A stretch of DNA of 64,000 nucleotides, taken from positions 682,001 to 746,000 of the forward strand of contig OZ251240.1 of the NCBI GenBank assembly GCA_965240325.2, in the 5' to 3' direction. The DNA comes from Rebecca billardiae RCC1528. Lineage: Eukaryota; Protista; Haptophyta. Positions 1 through 64,000 of the stretch are shown here, piece by piece. Every line of letters begins with the position of its first letter. Within the stretch, counting starts at the first letter, position 1. The notes under the pieces are model-generated. The model worked only from the letters and a program-made list of their open reading frames with translations, was not told the DNA's origin and made no database searches. The translations under genes were made by a program, and so were the position numbers.

Positions 1-1264
1 GCAGACGCAGGCGCAGGTGCACGCGCGCCCACAGGAGCTTGGAGCGATAGCAGCACACAGCGCGCATGCATGCGCACCGCATCATCAACCATCACGGCAC
101 CACTTCTTCTTCACGAGCGAGCGCGGCGTGCGTGTACCGTGAAGGTAGTTCTTGGAGTACTTGTCTGACTGGTCCACACTCAGGTAGTCGTCCCCATCTC
201 CGCCTGTGCGGTGCGCAGGGCGTGCGGGTGGCAGGCAGAGGCGTGAGCACGATCGCATCGGATGTGCAACTGCGCAAGCAGCAGCAGCAGCAGCCGTGCA
301 CTGCGCTACCCAGGAGGGCTCGACGCTGACGGACTGCAGCCAGGCAGTGCGCAGGCCGATCGCGACCGTCGATCGACCGATCGAGGCCGAGGGAACGCGC
401 GCGCACCGTAGAACGTGTTGTACGTGATGCCCTCGGCCCGTTTGCCCGCGTAGAGTCGGTCGTTGCCATCCTCTCCGTAGAACACGTTGAAGGCCCTGCC
501 TCCGTAATAAGTCCCCATATTGCCCGACACGTCAGGGCGTCCTTCGCCTCCCACAAAGACGTCGTTACCTGCACCGCCCTGCGTGCACGCGTGGGCATGT
601 ACGCGCGGCGCGCGTGAGGGGAATGGCAGCAGCAGAGGGTGGGCAGTGTCAGCATTGGCGCAGCAGGCAGGGGGACGCAGGGGCGCGTGTGACCGATGGC
701 GAGCTGGTGCATGTGTCTGCTGGCAAGCAGGCCGCGCGCAGGGGCACATGCAGCGCCGCTGGGACTGGCTGCGTCGCCCGCACATAGAAATAATTGAAGA
801 CGTCGCCGCCGTCGTATCCCATGAGGCCGTTCCAGCCCACCTTCCCGCCGTAGCCTCCCTGGAAGAAGTCGTCGCCGGATGTCCCCGTGTACGTGTTGGT
901 CCTATCCGCACCATCCTTCCCTGAGCCGCAGCAGTATTCCCCGCCGTCTTTGCCCGTGTACGTCACTTGAAGTGCGCGGCCGCGCCTGCGCAGCGCGTGC
1001 AGGCGACGACCAGCGGGCAAAGCACCGCAGGGGGGGGGCTCATCCGAGGCGCGGGCCCGCGGGCCTGCTGCAGCGCATCACGGTGGCTCGGCGCAGCGCG
1101 TACCACTGCTTCAGCGCGCGCATCCCCGTGGGGCTCGTCGGGCGGGGACGCCCCGCATGGCCCGGAGACGTCGCGGCGCGGTCGGCGACGGCGAGCGGCA
1201 GCATGCCACTCGCGAGGAGGACGAGCGCCCGCTGCACGGCGGCGCCGAATCCTGAGCTTCTCAT
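1..1264 (-). CDS. RTX/hemolysin-type Ca2+-binding-repeat-like secreted or surface protein, paralog 1 (multi-exon; 3' part runs out of the window)
   Basis: ATG at 1264 gives MRSSGFGAAVQRALVLLASGMLPLAVA (signal-peptide-like). Exons joined by GT-AG introns encode RGRALQVTYTGKDGG...GTSGDDFFQGG...FNYFY, GGAGNDVFVGG...GEDGNDRLYAG...NTFYG and GGDGDDYLSVD...NYLHG (GGxGxD repeats). Collinear with the gene at 49833-51993. Confidence 0.8.
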
Positions 1265-1307
1265 GGCGGCGTCGTGCACACCCTTGGTCGTGCAAGGCCT
1301 GGACACC

Positions 1308-2199
1308 GGGAGCCCGGCCCAGCCCGAGCGGCAGACCCCGCCAGCCGCCAAACCGGTCTCTGCTGGAGACCGTTTTCTCGGTGGCGCCACTGGCGCGAGC
1401 GCTCCCGGGGCTGTGCCGCCGCGCCGGCGGGGCTGCTGGCTCCGTTCGCCGCCAAGCGCCATGCCGGCCCCGCCCTGGAACGGCGCTGGCACACGAGACC
1501 GCGTACAGTACTGCGCGCCGTTGGATGCACTACGCAGCAGCTACGCTGTGCAGCGACTCGCGCGCTCCAACCTGTGGTGCCACGCGCTCGCGCGCTCGCG
1601 CGAACGCGTGTGTTCGAACGCACCTGTGCATGCTCGCACGCGAGAGGTCTGACTTGATGCCGACGAGCGTGGTGGCTCATGGCTCGCGAGAGGAGCCACA
1701 TGCCACACTCTTTCTCCCCGCCCCCGAGCCCTCTCTCGCGCGTGGCTGTGACAAGTACGCGCACGCACGTTCTGAGCGCCGCAGCGCAACATGGCGCGCT
1801 CACTCACACTTCGCGCGCACCATCTCCTGCCGCAGACGACCAGCCCGTGCGCGTCGCGCGCCTTGCCCGAAAGGTGTGCGAGCAGTAGACCCGAGCAGAT
1901 TGCCGGGCGCGCCGAGTAGTCTGCGCCCACGCCGCTGACCGGCGTGGGCGATGCAGGTTGGCGGCTCACCTTACTGTGCCGCTGGCCTCGGCGCAGCAGC
2001 CAAGTTTCCCGCGCGGCAGCCCTGGAGGTGCTTGGGGGCACGCGCTCGGCCGTGGAGGCGCCCGCGCAGGCAAAGTGCATAGCTGAGCAGCCGCGAGAGA
2101 GCGCGCAGCGCCCTTCCATGTCAAGCGCCTCGCTCATAGGCACGTTCAGCACGTCTCGGGGCAGTGCGCGCCCACGCGACGCTGCCGCGGAGCGCAAGT
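1308..2199 (+). mobile_element. Solo arm of foldback family Y (homologous to 47192-48100 and, inverted, 48480-49380)
   Basis: About 890 bp alignable by eye to both arms of the 47192-49420 element, including the GGTCTCTGCTGGAGACC hairpin. Confidence 0.85.
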
Positions 2200-2989
2200 T
2201 GCTGTGTGAGGGGAACGTCAGCGCGGCATTAAGCACGTCGCCGAGCCGCAAGTACCCTGGTGGCACAGTGGGCTGCGACCACTCGGACCTCCACTTGGAG
2301 GTATCCCAACTGTCGACGACGTCGCCGATCTGGTGACTGCGTAGCAGTGGGCATAACATACTACATCATATATATTACATTGGCATTGCTGATCATGCGG
2401 CGAACAAGGAACTCAAGTAGGACTGCTTGTTGCATGAGGGACGTCGCGGCGAGGACAGATGATGTCAATGAATGAATGATGTGATGATGTCGTCGCGCCG
2501 CCGAACGATCAGGCGGGGAGCCGGGCCACACAGACAGCCAGCGACCTTACTTACTGAGCAGAGGGGCTGCGGCCATCGCGGTGCACCTCCTGCAGCGCGG
2601 AGAGTGCACCGCTCAGTGACAGTCCGATGCAGGCGAAGGCCCCCTGCTCAGCTCGGCGCCTTCGTCGTGCGCAGCCCGATGGGGCGCCCAAAGAGCGAAC
2701 TGCGAAGCCTGCTGGCCCAGCTGAGCGGTAACCAACCGAGTCCTGCAGGTGCGCCGCTGTGGAGTGTGCGCGGGCCGGATTGGCAGCGCACCACTTGCAC
2801 CAGGACTCACGTGCGCGCGGCGGTGCGCGCCGGACAACGCAGGAATGCCATGCGAGCCGCCGGATTCTTGGCGGCGCTCATAGTAGTCGTAGACACTCAG
2901 TTCTAATAGATTCCATGCTATATATAGCTTGTATATCATCGCGGGCTATAACTCGTCGCCAGCACATTATCCATCGTCTATATCTATCT

Positions 2990-5022
2990 CACAGTGAACA
3001 AAAACGGGATTATCGTTACCGTAACCCGTCCGACACGAGCCGATTTTCGGGGAAATTCTCGCGCGGGCCGCACGAGCGCACAGAAGACGCTACGGTGGCC
3101 GCGCAGGCGCCTGACGAGTGCCCCGGGCATGGGACTGCAACATCCCACCCAGCCTCCCCATCCCTCCGCCCCTCTCTGCCTCGCCGGGTTGCACGCGGCT
3201 GGCCGGTCACGTAGCTCGTGGTGAGCCATTCGTGAGCGTGGAGCCCTGCTGCTCAGTGCGGCGATGCAGCGAGGCGAAGCGGCGCGTAAGATGGCGCATC
3301 TTACTCCGAATGCAGTCTGCTGCCAGCACAGCCGCCCTCGCCGGAGTGCCTGGTCGTCACCTCCGTTGTGTGCACCTGTCGCGCGCTGCTGTGAACAAGC
3401 GAAGTCTCAGGCCTCCCCGGAGCCATTCAAACACGCTCGTCCTCGACGAGGCGTGCGCGAGGCACCGCGCGAGCGCGGGAGCGGCCCTTCCTAGCATACT
3501 CCTGCACGGCCATCCACCTCGCCACAGCCTGCCATGTCACACTCCTCCCCGCACGCAGTGCTCGCATGCCGCGTGCAAGTCGGTCGACTGACCTGGTAGG
3601 AGGGTGCACAGAAATATTCGACTGCGAGGAGACGGCGGCGAGCCCACGCGCGCGGCGCCGTCCCGCGCTTCATTGGGCTGTTCTAGACCAGTCGCGCGCC
3701 CGCGGCACCGCGCCCGCCATCTCCGCGTTGCGTGCCAGTCCACGCCGCGCGCGTGGCTCTCGACGTGTGCGTCGAGGGCGTCGTGCGTCGGATTCGTACC
3801 CGCATGTATTCAACAAATACGACAAATCGCCGAGCTGAACGCACCTCGTCGCGCGATGGCATGGTCGCGCTGTGTGTTGTCGCTCGCCGCAGGAAATTCG
3901 GTACGCGACGAGAGCACGGCGCACGCGCACGGCGCGGCGTGGGAGGCGGGGCGGTGGTGTCCTCGAGCCATCCCGCCCGCGCCGCGGTGCGCCAGCCGCC
4001 ACCTCGCCGCGCCGTGGCCCATGCCGCGTGGCAGGTGTCGACCAGATCGACCTTGCCGCCCAACAGAGGGCCGCACCGGAAATTCTGTATTTGTTGAATA
4101 CAGACTTACCCACGTGCCCGCGATGCGGCGGCGCCCGTGGTGGCGGCGTGGCGCGGCGGCGGCGGCGCGGGCAGCCTGACGGGCCAGATAGGGCGCGCCA
4201 GGTCGGGGCGATCGTGATGGGATGGTTCCATACGCATCAGTGCGTGCTCCGGTGCATCTCAAGAGCGCGCTGGGCGCCCTCTCTCGCGCCTATGCCCATC
4301 CCGCGGGGTCTGAGAAGCCTCCCGGTTTGGCCATTGTCGTGCCGTGCTCGGTCGTGGCTGCCCGGCGGGTCGGAGAGGTCGAGGCGAGCCGGGTCGTTCG
4401 CGACGGACGATGCCTATGGGTCATGGCGAGTGCCAGCACGCAGCTCGGGCGCGCGCCCGGCGCCTCCTCGCCGCGCTACATCCACACCAAGATCTGGCCC
4501 AAAAACAGGCTTCAAGAGCGAAACTCAGTCTGGGAGCTGCTCAGGCCGCTGTGTGCGGTTTGGCGGCGTACAAACTTGTGGAGCGGGTGCCCACATGGGT
4601 TGAGCACAATGCTATAGAGCGTTTTTCCGCGAAACACCACTTCCTCGCCTCTCCGCGCGCGTGCCGTGCGGCTCCCGTGAACTCATCTTAACAGGTCACG
4701 TGTGGCCGCCCGTGGGGCGAGGGTGGGCGAGGAGGGGCGGGCGAGGGTGATGCCGCCCCGGGGAACCGCCTTGGCAAGCCGGCCGACGCCTCGCAGCCCC
4801 CCTCGCGGCACACATGCGCGCATGCCCGCCGCTCGGAGCGCGCCATCGATTCGAATGGGCGTGCCCACAACCGACCATGCTCAAACGGCTTCGGCCCGAT
4901 CTTTCTCCACTGTGGCGGCGCGAAGTGCCGCGAACGCGGCATGAAAAAAATTCCCCCGCATCCCCACTGGGCGGAAGTGCGGACGGGTTACGGTAACGCC
5001 GAAAATCGATTTCTTTACTGTG
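2990..5022. mobile_element. Non-autonomous TIR DNA transposon with CACAGT termini (EnSpm/CACTA-like or Transib-like)
   Basis: The left end CACAGTGAACAAAAACGGGATTATCGTTACCGTAACCCGTCCG and the reverse complement of the right end CACAGTAAAGAAATCGATTTTCGGCGTTACCGTAACCCGTCCG form imperfect ~43-bp TIRs. Both flanks are CTATCT (TSD of 2 or 6 bp within a TATC microsatellite). No convincing ORF. Confidence 0.7.
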
Positions 5023-5146
<124 letters not shown>

Positions 5147-5843
5147 AACTAATAATCCGAAGAGAATATATATAGCTTACTACAGTATTAATCACCCACT
5201 GCCCCAGGATTGGCAGGAATCACAGGATCCGGGCTCTGGTCGGACCGTGCTCGGCTGGCGTCACCGACCCGGACTGCCCAGTGGGCAGACGACAGTGTCA
5301 TCACTCATCAGTGACCCCGCGCCCTTCCGACGACGTTCCGTCGGCCGCGCCAACTTGAAACTGCCGCCTGATTCATGTCACTTACTCACTTCGGAGGCCT
5401 CCCCGCGGACGCTGCGGGTACGCGGCCCCGGCCCCGGGGCCGGATGGCTGCTCACGCTGCCGATCACGCAGAGTGCCGCTCCGTCGGCCAGAGGAATCAA
5501 CTCGTATCCATTGTCGTGCACGACAGGCGGGTGCCCCGCGCAAGCCACGCTGCAGCCGTCCACGCCCGCCCTGCATTCGCATGCCAGGCGGGCGATGGGC
5601 TGTGGCATGTCGCTGCACCGGCAGCGTGCAAAGCCGGCAGCGTGACGGCATCATGGGCCCGCTGCCTCGGCGGCTGATCTGGCGGACGCGAGGTCCCCTG
5701 CGAGACTGACGCCAGCTGGACCAGCTCAAGCCTCGACGCTGCGCGCGATGTCGAGCATCTCACAGTGAGGCCCAGCCGTCGCGGAGCTGCGAGAGCGCCT
5801 ACTTCCGGAGCGCGGCCGGCGAGCGAGCAGTGCGCAGCACGGT

Positions 5844-6146
5844 CTAGAACTCGTCGGGGCGAGCCGGCGCGTTGATCATAAAGCTGGCGGGCCAAGACCT
5901 CCACATCGCCTGCGCAGTCGCAACGTAGGCCAGGTAAAGCACGAGCCCCGAGATCGAGCCGACGAGCGAGCGCTGCGCGTACACGCGCACGCGCGGATCG
6001 CTTTCCGGCGGCACGCATCGTCGGTAGTGGAACCAGTTGACGAACCAGAGCCATGGGAGGCCGAGGAAGCCGGCAAAGAAGAGCATCCGGCACTCGCGCA
6101 GCTCCTGCGCGCGTCTCGCCTCGCTCGGGTCATCCTCTGCGGGCAT
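5844..6146 (-). CDS. PSENEN: Gamma-secretase subunit PEN-2 (presenilin enhancer 2)
   Basis: About 100 aa with CRMLFFAGFLGLPWLWFVNWF...RVYAQRSLVG, matching the PEN-2 pattern of two hydrophobic segments. Confidence 0.9.
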   Translation of the reverse strand: MPAEDDPSEARRAQELRECRMLFFAGFLGLPWLWFVNWFHYRRCVPPESDPRVRVYAQRSLVGSISGLVLYLAYVATAQAMWRSWPASFMINAPARPDEF

Positions 6147-6330
6147 GTCTCGCCGTCCCACCGAGTTTGTGCCCCCGCGCGACTCTGGCAGCTGCCGAGT
6201 CTCCAGTCTCGCGGCAGGGCCGGCTCTTGATCAAGTCAGCATGGCCGCCGCGCTCGCGTCGCGCTCCTGCTTGTAGAGTTTTAGGGCCACACGAGCCAGG
6301 CTTTCGGCGGCGCGCGCGCGCGAGGCGTCG

Positions 6331-7912
6331 ATGGCGGCCCGTCCGGATCCGCCGTCTCCACCGCCGGTGCGCGCCGTGCTCGTCGCCGAGTTCGACATCG
6401 ACAAGGGCAGCGTCGTGCGCGTGCAGCACCCGGCGCCGTTGGCCGCCGCACCCGACGCGCTCGCCGAGCTGATGCTGCCCGAGGGCGCGCACAACCACGA
6501 GGCGGACTGGACGTACTTTGCCGTGCGCCCAATGCTCAACCGCTCGCCCCGCGCCGACCGCCCCTTCGAGGTGCGCCTGTACGAGTATCGCGCGGCGGGC
6601 GGCGGCGAGGCGGCCGCACCCGACACCGCGGCGGAGGGCGAGTGGACGCCACGCGGCGACGAGCCGCTCTCGCTCTCGCTCGAGGTGGGCGGCGGCGGCG
6701 GCGGCGGCGCGGGGTCGCGCGCGCTCGTCCTCCGCGCCGGCCGCGCCGAGGCCCTCCGCGTGCCGCTCCACCCCGAGCTGCAGTACACGCTGCTGCAGCC
6801 AGATTTCATCTCGGCGTTTGGCGAGGATGGGCGCGCGCTCGGCATGCGCTTTCGGTCGGCGGAGGAGCAGCTGGCGTTCTCCGAGCTGCTGGCCGAGGCG
6901 ATGCCGGAGTGGGACGACCTGGAGGCCGCGCCGCACCCCGGCGGCGCGCACGCCGACGCCGAGCCGTCGGGCATGCTGTGGTGCATCAACCTCGTGTGCA
7001 CGCGCAAGGACCGATCGATCCGGCGCGGCGCCGAGGTGAAGGCGGTCGGGGTGGTCTCGGCGCTGCGCCAGCTGCACGTGTTCAAGGTGCGCGCGGGGGG
7101 GGGGGGGTGGCCAGGGAAGGGGCGCGTGCACGCCGCGCCGCGCGCCCGCTCCTCCACGCAGCCGGGCGGCGGGTGGGCGGCGGCGCGCACGCCAGCTGCC
7201 CGAGGCTGCCCGTGACGCTCGCCCCACAACGCACCGCCTGTGTCTGCGTGTGTGTCTGGTGACGCTCGCCCCACAACGCACCGCCTGTGTCTGCGTGTGT
7301 GTGTGGTGACGCTCGCCCCACAACGCACCGCCTGTGTCTGCGTGTGTGTCTGGTGACGCTCGCCCCACAACGCACCGCCTGTGTCTGCGTGTGTGTCTGG
7401 TGACGCTCGCCCCACAACGCACCGCCTGTGTCTGCGTGTGTGTCTGGTGACGCTCGCCCCACAACGCACCGCCTGTGTCTGCGTGTGTGTCTGGTGACGC
7501 TCGCCCCACAACGCACCGCCTGTGTCTGCGTGTGTGTCTGGTGACGCTCGCCCCACAACGCACCGCCTGTGTCTGCGTGTGTGTCTGGTGACGCTCGCCC
7601 CACATCGCACCGCCTGTGTCTGCGTGTGTGTCTGGTGACGCTCGCCCCACAACGCACCGCCTGTGTCTGCGTGTGTGTCTGGTGACGCTCGCCCCACAAC
7701 GCACCGCCTGTGTCTGCGTGTGTGTCTGGTGACGCTCGCCCCACAACGCACCGCCTGTGTCTGCGTGTGTGTCTGGTGACGCTCGCCCCACATCGCACCG
7801 CCTGTGTCTGCGTGTGTGTCTGGTGACGCTCGCCCCACATCGCACCGCCTGTGTCTGCGTGTGTGTCTGGTGACGCTCGCCCCACAACGCACCGCCTGTG
7901 TCTGCGTGTGTC

Positions 7913-7958
<46 letters not shown>

Positions 7959-10034
7959 CTGCGCTCACTGCCGGCGGGCCGCTTCGCCTGTGTGCGCGCG
8001 CGCGCGTGCGCTCAGCCGCTGCTCGTGCTCGCGATGGACAAGCTGCTCGCCGCCTCCGCCGAGGCGCACGCCTCGCAGGCGGCCGCCGCCGCCGCCGCCT
8101 CCGCTCAGACCGCGCCACAGCCGGGCGCGGACGCAGGAGGCGACGGCGGCGGCGCGCCGTGCTCCGAGGCTGCGGAGCCAACGTGCGCGCGCGCGCCATC
8201 TGGCGCGGCGCAGCCGGCCGACGGCGGCGGCGGTGGCACGTGGCGTGCCGCTGCGCGCGACGTGGCAGCGCAGCTGTACGACGCCCTACTCGCCATCGAC
8301 TTTGCGTCCGTGCCGCGGGTGTGCGCCTAGGGCGTCTGCGGTGCACGCGCCCGCCTCTGCACGGCTGCCTGCGCACGCGCGAGGGGCTGACCGCGCCGCG
8401 CGCCCCGCGCCCCGCGCGCCGCGCCGCGATCGCAGCCGAGCGCCGCACACGCCCAGAGCGTGCGGCTGCTCACGGCCGCGGGATCGCTCGCGCCGCCCAT
8501 GCCGCCCGCGCACGCGCTCACGGCGCTGTGGGACGGCCGACCCGTGCCTCTGAGCATGCCGCTGCTCTCGGCGCCGGAGGAGCTCGCGGACGCGCGCGCG
8601 AGTCTGATCGTGTCGACGTTCGGGCCTGCCACCGGCGCCATCCTGCGCGCGCTGCTGGCGGGGCAGAGGCTTCTCTTCATCTCGCAGACGCAGCGCGCGG
8701 CGGAGGTGTGCGCGCACGTGCTCGCAGCGCCTCTGCTGGTCTCGCCGCCTCTCGAGGGCGTGCTCTCGCGCTGCCACCCGTACGCCAACCTCACCGCCCT
8801 CGCCTTCCTGAGCTGCCCGGGCTTCGTCGCCGGCGTGACCAACCCGATGTTCGCCGCGCGGCGGGACTGGTGGGACCTGCTGTGCGACATCGACTCGGGC
8901 GCGGTGACGCACGCGGCGGGCGGCGGCGGCGGGGCGCACGGCGGGGGCGGCGGGCTCGGTGCCGCGGAGCGCGGCGCCGCGTCGCGCGCCACGCCGCCCT
9001 CCAGGCCGACGTGCGAGCAGGACTCTGGCGGCAGCCGCTCCGGACTCCTGACGAGCACCATGCTGGCAGCGGCGGGCAGCGCGCTTTCGCGCACCGCGCG
9101 CGCGGCGCGCGCGGCCGGCAGCGCGGCCGCGGGCGCGAGCGGCGCGGGCTCGGAGGCGGCGGCGTCGCCGCGCGCCCGCGGCCCGGCGCGCGCCTCGGCG
9201 GACGGCGCGCCCAACGCCGGCGAGGAGGGCGGCGCGGGCCGCGCGGCCGGGGGCGCAGCCGGCTGGGCGGACGACGGCGCGTTTGCGCACGCGCTGTGCG
9301 CAGGCGTCGCCGCCGGCCTGAGTGAGGCGTGGGTGCGCGAGATGTGCCGCGAGCGCGTGCGCGCGCTCATCGCCACCGCGGCCGTGGCCGTGCGCGCGGG
9401 CGGCGGGCTGCAGGGTGCCACCGCCGCGCGCGCGATGCAGCAGGCCGCGCGCACCGCCCGGAGCGCAGAGGCGCGCGCCGTGCTGCTCTGCGCAGCCTCC
9501 AACCCCGCGCTCTCGCGCGCGGTGCGCGCCGCCCTCGCGCCCGACGCGTCGGCGGCGGCCGAGGTCCGACTGGCCGTCACGCGCCTCACGCACGGCGCGC
9601 GCGACGCGCGCGCGCTCGCGCTCGGCGCGCCCGAGCACGGCGCGCGCGCGCTCGGCACGCCGGCGCGCGGCGCGTCGGACGAGGCCGGCGCCGAGCTCGG
9701 CGCCGAGCTCGGCGCCACGCCCGGCGGCGCAGCCGGCGGCGGCGCGGGCGTGCTCTCGGCAGGCGAGGCGTGCGACCTGCTGAGCGTGCTGCTGGGCGCC
9801 GCGTCGGATGAGCGGCTCCTTCCCGAGCTGCTGCGCGCGCTCGACGCGACCGTGCCCTCGGGCGCGCTGGCGCCCGTCGCGACCATGCTGCTCCACACCT
9901 CGCCCGAGGTGCGCGCGCTCACGGCGCGCGTGCTCCAGCGGCTCGAGGCCAGCCCCGACGCGCGGCCGTGCGTGCAGGCGCTCAACGCGTTCTTCGCCGT
10001 GGCGTACGAGATGCAGCTCAGGCTCGGCAGCTGA
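6331..10034 (+). CDS. Afi1/MesA-like protein (Afi1 docking domain plus SPA/DENN-like domain); exons 6331-7086, 8016-8318, 8436-10034
   Basis: N-terminal LVAEFDIDKGS..LAELMLPEGAHNHEADWTYF, then RRGAEVKA, HPYANL and PGFVAGVTNPMF..WWDLLCDI motifs. GT-AG introns preserve the frame. Confidence 0.85.
7212..7956. repeat. Intronic 47-bp minisatellite (about 15 copies) followed by (GT)n
   Basis: Unit GTGACGCTCGCCCCACAACGCACCGCCTGTGTCTGCGTGTGTGTCTG starts at 7212, 7259, 7306 ... 7870, with no spacers. Confidence 0.97.
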
Positions 10035-10814
10035 CTGCCGTCGCTCGGTGCTGGCACCGTGGAGAGGTGGCACGTTCAGTAGGCCGCCGTACACAGCCCG
10101 TCACGGTCTCGCAGGCCCAGGGTCCGTGGGACGGGCGGGCTGATGGGCCGCGGCCCTCAGCGGCGTTGAACGGAGCCGCCTCACCGGGCGGACCGCGGCG
10201 GCGCGGGCTGCGCGCGCGGCGCCCGGCGCGGACACGTAGTAATGGCCTAGCTCTGCTAAGTCGATCCGACGACACTCCGTCCCCGGCCGCGGGACGGGCC
10301 GGCGGGACGGCCGGGTGACGGGTCCGGCGGACTTATAATTGGCCGAGAGCGCACTACTACTAGCAGCATCAGCTCAGGCTTGTCGTATCGACTCGATTCC
10401 GCGGTATTAGGCCTCCGGCAGTCGGCTCGCGGACTCCGGGACCGAGCCCGGAACACTCTATGGCCTGCGACAGTCGTGCTGCCCGTACCATAGCATGTTA
10501 ATACTGTCAGTCCTAGCTGACTGACAACGACGATGAGGGCGCGTTGCCATCAGCACCTTAGTCTCAGTGGCCACGCGCCACTCTGACTCCGCGGACCGTT
10601 GACCGCGGGAAGCCACTGCGGTAACAAGTCAGGCCGTAGTCACCGGCGCGGTCACGTAGGTGGCACGACGTAACGGCCGGCGCAGCCAACCTATCGGCTG
10701 AGGGGGCGTTGTGCTCGCAAGATATGAAAGTCAGGTCGGGTGGACATCCGAGGACCAGCGCGGGCACAGGGGAGGGAGATGGTACGTGTGTGGACACCGG
10801 GGACAGGTGGCCGC

Positions 10815-11105
10815 CTATTCGCGCGTGCCGCCCTGCTGCTCAACCATGACGTCGATGGCGTCGCCGTCCTCCATGTCCAGATCCTTTGGCGTTTGGTCGG
10901 GTGTGATGCGGTTGCCATCGAACAGGAAGCGCACAGCCTGCATGGTCACGCCCTGGCGCTTGCAGAAGGCGTCCATGAGCTTGCTCAGCTTCGTGGACAT
11001 CTTGCACTTGAAGAAGATCTCGTTGCCGTCCTGCGTGGCGACCTTCAGGTTGATCGTGGGCTCGTTGTCACCCTCGTCCTTCGGCTTCGTCTCCTCCGCG
11101 GCCAT
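10815..11105 (-). CDS. SUMO: Small ubiquitin-like modifier SUMO/Smt3
   Basis: [18 protein letters not shown]...[10 protein letters not shown]...[31 protein letters not shown], with di-Gly followed by a short propeptide. Confidence 0.97.
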
Positions 11106-11415
11106 GGCTCCCCTTGTCCTGGACCTGCAACGACCGCGCGCTCCCTTCGCGACACCTTCGTGACACCCGCTTGCCGCTGGTGGCGTGTCCTACAAGCACT
11201 GGTCGTGGGAGACCAACCGCGCGCGCGCGAACCGTGACCGCCGCTACTGGTCTTTTGCCATGTCCGGTCCGGATGTACGTCCGGGACTCCGGGCCCTCCC
11301 CAGTCCCCAGCCCGGTGCCTCTGGTGCTGGAAGGCTTGAAAGGGAGCGGTGGCGGCCGGCTCCCCAGCTTGCGCCACAAGGTGAAGCTCGCGGCCGCTCT
11401 CCGCGCCGGCGGAAC

Positions 11416-11991
11416 ATGCTTAGCGTCGTGCTGGCGGTTGCATCAGCTGGTTGCGAGCCTGGCGTGCGGCCTCCCGCGACAGAGCCTGCGCTGGTCGCGC
11501 GCTGGCTCGCGGCGTCCACGTCGTGGGGCGTCGTCGCCACGACGTCGCCCAAGCGCGGTGGTGCGGCGTGGGGCAACGTGCAGAGCGTCGCTGACAATTG
11601 CACGGGGATCCCCTACTTCTACCTCTCGCCGTTAGACGAGACCGCGCGCGACATCGCCCTCGAGCCACGCGCGAGCCTGACCCTCGCCGAGGCCTCGATC
11701 GCGGGTCGATGCGTGCGCACCGACCCAGAGGACCCAACGTGTGCGAAGCTCTCGCTGCACGGCCGCATTGTCGAGGCGCCGGACCAGAAGGCCGCGCTGG
11801 CGATTTTGCTGGAGCGGCACCCGTCAATGCGCGGCTGGCCCGTGGACCATGGCTTTCGCGCGTTCAAGATGGAGATCAGTGACGTGTTCGCACTAAGCGA
11901 TTATGGTGGCGCGCACCCCATCTCTGTCGCTGACTATCTGGCCAAGGTGTTGAAGCCAGCACCCGAATCATCACGGACCATATCATCATGA
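11416..11991 (+). CDS. CREG: CREG1-like protein (pyridoxamine 5'-phosphate oxidase-like fold), secreted
   Basis: Hydrophobic leader; ARWL...WGVVAT, GIPYFYLS, DPEDPTCAKL and RHPSMRGWP.DHGF...DYGG motifs. Confidence 0.85.
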   Translation: MLSVVLAVASAGCEPGVRPPATEPALVARWLAASTSWGVVATTSPKRGGAAWGNVQSVADNCTGIPYFYLSPLDETARDIALEPRASLTLAEASIAGRCVRTDPEDPTCAKLSLHGRIVEAPDQKAALAILLERHPSMRGWPVDHGFRAFKMEISDVFALSDYGGAHPISVADYLAKVLKPAPESSRTISS

Positions 11992-12368
11992 TTCATAGAA
12001 TAGTAATTCAACTCGTCAGCATCAGCATCAGGTCGCTCGGTGCCGCAGCACTCAGCAGCATATATATATTGGCAACATCACGTCACAGTGGCAGTCCCGC
12101 GAGTCCGCGCGGACGGACTGAGATTCTAATAATAATATAATAATAAATATAAATCCGTAGTCGTATATTAATAATAATAAAATAATAATAATCGGGTGGC
12201 GCCTTTGACTTTTATCCGAGTAGCCTGCCTTCGCCCGCCGCTTCGGCTGCGACTGGCAGCGTCCTTTGACAAATGATGGCGGCCGCCATCGCGCGGCAAG
12301 CCGCCGCCGGCGCGCGGTGACGCTGACACTTGGCAGCGGCCATATCGTCATCGACCGCGCGTGAGCGG

Positions 12369-15300
12369 TCAGTTCAGCGGCGGGACCGTGCCCGAGACCG
12401 TCGGGTATGCGCGCGCGGCCGGTGCATGCGCGTGCTGCGAGGAGGGCGCCGCCTCGCCGGAGAGCCCGCCGTCCGGCGCCGCGAGCCCGGCGCGCAGCAG
12501 CGTGCGCGCGTGCTCCTCCAGTTCCGCCTTGCGCTCGGTCACCTCGCGCGCCTGCTGCGCCGCGTGCTCGCGCAGCGCGCCCGCCGCGTCTCGCTCCTGC
12601 GTCATCTCCTTGTGCAGCAGTGAGATGGCGCGCGTGCGCTGCGCGAGCGAGTCGGAGACGGTCTGCAGCCGCGTGCGCTCCGAGGCTGTCTCCACGTACT
12701 CGTGCTGCAGCGTCTGCATGTACTCGCCTGCGCGCGGCGCGCGGCGCGCGGCGCGCGGCGGCGGGCACGGGTCGCAGTGGGGGGTCATGAGGCGATGGCG
12801 CGGCGTGCCGGTGCTGCGCGTGCAGCGCGCGCTGCACGCACCCACGGCCGAGCGCTCCTTGGCGGCGAGCGCGCGCTCGATGTCCGCCGAGCGGCGGTGC
12901 GCGGCCAGCGAGAGCCGCTCGTCGTCCACCTCGCGCTGCGCGTTGAGCGCGCGCGTGATCTGCTGCGCGTGCGTCTCCGCGAGGTCCTGCGCGGCGGGGC
13001 GGGCGCGGCGGGGCGCGCGGTGGGAGCGCGGCGGGCGTCACGTGCCCGGAGTGCGCGCGAGCGCCGCGCGCACGCGCCGCGCGCACGCGCCGCGCGGCGA
13101 TCCCGCGGCGGCGGCGGCGCGGGCGCGCGCCCCCGGCCGCCTGCCGTCTCGGCGTCGCGTCGCGCTCGCCCCCGGCCGGCCGCGCGCCGCCGCGCGCCGC
13201 CGCGCGCCGCGGCCCGCGCAGCTGCCGCGCGCCGCCGCCGCGCGCCGCTGCCGCACCTTCTGCTGCGTGAAGAGCTGGTCGCGCGTGGCGCTGAGCTCCT
13301 TGCGGTGCTGCAGCACGTGCGAGGTGAAGCCGTGCCGCTCGTCGCGCAGCAGCGCGCGCTCGGCGGCGAGCAGCGAGCGCTCGGCGGCGATGTGCGTGAG
13401 CACCTCGTCCAGCGCGCCCTGCGCGCGCTCGCCCAGCTGCAACAGCTCCTGCTGGCGCGAGGCGAGGGCGGTGCGCAGCGCGGCGTGCTCGGCCTGCAGC
13501 TCGGCCCAGCCCTTCTGCGTCGCGCCCCACACGTCCTCCTGCCGCGCCGCCTCCGCCTTGAGCTCGCGCTGCATCTCGGACACCAGCGCCTCGCGCTCGC
13601 CGAACGCACGCTCCCTGCGCGCCTCGACCTCCTGCATCGCGCGCTCTTTGTCGAGCATCGCCTTCTCCTGGTGCAGCACGCCTTTCCACAGCTCCTTCTC
13701 CAGACGGGTCTGGAGGGAGGTGAGCGACTCGGCGCCGGCGTGCACGAGCTGCGCGAGGGAGGAGAGCTGCTGCGACTCGCCGTTGATGTGCCCGATCGCC
13801 GCGAGCTGCGCGCGGTGCAGCTGCGCCTGCGCCGCCATCGCCTCCTCATGCCTCCGCTCGGTCGCACTCAGCGTGGCCTCGTGCACGCGCGCCGTCTCGT
13901 CCAACTGCGCGCGGTGCGCGCGCCGCGCCTCCTCGAGCTCGGCGCTGAGATGCGCGCTCGTGCGCTGCTGCGCGTCGGACGCGGCGTGCCGCGCGGCCTC
14001 GAGCGCGGCCTCGTGGTTCTTCTCCTGCGCGCGCAGCGCCGACTCGAGCAGCGCCTTGGCCTGCGCCATCTGCTGCCGCGCCCTGTCAGACTCGGCGCCC
14101 AGCGCTTCCGTGTGCAGTCGCTCGCGCTGCGCGAGCGCGGCCTCGTGCGCGGCGGCGAGCTCGCGCAGCTGGCGCTCGTTGATGGCGCGCACCGCGCCGA
14201 GCGACTCCTCGTGCGCCGCCTGCTGCGCGGCCAGCCGGTGCTCGAGCAGCGTGATCCGCTCCTGCAGCGCCGCGTCCGTCGCCGCGCCGCGCATGCGCAC
14301 GCCTCTCTCGAGCTCCGCCTCGCGCCGCGCGAGCTCGGCGGCGTGTGCTGCGCGCAGCCGCTCGAGCTCGCGCTCGTGCGCGTCGCGCTGCGCGGAGAGC
14401 GCGGCCGCGATCGACGCGGACGCGGCCGCGCTCACCTCCGCCGCGGAGGGCGCGTGCGGCGCCGGGTGCGCGCACGTGGGCGAGCCGCCAGTCGGGTGCG
14501 GCGGCGCCGCGCGTCCGCCTGACGACAGCAGACCGCCGCCGCCGCCGCCGCCGACGCCGCCGCCGCCGACCAGCCGCTGGCTGCTGCCGCTGCGCGAGCC
14601 GCCGCCGCCCGCCCACGGCGCGTCGCCCGCCGCGCCGCCGCCGCCGCTCGCGGGCGGCGAGGGCTGCGCCTCCGCCCCAAAAGCCGCGGCCGGGCGGCTA
14701 GCGGGCAGACCAAAGCCGCTGGCCAGACCGCCGCCGCCCGACGCGCCGCCGCCGAGCGTGCCGCCGCCGCCGAGCGTGCCGCCGCCGCCGAGCGTGCCGC
14801 CGCCGCCGAGCCCGCCGCTACCGCCCAGCCCGCCACTGCCGCCGAGGCCGCCGAGGGGGGGTCGCGGCGGCTGCCCCAAGGGCGAGAAGCTGCCGCCCTG
14901 TGCGGGCGAGCCGCCCGGCGAGCTCACGAGCACGTCCGCCGACGACAGCCTGCCGCGCCCGCTCTCGATCGGCGCCAGGCCCGCGCTCGCGCCGCCGGCG
15001 CCGCCACGGCGGCCCGCGGCGGCGACGCCCGACAGCGCAGGCTGCTCGGCGCCTGCGACACCGCCGCCGGCGGCCGGCGGAGCGGCGGCGGCGGAGAGCG
15101 GGCCGTCTCGCGGCGTGCCACGCACACCCTGCTGCGCGAGCGCCGCGAGCGGATCCGTGACCGCCTCGCCGCGCTCGGCCAGCGTACCGCCGGCGGCGCC
15201 GCCGCCCGCGCGCCGCCCAAACGGCGCGCCGCCGTCGCCCGCGGGCCCGGGAGGCGGCGCGGGCGCGGCGGCGGCGGCGGCGCCCGGCGCCGTGCGCGCG

Positions 15301-15911
15301 GTCGGGCTGCTCCGGCTCGGCACGACGCCCTCCGACCGCCCGCTCGGCGTCCCCGCGTAGCTCTCCTCGAAGTCGTCGTCGTAGTCGTCGACCGTCGAGA
15401 TGTGGCTGGGCTCGGTGGTGAGCGCGGGGAGCGGCTCGAGCGCGGCGGGGCGGCGCGGCTCGTGGGCGGAGGCGGGCGAGTCGGTGGGCGGCGCCATCGG
15501 CATCACGGCGTCGTCGTCCGCTGCGCGCGCCGACGGCGGCGTCGACACGCTCGCCGCGCCCGCGGGCGTCGGAGCGGCGTCGGCGGCGCGGCGGCCGAGC
15601 GGCTGTTCGCCGGCGCGCGCCGACGACGTGGCGGCGGCGGGGCCACGCCGGCCGGCGGGGGCGGAGGAGGCGGCGATGAGCCGTGAGAGCTCGTCCTCCT
15701 CGTCGCCGCCGAGCGACGGGAACGACTCCTCCACCAGATCCTCCGCGCTGCTCTGCCGGTGCACGCTGCCGCCCGCCGCCGGCTGCACGCTCTCCGTGAA
15801 GTCGAGCGAGGTGAGGTCGACGCTGTCGTCGAGCACCGAGTAGTCCGCCGTCGCGACCGACTCCTGCGGCGAGCGCAGCCCGGGCGGCTGCGGCTGCACG
15901 CCCTGCCGCAT
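12369..15911 (-). CDS. Large low-complexity plus coiled-coil protein (possibly FBF1-like centriolar/ciliary protein); about 3 exons
   Basis: Long ORF with a disordered Gly/Pro/Ala-rich N-half and an extended E/A/R/L/Q coiled coil. Introns at about 12988-13256 and 12728-12835. The family assignment is weak. Confidence 0.6.
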
Positions 15912-16068
15912 GGCAGCCGAGCGTCCGTCCCTCGCACTCAAGGCAAGAGGTGATGGAGGGCGCTTTCAAACGTCAAGCGTCCGCCATCGCGTGCCGGTTC
16001 AGCCCTCGCTCCATCCAGGCCGACGCGCTCAGCGCGCTCGGCCCGACATCGGTCCCCGGCACGCGCAG

Positions 16069-18037
16069 ATGGCGGCGGACGACGGCGCGCGTCTCGCGGA
16101 GCTCAAGCGCGCGCCGGCGTCGCACCTGCGCGAGCCCGAGCAGCTCGAGTGGCTGCTGCACCACCTCGGCGACGCGGAGGCGCGCACTCGCGACGACGTG
16201 CAGTGGCTCCTCTCGAGCGCGCTCGACGGCGCCGCCGGCCTCGAGCTGCTCCGAGGCCCGCTGGCCGAGCAGTACTTTGCGCTCGGGCTCTCGTCGGCGC
16301 ACGCGCCGGCGCGGCGGATGGCGTGCGAGCAGCTCGCCCGTCTCGCCACGCCGCACGAGCTCCACCGCCTCGTCGACCTCGCGCCGCTCGGCACACTCGC
16401 CGCGCTCGTGGCGGACGCTGAGCTCGGCGTGGCGCAGCAGGCGAGCGCGTGCATCGTCGAGGCGGTGCGCGCGAGCGAGCCCGCCGAGCTCGAGCTGTCG
16501 GGCGTGCTCACGCAGGACGCGCTGGACACGCTCGCCGCGCTCTGCGACCGCCCGGGTCGCGACGGCGCGCAAGTGCGCCTGCGCGCCGCCGAGCTGACGG
16601 CTCAGCTCTCGGCGGTGTCGGCGGACGCGCACGCGGCGTGCGAGCGATCGGGCCTGCTCGAGCGGGTGCGCGCGCACGCGGCGCGCGTGTGGCGTGCGCG
16701 AGCGCGCGCAGCGGCGGCGGCGGCAGCGGCGCGGCTGGCTGGCCGTGCGCGCGCCGTGCGCATGCGCCGCGCCCTCCGCGCGCGCGCCGCGCCGCCCCCA
16801 CCCGACCATGCGCCCCCTCACACCCACACCCCCTCACCCCCTCACGCCCACCGCCCGCCTCGCGCCGCGCGATGTGTCGCGCGCGCCGCCGCTTCAGCTG
16901 CGCTCGCTCTGGTTCTCGGAGGACCTGCTCGAGCGGCTGGGCGCGCTGGAGGTGCTGCTCGCGCTCGGCTCGTCCGCGCGTGGCCTCGCCGTGCTCACCC
17001 GCCCCGCCCCGCCGCACGCGCCCGACGCCCTCGCCTCCATCCTCGCCGTGCCGGCCGCGTGCGTCGAGGCCATGCGGGGGGAAGGGGGCGCGGAGGCGCA
17101 GGACCCGCTGCTGCGCCCGCTGCTGCTGCCGCCGGTGCTGAGCGCGGTGGCGGCGCTCGCGCGCGCCGGGGCGGAGCAGGCGCGCGCGCTCGTGCACCGC
17201 GACGCCGTCACCGCCCTCGGCCGCGTGCTCGCCGCGTGCGCTCGGGAGGACCCCGCCGCGGCCGTCGGCGCGGCGAGCGCGCTCGCGGCGCTCGCGACCG
17301 CGCCGGCGCGCGTCGGCCTCGGGCCGGTGCTCGAGCGCGGCGGCGTGGCGCACGCGGCGCTCGCGGAGGTGCTGCAGGCCGACGGCGCGCCGCGCGCGCT
17401 GCGCGCCGCCTCGCTCGACGCACTCGCCGCCATCCTGGGCGCGGCCGTCGCCGCCGAGGCGGAGGCGGCGGCGGTGGAGACGGGGGCGCCCGCTGCCGCG
17501 GCGTCGGGCGCCGACGACGCGCCCGCAGCGGCGCGCGCGGAGGCGCACGCGTGGCTGGGCAGCGCGGAGGCGCTGCTGCACGCGCTCGCGCGGCGCGACT
17601 CCGCGCGCGCGTCGACGGTTGCCCTCGCTCTGCTCGAGCTCGCGCGCGGCTCGGCCGGCGCGGAGGCGGAGGCCGACCCGTCGCTCAGCGCGCTGCGTGT
17701 GCTGCTGGCAGCCGCGCGGTACGGGCGCGGCGCGGAGAGCCTCGCGGTGTGCGCGCCGCTCGTCGAGTGGCTGGGCGAGCCGGGCTCGCGCGCAGGCGCG
17801 GACGCCGAGCGGGGCGCCGGCGACGATGGGCCAGCCCTGCGCCGCCGGCTCGCGCGCGCGCTGCTAGCGCACCCGTCGGCGCGCGCGCTCGTGAGCGCGG
17901 CGCTGCTCGAGCCGCTGCAGCAGACGGCGCGCGCCGGGCTCGGCGGTGGCGGCGCGCCTCCGCTGCCCAACGGCAGCGCACCGCCGCGCGCGCGAGCGGC
18001 CATGGCCGCGGTCGGCGACGAGACCCTCGGCGAGTGA
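16069..18037 (+). CDS. ARM/HEAT-repeat protein, PSMD5/Hsm3-like 26S proteasome assembly chaperone; intron 16666-16897
   Basis: LGLSSAHAPARRMACEQL, VADAELGVAQQAS, VRLRAAEL..CERSGLL and SEDLLERLGALEVL patterns resemble PSMD5. The intron is a phase-0 GT-AG. Confidence 0.65.
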
Positions 18038-18470
18038 CTTTTGAGCGTCCTCGGTCGGGGGCTGCACCGCGGCCCGTCTTGGGACCGCGAGCGCGCAGTC
18101 CTCGCAAACACATTGATTGTGCGCACGGGCAAGACGGTGCTCGCGTGCCTCGTCGTGCCAGGCTCCGATCACGATGCTCCAGCCCGTGTGACCTGGCGGT
18201 GGGGTCGCCATCGCTCCGCTCGTCCGCTGGCGCTGCGAGCCAAGACAGTGTCACAGGAGTTGACGATGGTACGATCCCAAATTCCCGTACTGTATTTGCC
18301 GACGATGATGCTGATGATTCCTGTGCGCACATATTCCCACCGCGCCGGTGACGCAAACGGCACGTCACGCCAAGCCGGACGAACAGTGCATCCAGCTGGC
18401 ACACAGCTCCCGTGGCGGACCGCATCGTCAGGGCCGGGGGGGCATCAGCTTGCCGAGCGTGCATGCAAGC

Positions 18471-19055
18471 ATGCTGGCAGCGTTCGTCTCGGCACAGAGG
18501 CGGCGGCCGCTCACAATGAGCGTGCTGACAGCATGGGGCGTCGTCTCCACGGGCGACGCCGTCGTCCAGGTCGCGCGCGACCGGGAGGTGAACGCGCGCC
18601 GAAATTTGACGGTTGCCTCGTACTCGGGCCTGGTCGCGCCTGTCTACTACTGGTGGTGGAAGTGGCTCGACGTGCGCTGGCCGGGCACGACATTCAGGGC
18701 GGTGCTGTGCAAGGCGACGGCGAACCAGCTCATCACCACCGGCCCGAACAACGCCGCATACATCGCGTGGTGCACAGCGTGGTCGCCCAACCCCTCCGGC
18801 CTGCCTCAGCCATCGGCGCTCGAGCGCGTGCGCACCGAACTGCCGTCGATCATCGCGAGCTCGATCGGCTTCTGGATGCCCGCGAACATGATGAACTTTA
18901 TGTTCGTGCCGCTCCATCACCGCATACTGTGCATGTCCGTCTTGAATTGCGTGTGGTCCGGCTGGCTCTCCAACGCTGTGAACGCGGGCCGCTGGGGCGA
19001 CGACGCGTGCGAGCAGGTGGTCCGGCTTGCGCGCAGGCTCTCTAACGCGGCCTAG
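18471..19055 (+). CDS. Mpv17/PMP22 family membrane protein
   Basis: RPLT..LTAWGVVSTGDAVVQ, YYWWWKWLD, KATANQLI and FWMPANMMNFMFVPLHHRIL..NCVWSGWLS. Confidence 0.92.
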   Translation: MLAAFVSAQRRRPLTMSVLTAWGVVSTGDAVVQVARDREVNARRNLTVASYSGLVAPVYYWWWKWLDVRWPGTTFRAVLCKATANQLITTGPNNAAYIAWCTAWSPNPSGLPQPSALERVRTELPSIIASSIGFWMPANMMNFMFVPLHHRILCMSVLNCVWSGWLSNAVNAGRWGDDACEQVVRLARRLSNAA

Positions 19056-19440
19056 CCAGGACTGCGGGTCTAGCCGTGGCGGCACAACGCCTGCCGCGTG
19101 CAGTCAGGCCCTCCCATGCAGCTGCCCGTGCTTCGTGTGGAGTGACTGGCGCCTGCTTCATGTGATAGTGACAGAGTGATCCACTTGTCGGATATCCCAC
19201 TGCGATCCTATCCCATAGGATTCAATCCTATGACCAAGTTTTCTCGTGGCGCAGTCGTCGTCGTGAGCACCGTGGCAAATGATGAACCCCCTTGGTGGCA
19301 AGCCGGACGCGCGGCTCTTTGCCATCGTGATCGATGACGATAGTATCGGCATCATCATTACAAGCAGCATGACGACATTCGTCATCATACTATACGTACT
19401 GACTGTGACAGTATAACGTCGTAGTATTGATGTATCTTTG

Positions 19441-19501
19441 ACAGACGAATCAGGAGAGCCGCGCCCTCGTGCCTGTGCTGTCTTTAAATCATATAGAATT
19501 A
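19441..19501 (+). mobile_element. Solo, slightly diverged copy of the TIR of the 35338-41385 pogo-type element
   Basis: ACAGACGAATCAGGAGAGCCGCGCCCTCGTGCCTGTG..TCTTTAAATCATATAGAAT followed by TA. Confidence 0.8.
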
Positions 19502-19544
19502 CTGTAGCCTTTATTTATATACGGTAGGAATCGATCGTCATGAT

Positions 19545-19625
19545 TATGGCCCGCGGTGCAGGGCGGAGCGCGCAGCGTGGAGCCCGCACTGCGGGCCCGA
19601 ACCACGTTTCAAAAAGATCTTTATA
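19545..19625 (+). repeat. Hairpin-bearing element terminus (Helentron/HINE-like), second copy at 54561
   Basis: TTATGGCCCGCGGTGCAGGGC-GGAGCGCGCAGCGTGGA-GCCCGCACTGCGGGCC stem-loop plus TCAAAAAGATCTTT, shared with 54561-54640. Confidence 0.55.
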
Positions 19626-19821
19626 ATAGTATATTCTCAGCTGCGTTACGACAATATCCAGTATCAATATTGGACTCACGAACGGTTGGTCAAGCGGCGT
19701 TCCGCGAGAGCCATTTAACCCGCAGTCGAGCCAGTGATTGAGATGGACATGGTGCTTGGCGTCGTGCGCGTGAGCTGCAGTGCGAGGGAGACGGGCGTGG
19801 GCAGGCGGGGCGTCTCGGTCT

Positions 19822-20652
19822 CTATGCGGCGTGACGGCTCCTCTCGAGACTGCTCGCGCTCTCTTCGCCGTCCAGGACAGCAGCCAGCTCGACGCCAAAG
19901 CCGTCCGCGGCCGCCTTGGCGGGTCCGATGCCCCAGCACCTGGGGAGCACACGCAGGGCCGCCGCCAGGCGCGGGCGCGCGCGCGCGTCACGAGGCCACC
20001 CCGTGAGAGTTACCGCAAGCGGGGGGACCGGTGGACGATTGTGGGGGCTCCTGGCTGCAGGTCTGCGCAGCACAGCGACGCGTGCCGCGAGGCGGCAAGT
20101 GGCGGCGGGGCACACGCTGGGGTGGCGGGCGGCATACTCGAGCAGGTCGCTGGTGCACTTCGCCTCGACACAGCCCGTGGCCCAGTTCGCATCGTTCCGT
20201 CGGCGGCGGACCATCTCGCACAAGGTTCGGTTCTGCGCGATCTTGTACGGCTCGATGTCGAGCTGCCTCGCGCGCAGGAGTCGATGCTTGCGCAGCGTGG
20301 CAAACACGAGGAACTCGTGGTCGTCCAGCCGATCCGGATCGATGGGGAGACGCGAGTAGTCCGTATCAGTAGCCTCGGTCTTTGGGGAGTCCATTTGCGG
20401 CGACTCGACCGGCGCAGCTGCGAGCGAAGCGTCGCCGTGGCGCGCGCGCACGCGCGCGGATGTGCGAGTTGGCTCGGCGCGTGGCGGCTCCGACTGGCGC
20501 CGCTTCTTGCGCGTCGGGAGGTCGGCGAAGGGAGCGGGGCCTCGAAGCGGCGACTCCATGAGCCCGAGCTCGCGCAGCTTTGCCTCATTGGTACGGATAC
20601 GCTCGAGGCGGGCACGCTCGTACGGGGTCAGGTCGTCTACGCCGGCCGACAT
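19822..20652 (-). CDS. Stand-alone HRDC-domain protein; intron about 19940-20137
   Basis: LTPYERARLERIRTNEAKLRELGL N-terminal motif. FATLRKHRLLRARQLDIEPYKIAQNRTLCEMVRRR...LLE|CWGIGPAKA..FG..L is HRDC-like after splicing. Confidence 0.8.
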   Translation of the reverse strand: MSAGVDDLTPYERARLERIRTNEAKLRELGLMESPLRGPAPFADLPTRKKRRQSEPPRAEPTRTSARVRARHGDASLAAAPVESPQMDSPKTEATDTDYSRLPIDPDRLDDHEFLVFATLRKHRLLRARQLDIEPYKIAQNRTLCEMVRRRRNDANWATGCVEAKCTSDLLEYAARHPSVCPAATCRLAARVAVLRRPAARSPHNRPPVPPLAVTLTGWPRDARARPRLAAALRVLPRCWGIGPAKAAADGFGVELAAVLDGEESASSLERSRHAA

Positions 20653-20759
20653 GCTGCCGCGGACCAGCGGAAAAAATTGAGCGCTGCATGTCTTGGTACT
20701 CTCCGGTCCGGACTGCGCCATCGTACCTCGGCGGGCACAGCCCTGCCGAAGCGAGTGCG

Positions 20760-21641
20760 ATGGCGGAGAGTACCAGCCAGCGCCCGCCCCTGGCGGCCCG
20801 GCCCGGGCGCCCGGCCGATCGAAACTTGGGCTGGACGTCCGGCGGCGGCGGTACGATCGACGCCGACGGGCGCGCTGCCCGGCGACAGAAGGCGTTGGCG
20901 GCAGGCGCGGTGGGATTGACCGTTGCGAGCGTCATGTTCGTTGGTGCGTGCGTCGTGCTCTGGTCGTCGTCGGGCGCACTAGCGTCCATGCACGATGCGA
21001 GCAACGCACGCGCATCGGACGTGGCGGTCCTGGACACCAACTGCACACGCGTGCCCCTGGAGGTGGCGTGGCCAGAGATCCGCGCATATTCGGGCGTCGA
21101 GACCTGTGGGAACCTCTATTTACAACCAGACCTCTCGACCCCACCGCATGTGCGCTACGCGGAGGCGTCCTCGCGCTCGCTGTACACGTTCCTGATGCTG
21201 GACCAGGTAGGCGTGCTCAACGGGACATGGCCGCTCACAGACGCCCCGTTCCCAGGCGACTGCTGCGGCGTGAAGGGCAACCCCGCGCCGATTCGGCACT
21301 GGCTCGTGGGCAACATCCCCGGCAGCTCGCTGCGCACTGGCCTCGTGCCGGGCGACCCGGCGACCTGCGCGCGCGCGGCGCCAATGTGCGCGGGCATGAC
21401 GGTGACACCGTACCTGCAGCCCGGCCACGTCGGGCTGCCGTACGGGTCGCACCCGTACGGGCACTTCCTCTTCAAGCAGCCGCGCAACGCGCCGCTGGCG
21501 TTCCCCGCGTTCGACGATGCGGTCGTGACCAACCGCTTCCATTGGGACTTTGGCGCGTTCCTGCGGGGGTACCGCCTGCTGCCCAAGGTGGCGTCCAACT
21601 GGATGGTCGTGTACCACGCGGCGCCCGGCGGACACTACTGA
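20760..21641 (+). CDS. PEBP (phosphatidylethanolamine-binding protein) family protein with an N-terminal membrane anchor
   Basis: TM segment AVGLTVASVMFVGACVVLW; LYTFLMLD, RHWLVGNIPG, Y..P...YGSHPY.HFLFKQ and R.HWDFGAF motifs. Confidence 0.85.
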   Translation: MAESTSQRPPLAARPGRPADRNLGWTSGGGGTIDADGRAARRQKALAAGAVGLTVASVMFVGACVVLWSSSGALASMHDASNARASDVAVLDTNCTRVPLEVAWPEIRAYSGVETCGNLYLQPDLSTPPHVRYAEASSRSLYTFLMLDQVGVLNGTWPLTDAPFPGDCCGVKGNPAPIRHWLVGNIPGSSLRTGLVPGDPATCARAAPMCAGMTVTPYLQPGHVGLPYGSHPYGHFLFKQPRNAPLAFPAFDDAVVTNRFHWDFGAFLRGYRLLPKVASNWMVVYHAAPGGHY

Positions 21642-22096
21642 CACGTGATGACCGTGCTGCGACGACTGTGAGAAGTGTAGTATTTTGTTAAGTGTGACTT
21701 GGAATATCACATGCCACCCGTCCCAGGACTGCCCCTGAGCCCGTCTTCGGCTCAGCGGCCGGGCTCAAAACATGACTACATGTCCGACGGCATCTGGTTT
21801 TGAGCTCATCAGTGACTATTGAACTATGGGCTGGCAACGTATATAGCTGCGGCGGTATTTTTCAATATTCCAGGGAGCCTTGATGTAGGGGGCTGGGACG
21901 GGTGGTGAAGACGCGCGGCTACCTACTACCTAGTGCTGTCAATTGAGGCACGCAGACTCAATAATGGTCAATGCTGACTAGTCAGTCACCACTACTATCA
22001 GTAGTCTTACTATATGGGGGTATCGGGACTAGTTCCGGGTACATTTAGAATCGGGAGTCCGGTGCACTCGAACGCAGTCGTCGAGCAGATCCACAC

Positions 22097-24334
22097 ATGG
22101 CGGCGATGCTGCTCCCGAGAATCGTCGCGGTCGTGCTGACACTCGGCGCGCTGCAGCGTCCGGGCGTGCGCGTGCAGAGGCCCATCGGGGCCCGATGCGT
22201 AGCATGTCAGCCCGTGTTCGCGATGAGCCCCGCCACGGGCGCCACCGCCAGCGTCGCGCGTGTCGCAAACGCCACGCAGCAGACGTCGGCGCAGCCACGG
22301 CCGACGCCGCCGTCGCCGCCACCGCCGGGCGCGGCGGCGGCGACAGCCCCACGGAGACGCGCTCAGACGAGCACAGGCGCGCGCCCCCGCCGAACGAGCA
22401 AGCTGAGCGCGCGCTGGTCGCGCAACTATGACCTGCTCCTTGGGTTCCGCGAGCGCGAGGGCCACACGCGCGTGCCGCAGGCGCACGTGGAGGAGGGCGT
22501 GAGGCTGGGGCGCTGGCTGAGCAGGCAGCGCGCGGCGCTCCGCGGCGGCAGCCTGAGCGCGGAGCAGACCGCCAAGCTCCGCGCCGCGGGCGTCGAGCGC
22601 AGCCGCCACGACGCGCGCTGGGAGCGCGCGTACGCCGCCCTCCTCGCCTTCCGTGAGCGCGAGGGCGACGCGCGCGTTCCGAGCCGGCACGTCGAGGGCG
22701 GCGTGCGGCTGGGCACGTGGCTCGAGTCGCAGCGCAAGGCGATGCGCGGCGGGACGCTGCAGCCGGCGCGGTGCGCGCAGCTCGAGCGGGCCGGCGTCGA
22801 GCTCGAACCCGCCGCCGCGCCCGCCAACGCGACCACGCCCGACGGCGCGGAGTGGTCGCTTGGGCTCGAGGCCCTCGCCGCCTTTGTGACACGGAACGGA
22901 CACGCGGACGTGCCGCGCGCGCACGTCGAGCCCGTGCCGCTCGGCGCGGACGGCGCGGAGCGCGCGGGCGCCGCCGTGCCCGACGCATCGCGCACCGAGG
23001 CCGTCCCCCTGGGCGCGTGGCTGTCGCGGCAGCGCGCCGCGCGCGCCGCGCGCCGGCTGGCGCCGTCGCGCGAGGCCGAGCTGAGCGCTCTTAACGTGAG
23101 CTGGGCCGCCGTGCGCGAGGCGCGGTGGGAGCGCAGCTACGCGAAGCTGCGCCAGTTCCGCGCGCGCGAGGGCCACTACCACGTGCCGCGCACCCACGTC
23201 GAGGACGGCGTGCAGCTCGGCGCGTGGCTCAACAACCAGCGCACGGCGCTCAAGCGCGGCCGGCTGCCCGCGCACCGCCTGGAGCGACTGCGCGCGTATC
23301 TCAACACGGAGCGCGCGGCGCTCTCGCGCGCGACGACGCTCGCGGCGTCGAGCGCGCAGCGGCAGGCGAACGCGAGCGAGCCGCCGAAGGGCGGCCCGCT
23401 CGTCGCGCCCGCGCCGCCTCCCGACCCGCCGCTCGTCTCCAAGCCGCCCGCCTCGTTCGCGGCGCTGCTGACGCAGGCGAGCGCCGCCGCGCGGCTGGCG
23501 ATCGCAGACGGGCTTCGGCTGCTCGAGGTTGAGTTCCCGCCGCTGCCCTCGCGCGTGCTGGCGGACGCGACGGCGTACGACATCGGCGCTGCGAACGTCA
23601 AGCTGGCGCTCAGCTTCGCCGCGGGGCTCGGCATGCGCACCGCCGTCGCCGTGCCCGACCGCCGCGCGCTCGCGCGCGCGCTGCGCGTGACGGGCGGGCG
23701 CGCGTCGCCTTTTGCCAACGTGACGTTGCACGCGCTCACGCAGACGTCGTCCCAGACGGTGCCCGAGGCGGGGATCCCCGTGATCGGCCGGCTGTTCGAG
23801 TCGCGCGTGCTCACGCCCGCGTGGGACGCGGACGCGTACGTCGTGCTCCTCTCGAGCTCGCAGGAGCTCCCCGACGTCGAGCAGCTCGCGGGTGTCGAGA
23901 AGGGGAAGCCAGTGATCCTCTTCAACCTCAAGCTGGACACGCTGCGCGGCGAGCTGGGGCTGCCCACCTACCCGCGGCGCGCGCTGCACCACCGCTTCCT
24001 CAGCTTCGTGCGCCCGGTGTACTTCTTCCTCGCGCGCTCGTACTCGGCCTCGCTCACCAGCCCGCCCTACGTGCTGCCCTTCTCCGGCGCGCTCTTCCGC
24101 GTGTACCCGGAGGACTACCAGACGCTGCTGGACACGGGCTCGGGCGCGTTCAGGCGCGTCGCGGCCGCGGCGCGCCGGCCGGCGCTGAGCGAGTTCAAGA
24201 GCACGCTGGTGAGCTCGCTGCCCGAGGTGCGCGGCGTCGACCCGAAGGCGATGCTCACGCGGATGGTCGCCACGCGGACGTGGTTCGAGGAGGACCCGCG
24301 CAAGCAGGAGCGCTCGAGCGAGTGGCGCTCGTGA
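22097..24334 (+). CDS. Plastid-targeted fusion of 4 helicase-associated (HA) repeats and a DUF1995/LPA3-like domain
   Basis: Signal peptide plus Ser/Thr/Pro/Arg-rich transit-like region; four W...Y..L..F..REGH..VP..H....LG.WL..QR repeats; C-terminal LLEVEFPPLP...PVILFNLKLDTLRGELG..YP...HHRFLS..RPVY...GALFRVYPEDYQ. A single 745-aa ORF, and the start may be a few codons later. Confidence 0.88.
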   Translation: MAAMLLPRIVAVVLTLGALQRPGVRVQRPIGARCVACQPVFAMSPATGATASVARVANATQQTSAQPRPTPPSPPPPGAAAATAPRRRAQTSTGARPRRTSKLSARWSRNYDLLLGFREREGHTRVPQAHVEEGVRLGRWLSRQRAALRGGSLSAEQTAKLRAAGVERSRHDARWERAYAALLAFREREGDARVPSRHVEGGVRLGTWLESQRKAMRGGTLQPARCAQLERAGVELEPAAAPANATTPDGAEWSLGLEALAAFVTRNGHADVPRAHVEPVPLGADGAERAGAAVPDASRTEAVPLGAWLSRQRAARAARRLAPSREAELSALNVSWAAVREARWERSYAKLRQFRAREGHYHVPRTHVEDGVQLGAWLNNQRTALKRGRLPAHRLERLRAYLNTERAALSRATTLAASSAQRQANASEPPKGGPLVAPAPPPDPPLVSKPPASFAALLTQASAAARLAIADGLRLLEVEFPPLPSRVLADATAYDIGAANVKLALSFAAGLGMRTAVAVPDRRALARALRVTGGRASPFANVTLHALTQTSSQTVPEAGIPVIGRLFESRVLTPAWDADAYVVLLSSSQELPDVEQLAGVEKGKPVILFNLKLDTLRGELGLPTYPRRALHHRFLSFVRPVYFFLARSYSASLTSPPYVLPFSGALFRVYPEDYQTLLDTGSGAFRRVAAAARRPALSEFKSTLVSSLPEVRGVDPKAMLTRMVATRTWFEEDPRKQERSSEWRS

Positions 24335-24439
24335 TCGGTGGTGAGGCGTGAGGGTGGTCGTCGTGCCTCTCAGACTCAGTGTCCGTGCTGGAACGTGACG
24401 AACCATCTCGTCATCAATGCTCTTCGCATGCTGTCAGGT

Positions 24440-25184
<745 letters not shown>

Positions 25185-26953
25185 TGATGATCGTCGCGCC
25201 GTCGACCGACCGCCGACTGTGTTACTACCGCTCGCCGCGACTACGACGGCAGTCACTAACTGACAATAACTGCACGGTATATTTTCTTCACACTTGTCAC
25301 TTGCATATTTTGCGCGCGGCTGAATACGTGCGCGATGGTTTTATTACGCGTTTGTGTGCCCGATGCAGTGACGGATCGATTCAGCGACCTCGATTTAGGG
25401 GATACCAACTTCGGCTGTCACGTATGTCGCATATATATAGCCGTCATCGAGTCCGGATAGGTCCGGATTGGGATTTGGGCCGAATTCCGAAGGCTCCCCG
25501 GACCCACCCTGCACCCACCCACCCACCCCGGGGCCGGGGCTTCACTTTCAGCACACCTCAAGCGAGCTAATGCCAGCCCATGCGCGTGCTGTGACTCGAT
25601 GCCGATGGCCCCAGCGTGGCCTGTGGGTGCCCCAATGCGGCGGCAACCCCTTCTCTGCCGCCTGTAGTTCGCCTCAGATGTGCTCCGCGGACAACGGTGG
25701 GGCAGCCGTGCTGCACCGTTGTCGTCGTGCGACCGCGACCGTGACACGCCACATCCGCACAGAGGCCGTAGTGATGCATGGGGCGACTCTGATGTGGACG
25801 GGGGTGACTGAACTACATGAGGATACAAGCTGCCCCGCGCCTGACTGTAGTAGTGCACTTTGAATGGTTGTCGTGCAGCCGCCACGGACTACTCGTGTCA
25901 GTGTGAGAGCACAGCACGACAGCAGATTCGCAGCACACGCAACACAGCATCCACGCCTGTCACATTGGTCGAGACGCACCTTAGCAGCTATCCGGAGGGG
26001 ACCAGAGACATGCCTCACAGCCTCCCCCACACAACGCACCCACAAAGTACCTCAGCTAGCAGAGCCGACGGAAGCGGCACGCGGATGCTGCGCGGCTCAT
26101 GCACTGATGCAGCAGACGTTTGCCAGCCAGGCGCCGCGCGCGATCGCGTGCATCGTGCAGGTCGCAAGCGGGTGGACAACGACCCGGGCCGGCCACGGTG
26201 AGGGTACACGGCATCCTTGCTCCTGCGCACCATGCCCAGCGTGATTCCCGCCGACGCACCAGCTTCTACGCCTCGCCGGGGCCGGGGCTTCCCCACCGCC
26301 ACCACGCACACGGAGCCTACCCCCATACCCGGTACTCGGCTCACAATGCTGTCAATGCAAGCGATCCCAGTTGAAGATGTCCAGCGAAGGTTCCCACTGC
26401 GTCGTCGTTCCCCTCCACATCTATCATCGATGGCAACACATCAGTCGTCATCATGAATGAAGAATGTGCCGATGAATATTGCTGCCTACATGCATACCAT
26501 ACTGCCTGCGGACGAGGCGGTGTGAAACGTTTTGAAAAGGTTGGCTTAAGCTAATTAGCATCTTGTAGTATGTGGGCATCAATCAGCCGAGTGCTAAGTG
26601 TAATAATTGACGACACATTGATGAGAGGGGTGCCTGAGAGCTGTGCGTCTCTTATCCATAGTAAATTGTACTTTCATCAGCTTTGCAACTTGTTTCAGCT
26701 GGTATCGCCAAAAACGCCTGATGGGCAGCAGACATCCACGCCTACCCGCCGCCGCCGTCGTCGCCCACCACGTCCACCTCTGAACCCATAGTCACCTTAC
26801 GAAATCCTCGTCGGCTCAAGGCGCACCGGGCGCCTCCGGCGCACAAGGGCGCGCTCATTCGCGTCCTAGCCTTGCATCGGCCGCGTCATTGAACATAGCG
26901 CATGGCCTCGGATACACCCGCAGCCCCGACGACCTCCGTTTCTGGTCACGACA

Positions 26954-27988
26954 ATGTGGATGGTTCAGGCATCAAAGTGGCTGCGCGGCGACTGCGAGCC
27001 CGAGCGGGCTGTTCACAATGCTGTGAACGCTGCGGCCGTGGCCTCGGGCTCCGACGGTGATGCCGGCGCAGCGCAGGGCGTGTGGCGCGACGACAAGTCT
27101 ACGATTGCCCTCGAGTCTTTTCTCGAGGACAACGTCATGCTCGACGCAGCAGTCGTTGCAGAGCTGGATCGACTGCTGATGTGCAACGCGAGCGCGGACG
27201 CGTCCACTGGAGATGGTGACGATCGTTCGCAGATGTCCCGTGGCGCCGTCGAGGTTGTCCGGCGCGCGCTCTGCGACGAGTCCGCGCCGACATCCACCGA
27301 TCCACCGCTACCGGCCACGCGCCCTTTGTCTACCTTCGCGGGCGTGGCGGCACTCCCGCAGCATCATCATCGCCATCATCCATGTGCGATGATGGCCGCG
27401 GAGGCGCTGGTGGATGCCTGCATTGCTGGCTTGCCATGCGCGCCTGTGCTGCCGCAGAGCGTCGACCCGTGGCGACCGCCCACGCTGGCCCCACCGGCCA
27501 CACCTACGCCTCGAGACGCTGTGTTCGATCGCCACATTGCGTTCGGGGAGTCGGTGCCGCTATCGACTGCTGTGGCCCATCATCATCATGAGCTCGGGGA
27601 CCTGGGCGTGCCAGCTTTGCCCCCGCTTCCGCCGCCGCTGCCGGGCATCATCGAGCCGCCCGTGCCCCGGACGCAGCGAATGTACATCGGGGTGCGCTCC
27701 CGCCGGCCCGCGCATGGCAGCGAGAAGCGCGTAAAGCCGTACCACGGCCGCGTGCGCTTCAAGGGTAAAGAGCACTACACGAAATTCTTCTCGTCGCCGG
27801 AGGGTGCTGCGCGCGCACGCGACGCGCTCATCATCCGGCTCGGGCTCCATCACACACGCAGGCTCAACTTTCCGCCGGGCGTGATGCACGATCCCAAGCG
27901 CATGGGACGGCAAGATCCCTCCAGAAATGTCCGCTTGGGGCTGCACAGCAGCGCATCGCCCGGCGTCCACCACCACCCTGTCGCGTAA
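26954..27988 (+). CDS. AP2/ERF-domain transcription factor
   Basis: C-terminal YIGVR...KPYHGRVRFKGKEHYTKFFSSPEGAARARDALIIRLG...LNFP. The start is uncertain. Confidence 0.8.
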   Translation: MWMVQASKWLRGDCEPERAVHNAVNAAAVASGSDGDAGAAQGVWRDDKSTIALESFLEDNVMLDAAVVAELDRLLMCNASADASTGDGDDRSQMSRGAVEVVRRALCDESAPTSTDPPLPATRPLSTFAGVAALPQHHHRHHPCAMMAAEALVDACIAGLPCAPVLPQSVDPWRPPTLAPPATPTPRDAVFDRHIAFGESVPLSTAVAHHHHELGDLGVPALPPLPPPLPGIIEPPVPRTQRMYIGVRSRRPAHGSEKRVKPYHGRVRFKGKEHYTKFFSSPEGAARARDALIIRLGLHHTRRLNFPPGVMHDPKRMGRQDPSRNVRLGLHSSASPGVHHHPVA

Positions 27989-28038
27989 GCACTAAGTCTC
28001 AGTCCGTGGCCTCGCAGGCGGGCGGCTGAATGAATATA

Positions 28039-28115
28039 CGGCGCTACCATCGGCGACGGCTTCATGGGCGGTGACAGTTGGCGGGCGTCAATCTCGCCTG
28101 CCTGAGCTGTGTGCG
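28039..28115 (+). repeat. 77-bp perfect direct repeat, identical to 35874-35950
   Basis: CGGCGCTACCATCGGCGACGGCTTCATGGG...CCTGAGCTGTGTGCG at both sites. Confidence 0.95.
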
Positions 28116-28270
28116 GCATATTCTGCTTCGTCAGCTGTATGTATAAGCAGTCGTGCAGTATATGCGCGACTCATCATTGTGAACGTCAACGAGTGTAATA
28201 ACTGTCCGAAACGTCTCGTGCCGACCTCAGTCAGTATAGTAGCCGGTCGCACTATATGACTCAGCACTGA

Positions 28271-30890
28271 TCATCGCGCGGGCGTGCTGGCTGCTGCCGA
28301 CGATACCGGCCCTCCTCCGATATAGCTGTTGCTGCTGTTGTCCAGCGTGGCTTGGCTCGGGTGGCGCGTGCTGTTGGTCGAAGTGACTTCGCTCGGGCGG
28401 CGCGTGCTGTTGGTGGTGACGTAGGTGCTGACGCTGTTGCTGCGCATGCCGGCCGCCTCGCCCTCGAGAGCGCGCGGGGGTGGCGACGCTGCGGCGGTGA
28501 CGGCCGAGCCCGTGGCGCTCACTCCGCTCAGCGCTCGCTTCTGCCACCCCGACTGCGAGTTCTGCCGCTGCGCAGCGCCGAGCGAGCCGTCCGAGCAGCC
28601 GACGGTGCTCCTGCTGAGCCCGTCGATGGAGAGCTCAGGCAGGCTCGAGGCGGTGCGCTCCTCGAGCACCTCGGCGACGAGGCCCTCGCCCTCGACCGAG
28701 CGCCACCCGAAGATGATCCGACCGGCCGCGCACGTGAGCAGCAGCACGTCCCCCTGCACAGGCGGCGCCATCTCACCGGCGTCCAAGTACTCTTGCTGCG
28801 CGGCGCGCGCACGGCGGGCGCGGCGGGGCACGGCCGGGTGGGCAGGCGCACGCGAGGGCGCCGGGGGGGGGGGGAGTGGGCAAAACGTGGCAGCCGGCTG
28901 TCGAGTGCCCCCACCGCGCGCGCACAGCCGGGCACGGAGTGCGCATTGGGCGTCCCGCCGCCCTCCGCGCTGCCGAGCGCGCGCGCATCGCATCGCGCCC
29001 GAGCGCGCTCGCACCGGGTCGCCAAAGCGGCAGCCCACGTCTCGGAAGACCTCGCAGCCCTTCTCGAAGGCCTTGGCGATGTTGGGCGCGCGCGTGGCGT
29101 GCGCCTCGGCCGCGCCGAGGTCCGCGCCGATCGAGTCCGCGAAGCCCGAGGAGAAGTAGCGCGCGGCGGAGTCCTCGGTGATGGTCGCCCAGCAGATCAC
29201 CTTGAGGTGCGCGAGCGCGGGCTCGCGCAGGATCGCCAGGCCGAGGTCGAGCGTGAGGCACGCGTTGAGGAAGACGCACATGAGCTTGGCGGCCGGCGCG
29301 GCGCTGGCCTCGCGCAGCATCGCGATGAAGTGGTCGGCGGACGAGCTCACGTCCACGCGCGAGTTGTCCGACTCGAACGCGAGCGCGGACACGCCGTACC
29401 CGGGCGAGAGCGTGTGCCCGGAGAACATGATGATGCGCGGGCTGAAGCGGAGCACCGACTCCTTGGCGTCGGAGAAGGTGGCGGCCGGGACGATCTCGAG
29501 GTGCACGCGCGGCACCGAGCGCACGAGGAACTTGAGCTCCTGCCCGAGCTTGAGCGGCATCAGCCCGAGCTCGCGCTGCTGCCGCCTCGAGAGCGTCGGG
29601 TTCGAGAAGATGCCGAGCAGCTCGATCCGACCGCCGGCGATCATCGAGCGCTTCTCTTCAAGCTCAAGCTGCGTGCGGAACGCCTGCACGAACGCGAGCC
29701 GCTCGAAGCGGTTGACGCGCCGCGCGCCGTACAGCATCAGCACGACGGCGATCAGCGAGATCGCGAGCGACTTGAGGATCGGGTCGTGCCGGCACGCGCG
29801 GCCGCACGGCAGCGACGGCTCGCGCCGCCAGAGCGCGTGCACCTCCGCGAGCAGCACCGCCAGGAACTCGGCGTACAGCGCAACGCACGTGAGCGCCGTG
29901 TGCACAAAGTCGAGCGCCGAGTTGAGCAGCACCATGATGACGTACAGGAGGAGCCAGACGAGCTCGTACAGGACGAACTGGCTGCACTGCGCGCGAGGCC
30001 GCGAGCAGGGCGGCGGGGCACCGCGCACGCGCACGCGCGCGTCAGCTCAGCGCGCGCCGCGCTCGGCGAGCCGCGCGCGCCGCGGCACGCGCCGCTCACG
30101 TTGAGCTCGCCGATGGCCTCGTCGAGCGGGCGCAGCGAGGTGATGACGAGCAGAAAGGTGGTGAGCGCGCTGGCCATCACGAGCGGCCTCCAGAACCGCC
30201 TGACCACCCGCGTGTGCAGCGCCGCGCTCGCGCCGAGCAGCAGGCAGCACGGCAGCCACGCGTGCGACGCCTTGATCAGCGCCGACACGTGCTTGTACGG
30301 CTCGGCGATCTCGAGGAAGACGACCTCGTAGAAGATGGCCGCTGCGCAGAGCAGGAGGCGGCGCTGCACCTTGGAGGCCTGCAGCTCCGTCGTGTACTGA
30401 TGGTAGGCCATCTCGACGCTCGAGCTGCCGACGAACTGGTTGGTGTACGAGGACTGCCGCAGGCTCTCGTGCCGGTCCGACTTTGTGGTCGTCACGAGCG
30501 CGCGCACGATGGCGTCGGGCTCGCGCGGGTCGACGAGATGGAGGCGCCAGCCGCGGCACGAGCAGTCGGCAGGCTTGCCCAGCTCCGCGCGGCCGTACCC
30601 TCCGGTGCGAAGCCGCGCAAGCGTCCCGGCCGGCGAGCGCACGCCCGCGTGCAATTCGGCCGGCGAAGGCATGTCGGTCACGCCGAGGCCGACCACCGGC
30701 GAGGCCATGGCCTGAGCCGATGGGAGCTCGACAGCGCTGCGGCGGAGCGAGTCGGCGGCGCGGTTGGCCGCCTGAAACTCCCTCTCCGCCGCCTCGATCC
30801 GATTGTCGAGCCCAAGCGCGACGGGCGCGGCGGTCGCCATGGAAATATACCCGGCCAACGTCCCGCCGCGCTCGGTTTTCAAGCACGACA
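28271..30890 (-). CDS. 6-TM membrane protein with a cytosolic CHAT (caspase-like, clan CD) domain; introns about 29987-30100 and 28797-29014
   Basis: FVGSSSVEMAYHQY followed by six hydrophobic segments, then ELLGIFSNP...LKLGQEL, PRIIMFSGH, LAFE and CVFLNAC (His/Cys dyad motifs), and VICW...EDSAA..FS.GF. Confidence 0.8.
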
Positions 30891-30956
30891 TAGGAACGCC
30901 GTCGCCACGTGTTTACCCGCGATCGAGACCCCGCGCGCTCTCGGTCGGCCGACATC

Positions 30957-31849
30957 ATGCTCGCCGCGCTCTCGCTCATCGGCCTGGCCTTCCATGGCTC
31001 CGGGATCGCGACCGGCAGGTCGCGCGTGTCGATGGCGATTGCCACCGACGCCGCCGGCAGGCGCGTCGCCTCCGACGTCACGGAGCTGATTGGCGGCACG
31101 CCGCTCGTCCGGCTGAACCGAGTGACCGACGGGATCGACGGCACAATCCTGGCCAAGCTCGAGTCGATGGAGCCGTGCAACAGCGTGAAGGATCGGATCG
31201 GGTACTCCATGATCGCCGAGGCCGAGAAGCGTGGCGACATCAAGCCTGGCGTCACCAAGCTCGTCGAGCCCACGTCGGGCAACACGGGAATCGCGCTCGC
31301 AATGGTGGCCGCGGCGAAGGGGTATGATATCACGCTCACGATGCCCGCCTCGATGAGCCTTGAGCGCCGCGTGATGCTCAAGGCGTTCGGCGCGAAGCTC
31401 GTGCTCACGCCCGCCGCGAAGGGCATGAAGGGCGCCATCGCCAAGGCGGAGGAGATCGTGCAGAAGGAGAACGCTTACATGCTGCAGCAGTTTGCAAACC
31501 CGGACAACCCCAAGGTCCACCGGTGCGCGCGGCCCGAGCGGCGGCGAAGGGGCGGCGAGCGCGGGCGTGCACCGCGCTGCCCGCCGCACGCGTTCGGCGT
31601 CCGGCCGCACGACTCACCACGCCGGCGCGCCTCCCGCTCCACGCGCGCCGCGCGCGCTCGGCGTGCGCAGCGAGACGACGGGCCCCGAGATCTGGGCGGA
31701 CACGAAGGGCAACTTTGACTTCTTCGTCGGCGGCGTGGGGACGGGCGGGACGGTCACGGGCTGCGCGCAGTACCTCAAGCCGCTGAAGCCCGAGCTCAAG
31801 TTCGTCGCGGTCGAGCCGGTCGAGAGCGCCGTGCTGTCGGGCGGCGCGC

Positions 31850-31886
<37 letters not shown>

Positions 31887-32318
31887 TGTGCCGGACAACG
31901 CAGACACGTCGCTCTTCGACGAGGTGGTGCAGGTGTCGGGCGAGGACGCGATCGGGATGGCGCGCCGCCTGGCCGCAGAGGAGGGGCTGATGGTCGGCAT
32001 CAGCTCGGGCGCGTCGGTGCTCGCGTCGATGGAGATCCTCAAGAAGCCAGAGAACAAGGGCAAGGTGCGGCAGCGCGCGCGCCGTGCGCGCGCGCCGCGC
32101 GCGGGCACGCCCATGGCGGGGCGCGCAAGCGCAGGCGGGCCACACGCGCGCGCCCGCGCGTGACCTCGGGCGCGCCGTGTGCACCCGCCGCGCCGTGGCG
32201 CGCGCAGACGGTCGTGTGCATCATCCCGTCCTTTGGAGAGCGCTACCTCTCGACCGCCCTCTACGAGAACCTCTTCGCCGAGGCCAGCGAGCAGCAGCCT
32301 GAGGAGGTGGACGTCTGA
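30957..32318 (+). CDS. cysK: Cysteine synthase / O-acetylserine(thiol)lyase, plastid-targeted; introns 31523-31670 and 32065-32207
   Basis: [54 protein letters not shown] and [10 protein letters not shown]. Bipartite leader [12 protein letters not shown]. Confidence 0.97.
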
Positions 32319-32685
32319 GCCACACGGCGCTACTCGCATCTCCGTCGCACGGCGCCTAATTGCCCACAGTTCCTCGCGCTGGGTGCGTGTGCTTTCACTG
32401 CGCTGTCTACTGTCGGCCCTACCAGTCAGTGGAGTGCGTCGAAGACCCTGGCCTGGGGCTGGGGCATTCGACTGACCTTGACCCACTAGATACCAGTGGC
32501 AGTGCGGACTCGGCCGGGCGGCCGCCATCGTGGGCTGGCGGAGCCCGCCGCCAACTCGACAAAGCGCTTGCTCCACGCTCCTTCTTGCACACTGGTGCTC
32601 CTTCTTGCACACTGGTTGCTCCGGGGGGCCGGGGCGCCGGTCGCGCTCCTCGCCATCAGTACGTCCGCACTGCACACGCGGCAGC

Positions 32686-33714
32686 ATGGCGCGCGGCGCG
32701 TGCGGGGCGCTGTACGCATTCCTGGCGCTCATCGCCATCAGTAGCACGTCCGCAAAGTGCGGGGTCAGGAGCGACTGTCCGCGCACGTACTCCCTGTCGG
32801 AAGTGAATCGGTCAGCCCTCGCAGGTGACTCGTACAACGGCACGCGCGTCGTCTTGGCCAAGCAGCTGCCTGACCTTTCGATTGCTGCAGCTCATGCCAG
32901 GTGCCGGCACAAGGTGTTCGCAAACGGTGGCTGGTGCTACACGTCTCCCGAGACCGTCAACGGCGACATTGTGCCGCTCTCCTCCGGTGGCTCCTTCTAC
33001 TTCCCGTACGACCACTTGCCAGCGGACTCGCCGCTTGTCGCGCTGCTGCTCGAGCTGCTGCGCGTGGGGCGCACGCCCACCCTCTCGCTGAATGACTTTG
33101 GCGCCGGCGTCGGGATGTACGGCATGGCTCTCGCTGCGCACGACCCGAGCGTCCGGTATCGTGGGTACGACGGTGGGGCCAACGTTGAGGCCGCCAGCTA
33201 TGGCCGGGTGTCTTACTTTGATCTCGCCCAACCACTCCGGCTGCCGATGGCAGACTGGGTCATGTCGACCGAGGTGGGCGAGCATGTGCCCAACCAATTT
33301 GAGGGGACGGTGATGCGCAACCTGCATGCTCACAACTGCCGCGGCATCGTGCTCTCGTGGGCGCGGCTGGGGCAGGGTGGCAAACAGCACGTGAACTGCC
33401 ACAGCAGTGAGTACATTGTGGAGCTATTCCAAGGGCTGGGCTATGTGTACGACGTGGAGCTCACGGACAGGGTGCGCCGAGGAGGGGTGCCACCGTCCTT
33501 TCGGGAGCTATGGCTGCCCTCCGCCTCGGTGATCAGCCGAGCTCGCGAGCAGGACAAGCGCTGGGCACATCCGTCGATTCTCGACAACTCGACAGGCATC
33601 GTGAAGCTGCGATGGCTGCGCAAGACGCTGCATGTCTTCCGCCGTCTCACGCCGCTGCGACACCCGGAGTGCACACCACCATCATTGTCATTTCCAGGAG
33701 CGCACGAATCGTGA
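32686..33714 (+). CDS. Class I SAM-dependent methyltransferase-like protein with a signal peptide or anchor
   Basis: LNDFGAGVGMYG (motif I), YRGYDG, DWVMSTEVGEHVP and LSWA..GQGG..HVNC. Confidence 0.8.
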   Translation: MARGACGALYAFLALIAISSTSAKCGVRSDCPRTYSLSEVNRSALAGDSYNGTRVVLAKQLPDLSIAAAHARCRHKVFANGGWCYTSPETVNGDIVPLSSGGSFYFPYDHLPADSPLVALLLELLRVGRTPTLSLNDFGAGVGMYGMALAAHDPSVRYRGYDGGANVEAASYGRVSYFDLAQPLRLPMADWVMSTEVGEHVPNQFEGTVMRNLHAHNCRGIVLSWARLGQGGKQHVNCHSSEYIVELFQGLGYVYDVELTDRVRRGGVPPSFRELWLPSASVISRAREQDKRWAHPSILDNSTGIVKLRWLRKTLHVFRRLTPLRHPECTPPSLSFPGAHES

Positions 33715-33751
33715 TGGCGGCATGAAGCTCATGACAGACCTTATTGTAGTC

Positions 33752-34900
33752 TTATATGCCATATATATAAACTGTGCCCTGGCGGGCGGGGGGGTCGGCG
33801 GGCCGTGCCAGTGCTGTCGCAATGTTTCCTCTGCGGGTTCGCGTCTTTCCACAGCATTCGCTCGTGGCCGTGGGTGACGGACAGTCGGACCAGTGACACC
33901 TGTGAGTGTGCCAGTTCTCCAACGCGGTGCGGTACGCGTCCGTGTGCATCAGCGAGGCCCACACCCACGAGGGAATGTGCAGCACGCGGGGCGAGGCGGG
34001 TAGCCCGTTGCTCCACGCGAGCGCGGGTACGCGCTGTATGTGCCGCATCTCGACCGCGATGGCGTAATCGAGCGCCTCGCCACCGACAAAGCCGCCAGAG
34101 TAGATCATGTGCATGTCCTCCTGCCGCCAGCCGAGAGCGGTCGTCGCGAGGACGCTTGCCGATGTCCGCTCTGGGCATGATGGGCTCGGCGCAGGTCGCG
34201 TTGACATCGTACACGGCCGCCAGGCTGAGCACCAGCGCGTTGACGTTCACGCGGTCGTCGCTCTTCGCCTCTTCGACAGGTCTGGCACCCGCGTGTTTGG
34301 CGTCACGAGGAGCTGTTGGTTGTGCGCGCGCGCGCGCACAGCGACAGCGTGTGCCACTCGCGATCGAGAGTGGGCACGAGCTGCTCACGCAGGCACACGA
34401 ATCGCAGCGCATCCGTTACCGGCGTGACGACGTCGGCCTCGTCCCGCAGCGCCTGCGCCATGGACGAGGATGGCGCGTCGATGTTGCATGCTCGACGATT
34501 CATCTCTCTGCGGATGGCATCACGGGCTTGTCTGTGTCGCGCTGCGGCGAGGGTCGCCAACTCGCGAAGACGCGGTTGCTGCCACGGCGACAGACCCGGG
34601 AGGTGCGTCCGCTGCGCGTCGTACGCCGTTGGCGGCTTCCGTCGCATTGGTCACCGTCGACGCTCGCTATGCACGCCGGACGTGGGCTTCGGCTGAGGAG
34701 TGAGGGACCGCGAGCGACGCAGAGTCCGGCGCGCGGATTCCGGCGATCGAGTTCAGCAGGCCGCGCCAAATCTTGCGTCGCGTGCGATGGCGCTTCCCGC
34801 CCGCGAGACACCTCGTGTTGAGTGCGTTTCCGCACCGAGCGCGCCTGAAGCACTGGGCACTCTCCTGCACAGTCTTGTCTCCCCCATCCCAAGCTGAGCT
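33752..34900 (-). pseudogene. Degraded coding-like sequence, possibly a transposon-borne Ulp1/C48-like remnant
   Basis: Broken frames with protein-like segments (HMIYSGGFVGGEALDYAIAVEMR...VLHIPSWVWASL). No catalytic residues are identifiable. Confidence 0.25.
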
Positions 34901-36011
34901 AAAACACCTCAGAACGACGTGTTTCTGCGATTTGGACGATGGTGTGGCCATCGCGTGGGCAGCGGACAGACTCGCTACTTCAGCTCCAGGCACGCTTCGA
35001 GCCGATGCGCGAGGGATCGGGGGCCTCGCACCAGACTACTCCCGCGTGGAAGCGCCCATCTCTTGGCGCTCAGCCCCGCTCGTCTCGCCTACATTGCCGG
35101 CGTGTAAGCCCACACGCGCAGCAGTCGCACCGCGGCACGGCGTTGACGAGCGTGCACACTCTGAGGAGTGCGATGCCGAGCCTTAAAGGAATGCAGGGCC
35201 CCTGCAAGTACTCACACACGCCCGATGAGACACATCACACCGACGCACGTCGATGTGTGACGCGGAGACGACCTCGGCGGCGGCGCCACCGAGCGGCTGG
35301 CAACGCGGCTCACCGCCCCGGCCCTCCCCCCAAACTAATTCTATGATTTAAAGACACAGGCACGAGGGCGCAGCTCTCCTGATTCGTCTGTAGTGGTACT
35401 GGTCGAAGCTTGCAGCAGTGGCAGTGGTGTGAGCACGTTGACGTTCAGGTCGCCATGGTGGACGTCGTTGTTGTCGATGTATGGGTACCAAATCAAAGGC
35501 GAGTGAGCATAAAGACTGGCCGCAGCAGAGAGCCTCGATGGAGGCCGTTTTGAACGCGCTCGCGCGCGGCGAGGTGATCTGTGTAGGGTCGTTCGGCGCT
35601 GTGGGCGCCTCGAGGGCGTCAAGGTAGACCGCGCCCAAGCGGCTGTCGCCCCCTGGATCGGCCTCTCCGCGCCGTGCGAGGCCGCGGCGCGCGGGCGGTA
35701 GACGACCTCCTGTCTGACGGCCGAAGGTCCGAGTGGTCAAGCCCCAGTGCGTTTCGCCAGCGGCGCACGCCAGCCTGACGGGCGGCCGGGCCCCGCGTTT
35801 CCGCAAATGCGCGAAAATCTTTTTTTGCGTCGATTTCACGGTACAGGTGCTATGGCTGAACGAATTTTTCCGGCGGCGCTACCATCGGCGACGGCTTCAT
35901 GGGCGGTGACAGTTGGCGGGCGTCAATCTCGCCTGCCTGAGCTGTGTGCGTCTCTTATTCTTAGTAAACTGTATTTCTGGACGATGCCGTTTTCTGGACA
36001 AGCGCGTGGCC

Positions 36012-37434
36012 ATGGTGAAGCGCACCGACGAGTCGCCCGCCAAGCGGCGCAAGACGCCAGCAGCGCGCATCGCCAACCCCCGGAACCAGGCGGAGTACGC
36101 CATCAACAAGTCCAACCACGACGAGAAGCAGCGGCAGCTGCGCACGGCGCTGAAGTGGTGCCGCGATGAGGCAGACGCGGGGCGTGCGAAGGGCGCGGTC
36201 GACCGCGCGATCAGCTCGGATCGGTGGCCCGCCTTCATCACGTCTACCTCAGCCCGCCGGACACAACGGGGCTGACGCAGCCGCTCGACCAGATCAACCA
36301 GGTGCTGCACTACTACTGCTCGGTGAGTACCAAGAAGTGGGCGCGCTACCAGCAGTCGAAGCTGCTCGCGCAGCGCATGCGCGAGGTGCGCGCCGATCTC
36401 GGCGACGATGAGATCAACCTCGAGGACGCAGTCGACGGCGACGGCGATGACGACGATGATGAGGGCGGCAGCGACGACGACGGCGACGGGGGCGACGACT
36501 CGGCCGAGGAGGGGCGGCGACGCGGCGCGGGCGAGGGCGCGAAGAAGTCTCTCTCGAAGCGCGACTTCCTCCTTTTCCTGGGCACTCGTGGGAGGGCTTC
36601 TGTAAGAAAGAGAGCGTCATCGGCGCCTTCAAGCGCTGCGGCATCACCGCAAGCGGCGTCGACATCGGCTTGATGCAGCAGGACAAGTTCGCGGTCGCCG
36701 ATCTGCTGCTCAACCCCGAGCGCGTGTTCGAGGCTGCTCCCGCGGCCGCGGAGGGCGCCGGCCACCGCGGTGCGGTGCGCCGCGCGATCGACTACGGCGC
36801 CGGTGGCATCCCGGCCGAGTACACGCCCGTGTCCTCCACCCACCGTGCCGGCTCGACGCTCGACCTGCATCACCGTCTCTCCGAGCAGCAGACGGTGATC
36901 GAGAGCCTCCGTGCTCAGATCAAGTGGCACGAGACGACGGTCAAGATGCCCAACGCCGAGGAGGCGGAGGCGCTGCTGCCGTTCGACGTCGTGGGCAAGA
37001 AGGTCGAGGGCGGCCGGAAGCGCGCAAACAAGGAGAAGTTCGGTTCGGCCGAGCTGGTCTGCTTCCTCGAGGGCCAGGAGGCAGCCGATGAGGCGGCTGT
37101 GACGGCGGCCGCCGATGCCGAGGCAAAGCGCGCTGCGAAGGCGGCACGGCGCGCCGAGACCGAGGCCGCGGCAGCTGCGAACGTCGACCAGCGCGATGCG
37201 CTCGAGCGCGCCTTCAAGGCCTGCGAGAGGGCGCGCGCCAACTCGGCTGAGCCATGCGCGTGCGGCGCAGATTCGGCCGCGACGTGCACGTGCCGGACGC
37301 ATCACTTCTGTCCGCATTGCAGGCGCGTGCAGAAGACGGCATGGAAGAAGCAGAAGTGCCAGCCGCATCTCGTGGGTGCGCCTTCGGAGGCTGTCATCGA
37401 CATCGAGTATCGACACGACGATCACGATGGATGA
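36012..37434 (+). pseudogene. Internally deleted and frameshifted pogo/Fot1-family (DDE_1) transposase
   Basis: An NLS-bearing N-terminus jumps directly to VYLSPPDTTGLTQPLDQ (pogo P..T..LQPLD motif), then SVIGAFKRCGI and a C-terminal Cys cluster. Two frameshifts; the first two catalytic Asp regions are missing. Confidence 0.8.
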
Positions 37435-37520
37435 CGCTTAAGGTGTGATGGAGGGTAGCTGGGAGCTCAGATCAGATCAGCTGCGAGCGCAGCGAGCAGC
37501 ATTAAGGTGGCTGGCGACGA

Positions 37521-38752
37521 ACAATGATGAATGATGACGATCGAAATGTTTCGCGCGCTGTGGCGAGCGACGCTCAGGATCGGTCTGTGCGCCCCGACAT
37601 AACGCCGCAGTCTGAATCACTCACAGTGCGGCGTACGCGCCGTACGCCGGCCGCGTTTCGCGCGCGGGCCAACCGCTCCACTGACGGGTCTGACGCCAGG
37701 CACTGCTACTGTGGAGTATGAAATCTTAATGCGAGAGTATATCGTCAGCGCTGCCATCAGCATATTGAGGTGTGCGTACACATATTCAGACGCGCGCGCA
37801 CTCGCATCAGTGATCAGACGTCATCAGCGCCCAGCTGGCCAGCATTCCGATCAGGTTCAGACCCTGTCGTCTCAGTCGTACTGCATGCCGGTCTCAAGCG
37901 CAAGGATCGCTCCCGTCTGTGCCTCGGCCGCCGACGGCGCGTACAGTTTGGTGCGCAGGCAGTCGACCTCCTCCGGTGCGAAGGTGCGCTCGCTGTGGCG
38001 GTCGCCCAGGCACATCATGCCCGTGGATGAGACGCCTGCGATGGCGTGCGGCACGCTGCCGGGGTGGCTCGAGCTGCCCGCTGGCTCGGCAGCTGCTGTG
38101 TCGGCAGTCACGGAAGAGGTCGCGTCAATGATGAATGATGACGATCGAAATGTTTCGCGCGCTGTGGCGAGCGACGCTCAGGATCGGTCTGTGCGCCCCG
38201 ACATAACGCCGCAGTCTGAATCACTCACAGTGCGGCGTACGCGCCGTACGCCGGCCGCGTTTCCGCCTTAACCGTTTCGCGCGCGGGCCAACCGCTCCAC
38301 TGACGGGTCTGACGCCAGGCACTGCTACTGTGGAGTATGAAATCTTAATGCGAGAGTATATCGTCAGCGCTGCCATCAGCATATTGAGGTGTGCGTACAC
38401 ATATTCAGACGCGCGCGCACTCGCATCAGTGATCAGACGTCATCAGCGCCCAGCTGGCCAGCATTCCGATCAGGTTGACCCTGCGGGCCTGTCGTCTCAG
38501 TCGTACTGCATGCCGGTCTCAAGCGCAAGGATCGCTCCCGTCTGTGCCTCGGCCGCCTACGGCGCGTACAGTTTGGTGCGCAGGCAGTCGACCTCCTCCG
38601 GTGCGAAGGTGCGCTCGCTGTGGCGGTCGCCCAGGCACATCATGCCCGTGGATGAGACGCCTGCGATGGCGTGCGGCACGCTGCCGGGGTGGCTCGAGCT
38701 GCCCGCTGGCTCGGCAGCTGCTGTGTCGGCAGTCACGGAAGAGGTCGCGTCA
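37521..38752. repeat. Tandem duplication of a 606-625-bp unit
   Basis: The unit starting CAATGATGAATGATGACGATCG occurs at 37521 and 38126, near-identical apart from small indels. Confidence 0.95.
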
Positions 38753-39127
38753 GCGTGTGAGCAGCTGCCTGCCGCGCTAGGCGCGACATCGTGCTGCTCG
38801 TGCGTGTCGAGACTCGCGTACACCTCCGTGGCGATCGCGGCGCCGCCATCGTCGCCAGCTGACTAGTTTCGTCGTAACGCAACGAGCTTCGCGCACATTC
38901 ATCGTTATTCCTGCCACATTTACTGCGCGCATCAGGACGAAACCCAACCCCGCGTCGTCGGATCCACCGTGCCACCAATAATTTGGTGAACGAGGCGCGG
39001 CACTGCGCCCACGCATGCGTGCGTGCTGCTCGGCCCGGATGATGCTTGCTGTGCGTGCCCATGCGACGGACCTGTGTGCCATGCACCGCGCTGGCATTGT
39101 TGCCACGTCCCACCGCACCGTCGCCGC

Positions 39128-39465
39128 TCGTGTTGCCACTGCTGGTGCTGCCTCTTCTGTCTCTGCCTCTTCTGTCTTCGTGCCACCACTCGACCCCTGC
39201 CATGCACGTGCGAGGCTGTTGCCCGTGTGAGAGAGGTGCTCGCCCGTGTGTTTGGGGCAGTTTCTGCTGTGCTTGCGAACCTGTTGGTCAGAACGCTCGT
39301 GTTGCCATTGCTCGTGCTGCCTCTTCTGTCTTCGTGTGCCGCTCGACCGCTGCCGAGCACGTGCGACGCTGTGGCTCGTGTGAGAGAGGTGCTCACCTGT
39401 GTGTTTGGGGCAGTCTCTGCTGTGCTTGCCAACCTTTTCTGCTGTGCTTGCCAACCTGCTGCTCA
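39128..39465. repeat. Two diverged ~170-bp direct repeats (minus strand KHSR[DN]CPKHTGEHLSHT) in a degenerate ORF
   Basis: The CGTGTTGCCA...GTGAGAGAGGTGCTC..CGTGTGTTTGGGGCAG block occurs twice. Confidence 0.7.
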
Positions 39466-40950
39466 GAACAGATCCGACGATGACGATTGCCTGTGCCGCC
39501 GTGTTAGCAAACTCCCAGGCCAGCCCACGACTGGCAGGCCTTGGGTCGGCTCTTCCTCCGCTGCGGGCACATCTCTTTCTCCATGGATACCGGACTTTTT
39601 AAGTCCGGGCTCTATGGGGAGCTGAGCAATCTGCCGAGCGGAGCAAGAGCTGATATAAAAAACAGCGTAAGACCCTAGCAGTAGGTTTGTATCACGGGGG
39701 TAGCTGTCGTTAACGACTCGCCGCAGCGGAGTGATGACACGCCTAGTCTTTGATAGATGATCGGCCGGGACGAGACTGCTCGGGTACTCGTCTGTCTCGT
39801 GTGTCACGGCCGGTCACGGTGCTCCGCGCCGAGCGGCATCCGGACACAGGGGCGTCATGGCATGCCGACGCCGACGGCGCGCCGCTTCAGGCCGCGCGCA
39901 GCAGCGCACGGTTACCCCGGAGTGGGTGGCGACGCTGTCGCAGGAGGGCGTGGGCTCACAGAACTGGTGATCTAGCACATGGTCGGCTGATGAGACTGAT
40001 CGCGTGCAGAGCTGAGCTATCAGATAGCTGCATGACAACGCGGGTGCTTTGTGAGAACGCGTAGCATGTGCCAGGCACCGAACGCAGGTGAATGGACTAG
40101 TGGAGCAGAGAACGCGTGGTATATGCCTGGACTAGGTCGTCAAGTAAGTCCAGCGAGCTACTGCGGCCCTTCCTGTCCGGTCTCAAGCATTCCTGGCCCA
40201 CCAACATGCGCGCACAGCTTCACGACCGCACGTCCACGGTTTGTCCAGAAAACGGCATGTGCCCAGATCTGGGCTATGACGAAGTCGAGCACGTTGCTCA
40301 CCAACGCGATGGCCGATGACGATGAGACTTCGTGTGCCTACCTTTAACTCCACGCTGGTTGGCGTGGTGGGTAAGTGACATTCGGCGGGGCTGGCATGTG
40401 CCGCCTTTGGCCCTCCTCCGCCTGCTAGCACGGCTCGACTGCAACCGTCGCCAAAGCCAAGCGTTGCCCACTGAGTCTGCTTCTGCCCGCGACACGAGCT
40501 TGAATGGTGCCTAGAGCGTGCGCGCATATGACGCACATACAATGCCTCTCTCTTCAGATAGCGCGCGCCTGACTCCCGCAGCACATCCTGTGCGATGACG
40601 CCATGGCGTAGGCGCCGGCGCCGGCCTGTTGTCGAAACGCATCAACTCGGCCAGTGAGCATGGGCGCAGAAGACGCCGGGAAGCCGAGACATGAGCGCCG
40701 GAAGGGGTTCCGAGGTACTACCAGACCAGCCCACCTGGCGCGCCGTCGCATAGCCCTCGCCTACGCGCACGCGCACGACCAGGGCGAAGCTGCCCGCGCG
40801 GCGGACGGCCATTTCTTTTCAAATGTTTTCGCCGAGTCAGTGGCCGGCCCCCGACGGAGCTTGGCGTACTGGGCTGGGACGGGTGGGAGAGCCGCCGAAG
40901 CGGCCAGTCTTTATGTTGGCGTCGGCAAGGCCAAGGGAGTCACCCTCAGC

Positions 40951-41070
40951 GGCCAGGACGACGACTTCCTCAACGGCAAGGGCGACGACTTCCTCTGCGG
41001 CCAGGGCGACGACTTCCTCAACGGCAAGGACGACGACTTCCTCAACGGCAAGGGCGACTACTCCCTCAAC
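40951..41070 (+). repeat. Five 24-bp tandem repeats encoding G[KQ][GD]DDFLN (RTX-like octapeptide)
   Basis: GGCCAGGACGACGACTTCCTCAAC-type units. Confidence 0.9.
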
Positions 41071-41389
41071 TCGGCAAGGCCACTAGGCCGCGCACACCGG
41101 CCCGGGCGACCACATCCACTACCCGCACTACGGCATCAACTTGAACAGCCTCGGACGACGACGACGCGGGCAACTACATGATGACCAAGGCCGACGACGA
41201 CTGCAAAACAGCGGCATCCCCGGGCGCCTACTACCTCAGTGACCGTGTGATCAGCATCGGTTACGACGACTCCCTCACCCGCGGCCAACGCGCTCCAGCG
41301 ACATCCTCCATTAACTCCATTCAGTACTTCGACAGACGAATCAGGAGAGCTGCGCCCTCGTGCCTGTGTCTTTAAATCATAGAATTAGT

Positions 41390-42478
41390 CAAGGGTGCCC
41401 GCGCCCCAGTGGCGCGCTCGGCGGATGTTGGCACACAGATTTTTGCCCGCGGCCTGCGGCGGGCGGCGGCGAGGGCGTGCTCCGGTGGCGGAGCGAGCGC
41501 ACGGGGCACGGCGCTGCGGGCGCGGATGTGCCCGCGAAGCCGGCGCGTGCGGACGGGCAGTTGCGGGAGAGCATATGGCGCCCTCCTGCGCCGCGCGACT
41601 TGCGCCACGCCTCTTTCGCCTCGGCTCAGAGCAGCGCGCACGCACGCGCCGCCTCAAGGCCAGCCTTGCCGCGCCGCAGCCGGCCGCGCGCGCGCCGTGC
41701 GCGGCGTGGTCGGGAAGGAGCGGGCGCTGCTGCCGGGCGAGATGGCGACATCATGCGCCCACGCCATGCCGCCCCGCCACGCCTTGACGAGTGCGTCGTC
41801 GGTCCGTTTGCATGCCTCTTTGACTTGTCACAAATGGTGTGCACGGCCTCGCGGTCGTGACCCTTGTCGGGACGATCATTGAGACACAGAACAGTGCCAG
41901 ACGGGCACGCGGGCTACTCTTACATGAATGTTCATCACCGCGTGGTCATGCAGAAGTGCTGGGTGCGACGCTTTCCTCGCGCTGATGCTCTTTCATCATC
42001 TTCTTCGAGCTCAGGTCTGGCTTCAGGCACGACAAGTAATCAGCACTCGTCAACAGCTGTGCGGATCCGTTCTCGTGCCCTTTCGCGGCGCCACGGGGCG
42101 GCATGGCGTGCGCACGCGATGTCGCCATCTCGCCCGGCAGCAGCGCCCGCTCCTTCCCGACCACGCCGCGCACGGCGCGCGCGCGGCCGGCTGCGGCGCG
42201 GCAAGGCTGGCCTTGAGGCGGCGCGTGCGTGCGCGCTGCCCTGAGCCGAGGCGAAAGAGGCGTTGCGCAAGACGCGCGGCGCAGGAGGGCGCCAGATACT
42301 CTCCCGCAACAGCCCGTCCGCACGCGCCGGCTTCGCGGGCACATCCGCGCCCGCAGCGCCGTGCCCCGTGCGCTCGCTCCGCCACCGGAGCACGCCCTCG
42401 CCGCCGCCCGCCGCAGGCGTCGGGCAAAAATCTGTGTGCCAACATCCGCCGAGCGCGCCACTGGGGCGCGGGCACCCC
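41390..42478. mobile_element. Foldback element family F, copy 1 (about 390-bp inverted arms, about 300-bp spacer)
   Basis: Begins CAAGGGTGCCCGCGCCCC. 41390-41780 is inverted at about 42095-42478. The body is homologous to 52064-53172. Confidence 0.9.
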
Positions 42479-45400
42479 TTACGTATTTAGTATTTACAGA
42501 CGGTCTCTGCTGGAGACCGTCTGAGGGAGCACGGCCGAACTCGGACTCGTGTGAAGGTCCCTCCCACTGGGACCTTCACACGTCTCGAGGGACCTTCACA
42601 CGTTCGACGAGTGAAGGTCCCTCCGCTGGCGCCGCCCGTTGGCGCTGGATGGGATGGCCGCGTGCGTGCGCGAGCGCCCGCCTCGCGTCGCGCGCCCCGC
42701 GCGCAGAGCGCGCGCTCGGCCGCGCGCGACGCGGCGAAGTCGAGGCTGACATGCCCCTGGCCCACTTCGCGCCGCGCAACGCCGCCCACGCCCATCGCCG
42801 CTCGCACGCGCAGGCCTGCCGCGCACGGCTTGGGCTTTTCAGCACAGGCTGGCGGCGGCGCGCCGGGCCGAGGGCTCGGCCGGTGTTGTGCCCCTCGGCC
42901 AGGCCGAGACTTGGCGGAGGCGCGGGTAGTGCCATCGCCTGCCCAGATCCCGGGCCTCGCCGTCAGAGTGTGCACGCGAGGCGCGCTGTCGTGGTCGACA
43001 GGTGAGGCGCCGCGTGCTCGCCCTCGAGCGGGCAGCGGACATACCGGCAGGCGCGCGCGCACACAGCGGGGCTGTCGAGCTGCTTCCGGCTGGTTCGATC
43101 GACGGCGCATGCCCTGGCCCTGGTCTGGGAGGCGTGCGCGGGTTCGGAGGCCGGTGAACGCTCGGCGCGGACCCACGTGTCTTGCCGGGCACGGTTGCGC
43201 GACAGCTCTGCAGCCAGTCTCGAGGCTGAGTGGCATCAGAGCGCTTGCCGGCGTGCTGGCGGGCTCAGCCGCCGGGCCGATGCCCACGCCTTGGCCGGGA
43301 TGCGACCGGCCTCCGCGTCCTCCGCAGCCGCCTGGAGCCGTCGACCCGCTGCCCACGGCCCGCGGCCGGCGGGCCGGGCTGTCCGAGAGCTCGCGGCACG
43401 CAGCAGGAAGCAGGGCCGTAGAGTGGCAGCGGACGCGCTGCGTCAGCGCGAGAGGGCTGAGGTCGTGAGGGAGATCCTCACCACGTCTGAAAGCGTTCTA
43501 GGAGCTAACGCAGGTTCACGGACCGTAGGCTGCTCGTTGTTCGTCCCGCGACCCGGCAGCGGGCAGCATCAGGCTCGGCTTCCCAGTCGACGGCTGACGA
43601 CTTGATGGCAATCAATCCTTGATCGCGCGCGAGCGTCCGGCGCCATCGCGCCCGGCGAATGCTGGCTGCCGACGACAGTGACCTGAGACGGCCGGACTGT
43701 GGTGCATGCTGCTCGTTGTGGCAGGCTCGGCCAGGCCGAGACTTGGCGGAGGCGCGGGTAGTGCCATCGCCTGCCCAGATCCCGGGCCTCGCCATCAGAG
43801 TGTGCACGCGAGGCGCGCTGTCGTGGTCGACAGGTGAGGCGCCGCGTGCTCGCCCTCGAGCGGGCAGCAGACGGACCGGCAGGCGCGCGCGCACACAGCG
43901 GGGCTGTCGAGCTGCTTGCGGCTGGGCAGCTCGACGGCGCGTGCCCTGGCCCTGGGCTGGTAGGCGTGCGCGGGTTCGGAGGCCGGTGAACGCTCGGCGC
44001 GGACCCACGTGTCTTGCCGGGCACGGTTGCGCGACAGCTCGGCAGCCAGTCTCGAGTGGCATCAGAGCGCTTGCCGGCGTGCTGACGGGCCCAACCGCCG
44101 AGCCGATGCCCACGCCTTGGCCGGGATGCGACCGGCCCCCGCGTCCGCCGCAGCCGCCTGGAGCCGTCGACCCGCCGCCCAAGGCCCGCGGCCGGCGGGC
44201 CGCGCTGTCCGATAGCTCGCGGCACGCAGCAGGCCGCAAGACGCGCTGCGTCAGCGCGAGAGGGCTGAGTTCGTGAGGGATATCCTCACCACGTCTGGAA
44301 GAGTTCTAGGAGCTGAAGCAGGTTCACGGGCCATAGGCTGCTCGTCATTCGTCCCGCGAACCGGCAGCGGGCAGCATCAGGCTCAACTTCCCAGTCGTCG
44401 GCTGACGACTTGGCAATCAATCCTTGATCGCGGTCCTTCAGCTACGAGCGCCCGGCGCCACCGTGCCCGGCACCGGCTGGCTGCCGACGACAGCGACCTG
44501 AGACGGCCGGCCGGTGGTGCATGCTGCTCATTGCCGCGTCTGAATGTACGTGGTGCAGAGCGCGTCACGGCCGGTCGTTCTATACGCGATAGATCCGCCG
44601 CACTAGCCTCGGGCCGCACCGCCGGCCACCGGGTGTTCGTTGCCATTGGGCCCGGCGGTGCGGCGCGCGGCACCGGCCGGCGGTCCACTGCTGACACTCG
44701 TTCCGTCACGGCAGCTTCTAGGAAGCCAGTCGCGTGGGCATAGCGCGCCTCTCTGCCCACGCGGCATGTGGGATGATGTCAGGCTGCCGGATGTGACTGG
44801 CTTGGACCACTGACCAGGCTGCGGGAGCATGTCGCTGATGCATTCCAGAAGACTTCTCAGGGGAACCAGACGACGACGGACGAGTGTAGGCTATACTTCT
44901 AATGCTGCTGCACTTGCTTGAGAAGGGCCACTCGTCGTGATCAGTCGAGTCGTCAAGTGATAATGACGCCAGAATCGTCGCGCCACGTGCCGGCACCGCT
45001 AGAAGGCAGAACAACTCGCGCGTAGTCCCGCTGAGAGCGTATGTACGGTATGGCTGCGGCTGCAATGCGCAGTCGTCTGACGCAGTCATCATCAGCCAGC
45101 ACTCAGCAGGAGCGCAGCTTATGATGCTGGCCCGCCGTATCGTCTGCAGGCGCCTGCCCAAGGTGGCAGTGGGGCGGGTCGGACGCGGTTGAGTGGCACG
45201 TGACGAACTCCGAGTCGCGATGACGTCTCATGCTGCTGGTCCGCGCAATGACTCAATCGATACGTACTGCGCCGCGCTGGCGCTAGGTCGGATGTCGACT
45301 CTGACAAGGCCGAGCAGCAGCCTACGGTCGCAAAAGTAGTCTAAGTCAGCTCATCGAACTCCACCAGACGGGGCAGTGCCGATCATCTCTCTCATGGACT

Positions 45401-47191
45401 CAGCCTTCCCGAGGTGACGCAGCGATCCCGCAGTGCCCTCCTTCATGTCTGGGCATCGCTGCCGCCCAAGCTTTGCCGACGAGTGGGTGGCCTGCGGCCG
45501 ACCTGGCGGCAGCGCCAACGCCCGGAGCTTGGCCGCGCTGTGTCCCCGCCAAGCTCTGACCGAGGGCAACAGTGACGCAGTAATCCCATCCCACACCACC
45601 GCCCTAGCCGCCTCACAGCCCGTCTCCGTCGCGGCCGCCGAAGCCGCCGCCGAGCCAGCCACCGTTCCCGAGCCACCGTCACCTCTGCCGAGCTCACGGC
45701 CACTCCGCCGCTCACAGCCATCATCGCCAAATCGCCGCCACCAAGCCCACCACGGACAACCAAGCCCGTCTCCTCCACCCCAGCGCCAAGCCTAGCGCTG
45801 GGTTCGCCACCTTCGCCGCCACCGACTCCGCCCCCGAGCCCACCGCCGCAAAGTCCATAGCCGAGCCCGGCCGCCATCACCGCCACCAAGCCCACCTCGA
45901 GCCTGCCGCTGCCGTCGCCGCTACCGACCCCGCCGCTGAGCCCACCACCGTCATCAACGCCTACATCGCCGCCACAAAGCCCGCCGCTGAGCCCGCAGCC
46001 GTCGCTGCCTACATCGCCGCCAACAAGCCCGCTAGCATCATCGCCGCCATCAGCACCGCCTCCGACCACGCCGCCGAGCTCGATCCCGTCGCCGCCGCCT
46101 CCGCTGCCACCAAGCCGCCGGCAGCCGATCCCACCGCCAAGTCTGCCACGTCAGCCACCGCCGAGCTCACCGCCAAGCCCACCGTCATCGCCAGCACTGA
46201 ACCTGCTATCCTCGCCGCCGCCGAGCCCGCTATCAAGCCCGCCTCCGCCGCCTCCGCCGCCGAGCCCGCCTCCATCCCCACCACCCTCGCTGCCGCCCAG
46301 CCGGCTCGGCCGCCTGCTCCTCTGGCCATCCGCCAAGCGGCCTGCCGGCCGCGGGCCGTGGGCAGCGGGTCGACGGCTCCAGGCGGCTGCGGAGGACGCG
46401 GAGGCCGGTCGCATCCCGGCCAAGGCGTGGGCATCGGCCCGGCGGCTGAGCCCGCCAGCACGCCGGCAAGCGCTCTGATGCCACTCAGCCTCGAGACTGG
46501 CTGCAGAGCTGTCGCGCAACCGTGCCCGGCAAGACACGTGGGTCCGCGCCGAGCGTTCACCGGCCTCCGAACCCGCGCACGCCTCCCAGACCAGGGCCAG
46601 GGCATGCGCCGTCGATCTAACCAGCCGGAAGCAGCTCGACAGCCCCGCTGTGTGCGCGCGCGCCTGCCGGTATGTCCGCTGCCCGCTCGAGGGCGAGCAC
46701 GCGGCGCCTCACCTGTCGACCACGACAGCGCGCCTCGCGTGCACACTCTGACGGCGAGGCCCGGGATCTGGGCAGGCGATGGCACTACCCGCGCCTCCGC
46801 CAAGTCTCGGCCTGGCCGAGGGGCACAACACTGGCCGAGCCCTCGGCCCGGCGCGCCGCCGCCAGCCTGTGCTGAAAAGCCCAAGCCGTGCGCGGCAGGC
46901 CTGCGCGTGCGAGCGGCGATGGGCGTGGGCGGCGTTGCGCGGCGCGAAGTGGGCCAGGGGCATGTCAGCCTCGACTTCGCCGCGTCGCGCGCGGCCGAGC
47001 GCGCGCTCTGCGCGCGGGGCGCGCGACGCGAGGCGGGCGCTCGCGCACGCACGCGGCCATCCCATCCAGCGCCAACGGGCGGCGCCAGCGGAGGGACCTT
47101 CACTCGTCGAACGTGTGAAGGTCCCTCGAGACGTGTGAAGGTCCCAGTGGGAGGGACCTTCACACGAGTCCGAGTTCGGCCGTGCTCCCTC
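42477..47191. mobile_element. Long-TIR foldback element X (848-bp near-perfect arms 42523-43370 and 46344-47191) with an internal tandem copy and cargo
   Basis: The arms differ by only a few substitutions. Terminal hairpin CAGACGGTCTC-TGCTG-GAGACCGTCTG and repeated GGGACCTTCACAC motifs. 42893-43720 is repeated in diverged form at 43726-44533. Confidence 0.9.
45590..46330 (+). pseudogene. Degenerate Ser/Pro-rich (SPPP-type) coding fragment captured inside element X
   Basis: Frame reads PSPPPTPPPSPPPQSP*PSP...SPPPSSTPTSPPQSPPLSPQP with in-frame stops. Confidence 0.45.
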
Positions 47192-49420
47192 CGTCTCTGG
47201 GGAGCCCGGCCCAGAGACGAACTCTGGGCGCCAGCCGCCAAAGACCGTCTCTGCTGGAGACCATTTTCTCGGTGGCGCCACTGGCGCGAGCGCTCCCGGG
47301 GCTGTGCCGCCGCGGGGCTGCTGGCTCCGTTCGCCGCCAAGCGCCATGCCGGCCCCGCCCTGGAACGGCGCTGGCACACGAGACCGCGTACAGTACTGCG
47401 CACCGTGGATGCACTACGCAGCAGCTACGCTGTGCAGCGACTCGCGCGCTCCAACTTGTGGTGCCACGCGCTTGCGCGCTCGCGCGAACGCGTGTGTTCG
47501 AACGCACCTGTGCATGCTCGCACGCGAGAGGTCTGACTTGATGCTGACGAGCGTGGTGGCTCATGGCTCGCGAGGGGAGCCACATGCCACACTCTTTCTC
47601 TCCGCCCCCGAGCCCTCTCTCGCGCGTGGCTGTGACAAGTACACGCGCGCACGTTCTGAGCGCCGCAGCGCAACATGGCGCGCTCACTCACACTTCGCGC
47701 GCACCATCTCCTGCCGCAGACGACCAGCCCGTGCGCGTCGCGCGCCTTGCCCGAAAGGTGTGCGAGCAGCTGACCCGAGCAGATCGATCGCCGGGCGCGC
47801 CGAGCAGTCTGCGCCCACGCCGCTGACCGGCGTGGGCGATGCAGGTTGGCGGATCACCTTACTGCGCGCTGGCCTCGGCGCAGCAGCCAAGTGTCCTGCG
47901 CGGCAGCCCTGGAGGTGCTTGGGGGCGCGCGCTCGGCCGTGGAGGCGCCCGCGCAGGCAAAGTGTATAGCTGAGCAGCCGCGAGAGAGCGCGCAGCGTCC
48001 TTCCATGTCAGGCGCCTCGCTCATAGGCACGTTCAGCACGTCTCGGGGCAGTGCGCGCCAACGCGACGCTGCAGCGGAGCGCAAGTGCCGCAAGTGCCAG
48101 GCGCGGGCAACGGTCAGCCATCCGCGATGCACTCCGTCGTCGGTACGGGTCGGACGAGCCGGCGATGGAATGTGCGATCTAACCTACGCGCAGTGTATGA
48201 CCTCGCACCGTCGAGCAGGGGTTTGATCACGTCCCACCTAGCCTGCGTATTTCTTGCCTGGCACTGTCCACTACTGAGCCACTACTACACGTAACTGTGA
48301 CGATCACCGTCACGGCGGGGCCGACAGCGCGAGCGCGACGGTGCGAGATGCCGAAAGCGGTATGCGCCTAGTTAAAGGATCGCATGGTGACAATATCTCA
48401 CCACCACTTGCCTGGCCAACACGTTTCAAGACAGATAACACAGTGTCCCACTGACCGTTGCCCGCGCCTGGCACTTGCGGCACTTGTGCTCCGCGGCAGG
48501 CGGGCGGCAGCGTCGCGTGGGCGCGCACTGCCCCGAGACGTGCTGAACGTGCCTATGAGCGAGGCGCCTGACATGGAAGGACGCTGCGCGCTCTCTCGCG
48601 GCTGCTCAGCTATACACTTTGCCTGCGCGGGCGCCTCCACGGCCGAGCGCGCGCCCCCAAGCACCTCCAGGGCTGCCGCGCAGGACACTTGGCTGCTGCG
48701 CCGAGGCCAGCGCACAGTAAGGTGATCCGCCAACCTGCATCGCCCACGCCGGTCAGCGGCGTGGGCGCAGACTGCTCGGCGCGCCCGGCGATCGATCTGA
48801 TCGGGTCAGCTGCTCGCACACCTTTCGGGCAAGGCGCGCGACGCGCACGGGCTGGTCGTCTGCGGCAGGAGATGGTGCGCGCGAAGTGTGAGTGAGCGCG
48901 CCATGTTGCGCTGCGGCGCTCAGAACGTGCGCGCGCGTACTTGTCACAGCCACGCGCGAGAGAGGGCTCGGGGGCGGGGAGAAAGAGTGTGGCATGTGGC
49001 TCCCCTCGCGAGCCATGAGCCACCACGCTCGTCAGCATCAAGTCAGACCTCTCGCGTGCGAGCATGCACAGGTGCGTTCGAACACACGCGTTCGCGCGAG
49101 CGCGCAAGCGCGTGGCACCACAAGTTGGAGCGCGCGAGTCGCTGCACAGCGTAGCTGCTGCGTAGTGCATCCACGGTGCGCAGTACTGTACGCGGTCTCG
49201 TGTGCCAGCGCCGTTCCAGGGCGGGGCCGGCATGGCGCTTGGCGGCGAACGGAGCCAGCAGCCCCGCGGCGGCACAGCCCCGGGAGCGCTCGCGCCAGTG
49301 GCGCCACCGAGAAAATGGTCTCCAGCAGAGACGGTCTTTGGCGGCTGGCGCCCAGAGTTCGTCTCTGGGCCGGGCTCCCCAGAGACGGTCTCCAGCAGAG
49401 ACCGTCTGTAAATACGTAGG
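47192..49420. mobile_element. Long-TIR foldback element Y (arms 47192-48117 and 48451-49387, about 330-bp spacer)
   Basis: Near-identical inverted arms. The right terminus AGACGGTCTCCAGCAGAGACCGTCTGTAAATACGTAGG is the reverse complement of the left terminus of X. Confidence 0.9.
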
Positions 49421-49832
49421 GGGGCGCGGGCACCCTTGACTCCCTTGGCAAGGCCGTCCCCTACTTGGTCAGCAGCTGGTGGATGATGTCGTCGCCCGTA
49501 CTTGGCCTCTCGGCTCGGACAGAATTGTTTGTAGTTCAGACTCCCGCCAGCTATTGGAGGTTGGTTACGTCCTAAATTCCCCTTTATAACGGGCTCCGGG
49601 TGATCAGACTGGCGGCCGAAGCCTCCAGCCCGAAATGGGCTTATCGACTCATCGATGAAGAGCCGTCGCTCGTTCCGGTTAGTCGTTGCCAAGGTGCTCA
49701 CGACGACTGTACGCCACGAGAAAACTTGGTCACGTCCTTGCTTTCTTACGGGTACTCGCCTAGGTGCTGCGCCGGAGGCCGCCCGCCGCGCCCCCCGGCC
49801 GTGTGGGCAGCCTGTTCAGTTAGTACGCCGCC

Positions 49833-51993
49833 ATGCGATTCGGCGCCGTGCAGCGGGCGCTCGTCCTCCTCGCGAGTGGCATGCTGCCGCTCGCAATCGG
49901 CGAGCGCGCCGCGCCGTCTCCAGGCCATGCGGGGCATCCCCGCCCGACGAGCCCCATGGGGGTGGGCGCGCTGAAGCGGTACGCGCGCGCCCCGAGCTGC
50001 CGATGCGCTGCAGGCCCGCGCCCCGCGGGCCCGCGCCTCGGGTAAGCCCTCCATGTGGTGCTACGCGCGCTGGTCCTCGCCGTGCACGCGCTGCGCAGGC
50101 GCGGCCGTGCACTTCAAATCACGTACACTGGCAAAGACGGCGGGACGGCCACCGGTGCGGGGGACGGTACCAGTCGGTTCAACGTGAACATGGGGACAAG
50201 CGGCGATGACACCTTCTACGGGGGCAACGGCGGAGCATACAACGCCGGCAACGACGGTGGCAACGTCTACAACTACTTCTATGTGCGTGCGACGCAGTCA
50301 GTCCCAGCGGCGCTGCCTGTGCCCCTGCGCGCGGTCAGACACTGGCGCGCACGGAACAAGTGCGCGGTGCGCCGTGCCAGTCCAGGCTGAATGGCCGAAT
50401 GGCCGGCTGCCGTCCACGCGGACTGGCTGACAGCTACTTCCCTGCCCGCCAGCAGACACACGCACCCGCTTGCCATCGGCTCACACGCGCCCCGGTGTCC
50501 CCGGCTGCGCCAATGCGCGCACTGCCCATCCTCGGCGGTTGCTATCTCGCGCTCCGCGCCGCGCGCACTTGCACCCCTGCGTGCATGATGACGCAGGGAG
50601 GTGCAGGTGGCGACTCCTTTGAGGGAGGCATCGGAGCCTACAGCTACTTGGTGGGGTCGACGGCCTGGTATGGAGGTGGGGCCATCAATACTTTTTTCGG
50701 AGGGGATGGCACCGACTTCCTGGTGGCGGGCAAGGCCAAGGGGGGCAAATCGATCAACACTTTCCACGGTGCGCGCGCGCGTTCCCTCGGCCTCGATGCG
50801 ATCGTCGATCGACGATTGGCCTGCTGCCCACTGCATGGCTGCAGCCTGTCAGCGTCGAGCCCGGGGCGGCACCGTGCACGGCTGCTGCTACTGCTTGCGT
50901 ATCCGATGCGATCGTGCACGCGCCTTTGCCTGCCCTCCGCACGCCTTGCACACTGCCCAGGCGGAGATGGTTTCGACGTCATGCGTGTGGACGACGCGGG
51001 GAAGTACTCCAGGAACTACCTTTTCGGTACGCGCACGGCGCACGCGCCGCTGCTCAAGAAGAAGTGCTGCCGCGCGCTGCGTGCTGCTATCGCTTCAAGC
51101 TCCGGTGCGCGCGCCTGCGCTTGCGCCTGCCCGACCCCGCGCGCAGGGGGCGCTGGCAAGGACTACTTCTTTGCAGACAACGAGGGGCACGACAACTCTG
51201 CTGGATACTTCACCTCGATCTATGCGGTCGACGGCGAGTACGACAAGATCTACGCGAACGATGGTTACTACGACAAGATCTACGCGGACGCCGGCGACTT
51301 TGTGGACGCGGACTCGGGCGATTTCGTCTTTATAGTTGGCCAAGCATCGCCACCGCCGCCATCGCCATCGCCACCGCCACCGCCATCGCCGCCGCCACCA
51401 TCGCCGCCACCGCGAGCTGCTTGTGGCCCCGTGTGCTTCTTCACGGTGTGTGTGCGCGCGTGCCGCGCCCAGCCGCGTGCGCGCACGCATGTGCTCCGTT
51501 GGCGTGAGATTCCCAGAGTCGTGCTGGCGCCCTGCGGACACGCGCTCGTGCATGCGCCCGGCCAGCGAGCTGGGCCGAACGTGGGCCGCCTGCAGCCGCG
51601 TCGCGCACGCGCGTGCTCAGCCGCCGCCCACTCCACCGCGACGCCTGTCTGCCGCGCTGCCCTCGCGGCCGACTGCGCGCGCAGCTGGCAGCCACTCTGC
51701 CCTCTGTCACCAAGACGGTGCTTTGCCGCTTCCTGAACGACTGCCCGGCCGGCGTGCACGCATTCAAGCCCTCGTCCCGCTTCCTCGCGCTGGCGTCAGA
51801 CGACGAGTCCGCTCTGGGTACGGCGGCTCTGGTCGTCGCCGGCGCACTGGGCACCGTGCTCGTCCTCGCGCTCGTCCTCGTCGCCGCTCGCCGCCGCCGC
51901 CTGCCTGCTGCCGCTCCGGCCATTTCCAAGAACATGCCTGTTCAGGATGGCATGACTTCGGTTGCCGAGGAGTCTCGCCAGCCTGCTGCGTGA
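49833..51993 (+). CDS. RTX-like-repeat type I membrane protein, paralog 2; exons 49833-49978, 50099-50282, 50597-50768, 50961-51026, 51147-~51411, last exon ~51684-51993
   Basis: Signal peptide, R-A-L-Q motif, GTSGDD/GGAGGD/GGDGTD/GGDGFD/GGAGKD repeats, DGxYDKIYA repeats, SPPPP stalk and TM GTAALVVAGALGTVLVLALVLVAA-RRRR. The first four introns are phase-consistent GT-AG; the last junction is uncertain. Confidence 0.82.
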
Positions 51994-52063
51994 ACGACCT
52001 GTTTCATTTCAAGCATACAACGATGTATGTCACGGCGACGCTGACGGCGCACATCAGTCAGTC

Positions 52064-53172
52064 CAAGGGAGGTCCGGGCCGGGAGCTCCCAGCGAGCGGC
52101 CGGCGCGACATCACTCCGAACTTTTTCCCTGAGCGCCGGGCGGCGGCGGCGGCGAGGGCGAGTGCTCCGCTGGCGGGGCGCGCACGGGGCGCGGCGCAGC
52201 GGGCGCGGATGTGCCCGCAGAGCCGGCGCGTGCGGACGGGCTGTTGCGGGCGAGCATCTGGCGCCCTCCTGCGCCGCGCATCTTGCGCCACGCCTCTTTC
52301 GCCTCGGCTCAGGGCAGTGCGCACGTGCGCGCCGCCTCAAGGCCAGCCTTGCCTGCACCGCAGCCGACCGCGCGCGCGCCGTGCGCGGCGTGGTCGGGAA
52401 GGAACGGGCGCTGCTGCCGGGCGAGATGGCGACACCATACGCGCACGCATTGCCGCCCCGCCACGCCTTGACGACCGTGTCGTCGGTCCGTTTGCATGCC
52501 TCTTTGACTTGTCACAAATGGCGTGCACGGCCTCGCGGTAGTGACCCTTGTCGGGACGATCATTGAGACACAGAACAGTGCCAGACGGGCGTGCGGGCTA
52601 CTCTTACATGGATGTGCATCACCGCGTGATCATGTAGAAGTGCTGGATGCGACGCTTTCCCCGCGCTGATGCTCTTTCATCATCTTCTTTGAGCTCAGGT
52701 CTGGCTTGGCACGACAAGTGATCAGCACTCGTCCACAGCTGTGCAGATCTATTGCCGTGCCCTGTCGCGGCATCGCAGGGCGGCATGGCGTGTGCGTATG
52801 GCGTCGCCATCTCGCCCGGCAGCAGCGCCCGTTCCTTCCCGACCACGCCGCGCACGGCGCGCGCGCGGTCGGCTGCGGTGCAGGCAAGGCTGGCCTTGAG
52901 GCGGCGCGCACGTGCGCACTGCCCTGAGCCGAGGCGAAAGAGGCGTGGCGCAAGATGCGCGGCGCAGGAGGGCGCCAGATGCTCGCCCGCAACAGCCCGT
53001 CCGCACGCGCCGGCTCTGCGGGCACATCCGCGCCCGCTGCGCCGCGCCCCGTGCGCGCCCCGCCAGCGGAGCACTCGCCCTCGCCGCCGCCGCCGCCCGG
53101 CGCTCAGGGAAAAACTTCGGAGTGATGTCGCGCCGGCCGCTCGCTGGGAGCTCCCGGCCCGGACCTCCCTTG
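52064..53172. mobile_element. Foldback element family F, copy 2, with 7-bp TSD GTCAGTC (P/Galileo-like hallmarks)
   Basis: CAAGGG...CCCTTG termini, about 400-bp inverted arms, and GTCAGTC at 52057-63 and 53173-79. Confidence 0.9.
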
Positions 53173-53322
53173 GTCAGTCACTGAGTCAGTGACTCAGTCA
53201 AGGCCGCCGAGCCTGCGCGGCCTGCGGGCCTTGCGCCACCGGCCGCGCGCACGCGGCGCCTGCACGCCGCTGGACGTCTACTCATCGTCGATGAGTAGAC
53301 GATGAGTATAACTCGTCGTCGT

Positions 53323-53324
<2 letters not shown>

Positions 53325-53368
<44 letters not shown>
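53325..53368. repeat. (AT)n microsatellite
   Basis: Direct observation. Confidence 0.95.
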
Positions 53369-53372
<4 letters not shown>

Positions 53373-53887
53373 TATCTGTTATCAGTTATTCAGATTTCAG
53401 TTAGCCGGAACGGGCATGCGCCGCATGACGGTTATACTGTCGGTTATTGCGGCAGGCGGCGCCACGACTCGGCCCGACTCTCGGCTTAGCCGCATCGTCA
53501 CGACGTTCCGCTATAAGTACTGCTAGCAAAGTACCGTCCTAGTGAGCAGTGACTCCTACTAGTAGTAGTAGTACTAGCCACTCCTACTCCTAGTACAGAA
53601 TAAGTACTCAGACTAGCTAGTTAGCTAGACCTTAGGAGCGGGCTAGGCGTACTGTCCTAGACCTAGTAGTAGGTGGATCGGCGGCCCGACGTCGACGAGG
53701 CCGAGCCATGCCCGTGCCGTGGCCGTAGGCGTAGCAGTCAGCTGTCTGTGCTGTCAGTGCTGTGCCTGGCCCTGTGGCCTGTGGCAGTCTCACGGTGTGA
53801 GTGCCAGGTCTCCCGGCGGACGCGGAGCGCCCGGACGAGTAGTGCGTTGTTTAGCCGGACGAGTAGCTATTAGATAGATAGATAAGC

Positions 53888-54036
<149 letters not shown>

Positions 54037-54560
54037 TTGTGGCGCACGCCCCCCCCCCCCCCCCCCACCCACATCGCACTCCACAAGGACGTCGCCGCGC
54101 GTGACGGGCTGTCTGGGCTCTCCGCCGCCGTGCGCTGGCAAGGGGTGCTCACAGTGCGGAAAGACTGTGGCGTGAACGGTCGCGCGCGGGGTGGCGACGA
54201 ACGGGACCGCGCGATCGCACACACTGACACAGCCGCGCGGGTGGCAAACAGTATGCCGCAGCGCCGCTGCCGCCGCCCAAGCGAGGTCGCGAGCGACTGC
54301 CCTTCGGATCGCGAGCCAGCGCCCCCGCGCCCCTTGCGCCGCCGTGAGAGAAGACCGGGGCCGCCTTGGCGCGACTTTCGTTTCCGAAAGTTCTGACGAC
54401 GCGAGGGTATGGGCGGACACCTAGCCAGGCTGGCTAGGTGTGCGGGCGCACACCTAGCCGCCCAGTGCCGAGGGACACCTAGCCAGGCACGATTTCGCTC
54501 GAGTGCACTCCAACTGGCAAGCCGGGCGGCTCTTTCCATCGATGACGAGTAGTATCTTCA

Positions 54561-55185
54561 TTATGGCCCGCGGTGCAGGGCGGAGCGCGTAGCGTGGAGC
54601 CCCGCCGGGGGCCCTCACTACGTTGTCAAAAAGATCTTTTGATCAAAGAAAAGGGGATGGGGGACGATTTTGAGGGCTGTTGGAGGGTGAGTTTTCGACT
54701 TTTTGAGGGGGGTATGCTGTCCATCACAGCTTAAAAGGCCGCGCCCGCTGCAATTCTTGTATCTACTATGGACGGACGTGGGATCAGATACCCCGGGGGT
54801 GAAACAAGTGAGTATTCCTATCCCTCTTGTATGCTGAAGTACGAGTTTGCCGAGCGACGTTTGATTGTTTTGGGTCGAAAACAGCTATGAAGCCAGATTC
54901 TTTTGAATAGTGCTTGTTCAAATACGTTACCCGTCTGTCTCGATGGATGAACCGCCTCGTCATATTAAAAGAGATTCTTTTCAATGGCGCTTGTCCAACC
55001 AAGTTACCCGTCTGCCTCGATGGATGAACCTCCTCATAATATTGACGAAAGAGATTCTTTTGAATAGCGCTATTTAAAGCCAGTTACCCGCTTGCCTCGA
55101 TGGATGAACCTCGTCCTGTACTCCTGTGCCATAAGCCCATAATGAAAGAGAGGCGCTTGTGAAAACAGGTTACCCGCCCGCCAGC
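54561..55185 (+). mobile_element. Element end with a hairpin terminus and about 78-bp subterminal tandem repeats (Helentron/HINE-like)
   Basis: Terminus shared with 19545. GTTACCCG..TG.CTCGATGGATGAACC at about 54926, 55003 and 55083, with a partial copy at 55169. Confidence 0.5.
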
Positions 55186-56902
55186 GTTTGGATGCCGTGC
55201 AAAGGCGTGCGCGCCGCGCCGGTGCCCTCGCCCCGGTGGCGTGGGCTGGCTGGCTGCTGGTCTCGCCCACGCGCCCCACTCGCCCCAAGCGCGCAACGCC
55301 TGCGGGAAGCCCCGGCACCATACCTAACTAACCTGCGCGTCGACGCCCGTCCCGCTGCCGCGGCCCGCGCCCTCGATCGATCGATCGTCGATCGGACCGC
55401 GTGCGTGCGACTCCGTCCGCGCCCGCGCGCAGGGTGGGAGGGGCTGATGCAGGAGCAGATGCAGGACTACCTCGAAATTGCACGCGACGAGGAGGTGCCC
55501 AGCGCGCACTTTACGCTGCGCGCATCATCGAGTGGTCGCCCAGCGAGCGCGGGCAGCCACCGCCGCCGGCTGACGGCGGGCGCAGCAGCGCAGCTGCCAG
55601 CTGCGGACGCGCAGCGGGCGCGGAGTGGAGGCCGGCGCGGCGGCCGGGCAGCGGCGGCCGGCGCGGCAGCACGCTCGTATACATCGCGGCAGCTACCGCC
55701 GTCGTGCGGGGAAAGCACACGCTCTCGGCGGCTTCCAAGATGCCGACGGGCCACGGCGTGCAGGCTGCGTGCGCGCTGCAGTGGCTGTGTCGAGCTGCTG
55801 CGGCGTGTGCTCGAGGCGCGGCGCTCGCACGGGCTACGCGGGCGCAGCGGGTGCGCGCAGCTGGCGCACGCAGTGCCACGTCCTGCGGCGCCAGTTTGGC
55901 GGCCGTCCGCCCCCCCGAGCTCGAGTTCTGCGCGCTTTGCGACGGCGCGGCCGGCCGCGCCCATCTGCCTGCTTGCTTGGGCACGCCAGCATGGCCGCCG
56001 CCGGGCCTGCTACGCGCGCCGAAGCTGGAGGGCGGAGGAGGGCGCTGGGCTGCTCCTACGGCGTGCTGCAGCCCGGGCAGGCTCTACCGCGGCGCGGCGA
56101 GGCCGTCGCGCCTGCTCGCCGCCGTCAAGTCGCCCGTGCTGCGTGACCCTCGGCCGCACGTGCTCGGCGGCACCGCAGCAGGCGTCCCATACCACGGTAT
56201 GCTCGAGCCGCTGTGCGCACCCAAGGCGCGAGCTGCTCGAGCGGGCCAGGTGGGCCCAGGGGGTGCGCGCAGCTGGCACACGCAGCCCCGCGTCATGGGG
56301 TGTCGGTTTGACGGTCGCCAGCCCCTGTGGGCTCGAGCGCTGTGCGCTTCACCACGGAGGTGCCGGCAGCGCCCCGCGGCGCGCAACGGCGGGGCAGCAT
56401 GGCCGCCGCCGGCGCCGCCGCACATGCCGCCGCTTACGGGCAGTCGAGAGCTTGGGGCAGCACCTACGGCGCATGCTGCAGCTCGGGCGGGCTCTGCCAG
56501 CCTGCTGTGGCGTGATCGCGCATTTTCCAGACCGTCGACTCGCCCGCGCTGCATAATATATTCCATTATTCGTTTGCCGCGCGTGCTCGACGGCGCTCCG
56601 CGCTGCTGCTGCCGCTACGGCCGCGCGTTGGACGGACAGCATATGCCGACGGAGGGTGCACCGCGGGCCCCTAACTACGTTGGTTCTATGGAAGGACCGC
56701 GGAACGCGGTCATTATAAGCAGCATACGTAGCTGTGACAGTAACGTCGTAGTGCTCGGGGCACAGCAGGTCCATGCGAGCCGCGCAGCGCGGGTGGATCG
56801 CGGCTTCAGCAGCTCAAGGCCGCGCTCAAGCTTTACGATCGCGATGCAGGCCATGCTCTGCCACCAACGCCGACTTCGTGTCGACGATCGGGCATAACTG
56901 CC

Positions 56903-56955
56903 GACGACGAATCAGGAGACCCGCGTCGTCCTACCTGTGTCGTTAAATCATATAA
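56903..56955 (+). repeat. Diverged relative of the pogo-type TIR
   Basis: GACGAATCAGGAGA.C.GCG....T..CCTGTGTC.TTAAATCATA. Confidence 0.65.
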
Positions 56956-57187
56956 CCGATTTCGGGCATCCGTGCTCATCAAAGTGATTCTCAAGCAGAA
57001 GTGAGACTTTGACAACTTCATCCCTTCTTCGGAAGTGTCTTCGGAAGCCAGCTCCACCTTTGGTCCTATGAAGTCGAACGTCCTTTGCGAACGGGTCTCG
57101 CTTCGGTACCGCTTCGCAAACTTGACGACTCAAAGTGGCAAAGTCGCTCCGAAGCGAATAAGCCAAAGTACAGGTCGAGGTGGTCAG

Positions 57188-57262
57188 CGGGCGGCGGCGG
57201 CGGCGAGGGCTTCTCCGGCGGCGGGGCGCGCACGGGGGACGGCGCGGCGGGAGCGGATGTGC
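57188..57262 (+). repeat. Fragment of a foldback family F arm
   Basis: GGGCGGCGGCGGCGGCGAGGGC...CGCACGGGG...GCGGATGTGC, as at 41461 and 52138. Confidence 0.65.
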
Positions 57263-57686
57263 TATATCTATCATAGTTTCAAAGTAAGTTTCAGCAGCGC
57301 TTATACTGCTACTATATCTCAGTAGCAGTTACACGCGGCATCACTTCATGCGCGTATACTATACATATCTATCTATCTATCTATCTTGATCTATCTATCT
57401 ATCGCTATCTATCTATCTATCGTCTATCTATCTATCTATCTATTATATTGCGTTATTTTTAAAACACAACGGTCGATCATCTGCTACTGATCATCTGATC
57501 TGATATCGTGATCGTCGTCGTCGTCACTGCGCGGAGTCAGTCAGTCAGTCCGAAGGCGCGGCCGCGGAGTGACCGCAACATTTTTAAATAACGTCAGGCC
57601 TGGCACACATCATCTGAGCTCTCCTCTTCGCGAGCGTCGCAGCGCAGCGCGGTGTGGCGGAAGGTGCGACAATCGTGCTGGCGTGC

Positions 57687-58697
57687 TCACAGGCGCGAGA
57701 GGATCTGCTTGAGCTGCGGGTTGCTCTCGAGCGAGCCCTCAGCCTTCACCTCGTCCGGGAAGACATCGTCAGCAGAGAAGTCACCCACCTCGTCGAAGCG
57801 CGCGAGGAAGTCCTCCGGACCGAAAGGGCAGCCGTCCTTGCGCGGGTCGCCGATGTCGAGGTACAGCCCACGGGCCCGCTTGTACTTGACCTCGCCTGCC
57901 CAACCGCCGCCACACTCAAAGATACGCCCAGAGCACGGTGCGTCCTGCGAGGGCGCACGCGCCGCGCGGGAAGGTGCGCGCGGTGGGGGTCACGTGGGCA
58001 CACCTGCTTCGGGAGGCCCGTGGCCCGGGCGGCGACGCACCTCGTGGCACAAGAGTACGATGAACGGGGCGACGTAGTCGGGCTTCCAGGCCGCAACGAG
58101 GTCGGGCGGCATGATGGTGGCAGTCATGGCTGTCCCTGCACCGGGGGCCACCGCGTTTACGCGGATGCCGCGCGACTTCCCCTCCTGAGCCAGCGTCTTG
58201 CTCAGCCCGACGATAGCACTCTTGGCCGCCGAGTAGTTCGCTTGCCCGACCTGGCCGTACAGCCCATTCACGCTGGTGATGTTGACGATGCGCCCGTACT
58301 GCTGCTCGCGCATGTGAGGCCACGCCGCCTTGCACACCGCCCATGTGCCGTGCAGGTGCGTTTTCAGCACCAGGTTCCATTGCTCCGCGCTCATGCGCGC
58401 GAAGGACACGTCGCGCAGAATCCCCGCGTTGTTCACGAGGATATGGATCGCGCCGAAAGCGTCGAGCGCCGTGCGGACGACCGACTCGCCATCGGCCACG
58501 TCCGAGTAATTGCCGACGGCCTGGCCACCTGCTCTCCGGATGAGAGCGACGGTCTCGTCCGCCGCCGCGCGGGAGAAGTCGTTCACGACAACGCGTGCAC
58601 CACGCGCCCCGAGCCCAAGCGCGTACAGCCGGCCCAGGCCGGCGCCAGCGCCGGTGACGATGGCGACTCGATCGTCGAACGTGAGACGAGGCGCCAT
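57687..58697 (-). CDS. Peroxisomal SDR, (3R)-hydroxyacyl-CoA dehydrogenase-like (N-terminal domain of MFE-2/HSD17B4 type); intron 57945-58040
   Basis: VAIVTGAGAGLGR, VVVND, NNAGILRD and GLYGQVGQANYSAAK; ends in SRL* (PTS1). Confidence 0.93.
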
Positions 58698-58758
58698 CGT
58701 GCCGCTCGTCGGCTCGTGGTCGTCGCCGGATATCCGGATTATCCGCAACTTTCCCCCG

Positions 58759-59667
58759 ATGATGGCGCTCGCTCTGGCTCTCGGCGCGCTCGGCGCTGTG
58801 TCGGCGGCGGTCGACCTCGCGCGGCCCTCGGCGCGCGAGACGCCGAGCGCCAAGCAGCTGTCTGCATCGCCAAACATCTGGCTCGCCCCCGCCTTCCTCA
58901 CGGCCGAGGAGGTCTCACACCTGCGCACGCGCGTGCCGGTGGACGAGTCGGCGTACGCGCCGTGCATTGGCCAGCTTGACGAGTTCGACTCGAAGAAGTG
59001 CACATTCGTCCGCGTGGCGGGCGATTCCATGCTCGAGGGCGTGGCCACGCGCCTCAGCCGCGCCTGGAACGTCGACGTCTCGCGCCTCGTGCGCGGCGGC
59101 CTCCCCATCATCCGCTACCTCCCTGGCGCGCCGCCTGTCGGCAAGCATGGCGACGAGGACCGGCACGGCGTGGTGCCCAACGCGACCCTGGTGATCTACC
59201 TCACCGAGTCGTCGGGAGGCAACGGCGCCGGCGGCCAGACGCTCTTCCCCGACGCGGGCGTCGCTGTGACGCCGAGTGCAGGCGCCGTTCTTGCCTTCCA
59301 GAACGTTGACGCGGCTGGCGCACCGCACCCGAAGGCCAAGCACCTCGTGAGCGCCGTGCCGGCCGATGCGAAGGGCGACCGGCTTGTGGTGCAGGTGCCG
59401 ATCGCGTACTGGTCAGGTACGCCTGCTTACGCGTACCCCGAGCACGTGAGCGGCAACAAGAAGCCCGGCGAGCACGAGGCGCTCCACGGCAACGCTTCGC
59501 AGAAGGGAGCGTACGGCGCAGCGGTTGCCGCAGGCGTGTCAATCGCCGTCGCCTTCATGGCGGCCAAGGTGGGCAAGTTCGAGGTGGGCGACGTGCCCGC
59601 GCTCGAGGCGCAGGCCCAGCAGACGGGCGGGTTTAAGCCGGAGGACTTCGAGGTCAAGAAGCAGTGA
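58759..59667 (+). CDS. Secreted 2OG-Fe(II) oxygenase, prolyl-4-hydroxylase-like
   Basis: Signal peptide; LSASPNIW....FLTAEE, HGD, TLVIYL, GGQTLFP and a distal His (KAKH). Confidence 0.85.
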   Translation: MMALALALGALGAVSAAVDLARPSARETPSAKQLSASPNIWLAPAFLTAEEVSHLRTRVPVDESAYAPCIGQLDEFDSKKCTFVRVAGDSMLEGVATRLSRAWNVDVSRLVRGGLPIIRYLPGAPPVGKHGDEDRHGVVPNATLVIYLTESSGGNGAGGQTLFPDAGVAVTPSAGAVLAFQNVDAAGAPHPKAKHLVSAVPADAKGDRLVVQVPIAYWSGTPAYAYPEHVSGNKKPGEHEALHGNASQKGAYGAAVAAGVSIAVAFMAAKVGKFEVGDVPALEAQAQQTGGFKPEDFEVKKQ

Positions 59668-59838
59668 CGACCGACTTGATTACATCCATGCACACATGTG
59701 TCAGTCGGTAATCGTCATGCAGCAGTTGATCACTGGATTCCGACACTGTCACTGGTCACTGGACGGGACAGCCTGAGGGCGGCTTGAGGCGCCGGCCGAT
59801 CGCCATTACTCATTAGGCATCGGCATATACGGCCTTCA

Positions 59839-59964
<126 letters not shown>

Positions 59965-59989
59965 GCGTTGCCAATAATGTCAATGAGAG

Positions 59990-60047
59990 GAGCTAGCAGC
60001 TCGGATGTCACCGAGTAAGAGCTAGCAGCTCGGATGTCACCGAGTAA
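59990..60047. repeat. 29-bp perfect tandem duplication
   Basis: GAGCTAGCAGCTCGGATGTCACCGAGTAA twice. Confidence 0.9.
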
Positions 60048-60291
60048 CAGTATTAAGTAGCAGTTAGAATCGGGACCGCCGCGTGACTCTGACCGAATAA
60101 GCGCGGCGCGCTTACGGTCCGTGCGGCATCTGTCAAGGCAGTAGTATGCCGCGCCATAGTATAGCGGTGCCCAGTAGAAGGCCGGCGTCACTGGCTGGAC
60201 GATGCCGTCGATGCTGACGGCGACGCCTGTCAGGAATCGTCCGATCCGGGGGTACTACAGTCTGCTGATAATGCAGCAGTAGCGCCATGTA

Positions 60292-62217
60292 TTATTGGAT
60301 CATGCGCTTCTTCGAGTCGAAGATGTATCGCCGATAGCGCAAGTCGATGCTCGCGCCGCGGATTTGCTCCTGCACGCCCTTCGCGTCGAGCTCGTGCTCG
60401 GCCAGCTCAACCTTGAACTTGGCCTTGCCGAACGACGACGCGATCGCGCCGCGCAGCGGGCCGATGTGCACCTTCATCCCGACGAACTGGTTGATGTCGG
60501 TGGTCGGCGCGAAGAGGTTGCGCCCGATCACCGTGCTCGCGTCCTGCACGCGGTCCACCTGCCCCTGCTTCAGCTTGTCCTTGTACACCTTGAGCCGCGT
60601 GAGCGTGCCCCCGCCCGCGCCGAGCTCGAGAGGCTCGAGCAGCCGCCCAAAGAAGGCGAGCCTGCAGGCGTTCAGATTGATGTCGGACTCGAGGTGGGAG
60701 GCGATGAGCAGCGCGCCGAGCACGCTGGTGATCGGCTGCTCCAGTTCGAGCACGGCCCACTGCACGTCCGTCGCCTCGGCGCGCAGCTGCTCCTGGAATG
60801 CGTACTCGCGCTCAAAGTCGAAGGGCTCGGTCAGGTCCAGCGTCATCGTGCGCTGCGGAGCGGCGCCGGCTGCAGCGCCGCCCTTGGCATCCGCTCCAGC
60901 TTCGCCAGCCCCGGCCGCGCCGCTGGCCGTCGCCGCGTGCTCGGGCAGCCCGAAGAATGTCGCGCGCGCCATCACCGTCGTGTGACCTGGCGCGTACGAG
61001 AGGGCGAGATGCGCGCGCGCACGCGCTCGGGTGAGTGTCGCCTGGCCTGCGCACCGCTTGGGCCGAGCTCGGCGCGCGCGTCGCACCGACTGTGAGGTGG
61101 AACTTGGCGCCGGTGGTGGACGTGCCCTTGAAGAAGCGGATCGGCCTCACGGCGACGAGCGCCGCGCTCCAGCCGGCCATGCTCCCCGGCGTGCACGCGA
61201 TGCCGCGCTCCAGCTGGTCGGCGCTGAGCTGCGTGACGCACACGCCCACGCGGTCGCCCTGCACCGCGCGCTGCACGGGCCGCTTGAACATCTGCATCGA
61301 CTTCACCTTTCGCTCGAGCTTGAGCTCGGGGAACTCGAGGGTCTGGTTGACGGCGATGCTGCCGGAGATCACCGTGCCCGTGCACACCGTGCCCTGCCCC
61401 TTGATCGGGAAGCAGTGGTCGATCGCGAAGTGCAGCGGGCCCTCCTCCGAGCGCTGCGGCAGCCGCACGCGAGAGCGCATCTCGGACACGAGCTCGGCGA
61501 GCCCGAGGGGCGGCTCGGGGGGCAGGTGCTGGAGGTCGGTGTCGGCGGCACCCTCGACGAACGGGCGCGCGGCGATGACCACCATCGGTGCGTCGTGGAA
61601 CTTCGTCTTCGCCAGCGCCTTCCGGATCCCCTTCTTCATCTTGTCGAGCTTGTCGGCGCGCGTCGGCTCGGGCAGCAGGTCGACCTTGTTCAGCACGACG
61701 ATCATGTGCTCGGCGGTGAGCTCGCCGATAACGAGGCACTCGGCCGTCTGCGTCTGGATGCCCTTGGTCAGGTCGATCACGAGCAGCATCATGTCGATGA
61801 TCTGCGCGCCGCCGATCACCGTGCGGATGAGCGACGCGTGCCCCGGGCAGTCGACCAGCGTGAACTGCAGCTGGTCGTACTCGCCGCCGGCCGCCTCCTT
61901 GATGTGCTCGGGCAGCTCTGCGGTGAACGCGGAGAAGCCGAGGTCGAGCGTGATCCCGCGCTCCTTGCTCTGCGGGTGCTTGTCAAAGCTCGCCGTCGAG
62001 CTCATCGTGCTCAGCGCACGCGCTGCAGGCATGCGCGCCGGGGGGCGTAGGAGCGCAGGGCTCAGCTCGCGAGGGCGGGCGCGTGCGCTCGGGAAGAGAG
62101 GTGCTCAAAGCCCGCGTGGTGCGCACCCAGGCTTGTCTTTCCGCTGTCGACATGGCCAAGCACGCCCACATTCGCGTTGAGAGTCCGCGTGTTCGCGGCG
62201 CCGTCGTCCCCGCCCAT
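60292..62217 (-). CDS. EEFSEC: Selenocysteine-specific elongation factor EFSec; 2 introns (about 62025-62126 and 60986-61089)
   Basis: NVGVLGHVDSGKTSL, ALST..STASFDKHPQSKERGITLDLGFSAF, DCPGHASLIRTVIGGAQIID, DHCFPIKGQGTV.TGT, CRLAFFG, and C-terminal RYIFD..K.MIQ. Confidence 0.96.
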
Positions 62218-62274
62218 CGTGGTGCGCTGCGGCGGCTGGGCGTGACCGAACTACCGCCGAAGCCGTCCACGTGA

Positions 62275-62994
62275 ATGAAGCCCCCACTCGGCATGCAGCG
62301 ATGGTGGACTGCTCTGCCGGCCGGCACGGAAAGATGGCGGACCACGCTGCTCGTGCGACGGCGCAGCACGAAGGCCTGGGTCCAACGGCAGGCGAATGAC
62401 CACTTCGTCGCGCAGGCAAAGCGGCTCGGCCTGCGATCGCGCGCGGCGTTCAAGCTCGACGAGCTCGACAAGAAGCTCGGCTTGCTGCGTGCAGGCGACA
62501 CTGTGCTCGACCTCGGTGCATCGCCTGGCTCGTGGTCGCAGATCGCTGCCGAGCGCGTGGGCAAGGCTGGGCACGTGGTCGCGGCCGATCTGCTGAGCAT
62601 GCAGCCGATCCATCGTGTGCACTCGCTCCAGCTCGACGTCTTCGACGACGATGCGGAGGCCACACTCCGCACGGCCCTCGCCGAGCGCGTGCCGAATGTC
62701 ATCCTGAGCGATATGGCGCCCGACACGTGTGGGATCCGCGACGTGGACCACTGGCGCTCTATCGAGCTCTGCGAGCGCGCGCTCGCGCTTGCCAGGGCAC
62801 TCCTGGCCGACGGCGGCCACCTGGTGTGCAAGCTCTTCGATGGCGGCGACGAGCCGAGACTGCGGAAGCAGTTTACCGCCTGCTTTGCCAAAGTGCGCCG
62901 CGTCAAGCCTGCGAGCTCGCGCAAGGAGTCGCGCGAGCTCTTCGTCGTCGGCACGGGCTTCCACGCGCCAGGCGAATCGGCGCCGATTGTGTGA
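62275..62994 (+). CDS. RlmE/FtsJ-family rRNA 2'-O-methyltransferase (MRM2-like)
   Basis: RSRAAFKL, VLDLGASPGSWSQ, VILSDMAP, CKLF and KPASSRKESRE. Confidence 0.93.
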   Translation: MKPPLGMQRWWTALPAGTERWRTTLLVRRRSTKAWVQRQANDHFVAQAKRLGLRSRAAFKLDELDKKLGLLRAGDTVLDLGASPGSWSQIAAERVGKAGHVVAADLLSMQPIHRVHSLQLDVFDDDAEATLRTALAERVPNVILSDMAPDTCGIRDVDHWRSIELCERALALARALLADGGHLVCKLFDGGDEPRLRKQFTACFAKVRRVKPASSRKESRELFVVGTGFHAPGESAPIV

Positions 62995-63793
62995 GGGGGC
63001 GCAGCGATGCTGGTGGCCGGGTGGCAGCGCACGGCGCTTTGCTTGGGGCCGAGATTCCAGTCTGACTCAGTGGCCAAGCTGAGCCAGCCAGACCAGCTTG
63101 TGCCAGTTTCAGCGGAACTTTGACAGCTCCACCGGAGCCCGAGCTGAGCCCGCGGTAGCGTATTCATGATGATGTGCATACTGATGACGATGATGATGTC
63201 GTAATGATCCGGACTGAGCCGGTGCCGCAATGCATGATTAGAGCTGATGAAAGCAGCTGAATTATAACAATAATAGTTATATGAACGGTCCGGTCCAACT
63301 GTTACTGGCAAACTGTCACTGTGAGTCCGACTGCTCACTCACTGCGTGCGACGACGCGACTCTCACGGCTCACGCCGCACTAGCCGTCGTAGCGCGCGGC
63401 CCGCGGGCAGTCTCACCGCGCAGCCCCGGCGGTGCCGAGATAGCCTCTCAGCAAGCTGGTCAGAGTGGCAGGCCTGAACGGGCTACTCAGCATAGCACGC
63501 CCTGTCCGAGTAGTACAGGCTACACTGTCTGTCTCCGAGTACGACACTCTAGTCTCTTATACCGAGCCGTCCCGCGACCGTGCCGATGGCAACGAGTACT
63601 TACGGCTAGTGCCTACAGTCGGGCCTGACCGGCCAGTGAGACTCACTGGCCAGGCCTGAAGCTCATCAGTGACATCACGCGCACCGCGTGGTAGCTTCGG
63701 TGATCAACATTTATACTCAGTACTCACTCCTAGTGAGTCCTACCGTAAGCTTCTAAGTATTACTCGTCAGTAGTTATAATAGGTTCCGAGTAC

Positions 63794-64000
63794 TCAGTAG
63801 TCAGAGCCCGAGCGCTTGATCAGCCCGCTCTCGCGGTAGAACGTGCAGCCAGCGCGCAGGGCGAGGTAGAGCAGGAAGCCGCACGGCCCCGCGAACATCG
63901 TGCTGAGCAGGCATGGCACGACGAGCAGGTGCGGCACGCGCCAGAGCAGCCCCTTCGAGTCCACCTTGATCTTGTTCGCGTCCTCCACGATCGATCGCGC
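63794..64000 (-). CDS. 3' end of an ABA4/DUF4281-like membrane protein (partial)
   Basis: EDA...PHLLVVPCLLSTMFAGPCGFLLYLALR matches the C-terminal GP.G.L.Y...R pattern. Confidence 0.7.
   Translation of the reverse strand, partial: ARSIVEDANKIKVDSKGLLWRVPHLLVVPCLLSTMFAGPCGFLLYLALRAGCTFYRESGLIKRSGSDY

Follow-up and report, generated by a model that had tools for sequence, protein, structure and literature searches.

The nearest described precedent for the pattern reported here comes from snake venom genes, in which accelerated evolution and 'segment switching' (ASSET) replace short stretches of exon with unrelated sequence and leave the introns with a similarity above 85%, by a mechanism that is unexplained (PMC2711939). 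In the motifs of its protein, the family described below recalls bacterial RTX or HemolysinCabind repeats, as found in CyaA, the serralysins, RsaA and the R-modules of AlgE. Hypervariable, solvent-exposed x positions are also characteristic of recognition families built on a repeat scaffold, for example the LRRs of plant resistance genes. Our literature search on algal or haptophyte RTX-like proteins found nothing relevant.

The window analysed here, a stretch of 64,000 nucleotides from the genome of Rebecca billardiae RCC1528, holds two genes of this family. Gene A occupies window positions 1-1264 on the minus strand, with exons 1 to 4 inside the window and exons 5 and 6 to the left of its edge (L011:3701-3984 and L011:3205-3501, minus strand). 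Gene B (49833-51993, plus strand) is a complete paralog of gene A. That the two are paralogs with common intron positions and phases had been claimed from the letters of the window, and this is true of all nine core copies of the family; the intron-2 and peptide strings quoted with that claim are present at the genes to which they were assigned.

Gene structure and family

Exon 1 of gene A (1104..1264, minus strand, as are all segments of this gene) carries the start codon, a predicted signal peptide and a conserved pro-region. It ends in two in-frame donors spaced 3 nt apart (GTGGTACGC), and its hydrophobic window, ALVLLASGMLPLAVA, has a Kyte-Doolittle value of 2.25. Its counterpart in gene B (49833..49978, plus strand, as are all segments of that gene), which likewise encodes the signal peptide and pro-region, is 90% identical to it, and intron 1 (986..1103 in gene A, where it is bounded by GT..AG; 49979..50098 in gene B) is 86% identical between the two. 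Exon 2 (784..985; 50099..50282) carries in gene A the RGRAL motif and, after it, the first RTX-like turns with their variable loops, and is 68% identical to the variable RTX-like turns of gene B exon 2. Intron 2 (579..783; 50283..50596) is 83% identical over its aligned part, gene A being without about 106 nt that are found in gene B. Exon 3 (407..578; 50597..50768), again composed of variable RTX-like turns, reads GGAGNDVFVGG ... NVFYGEDGNDRLY ... NTFYG in gene A and is 61% identical between the genes, compared with 86% for intron 3 (204..406; 50769..50960). The short exon 4 (138..203; 50961..51026) is 76% identical, and intron 4, which in gene A runs off the left window edge (1..137, partial; 51027..51146 in gene B), is 80% identical. 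All of these identities were obtained segment by segment with MAFFT.

The 3' part of the gene is complete within the window in gene B. Exon 5 (51147..51445) encodes the last RTX-like turn, a twin DGxYDKIYA motif, a Pro/Ser-rich stalk and the sequence CGPVCFF. Beyond intron 5 (51446..51684), exon 6 (51685..51993) encodes a Cys-containing juxtamembrane segment, a predicted transmembrane helix (window AALVVAGALGTVLVLALVLVA, Kyte-Doolittle 2.73), RRRR, a short tail and the stop codon.

A DNA search of the organism's own 72-Mb genome recovered seven more full copies, on contigs C32, C26, C16, C25, C38, C24 and C39, as well as a lone fragment on C12. With genes A and B included, the core family comprises nine dispersed copies, each with five GT..AG introns at homologous positions and in identical phases. 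Exon 4 is 66 nt long and free of indels in all nine, exons 2 and 3 vary in length from copy to copy by multiples of three only, and the reading frame is intact in eight, the ninth (C32) being frameshifted in exon 6. At least five more distant members were recovered from the same genome with a profile of the exon-5 domain (E 1e-10 to 1e-18). In these, exons 2 and 3 form one natural exon, which means that intron 2 is absent, and no intron similarity to the core family is detectable in any of the five.

Beyond this genome, a profile scan of metagenome contigs gave no relatives of the exon-5 domain, and a word-index protein search with region 1-70 of the C16 exon-5 open frame gave zero matches. 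The profile of the exon-5 N-terminal domain had nine matches among 1.84 billion representative proteins (E 3e-6 to 6e-4), and none of the eight that were inspected is a relative, all being repeat or multidomain proteins of other kinds (fn3, GPCR, PKD, cadherin-like, simple repeats). These exon-5-domain searches thus gave no homolog outside this genome; the family would be lineage-specific.

Predicted architecture and fold

Read exon by exon, the product starts with the hydrophobic signal peptide and the conserved pro-region, the latter ending in the basic RGRAL. Exons 2 to 5 then encode five or six GGxGxDxUx-like turns. An NxFxG-like strand comes after each, and the turns are not tandem but set apart by variable loops of 10-25 residues. 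After the last turn come the twin DGxYDKIYA motif as a putative cap, the Pro/Ser-rich stalk, the Cys-containing juxtamembrane segment, the transmembrane helix, RRRR and the short tail. Stalk length ranges from about 25 residues in genes A and B to 154 in C38, and that of C16 can be followed through (S/A/T)PPPP repeats for more than 630 residues, inside an open frame of 2758 codons. The exon-5 tails contain 12-112 prolines, and Ser/Ala-Pro(3-4) repeats are present. Kyte-Doolittle windows reach 1.7-2.3 in exon 1 and 2.4-2.7 in exon 6, the latter followed by RRRR or RHRR, in a check that covered the core copies other than C32, with its frameshifted exon 6, and C16, from which exon 6 was not recovered. 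By these features the product would be a type I single-pass membrane protein, in agreement with the cell-surface family that had been proposed for these genes, and it is from them and from the comparisons below that we infer a surface location and a beta-roll fold.

Searches of Pfam, of homologs and of folds were made with single exons as queries rather than with the spliced full-length protein. The Pfam family HemolysinCabind (PF00353) matches the exon-3 translations of eight of the nine copies at E values up to 1 (best 2.2e-7); for gene B the match has an E of 0.037 and 14.4 bits, which is under the 23-bit cut-off. An AlphaFold2 model of the natural 123-aa exon of a distant member, built on a five-sequence alignment, is all-beta (pLDDT 77, pTM 0.73). 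Its best VIA-align match is to the RTX blocks of CyaA (Z 7.4, 2.1 A over 75 residues, 27% identity), followed by RsaA, an Aeromonas RTX-like domain, AlgE6 R1 and LipA (Z 4.5-6.3), all of them in the range below 8 that the tool grades as middling; the fold of the core members is read across from this model. In a Foldseek search of the PDB the same model had no match below E 0.1, and a PDB sequence profile with exon 3 reached serralysin beta-rolls at only E ~0.5. The ESM-Atlas neighbours, which come from a language model, are bacterial RTX clusters. On the strength of the Pfam matches to exon 3, the resemblance of the model to CyaA and the ESM-Atlas neighbours, 'RTX-like beta-roll' is a fair description of the family, though one without a type I secretion signal: no bacterial C-terminal signal of that kind was found, and the genes instead have five introns, an N-terminal signal and a C-terminal transmembrane helix. 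The beta-roll, which is split over exons 2-5, presumably binds calcium.

Divergence of exons and introns

The original prediction had put the similarity of the introns at 75-80% by eye and had held the exons to be the more diverged. Between genes A and B, the measured identity is 80-86% in introns 1-4 and 61-76% in exons 2-4, and the contrast stands. It recurs between gene B and C32 (introns 88-94%, exons 2-4 67-75%) and between C25 and C38 (introns 80-97%, exons 2-4 71-81%), and across the whole family MAFFT identities run from 54 to 97% in introns and from 48 to 81% in exons 2-4. Among the 36 pairs, the exons are more diverged than the introns in 36, 36, 34 and 24 pairs under four gap regimes; the order holds in every pair at normal gap penalties, and the lowest count is that under very harsh ones. 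For the close pairs A-B, B-C32 and C25-C38 the excess persists under every regime and amounts to 1.4-3.4 fold.

These identities depend on the handling of gaps. Non-homologous introns, used as a control, gave 69 +/- 5% identity at aligned positions in a permissive pairwise aligner, so that identities of distant pairs obtained in this way are inflated; plain pairwise identities were set aside as over-permissive on gaps. The gap fraction is 0.19-0.24 in introns versus 0.08-0.11 in exons, and when gaps are scored as differences, introns and exons 2-4 become about equally dissimilar (56-67% identity). What is confirmed is that exons diverge more than introns by substitution in alignable sequence.

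The exon alignments also bear out the expectation of a conserved GGxGxD and NxFxG scaffold with variable residues and in-frame indels between. By the Nei-Gojobori method, pairwise dN/dS in exons 2-4 is 0.34-1.0 and dS is two to four times the intron divergence, which, taken alone, would make the exons seem older than the introns. This is resolved by splitting the codons into scaffold, that is 77 columns with an amino acid common to at least eight of the nine copies (Gly/Asp/Asn/Phe), and loop, comprising the remaining columns. The ratio of scaffold dS to intron K has a median of 1.4, being below 1 in the C25/C38/C24 clade and 1.8-3.2 among A, B and C32. With scaffold synonymous sites at about 1.4 times intron divergence, the introns look neutral, not unusually conserved. 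Loop dN, on the other hand, is a median of 3.0 times intron K (range 1.9-5.3 over all 36 pairs), and still 2.7 times on strict columns with no gap within two positions.

The texture of the exon differences is patchy. Between C25 and C38, long stretches without any difference, synonymous sites included, are interrupted by patches of 2-7 codons, in which two or three bases are changed per codon. In exons, 4-10% of codons differ at all three bases, versus 0.5-2.8% of intron triplets. Copying of the patches from other paralogs was considered and rejected, as most have no donor among the nine copies; the exception is exon 6 of gene B, which is mosaic.

That exception is part of a wider exchange among the copies. 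The intron tree and the variable-exon tree are nearly identical in topology. Gene B is sister to C32 in the tree of introns 1-4 and groups with C25/C38/C24 in the tree of intron 5 and exon 6 (I5+E6), with 100% bootstrap support on both sides of the conflict. The first part of exon 6 comes in two versions that are spread over the copies in conflict with the intron tree, and the 5' part of gene B exon 6 is of the 'C25 type', making this a mosaic gene at its 3' end. A PHI-type test is significant for introns (p 0.003) and for I5+E6 (p < 0.001) and weak for the variable exons (p 0.013-0.13). The tree conflict for gene B, combined with the significant PHI results, indicates that the paralogs exchange sequence.

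Codon-model tests

Codon likelihoods were computed with our own code (GY94, F3x4, fixed IQ-TREE topology), which allows single-nucleotide steps only and assumes a single tree, an assumption that recombination among the copies violates. For exons 2-5N, M0 gives an omega of 0.60, with a tree dS of 3.5 and dN of 2.1 next to an intron tree length of 1.40. M2a is preferred over M1a by an LRT of 184 on all columns, with 29% of sites at omega 8, by 144 on strict columns and by 13-85 when every exon is given its own tree. Once gamma site-rate variation is allowed, the LRT falls to 22.7 (p 1e-5) and the estimates are unstable; M1a with gamma fits better than plain M2a, and site-rate variation absorbs most of the M2a signal. 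The 44 sites picked out by M2a alternate with invariant residues (+.+.), occupying the x positions of GGxGxDxUx, NxFxG and YSxNxLxG, and this alternation is the pattern expected of the exposed face of a predicted beta-strand.

In a partition model with a shared synonymous rate, the loops have an omega of 1.8-1.95 (p ~1e-9). Allowing the loops a synonymous rate of their own makes this rate about 3.8 times that of the scaffold and lowers their omega to 0.83-0.94, which is not different from 1. The omega of the scaffold is 0.04-0.09, and its residues are under strong purifying selection. The sharpest of the codon tests is that of 30 isolated variable codons, exposed x positions with a scaffold codon on either side. 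These have an omega of 3.5 with a shared synonymous rate (LRT 54, p 2e-13), or of 1.16, not different from 1, with their own rate at 3.3 times that of the scaffold. Because scaffold codons flank all 30, misalignment or segment replacement is not to blame, and because a 3.3-fold jump of the mutation rate in single codons is hard to credit, we give weight to the value of 3.5.

The positive selection asserted in the original prediction thus holds in part: the exposed positions outpace both the introns and the synonymous sites of the adjacent scaffold, but neither the whole-domain dN/dS of 0.6 nor the pairwise values would point to it. The site-model check gave a similarly divided answer, as M2a beats M1a and most of that advantage is lost to site-rate variation. 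In the partition model the loop omega is about 0.9 under a separate rate. The introns are not specially conserved.

Explanations for the rapid turnover of the loops

A single account can accommodate what is observed in the family, namely its gene structure, the contrast in rates and the mosaicism. Genes A and B would be two of at least nine core type I membrane proteins, each with a putative calcium-binding beta-roll on an extensin-like stalk, and the copies would have arisen through dispersed duplication. Introns and scaffold synonymous sites would then have drifted at a roughly neutral rate, while the outward-facing x positions of GGxGxDxUx and NxFxG and the loops between turns would have been replaced three to five times faster than introns, via point changes, changes in patches of 2-7 codons and indels that keep the frame. 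The copies would also have converted one another from time to time, which adds mosaicism. The most likely cause of the fast loops would be diversifying selection on a ligand-facing surface. We regard diversifying selection on a cell-surface beta-roll as the best reading of the loop turnover and lean towards it, if only slightly; counting against it are the whole-domain omega of 0.6 and the omega of 0.8-1.2 obtained for loops or isolated positions with a separate synonymous rate (3.3-3.9 times that of the scaffold). Selection as the cause, and with it any role in recognition, is what we infer, and the suggested function in self/non-self, virus, prey or mate recognition would be purely speculative.

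The loops may instead be merely unconstrained, with complex mutation (small indels, slippage and template switching in repetitive GC-rich coding DNA) swapping segments; only frame-preserving outcomes would survive in exons, to be aligned there as clusters of substitutions, and in introns the outcomes would appear as gaps. A loop omega of about 0.9 with a free synonymous rate, itself 3.8 times that of the scaffold, agrees with this, as do the patchy differences of two or three bases per codon, the missing donors for most patches, the similar total dissimilarity of introns and exons once gaps are counted and a mild excess of fully changed triplets in introns too. Mutation of this kind does not account for exon 4, which is without length change in nine copies and yet only 55-76% identical, nor for the isolated x positions between invariant codons, whose omega of 3.5 relative to the synonymous sites of their neighbours cannot be explained by segment replacement. 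Neutral loops should also not exceed introns in fully changed triplets, and such triplets of equal length are, depending on the pair, 2-16 times commoner in exons than in introns. We consider unconstrained loops the main rival to selection, and a rather unlikely one. A bolder proposal, in which the alga uses a stalked calcium-type beta-roll as a scaffold for diversity and rewrites its loops by directed or locally targeted segment replacement in place of ordinary point mutation and selection, seems to us quite unlikely; if it were correct, a microbial eukaryote would have its own counterpart of the 'segment switching' of toxins or of a repertoire of variable receptors, possibly for virus or mate recognition.

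The contrast could also originate on the side of the introns or in the analysis itself. Under concerted evolution, conversion would homogenise introns, exon 1 and exon 6, its tracts stopping at, or being selected against in, diverged coding sequence, so that exons 2-4 retain an older divergence. The conflicting affiliations of gene B, the PHI results for introns and I5+E6, the 94% identity of exon 1 and intron 1 between B and C32, the excess of their scaffold synonymous divergence (14 of 72 codons) over an intron divergence of 0.10, and a GC3 of 0.62-0.68 in exons 3-4, below the 0.82 of exon 1, would all suit this explanation. Family-wide, however, scaffold synonymous divergence tracks that of introns (the median ratio of 1.4 given above) and lies below it in C25/C38/C24, the intron and exon trees are nearly alike, and C25 and C38 share long identical exon runs, synonymous sites included, so that a greater age of the exons, taken whole, is contradicted. 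Concerted evolution as the source of the contrast is quite unlikely. Purifying selection on introns (regulatory elements, structured RNAs or splicing enhancers), with exons evolving at an ordinary rate, could draw on blocks that are 85-93% conserved in all nine copies, for example at the start of intron 2 (~40 nt) and at the 3' ends of introns 1 and 4 (20 nt each). These blocks adjoin splice sites, where intron similarity peaks, as ordinary splicing signals would; a search of Rfam with gene B at E up to 1 gave no match; and the notion of unusually conserved introns was rejected, since their divergence is not far below that of scaffold synonymous sites and the five distant members have neither detectable intron similarity nor intron 2. 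We consider constrained introns very improbable, and equally so the possibility that the pattern is meaningless, whether as an alignment artefact or as the property of a family of unexpressed pseudogenes. Such an artefact is suggested by the 69% identity of the non-homologous control and by the fall to 24 of 36 pairs at very harsh gap penalties, and pseudogenes by the frameshift in C32 exon 6, but the contrast survives every gap regime in close pairs. Exon indels are all in frame and eight of nine frames are intact; combined with the scaffold omega of 0.04-0.09, this indicates long-term purifying selection on a protein.

If diversifying selection is the true reading, a marine-type alga would have a repertoire of variable proteins on its cell surface that has not been described before, built on a fold whose other known occurrences are in toxins, adhesins and S-layers of bacteria. 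Few receptors are known for virus-alga or cell-cell recognition, and the family would be an obvious candidate for the host's part in it. Its nine copies, with short exons and neutral introns amid variable loops, also offer a compact system for studying the origin of exon 'segment switching', a question left open by the venom literature (PMC2711939). If the neutral reading is true, the family is a caution that, in repeat proteins, positive selection is overstated by simple site models and by comparing the identity of exons with that of introns.

Comparison with known systems

The likeness to the ASSET venom genes extends to several features. In both, the signal-peptide exon and the introns stay similar (90% for exon 1 and 80-86% for introns between genes A and B), short segments of the mature exons become unrelated sequence while the residues that determine the fold are retained, and the changes lie at the molecular surface, exposure being predicted in the present case. 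The ASSET criterion of dN equal to or above dS in the mature region gives a value of 0.6 for the whole domain, 1.8-1.95 for loops and 3.5 for isolated positions, the last two becoming about 1 with a rate of their own. The venom genes differ in encoding a disulphide-rich toxin fold rather than a glycine/aspartate beta-roll-like repeat, and secreted venom components rather than proteins with a predicted membrane anchor. The host here is a GC-rich unicellular eukaryote, and its introns match scaffold synonymous sites and are thus not unusually conserved.

With bacterial RTX proteins the family shares GGxGxDxUx-type turns, and its variable positions are the x positions of the RTX motif. It departs from them in its non-tandem turns with variable loops between, in its five spliceosomal-type introns, and in having a predicted N-terminal signal peptide and transmembrane anchor rather than a C-terminal type I secretion signal. 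The resistance-gene LRRs of plants are similar in alternating a conserved repeat skeleton with replacement-rich positions, in being multigene families and in exchange between paralogs, but theirs is another fold. The stalk, at about 25 to more than 630 residues of (S/A)PPP type, resembles the extensin-like hydroxyproline-rich glycoproteins of algae and plants, a likeness by sequence; here the stalk would join a beta-roll-like head to a transmembrane helix. What is new in this comparison is a beta-roll-like, putatively membrane-anchored family with an ASSET-like pattern in a unicellular eukaryote.

Variation among the core copies

The 5' part of exon 6, the exon encoding the transmembrane helix, is dimorphic among the core family copies. 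In gene B, this segment lies at window 51685-51760, and it has the form LAATLPSVTKRVLCLLLNDCPAG, which is shared by the homologous segments in the copies on contigs C26, C25, C38, and C24. The alternative form, RAAVRLVVYKAVICFLFNNCPTG, is found in gene A and in the copies on C32 and C39, a distribution of the two forms that cuts across the intron tree. Variation also occurs at the end of exon 1, where several copies have paired in-frame donor sites spaced 3 nt apart (GTGGTACGC; window 1101-1109 in gene A and the equivalent position elsewhere in the family), the alternative use of which could yield products differing by one residue. Exon 1 of the C24 copy was modelled 24 nt longer, adding WSYYNYY. 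Within the window, G+C content reaches about 80% at 8001-10000 and 14001-18000, compared with 63-73% over most of its length.

The proline-rich stalk of the C16 copy is enormous, with (S/A/T)PPPP repeats extending for more than 630 residues in the DNA that was read (exon 5, L015:4889-6997 and beyond, a stretch outside the window). The genome search gave an exon 5 open frame of 2758 codons for this copy, whose exon 6 was not recovered.

Pseudogene candidates

In the C32 copy, the reading frame of exon 6 (L013:5166-5481) is broken upstream of the transmembrane helix by a one-base frameshift at the FLFNNCPTG / VHSFKPSS boundary; the frameshift may mark a pseudogene or may reflect an assembly error. 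Contig C12 carries an isolated family fragment (L020, about 3660-3900) in which an exon-3-like reading frame (GAAGDDTFYGGVTGSGANGG...) is preceded by the tail of intron 2 and followed by intron 3 and the opening bases of exon 4. The fragment adjoins unrelated AT-rich sequence and is therefore probably a truncated pseudogene beside an insertion.

Distant family members

In the five more distant members L021, L022, L023, L024, and L025 (contigs C14, C1, C3, C30, and C1, respectively), exons 2 and 3 form a single exon without intron 2. RRSL replaces the RGRAL motif at the end of the pro-region in 4 of the 5, occurring as PAGRRSL in three of those four, and its presence at this position suggests that a putative dibasic processing site is conserved on the N-terminal side of the beta-roll.

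What the first reader, a model, noticed from the sequence alone, without database searches (positions are those of the whole stretch)
28271..30890. Adenylyl-cyclase-type 6TM module fused to a CHAT caspase-like protease
Seen: pre-membrane motif FVGSSSVEMAYHQY, six TM segments, a helical linker RRVNRFERLAF...LELEEKR, then a CHAT-like domain with intact FSGH and FLNAC motifs. Established: F-x-S-x-x-LE-x-x-Y-x-x-Y plus 6TM plus an R..F helix is the membrane module of class III adenylyl cyclases. CHAT domains are clan CD His/Cys proteases, usually linked to TPR or STAND domains in bacterial conflict and cell-death systems. Inference: a membrane receptor whose output is proteolysis rather than cAMP, a candidate previously undescribed algal signalling or immune/cell-death component.
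Basis: partly seen in the sequence, partly recalled or inferred. Interest (0 to 1): 0.8.

Follow-up and report, generated by a model that had tools for sequence, protein, structure and literature searches.

The report
Membrane sensor fused to caspase-like protease
This alga's gene encodes a six-helix membrane module, shaped like those that drive nucleotide cyclases, fused to an apparently intact caspase-like (CHAT) protease; the design is shared across haptophyte algae, I found no paper describing it, and its function is untested.

Summary
A three-exon minus-strand gene (30891-28271, about 762 aa) encodes an N-terminal cytosolic region, six TM helices, a helix continuing from TM6, and a caspase-like domain.

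The fusion does not depend on splicing. Exon 2 alone is one open frame with TM4-6, the linker and the whole catalytic domain.

The C-terminal domain is a divergent CHAT protease:
- Pfam misses the window protein.
- The family profile hits the solved SAVED-CHAT protease (E 5.9e-9).
- His455 and Cys507 align with its proven dyad.
- The AlphaFold model (pLDDT 82) matches SAVED-CHAT first and caspases next.

The 6TM module has no detectable sequence relative outside this family. A model built on a 53%-identical homolog (pLDDT 90.6) matches best the 6TM domains of diguanylate cyclase ImcA (Z 17.2) and adenylyl cyclases AC9 and AC5 (Z 13.8, 13.3). "Cyclase-type" is therefore supported by fold only.

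The family has about 100 representatives. All named members are haptophytes, including Emiliania huxleyi, Prymnesium and Diacronema. The module is always paired with CHAT and never with a cyclase.

Receptor function, substrate and any immune role remain inference. The scan had already noted a paralog with the same reading elsewhere in this genome.

The parts
28271..30891 (-). Whole gene: three exons, two GT..AG introns, about 762 codons plus stop
   Evidence: ORFs and sequence. Exon translations. Junctions agree with Diacronema KAG8470606 and with P0004. Coordinates computed.
30100..30891 (-). Exon 1 (264 aa): N-terminal cytosolic region with the conserved LHLVDP motif (30543-30526), the pre-TM motif, and TM1-TM3
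   Evidence: The family TM profile matches 30489-30097 at E 1.5e-52.
30394..30435 (-). Pre-TM1 conserved motif FVGSSSVEMAYHQY. Family consensus: N-x-F-x-G-x(4)-E ... Q.
   Evidence: N18, F20, G22, E27 and Q38 are nearly invariant in alignment A2. In the model this stretch packs at the cytosolic face before the long TM1 helix.
30301..30363 (-). TM1
   Evidence: Hydropathy. Helix H24-62 in the model of the homolog.
30202..30261 (-). TM2 (weakly hydrophobic in the window protein)
   Evidence: Helix H71-91 in the model of the homolog. Alignment A2.
30133..30189 (-). TM3, preceded by the invariant W-R of the cytosolic TM2-3 loop
   Evidence: (W101 invariant).
29987..30099 (-). Intron 1 (113 nt, GTGAGC...GCAG, phase 0)
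   Evidence: splice sites. Frame shift between the two ORFs.
29015..29986 (-). Exon 2 (324 aa): TM4-TM6, linker helix and the complete CHAT catalytic domain in one uninterrupted frame
   Evidence: TM profile matches 29992-29636 at E 9e-44, and CHAT profile matches 29650-29009 at E 5e-99.
29915..29980 (-). TM4, ending in the conserved N-x-A-L-D-F cytosolic turn
   Evidence: (L159 invariant, D160 nearly invariant).
29834..29902 (-). TM5
29723..29779 (-). TM6
29648..29722 (-). Cytosolic helix continuing from TM6 (RRVNRFERLAF...LELEEKR). It is the putative signal-transmitting and dimerising helix.
   Evidence: N227, R228, F229, E230, R231 and F234 are nearly invariant. TM6 and this stretch form one continuous helix, H202-251, in the model. 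The structural alignments to AC9 and AC5 run through it.
29015..29650 (-). CHAT (clan CD caspase-like) protease domain, aa 377-588
   Evidence: Family profile against PDB 8tl0 SAVED-CHAT, E 5.9e-9. AF2 pLDDT 82. Foldseek 8tl0 at E 3e-9 and TM 0.69, then CED-3 and caspase-9. The nearest Atlas shapes outside the family are all CHAT clusters.
29414..29416 (-). Putative catalytic His455 (in FSGH)
   Evidence: Invariant. It follows strand E73-77 of the model. It aligns with His375 of SAVED-CHAT, whose mutation abolishes activity (bioRxiv 10.1101/2023.06.23.546230).
29258..29260 (-). Putative catalytic Cys507 (in FLNAC)
   Evidence: Invariant. It follows strand E125-129. It aligns with Cys422 of SAVED-CHAT.
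28796..29014 (-). Intron 2 (219 nt, GTGCGA...GCAG, phase 0)
   Evidence: The junction FGDP|QEYLDAGE matches FGDP|QPYLDAGE in KAG8470606 and P0004.
28274..28795 (-). Exon 3 (174 aa): conserved PPVQGDVLLL stretch, then a Ser/Thr-rich, probably disordered tail
   Evidence: The CHAT-family profile's C-terminal part matches 28807-28718. Alignment.

Best explanation
The gene encodes a polytopic membrane protein of a haptophyte-specific family. Six TM helices adopt the fold of the 6TM signalling modules that normally sit in front of nucleotide cyclases. TM6 continues without a break into a cytosolic helix, and that helix leads directly into a divergent but catalytically intact CHAT (clan CD, caspase-like) cysteine protease.

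Shown here:
- the gene model;
- the single-exon fusion;
- the CHAT homology and fold;
- the conserved and aligned His/Cys dyad;
- the cyclase-anchor-like fold of the 6TM module;
- the exclusive pairing of the two modules across haptophytes.

Inferred:
- Both termini are cytosolic.
- The protein works as a homodimer, like ImcA and Rv1625c.
- A signal perceived within or at the membrane, most plausibly a lipid or small hydrophobic ligand because the outer loops are short, shifts the TM6 helices.
- That shift rearranges or brings together the two CHAT domains and switches on cleavage of an unknown cytosolic substrate.
For: Gene and fusion:
- Searches give the model, and searches confirm the junctions.
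- Exon 2 is one ORF holding TM4-6, the linker and CHAT.
- The complete Emiliania huxleyi MMETSP transcript P0009 carries both modules.

CHAT domain:
- The family profile hits SAVED-CHAT 8tl0 at E 5.9e-9 across the His, Cys and following helix motifs.
- The aligned residues are the mutationally proven H375/C422.
- Model pLDDT is 82 and pTM 0.82.
- Foldseek ranks 8tl0 first (E 3e-9, TM 0.69), then CED-3 and caspase-9.
- The nearest Atlas shapes are CHAT clusters at TM ~0.7 and rmsd 2.3-3.0.
- His and Cys are invariant in all 31 representatives that cover them.

6TM module:
- The model of P0004:55-310 has pLDDT 90.6.
- VIA-align against 48,161 chains gives ImcA at Z 17.2 (223 aligned, rmsd 3.1), AC9 at Z 13.8 and AC5 at Z 13.3. 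The next, unrelated rows are at 10.5 or below.
- Foldseek gives TM 0.54-0.62 for the same proteins, against about 0.2-0.3 for unrelated rows.
- Atlas shape search gives a bacterial Guanylate_cyc/MASE8 cluster at TM 0.76, another bacterial cyclase cluster at 0.72 and AC9 at 0.73. Sensor kinases and GGDEF proteins also appear.

Conservation sits on the cytosolic face: the pre-TM1 motif, W-R, A-L-D-F and R-x-N-R-F-E-R-x-x-F. This fits coupling to the cytosolic domain.

Precedents:
- 6TM anchors act as exchangeable receptor modules (eLife 2016, PMC4821796).
- SAVED-CHAT is activated by oligomerisation.
Against: - No sequence-level homology of the 6TM module to any cyclase anchor was found.
- For all-helical models the tool warns that Z below about 13 can be a generic arrangement. 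The AC matches are only just above that.
- The TM model was made on a 53%-identical homolog, not on the window protein itself, because an intron splits the module.
- Pfam's CHAT model does not hit the window protein at E<=1. It reaches threshold only marginally in one relative, at 24.7 against 24 bits.
- The residue after the catalytic His is Thr or Ser in nearly all members that carry the motif, and never the Gly that I recall (from memory, not checked here) as usual in clan CD proteases.
- There is no transcript evidence for this organism; no RNA run was listed.
- No ligand, substrate, dimer or activity has been shown. Topology rests on a modest positive-inside bias and on analogy.
Confidence: 0.6

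Rival explanations
1. Constitutive membrane-tethered protease. The 6TM bundle serves only as an anchor and dimerisation scaffold that places an always-active CHAT protease at a particular membrane for local processing. Nothing is sensed.
For: - Outer loops are very short and no ligand-binding ectodomain exists.
- Conserved residues lie on the cytosolic face rather than in a membrane-core pocket.
- The function of cyclase membrane anchors beyond anchoring is itself still debated (PMC9552081).
Against: - A six-helix bundle with a strongly conserved juxtamembrane network and a rigid TM6-to-domain helix is more than tethering needs.
- The same fold is coupled to regulated outputs (cyclases, GGDEF, histidine kinases) in every structural neighbour.
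- Known CHAT proteases are tightly regulated.
- An unregulated caspase-like protease would probably be harmful.
Confidence: 0.25
2. Pseudoprotease. The CHAT-like domain has lost catalysis and acts as a binding or scaffolding domain, like some caspase-fold pseudoenzymes, on a membrane platform.
For: - The Gly that I recall (from memory) as following the catalytic His in clan CD enzymes is replaced by Thr or Ser in nearly all members carrying the motif.
- The domain is too divergent for Pfam's CHAT model.
Against: - His and Cys are invariant in all 31 covering representatives, down to about 38% identity, together with the surrounding strands.
- They align with the proven dyad of SAVED-CHAT.
- The oxyanion contact made by the residue after His is, to my knowledge, a backbone amide, so a side-chain change need not abolish it.
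Confidence: 0.1
3. Annotation artefact. The membrane part and the CHAT part belong to separate genes or transcripts.
For: - No RNA run was listed for this organism.
- Exon 1 (TM1-3) is joined to exon 2 only by a predicted intron.
Against: - TM4-6, the linker and the full CHAT domain lie in one uninterrupted 324-codon frame.
- The predicted junctions reproduce those of an independently annotated Diacronema protein.
- Complete transcripts from E. huxleyi, Chrysochromulina rotalis and Haptolina carry both modules.
Confidence: 0.02

Closest known systems
SAVED-CHAT protease of Haliangium ochraceum (PDB 8tl0; type III-B CRISPR/CBASS)
   Same: It is the closest solved relative of the C-terminal domain by sequence profile (E 5.9e-9) and by fold (TM 0.69). 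The PAAT, G-H and L-N-A-C motifs are shared. The catalytic His/Cys align. A sensor domain sits N-terminal to the CHAT domain, and the protease is activated by sensor-driven oligomerisation.
   Different: Its sensor is a soluble cyclic-oligonucleotide-binding SAVED domain, not a 6TM membrane module. It is bacterial. It has His-Gly where this family has His-Thr/Ser. Identity is only about 21%.
Membrane domains of class III adenylyl cyclases (AC9 6r3q, AC5 8sl3, AC8 8buz; Rv1625c 7yzi)
   Same: Six TM helices with short loops, a conserved short element just before TM1, and TM6 running on into a cytosolic helix that carries the signal to the output domain. Predicted-fold matches are Z 13.8 and 13.3 over 202-216 residues at rmsd about 3.1. 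The pre-TM1 invariant element in mammalian ACs is described in PMC9552081.
   Different: No detectable sequence similarity. No cyclase-transducer element and no cyclase catalytic domain in any family member. The match to Rv1625c is weak (Z 8.7). The linker to the output domain is much shorter, about 25-30 residues.
ImcA, a 6TM-GGDEF diguanylate cyclase of Pseudomonas aeruginosa (PDB 8wcn)
   Same: It is the best structural match of the 6TM module (Z 17.2, 223 residues, rmsd 3.1, covering the model from residue 5 to 256). It is a homodimer with a 6TM domain followed by a catalytic domain, and the TM domain is needed for activity (PMC10904736).
   Different: The output is c-di-GMP synthesis, joined by a flexible hinge. 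It is bacterial. No sequence similarity was detected.
DdvA, a transmembrane anti-sigma factor with a CHAT domain (Myxococcus xanthus)
   Same: It is a precedent for a CHAT domain on a membrane-spanning signalling protein (PMC11506125, title and abstract seen).
   Different: It is not a 6TM cyclase-type module, and it belongs to a bacterial anti-sigma/ECF sigma pair. I did not read the paper beyond the abstract, so details were not compared.

Membership tests
CHAT domain (Pfam PF12770; clan CD cysteine peptidases) | Significant sequence homology to bona fide CHAT domains | tested here: met
   The family profile hits the solved SAVED-CHAT (8tl0) at E 5.9e-9 over 113 residues. Caveat: the window protein alone gives no Pfam hit at E<=1. 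Only 3 of 14 and 3 of 29 relatives hit PF12770, and the best detailed hit is 24.7 bits against a cutoff of 24.
CHAT domain (Pfam PF12770; clan CD cysteine peptidases) | Caspase-hemoglobinase alpha/beta fold | tested here: met
   AF2 model pLDDT 82 and pTM 0.82. Foldseek ranks 8tl0 first (TM 0.69, E 3e-9), then CED-3, caspase-9, caspase-7 and caspase-11. Atlas neighbours outside the family are all CHAT clusters at TM 0.69-0.71.
CHAT domain (Pfam PF12770; clan CD cysteine peptidases) | Catalytic His and Cys, each at the C-terminal end of a core beta-strand and aligned with a proven dyad | tested here: met
   His455 follows strand E73-77 and Cys507 follows strand E125-129 of the model. They align with H375 and C422 of SAVED-CHAT. 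Both are invariant in the family.
CHAT domain (Pfam PF12770; clan CD cysteine peptidases) | Clan CD signature His-Gly ... Ala-Cys (recalled from the literature, not checked here) | tested here: inconclusive
   Ala-Cys is present in the window protein, and Gly/Ser-Cys in relatives. The residue after His is Thr or Ser in nearly all members carrying the motif, and never Gly.
CHAT domain (Pfam PF12770; clan CD cysteine peptidases) | Proteolytic activity | not testable with these tools
   Needs biochemistry.
Class III adenylyl/guanylyl cyclase (membrane-bound) | Cyclase homology catalytic domain (PF00211) and cyclase-transducer element | tested here: not met
   No PF00211 hit in the window protein or in 43 family members scanned. 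The linker lacks an S/N-x-L-P centre. The protein is not a cyclase.
Cyclase-type 6TM membrane module | Six TM helices, short loops, TM6 continuing into a cytosolic helix; fold match to solved cyclase anchors | tested here: met
   Model of the homolog P0004:55-310, pLDDT 90.6. ImcA Z 17.2, AC9 Z 13.8 and AC5 Z 13.3, against 10.5 for the best unrelated row. Atlas bacterial cyclase anchors at TM 0.72-0.76. This was tested on a 53%-identical relative, not on the window protein.
Cyclase-type 6TM membrane module | Sequence homology to cyclase anchors (Pfam AC_N, MASE8 or similar) | tested here: not met
   A profile search of 1.84 billion proteins returns only this family. PDB sequence search returns nothing. 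Pfam at E<=10 shows no cyclase-anchor model. Cyclase anchors are known not to be conserved in sequence even among isoforms (PMC9552081), so this does not exclude common descent.

The most novel reading that the evidence does not exclude
The 6TM module is a lipid receptor, as has been proposed for adenylyl-cyclase anchors, and it switches on a caspase-like protease directly. In haptophytes such as Emiliania huxleyi this family, through the ortholog EMIHUDRAFT_467435, would then be a membrane sensor. It would convert a membrane-lipid danger signal, for example the virus-derived glycosphingolipids known (from my own knowledge) to trigger caspase-like activity and cell death in E. huxleyi, into proteolytic death signalling. 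That would make it a one-protein 'death receptor plus initiator caspase'.
Probability: 0.08. Interest if true: 0.9.

Novelty: new variant of a known kind. Interest (0 to 1): 0.62.

Why it matters
CHAT and caspase-like proteases are known as outputs of soluble sensors such as TPR, STAND NTPases, SAVED and Cas7-11. The 6TM module is known as the input of nucleotide cyclases, diguanylate cyclases and kinases. Here the two are wired together, so a membrane event could be turned into proteolysis in one polypeptide with no second messenger.

The family is conserved across both haptophyte classes, including the bloom-formers Emiliania huxleyi and Prymnesium parvum. In those organisms 'caspase-like activity' during viral infection and stress has been measured, but as far as I know the responsible enzymes are still debated.

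The family also offers a new handle on an old question, namely what the 6TM anchors of adenylyl cyclases sense. A protease output is easy to read out, and the module is present here in a simple, non-duplicated form.

Tried and rejected
- **Pfam on the window ORFs:** nothing at E<=1. Nothing for the N-terminal region or exon 3 either.
- **TM-module profile against PDB sequences:** only a chance zinc-transporter row at E 1.7.
- **Whole-family profile against PDB:** weak alpha-SNAP rows at E 0.04-0.1 on the pre-TM1 region. I judged these chance matches between helical regions.
- **TM-module profile against 1.84 billion proteins:** no cyclase, kinase or other output. The members that seem to lack CHAT are ORF calls running into intron read-through, with Arg/Pro/Ala-rich tails.
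- **Foldseek E-values for the TM model:** all above 0.05, so I relied on TM-score contrast and on VIA-align Z.
- **RNA evidence:** no run was listed.
- **The protein-atlas search on the TM module:** it failed because the machine was busy, and I did not repeat it.
- **Second copy in the window:** none found by six-frame profile search.
- **A TIR-like or other Rossmann-like fold for the C-terminal domain:** considered and rejected, because the top structural and sequence matches are CHAT and caspases.
- **Literature:** no paper joins CHAT with adenylyl cyclase or haptophytes, and none cites the accession numbers of relatives.
Full report
**Observation**

The region holds a real minus-strand gene. 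Two overlapping ORFs in different frames resolve into three exons:
- Exon 1, 30891-30100 (264 aa).
- Exon 2, 29986-29015 (324 aa).
- Exon 3, 28795-28274 (174 aa), with the stop at 28273-28271.

Both introns have GT..AG ends and are phase 0. The product is about 762 aa.

Their coordinates are and in the parts list. A second in-frame ATG lies at 30840.

The junctions FGDP|QEYLDAGE and ...GELN|CSQFVLYELVW reproduce those of the annotated Diacronema lutheri protein KAG8470606 (P0133) and of the spliced homolog P0004.

It cannot apply to the core of the claim, because exon 2 alone is an uninterrupted frame holding TM4, TM5, TM6, the linker helix and the entire catalytic domain.

No RNA run was listed for this organism. 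Relatives are expressed as complete transcripts that carry both modules, in Emiliania huxleyi, Chrysochromulina rotalis and Haptolina.

**The C-terminal domain**

Pfam finds nothing in the window protein even at E<=1. Only a few relatives touch the CHAT model, and the best detailed hit is 24.7 bits against a cutoff of 24.

A profile of 14 family members hits exactly one solved protein family, the SAVED-CHAT protease of Haliangium ochraceum (8tl0). The E-value is 5.9e-9 over 113 residues. The alignment runs through P-A-A-T, the His motif, the Cys motif and the following D-x-A-A-x-x-F helix.

Counting along that alignment, the aligned His and Cys are 47 residues apart. This is the same spacing as H375 and C422, the dyad whose mutation kills SAVED-CHAT.

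An AlphaFold2 model of window 29015-29650 has pLDDT 82 and pTM 0.82. It places His455 and Cys507 each at the end of a core strand.
- Foldseek ranks 8tl0 first (E 3e-9, TM 0.69), followed by CED-3 and caspases 9, 7 and 11.
- In the ESM Atlas, the nearest shapes outside the family are all bacterial CHAT clusters, at TM about 0.7 and rmsd 2.3-3.0.

His and Cys are invariant in all 31 family representatives that cover them.

One deviation deserves attention. The residue after His is Thr or Ser in nearly all members that carry the motif, and never Gly. I recall Gly as usual at this position in clan CD proteases, but I did not check that here.

**The membrane module**

A profile of the module, running from the pre-TM1 motif to the post-TM6 helix, was run against 1.84 billion representative proteins. 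It found only 100 proteins at E<=1e-3.
- Every hit that continues in frame past TM6 carries the same CHAT domain.
- The apparent exceptions end in Arg/Pro/Ala-rich intron read-through.
- None of 29 long members has a cyclase or any other Pfam output domain.
- The profile hits no cyclase in the PDB by sequence.

So there is no sequence evidence for kinship with cyclase anchors. A published comparison notes that those anchors share no sequence conservation even among mammalian isoforms. The same paper describes a short invariant element just ahead of TM1 (PMC9552081).

An intron splits the module in the window, so I modelled the contiguous homolog P0004:55-310 (53% identical to the window protein over the exon 2 region) with a 31-sequence alignment. 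The model has pLDDT 90.6 and shows six helices, with TM6 continuing as one 50-residue helix.

An exhaustive structural comparison with 48,161 chains gave these matches:

| Match | Z | Aligned residues | rmsd (Å) |
|---|---|---|---|
| ImcA, homodimeric 6TM-GGDEF diguanylate cyclase | 17.2 | 223 | 3.1 |
| Adenylyl cyclase 9 | 13.8 | 202 | 3.1 |
| Adenylyl cyclase 5 | 13.3 | 216 | 3.2 |
| Best unrelated row (designed helical proteins) | 10.5 | 173 | 4.2 |
| Rv1625c | 8.7 | 157 | 5.0 |

- Foldseek shows the same contrast, with TM 0.54-0.62 for ImcA, AC9, AC8 and AC5 against about 0.2-0.3 for unrelated rows.
- Atlas shape search puts a bacterial Guanylate_cyc/MASE8 cluster first (TM 0.76, rmsd 2.5 over 219 residues). 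Another bacterial cyclase cluster (0.72) and AC9 (0.73) follow, and sensor kinases and GGDEF/HD proteins appear lower down.

The tool warns that helical models can reach Z of about 13 by arrangement alone. The ImcA match is therefore clear, while the AC matches are only just above that level. The module is best described as a cyclase/kinase-type 6TM signalling module.

**Where the conservation lies**

The nearly invariant positions of the module are:
- the pre-TM1 N-x-F-x-G...E element;
- W-R at the TM2-3 turn;
- A-L-D-F at the TM4-5 turn;
- R-x-N-R-F-E-R-x-x-F just after TM6.

By the positive-inside rule and by analogy with cyclases, all of these are on the cytosolic face. The outer loops are short and variable. 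This fits a conserved cytosolic coupling surface next to the protease, with a divergent membrane core.

**Mechanism**

I think the most likely reading, at about 0.6, is a membrane-embedded sensor that regulates a CHAT protease. The signal would pass through the rigid TM6 helix, probably within a homodimer.

Several things support this by analogy. All structural neighbours of the module drive regulated outputs. ImcA and Rv1625c are homodimers. 6TM modules have been swapped between a quorum-sensing kinase and a cyclase with retention of ligand control (PMC4821796). The closest solved CHAT protease is switched on by sensor-driven oligomerisation.

None of this is shown for the present protein. 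The rivals are a constitutive tethered protease (about 0.25), a pseudoprotease (about 0.1) and an annotation artefact (about 0.02).

**Distribution and novelty**

Named members come only from haptophytes, of both classes:
- Diacronema lutheri and Pavlovales sp. CCMP2436;
- Prymnesium parvum (two paralogs) and a Prymnesium MAG;
- Chrysochromulina rotalis;
- Haptolina ericina and Haptolina brevifila;
- Emiliania huxleyi.

The window protein is 53-59% identical to the pavlovophyte members, so the genome is probably a pavlovophyte.

The E. huxleyi genome model EMIHUDRAFT_467435 is mis-spliced and lacks the His motif. The MMETSP transcript P0009 is complete.

UniProt auto-names several members 'CHAT domain-containing protein'. 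I found no paper that describes the architecture or cites these accessions.

The scan itself had already noted a paralog with the same reading on another piece of this genome (s1-348457). It also noted histidine kinases said to carry a similar 6TM module (s1-367872) and other CHAT architectures (s1-357902, s1-352998). I did not examine those loci. My tests on this locus independently reach the same conclusion as s1-348457.

**Verdict**

The architectural interpretation is supported, the CHAT part firmly and the cyclase-type 6TM part by fold only. The functional interpretation remains open. This is a new variant of known kinds: a known protease class with a membrane input module not previously linked to it. 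It is conserved in an ecologically important algal phylum.

Noticed in passing
window 30909-32300 (+): Head-to-head neighbour only tens of bases from the ATG at 30891. It is an intron-containing gene for a PLP-dependent enzyme of the cysteine synthase type (Pfam PALP, E 6e-37). The two genes probably share a very short bidirectional promoter region.
   Followed up: partly
window 26954-27988 (+): A 344-aa ORF downstream of the gene contains a stretch (YIGVRSRR...YHGRVRFKGKEHYTKFFSSPEGAARARDALIIRLG) that looks AP2/ERF-like by eye. Pfam gave no hit at E<=0.01.
   Followed up: partly
P0009 / P0008 / P0020 (E. huxleyi subfamily), C-terminus: This subfamily has an extra hydrophobic helix near the C-terminus (a possible seventh TM or tail anchor) that the window protein lacks. 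Most non-pavlovophyte members also carry a conserved His/Cys-rich insert (Y-L-H-P-x-H-P-H ... C-x-G-C-x-P-P-V-H-G) after the G-D-P motif. It may bind metal, and it is reduced to QEYLDAGEMAPPVQG in the window protein.
   Followed up: no
P0020 (EMIHUDRAFT_467435, Emiliania huxleyi CCMP1516): The public gene model is mis-spliced. Compared with the complete MMETSP transcript P0009, it lacks parts of the TM module and the exon with the catalytic His motif.
   Followed up: partly
window 30526-30543 (-), aa 117-122: A conserved L-H-L-V-D-P-P/R motif lies in the otherwise variable N-terminal cytosolic region. It is shared by the pavlovophyte members and, in degenerate form, by P0007 and P0013. Its function is unknown.
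   Followed up: no
window 24500-25000: A sharp drop in G+C to 0.30 within a 62-76% G+C region. I did not examine it.
   Followed up: no
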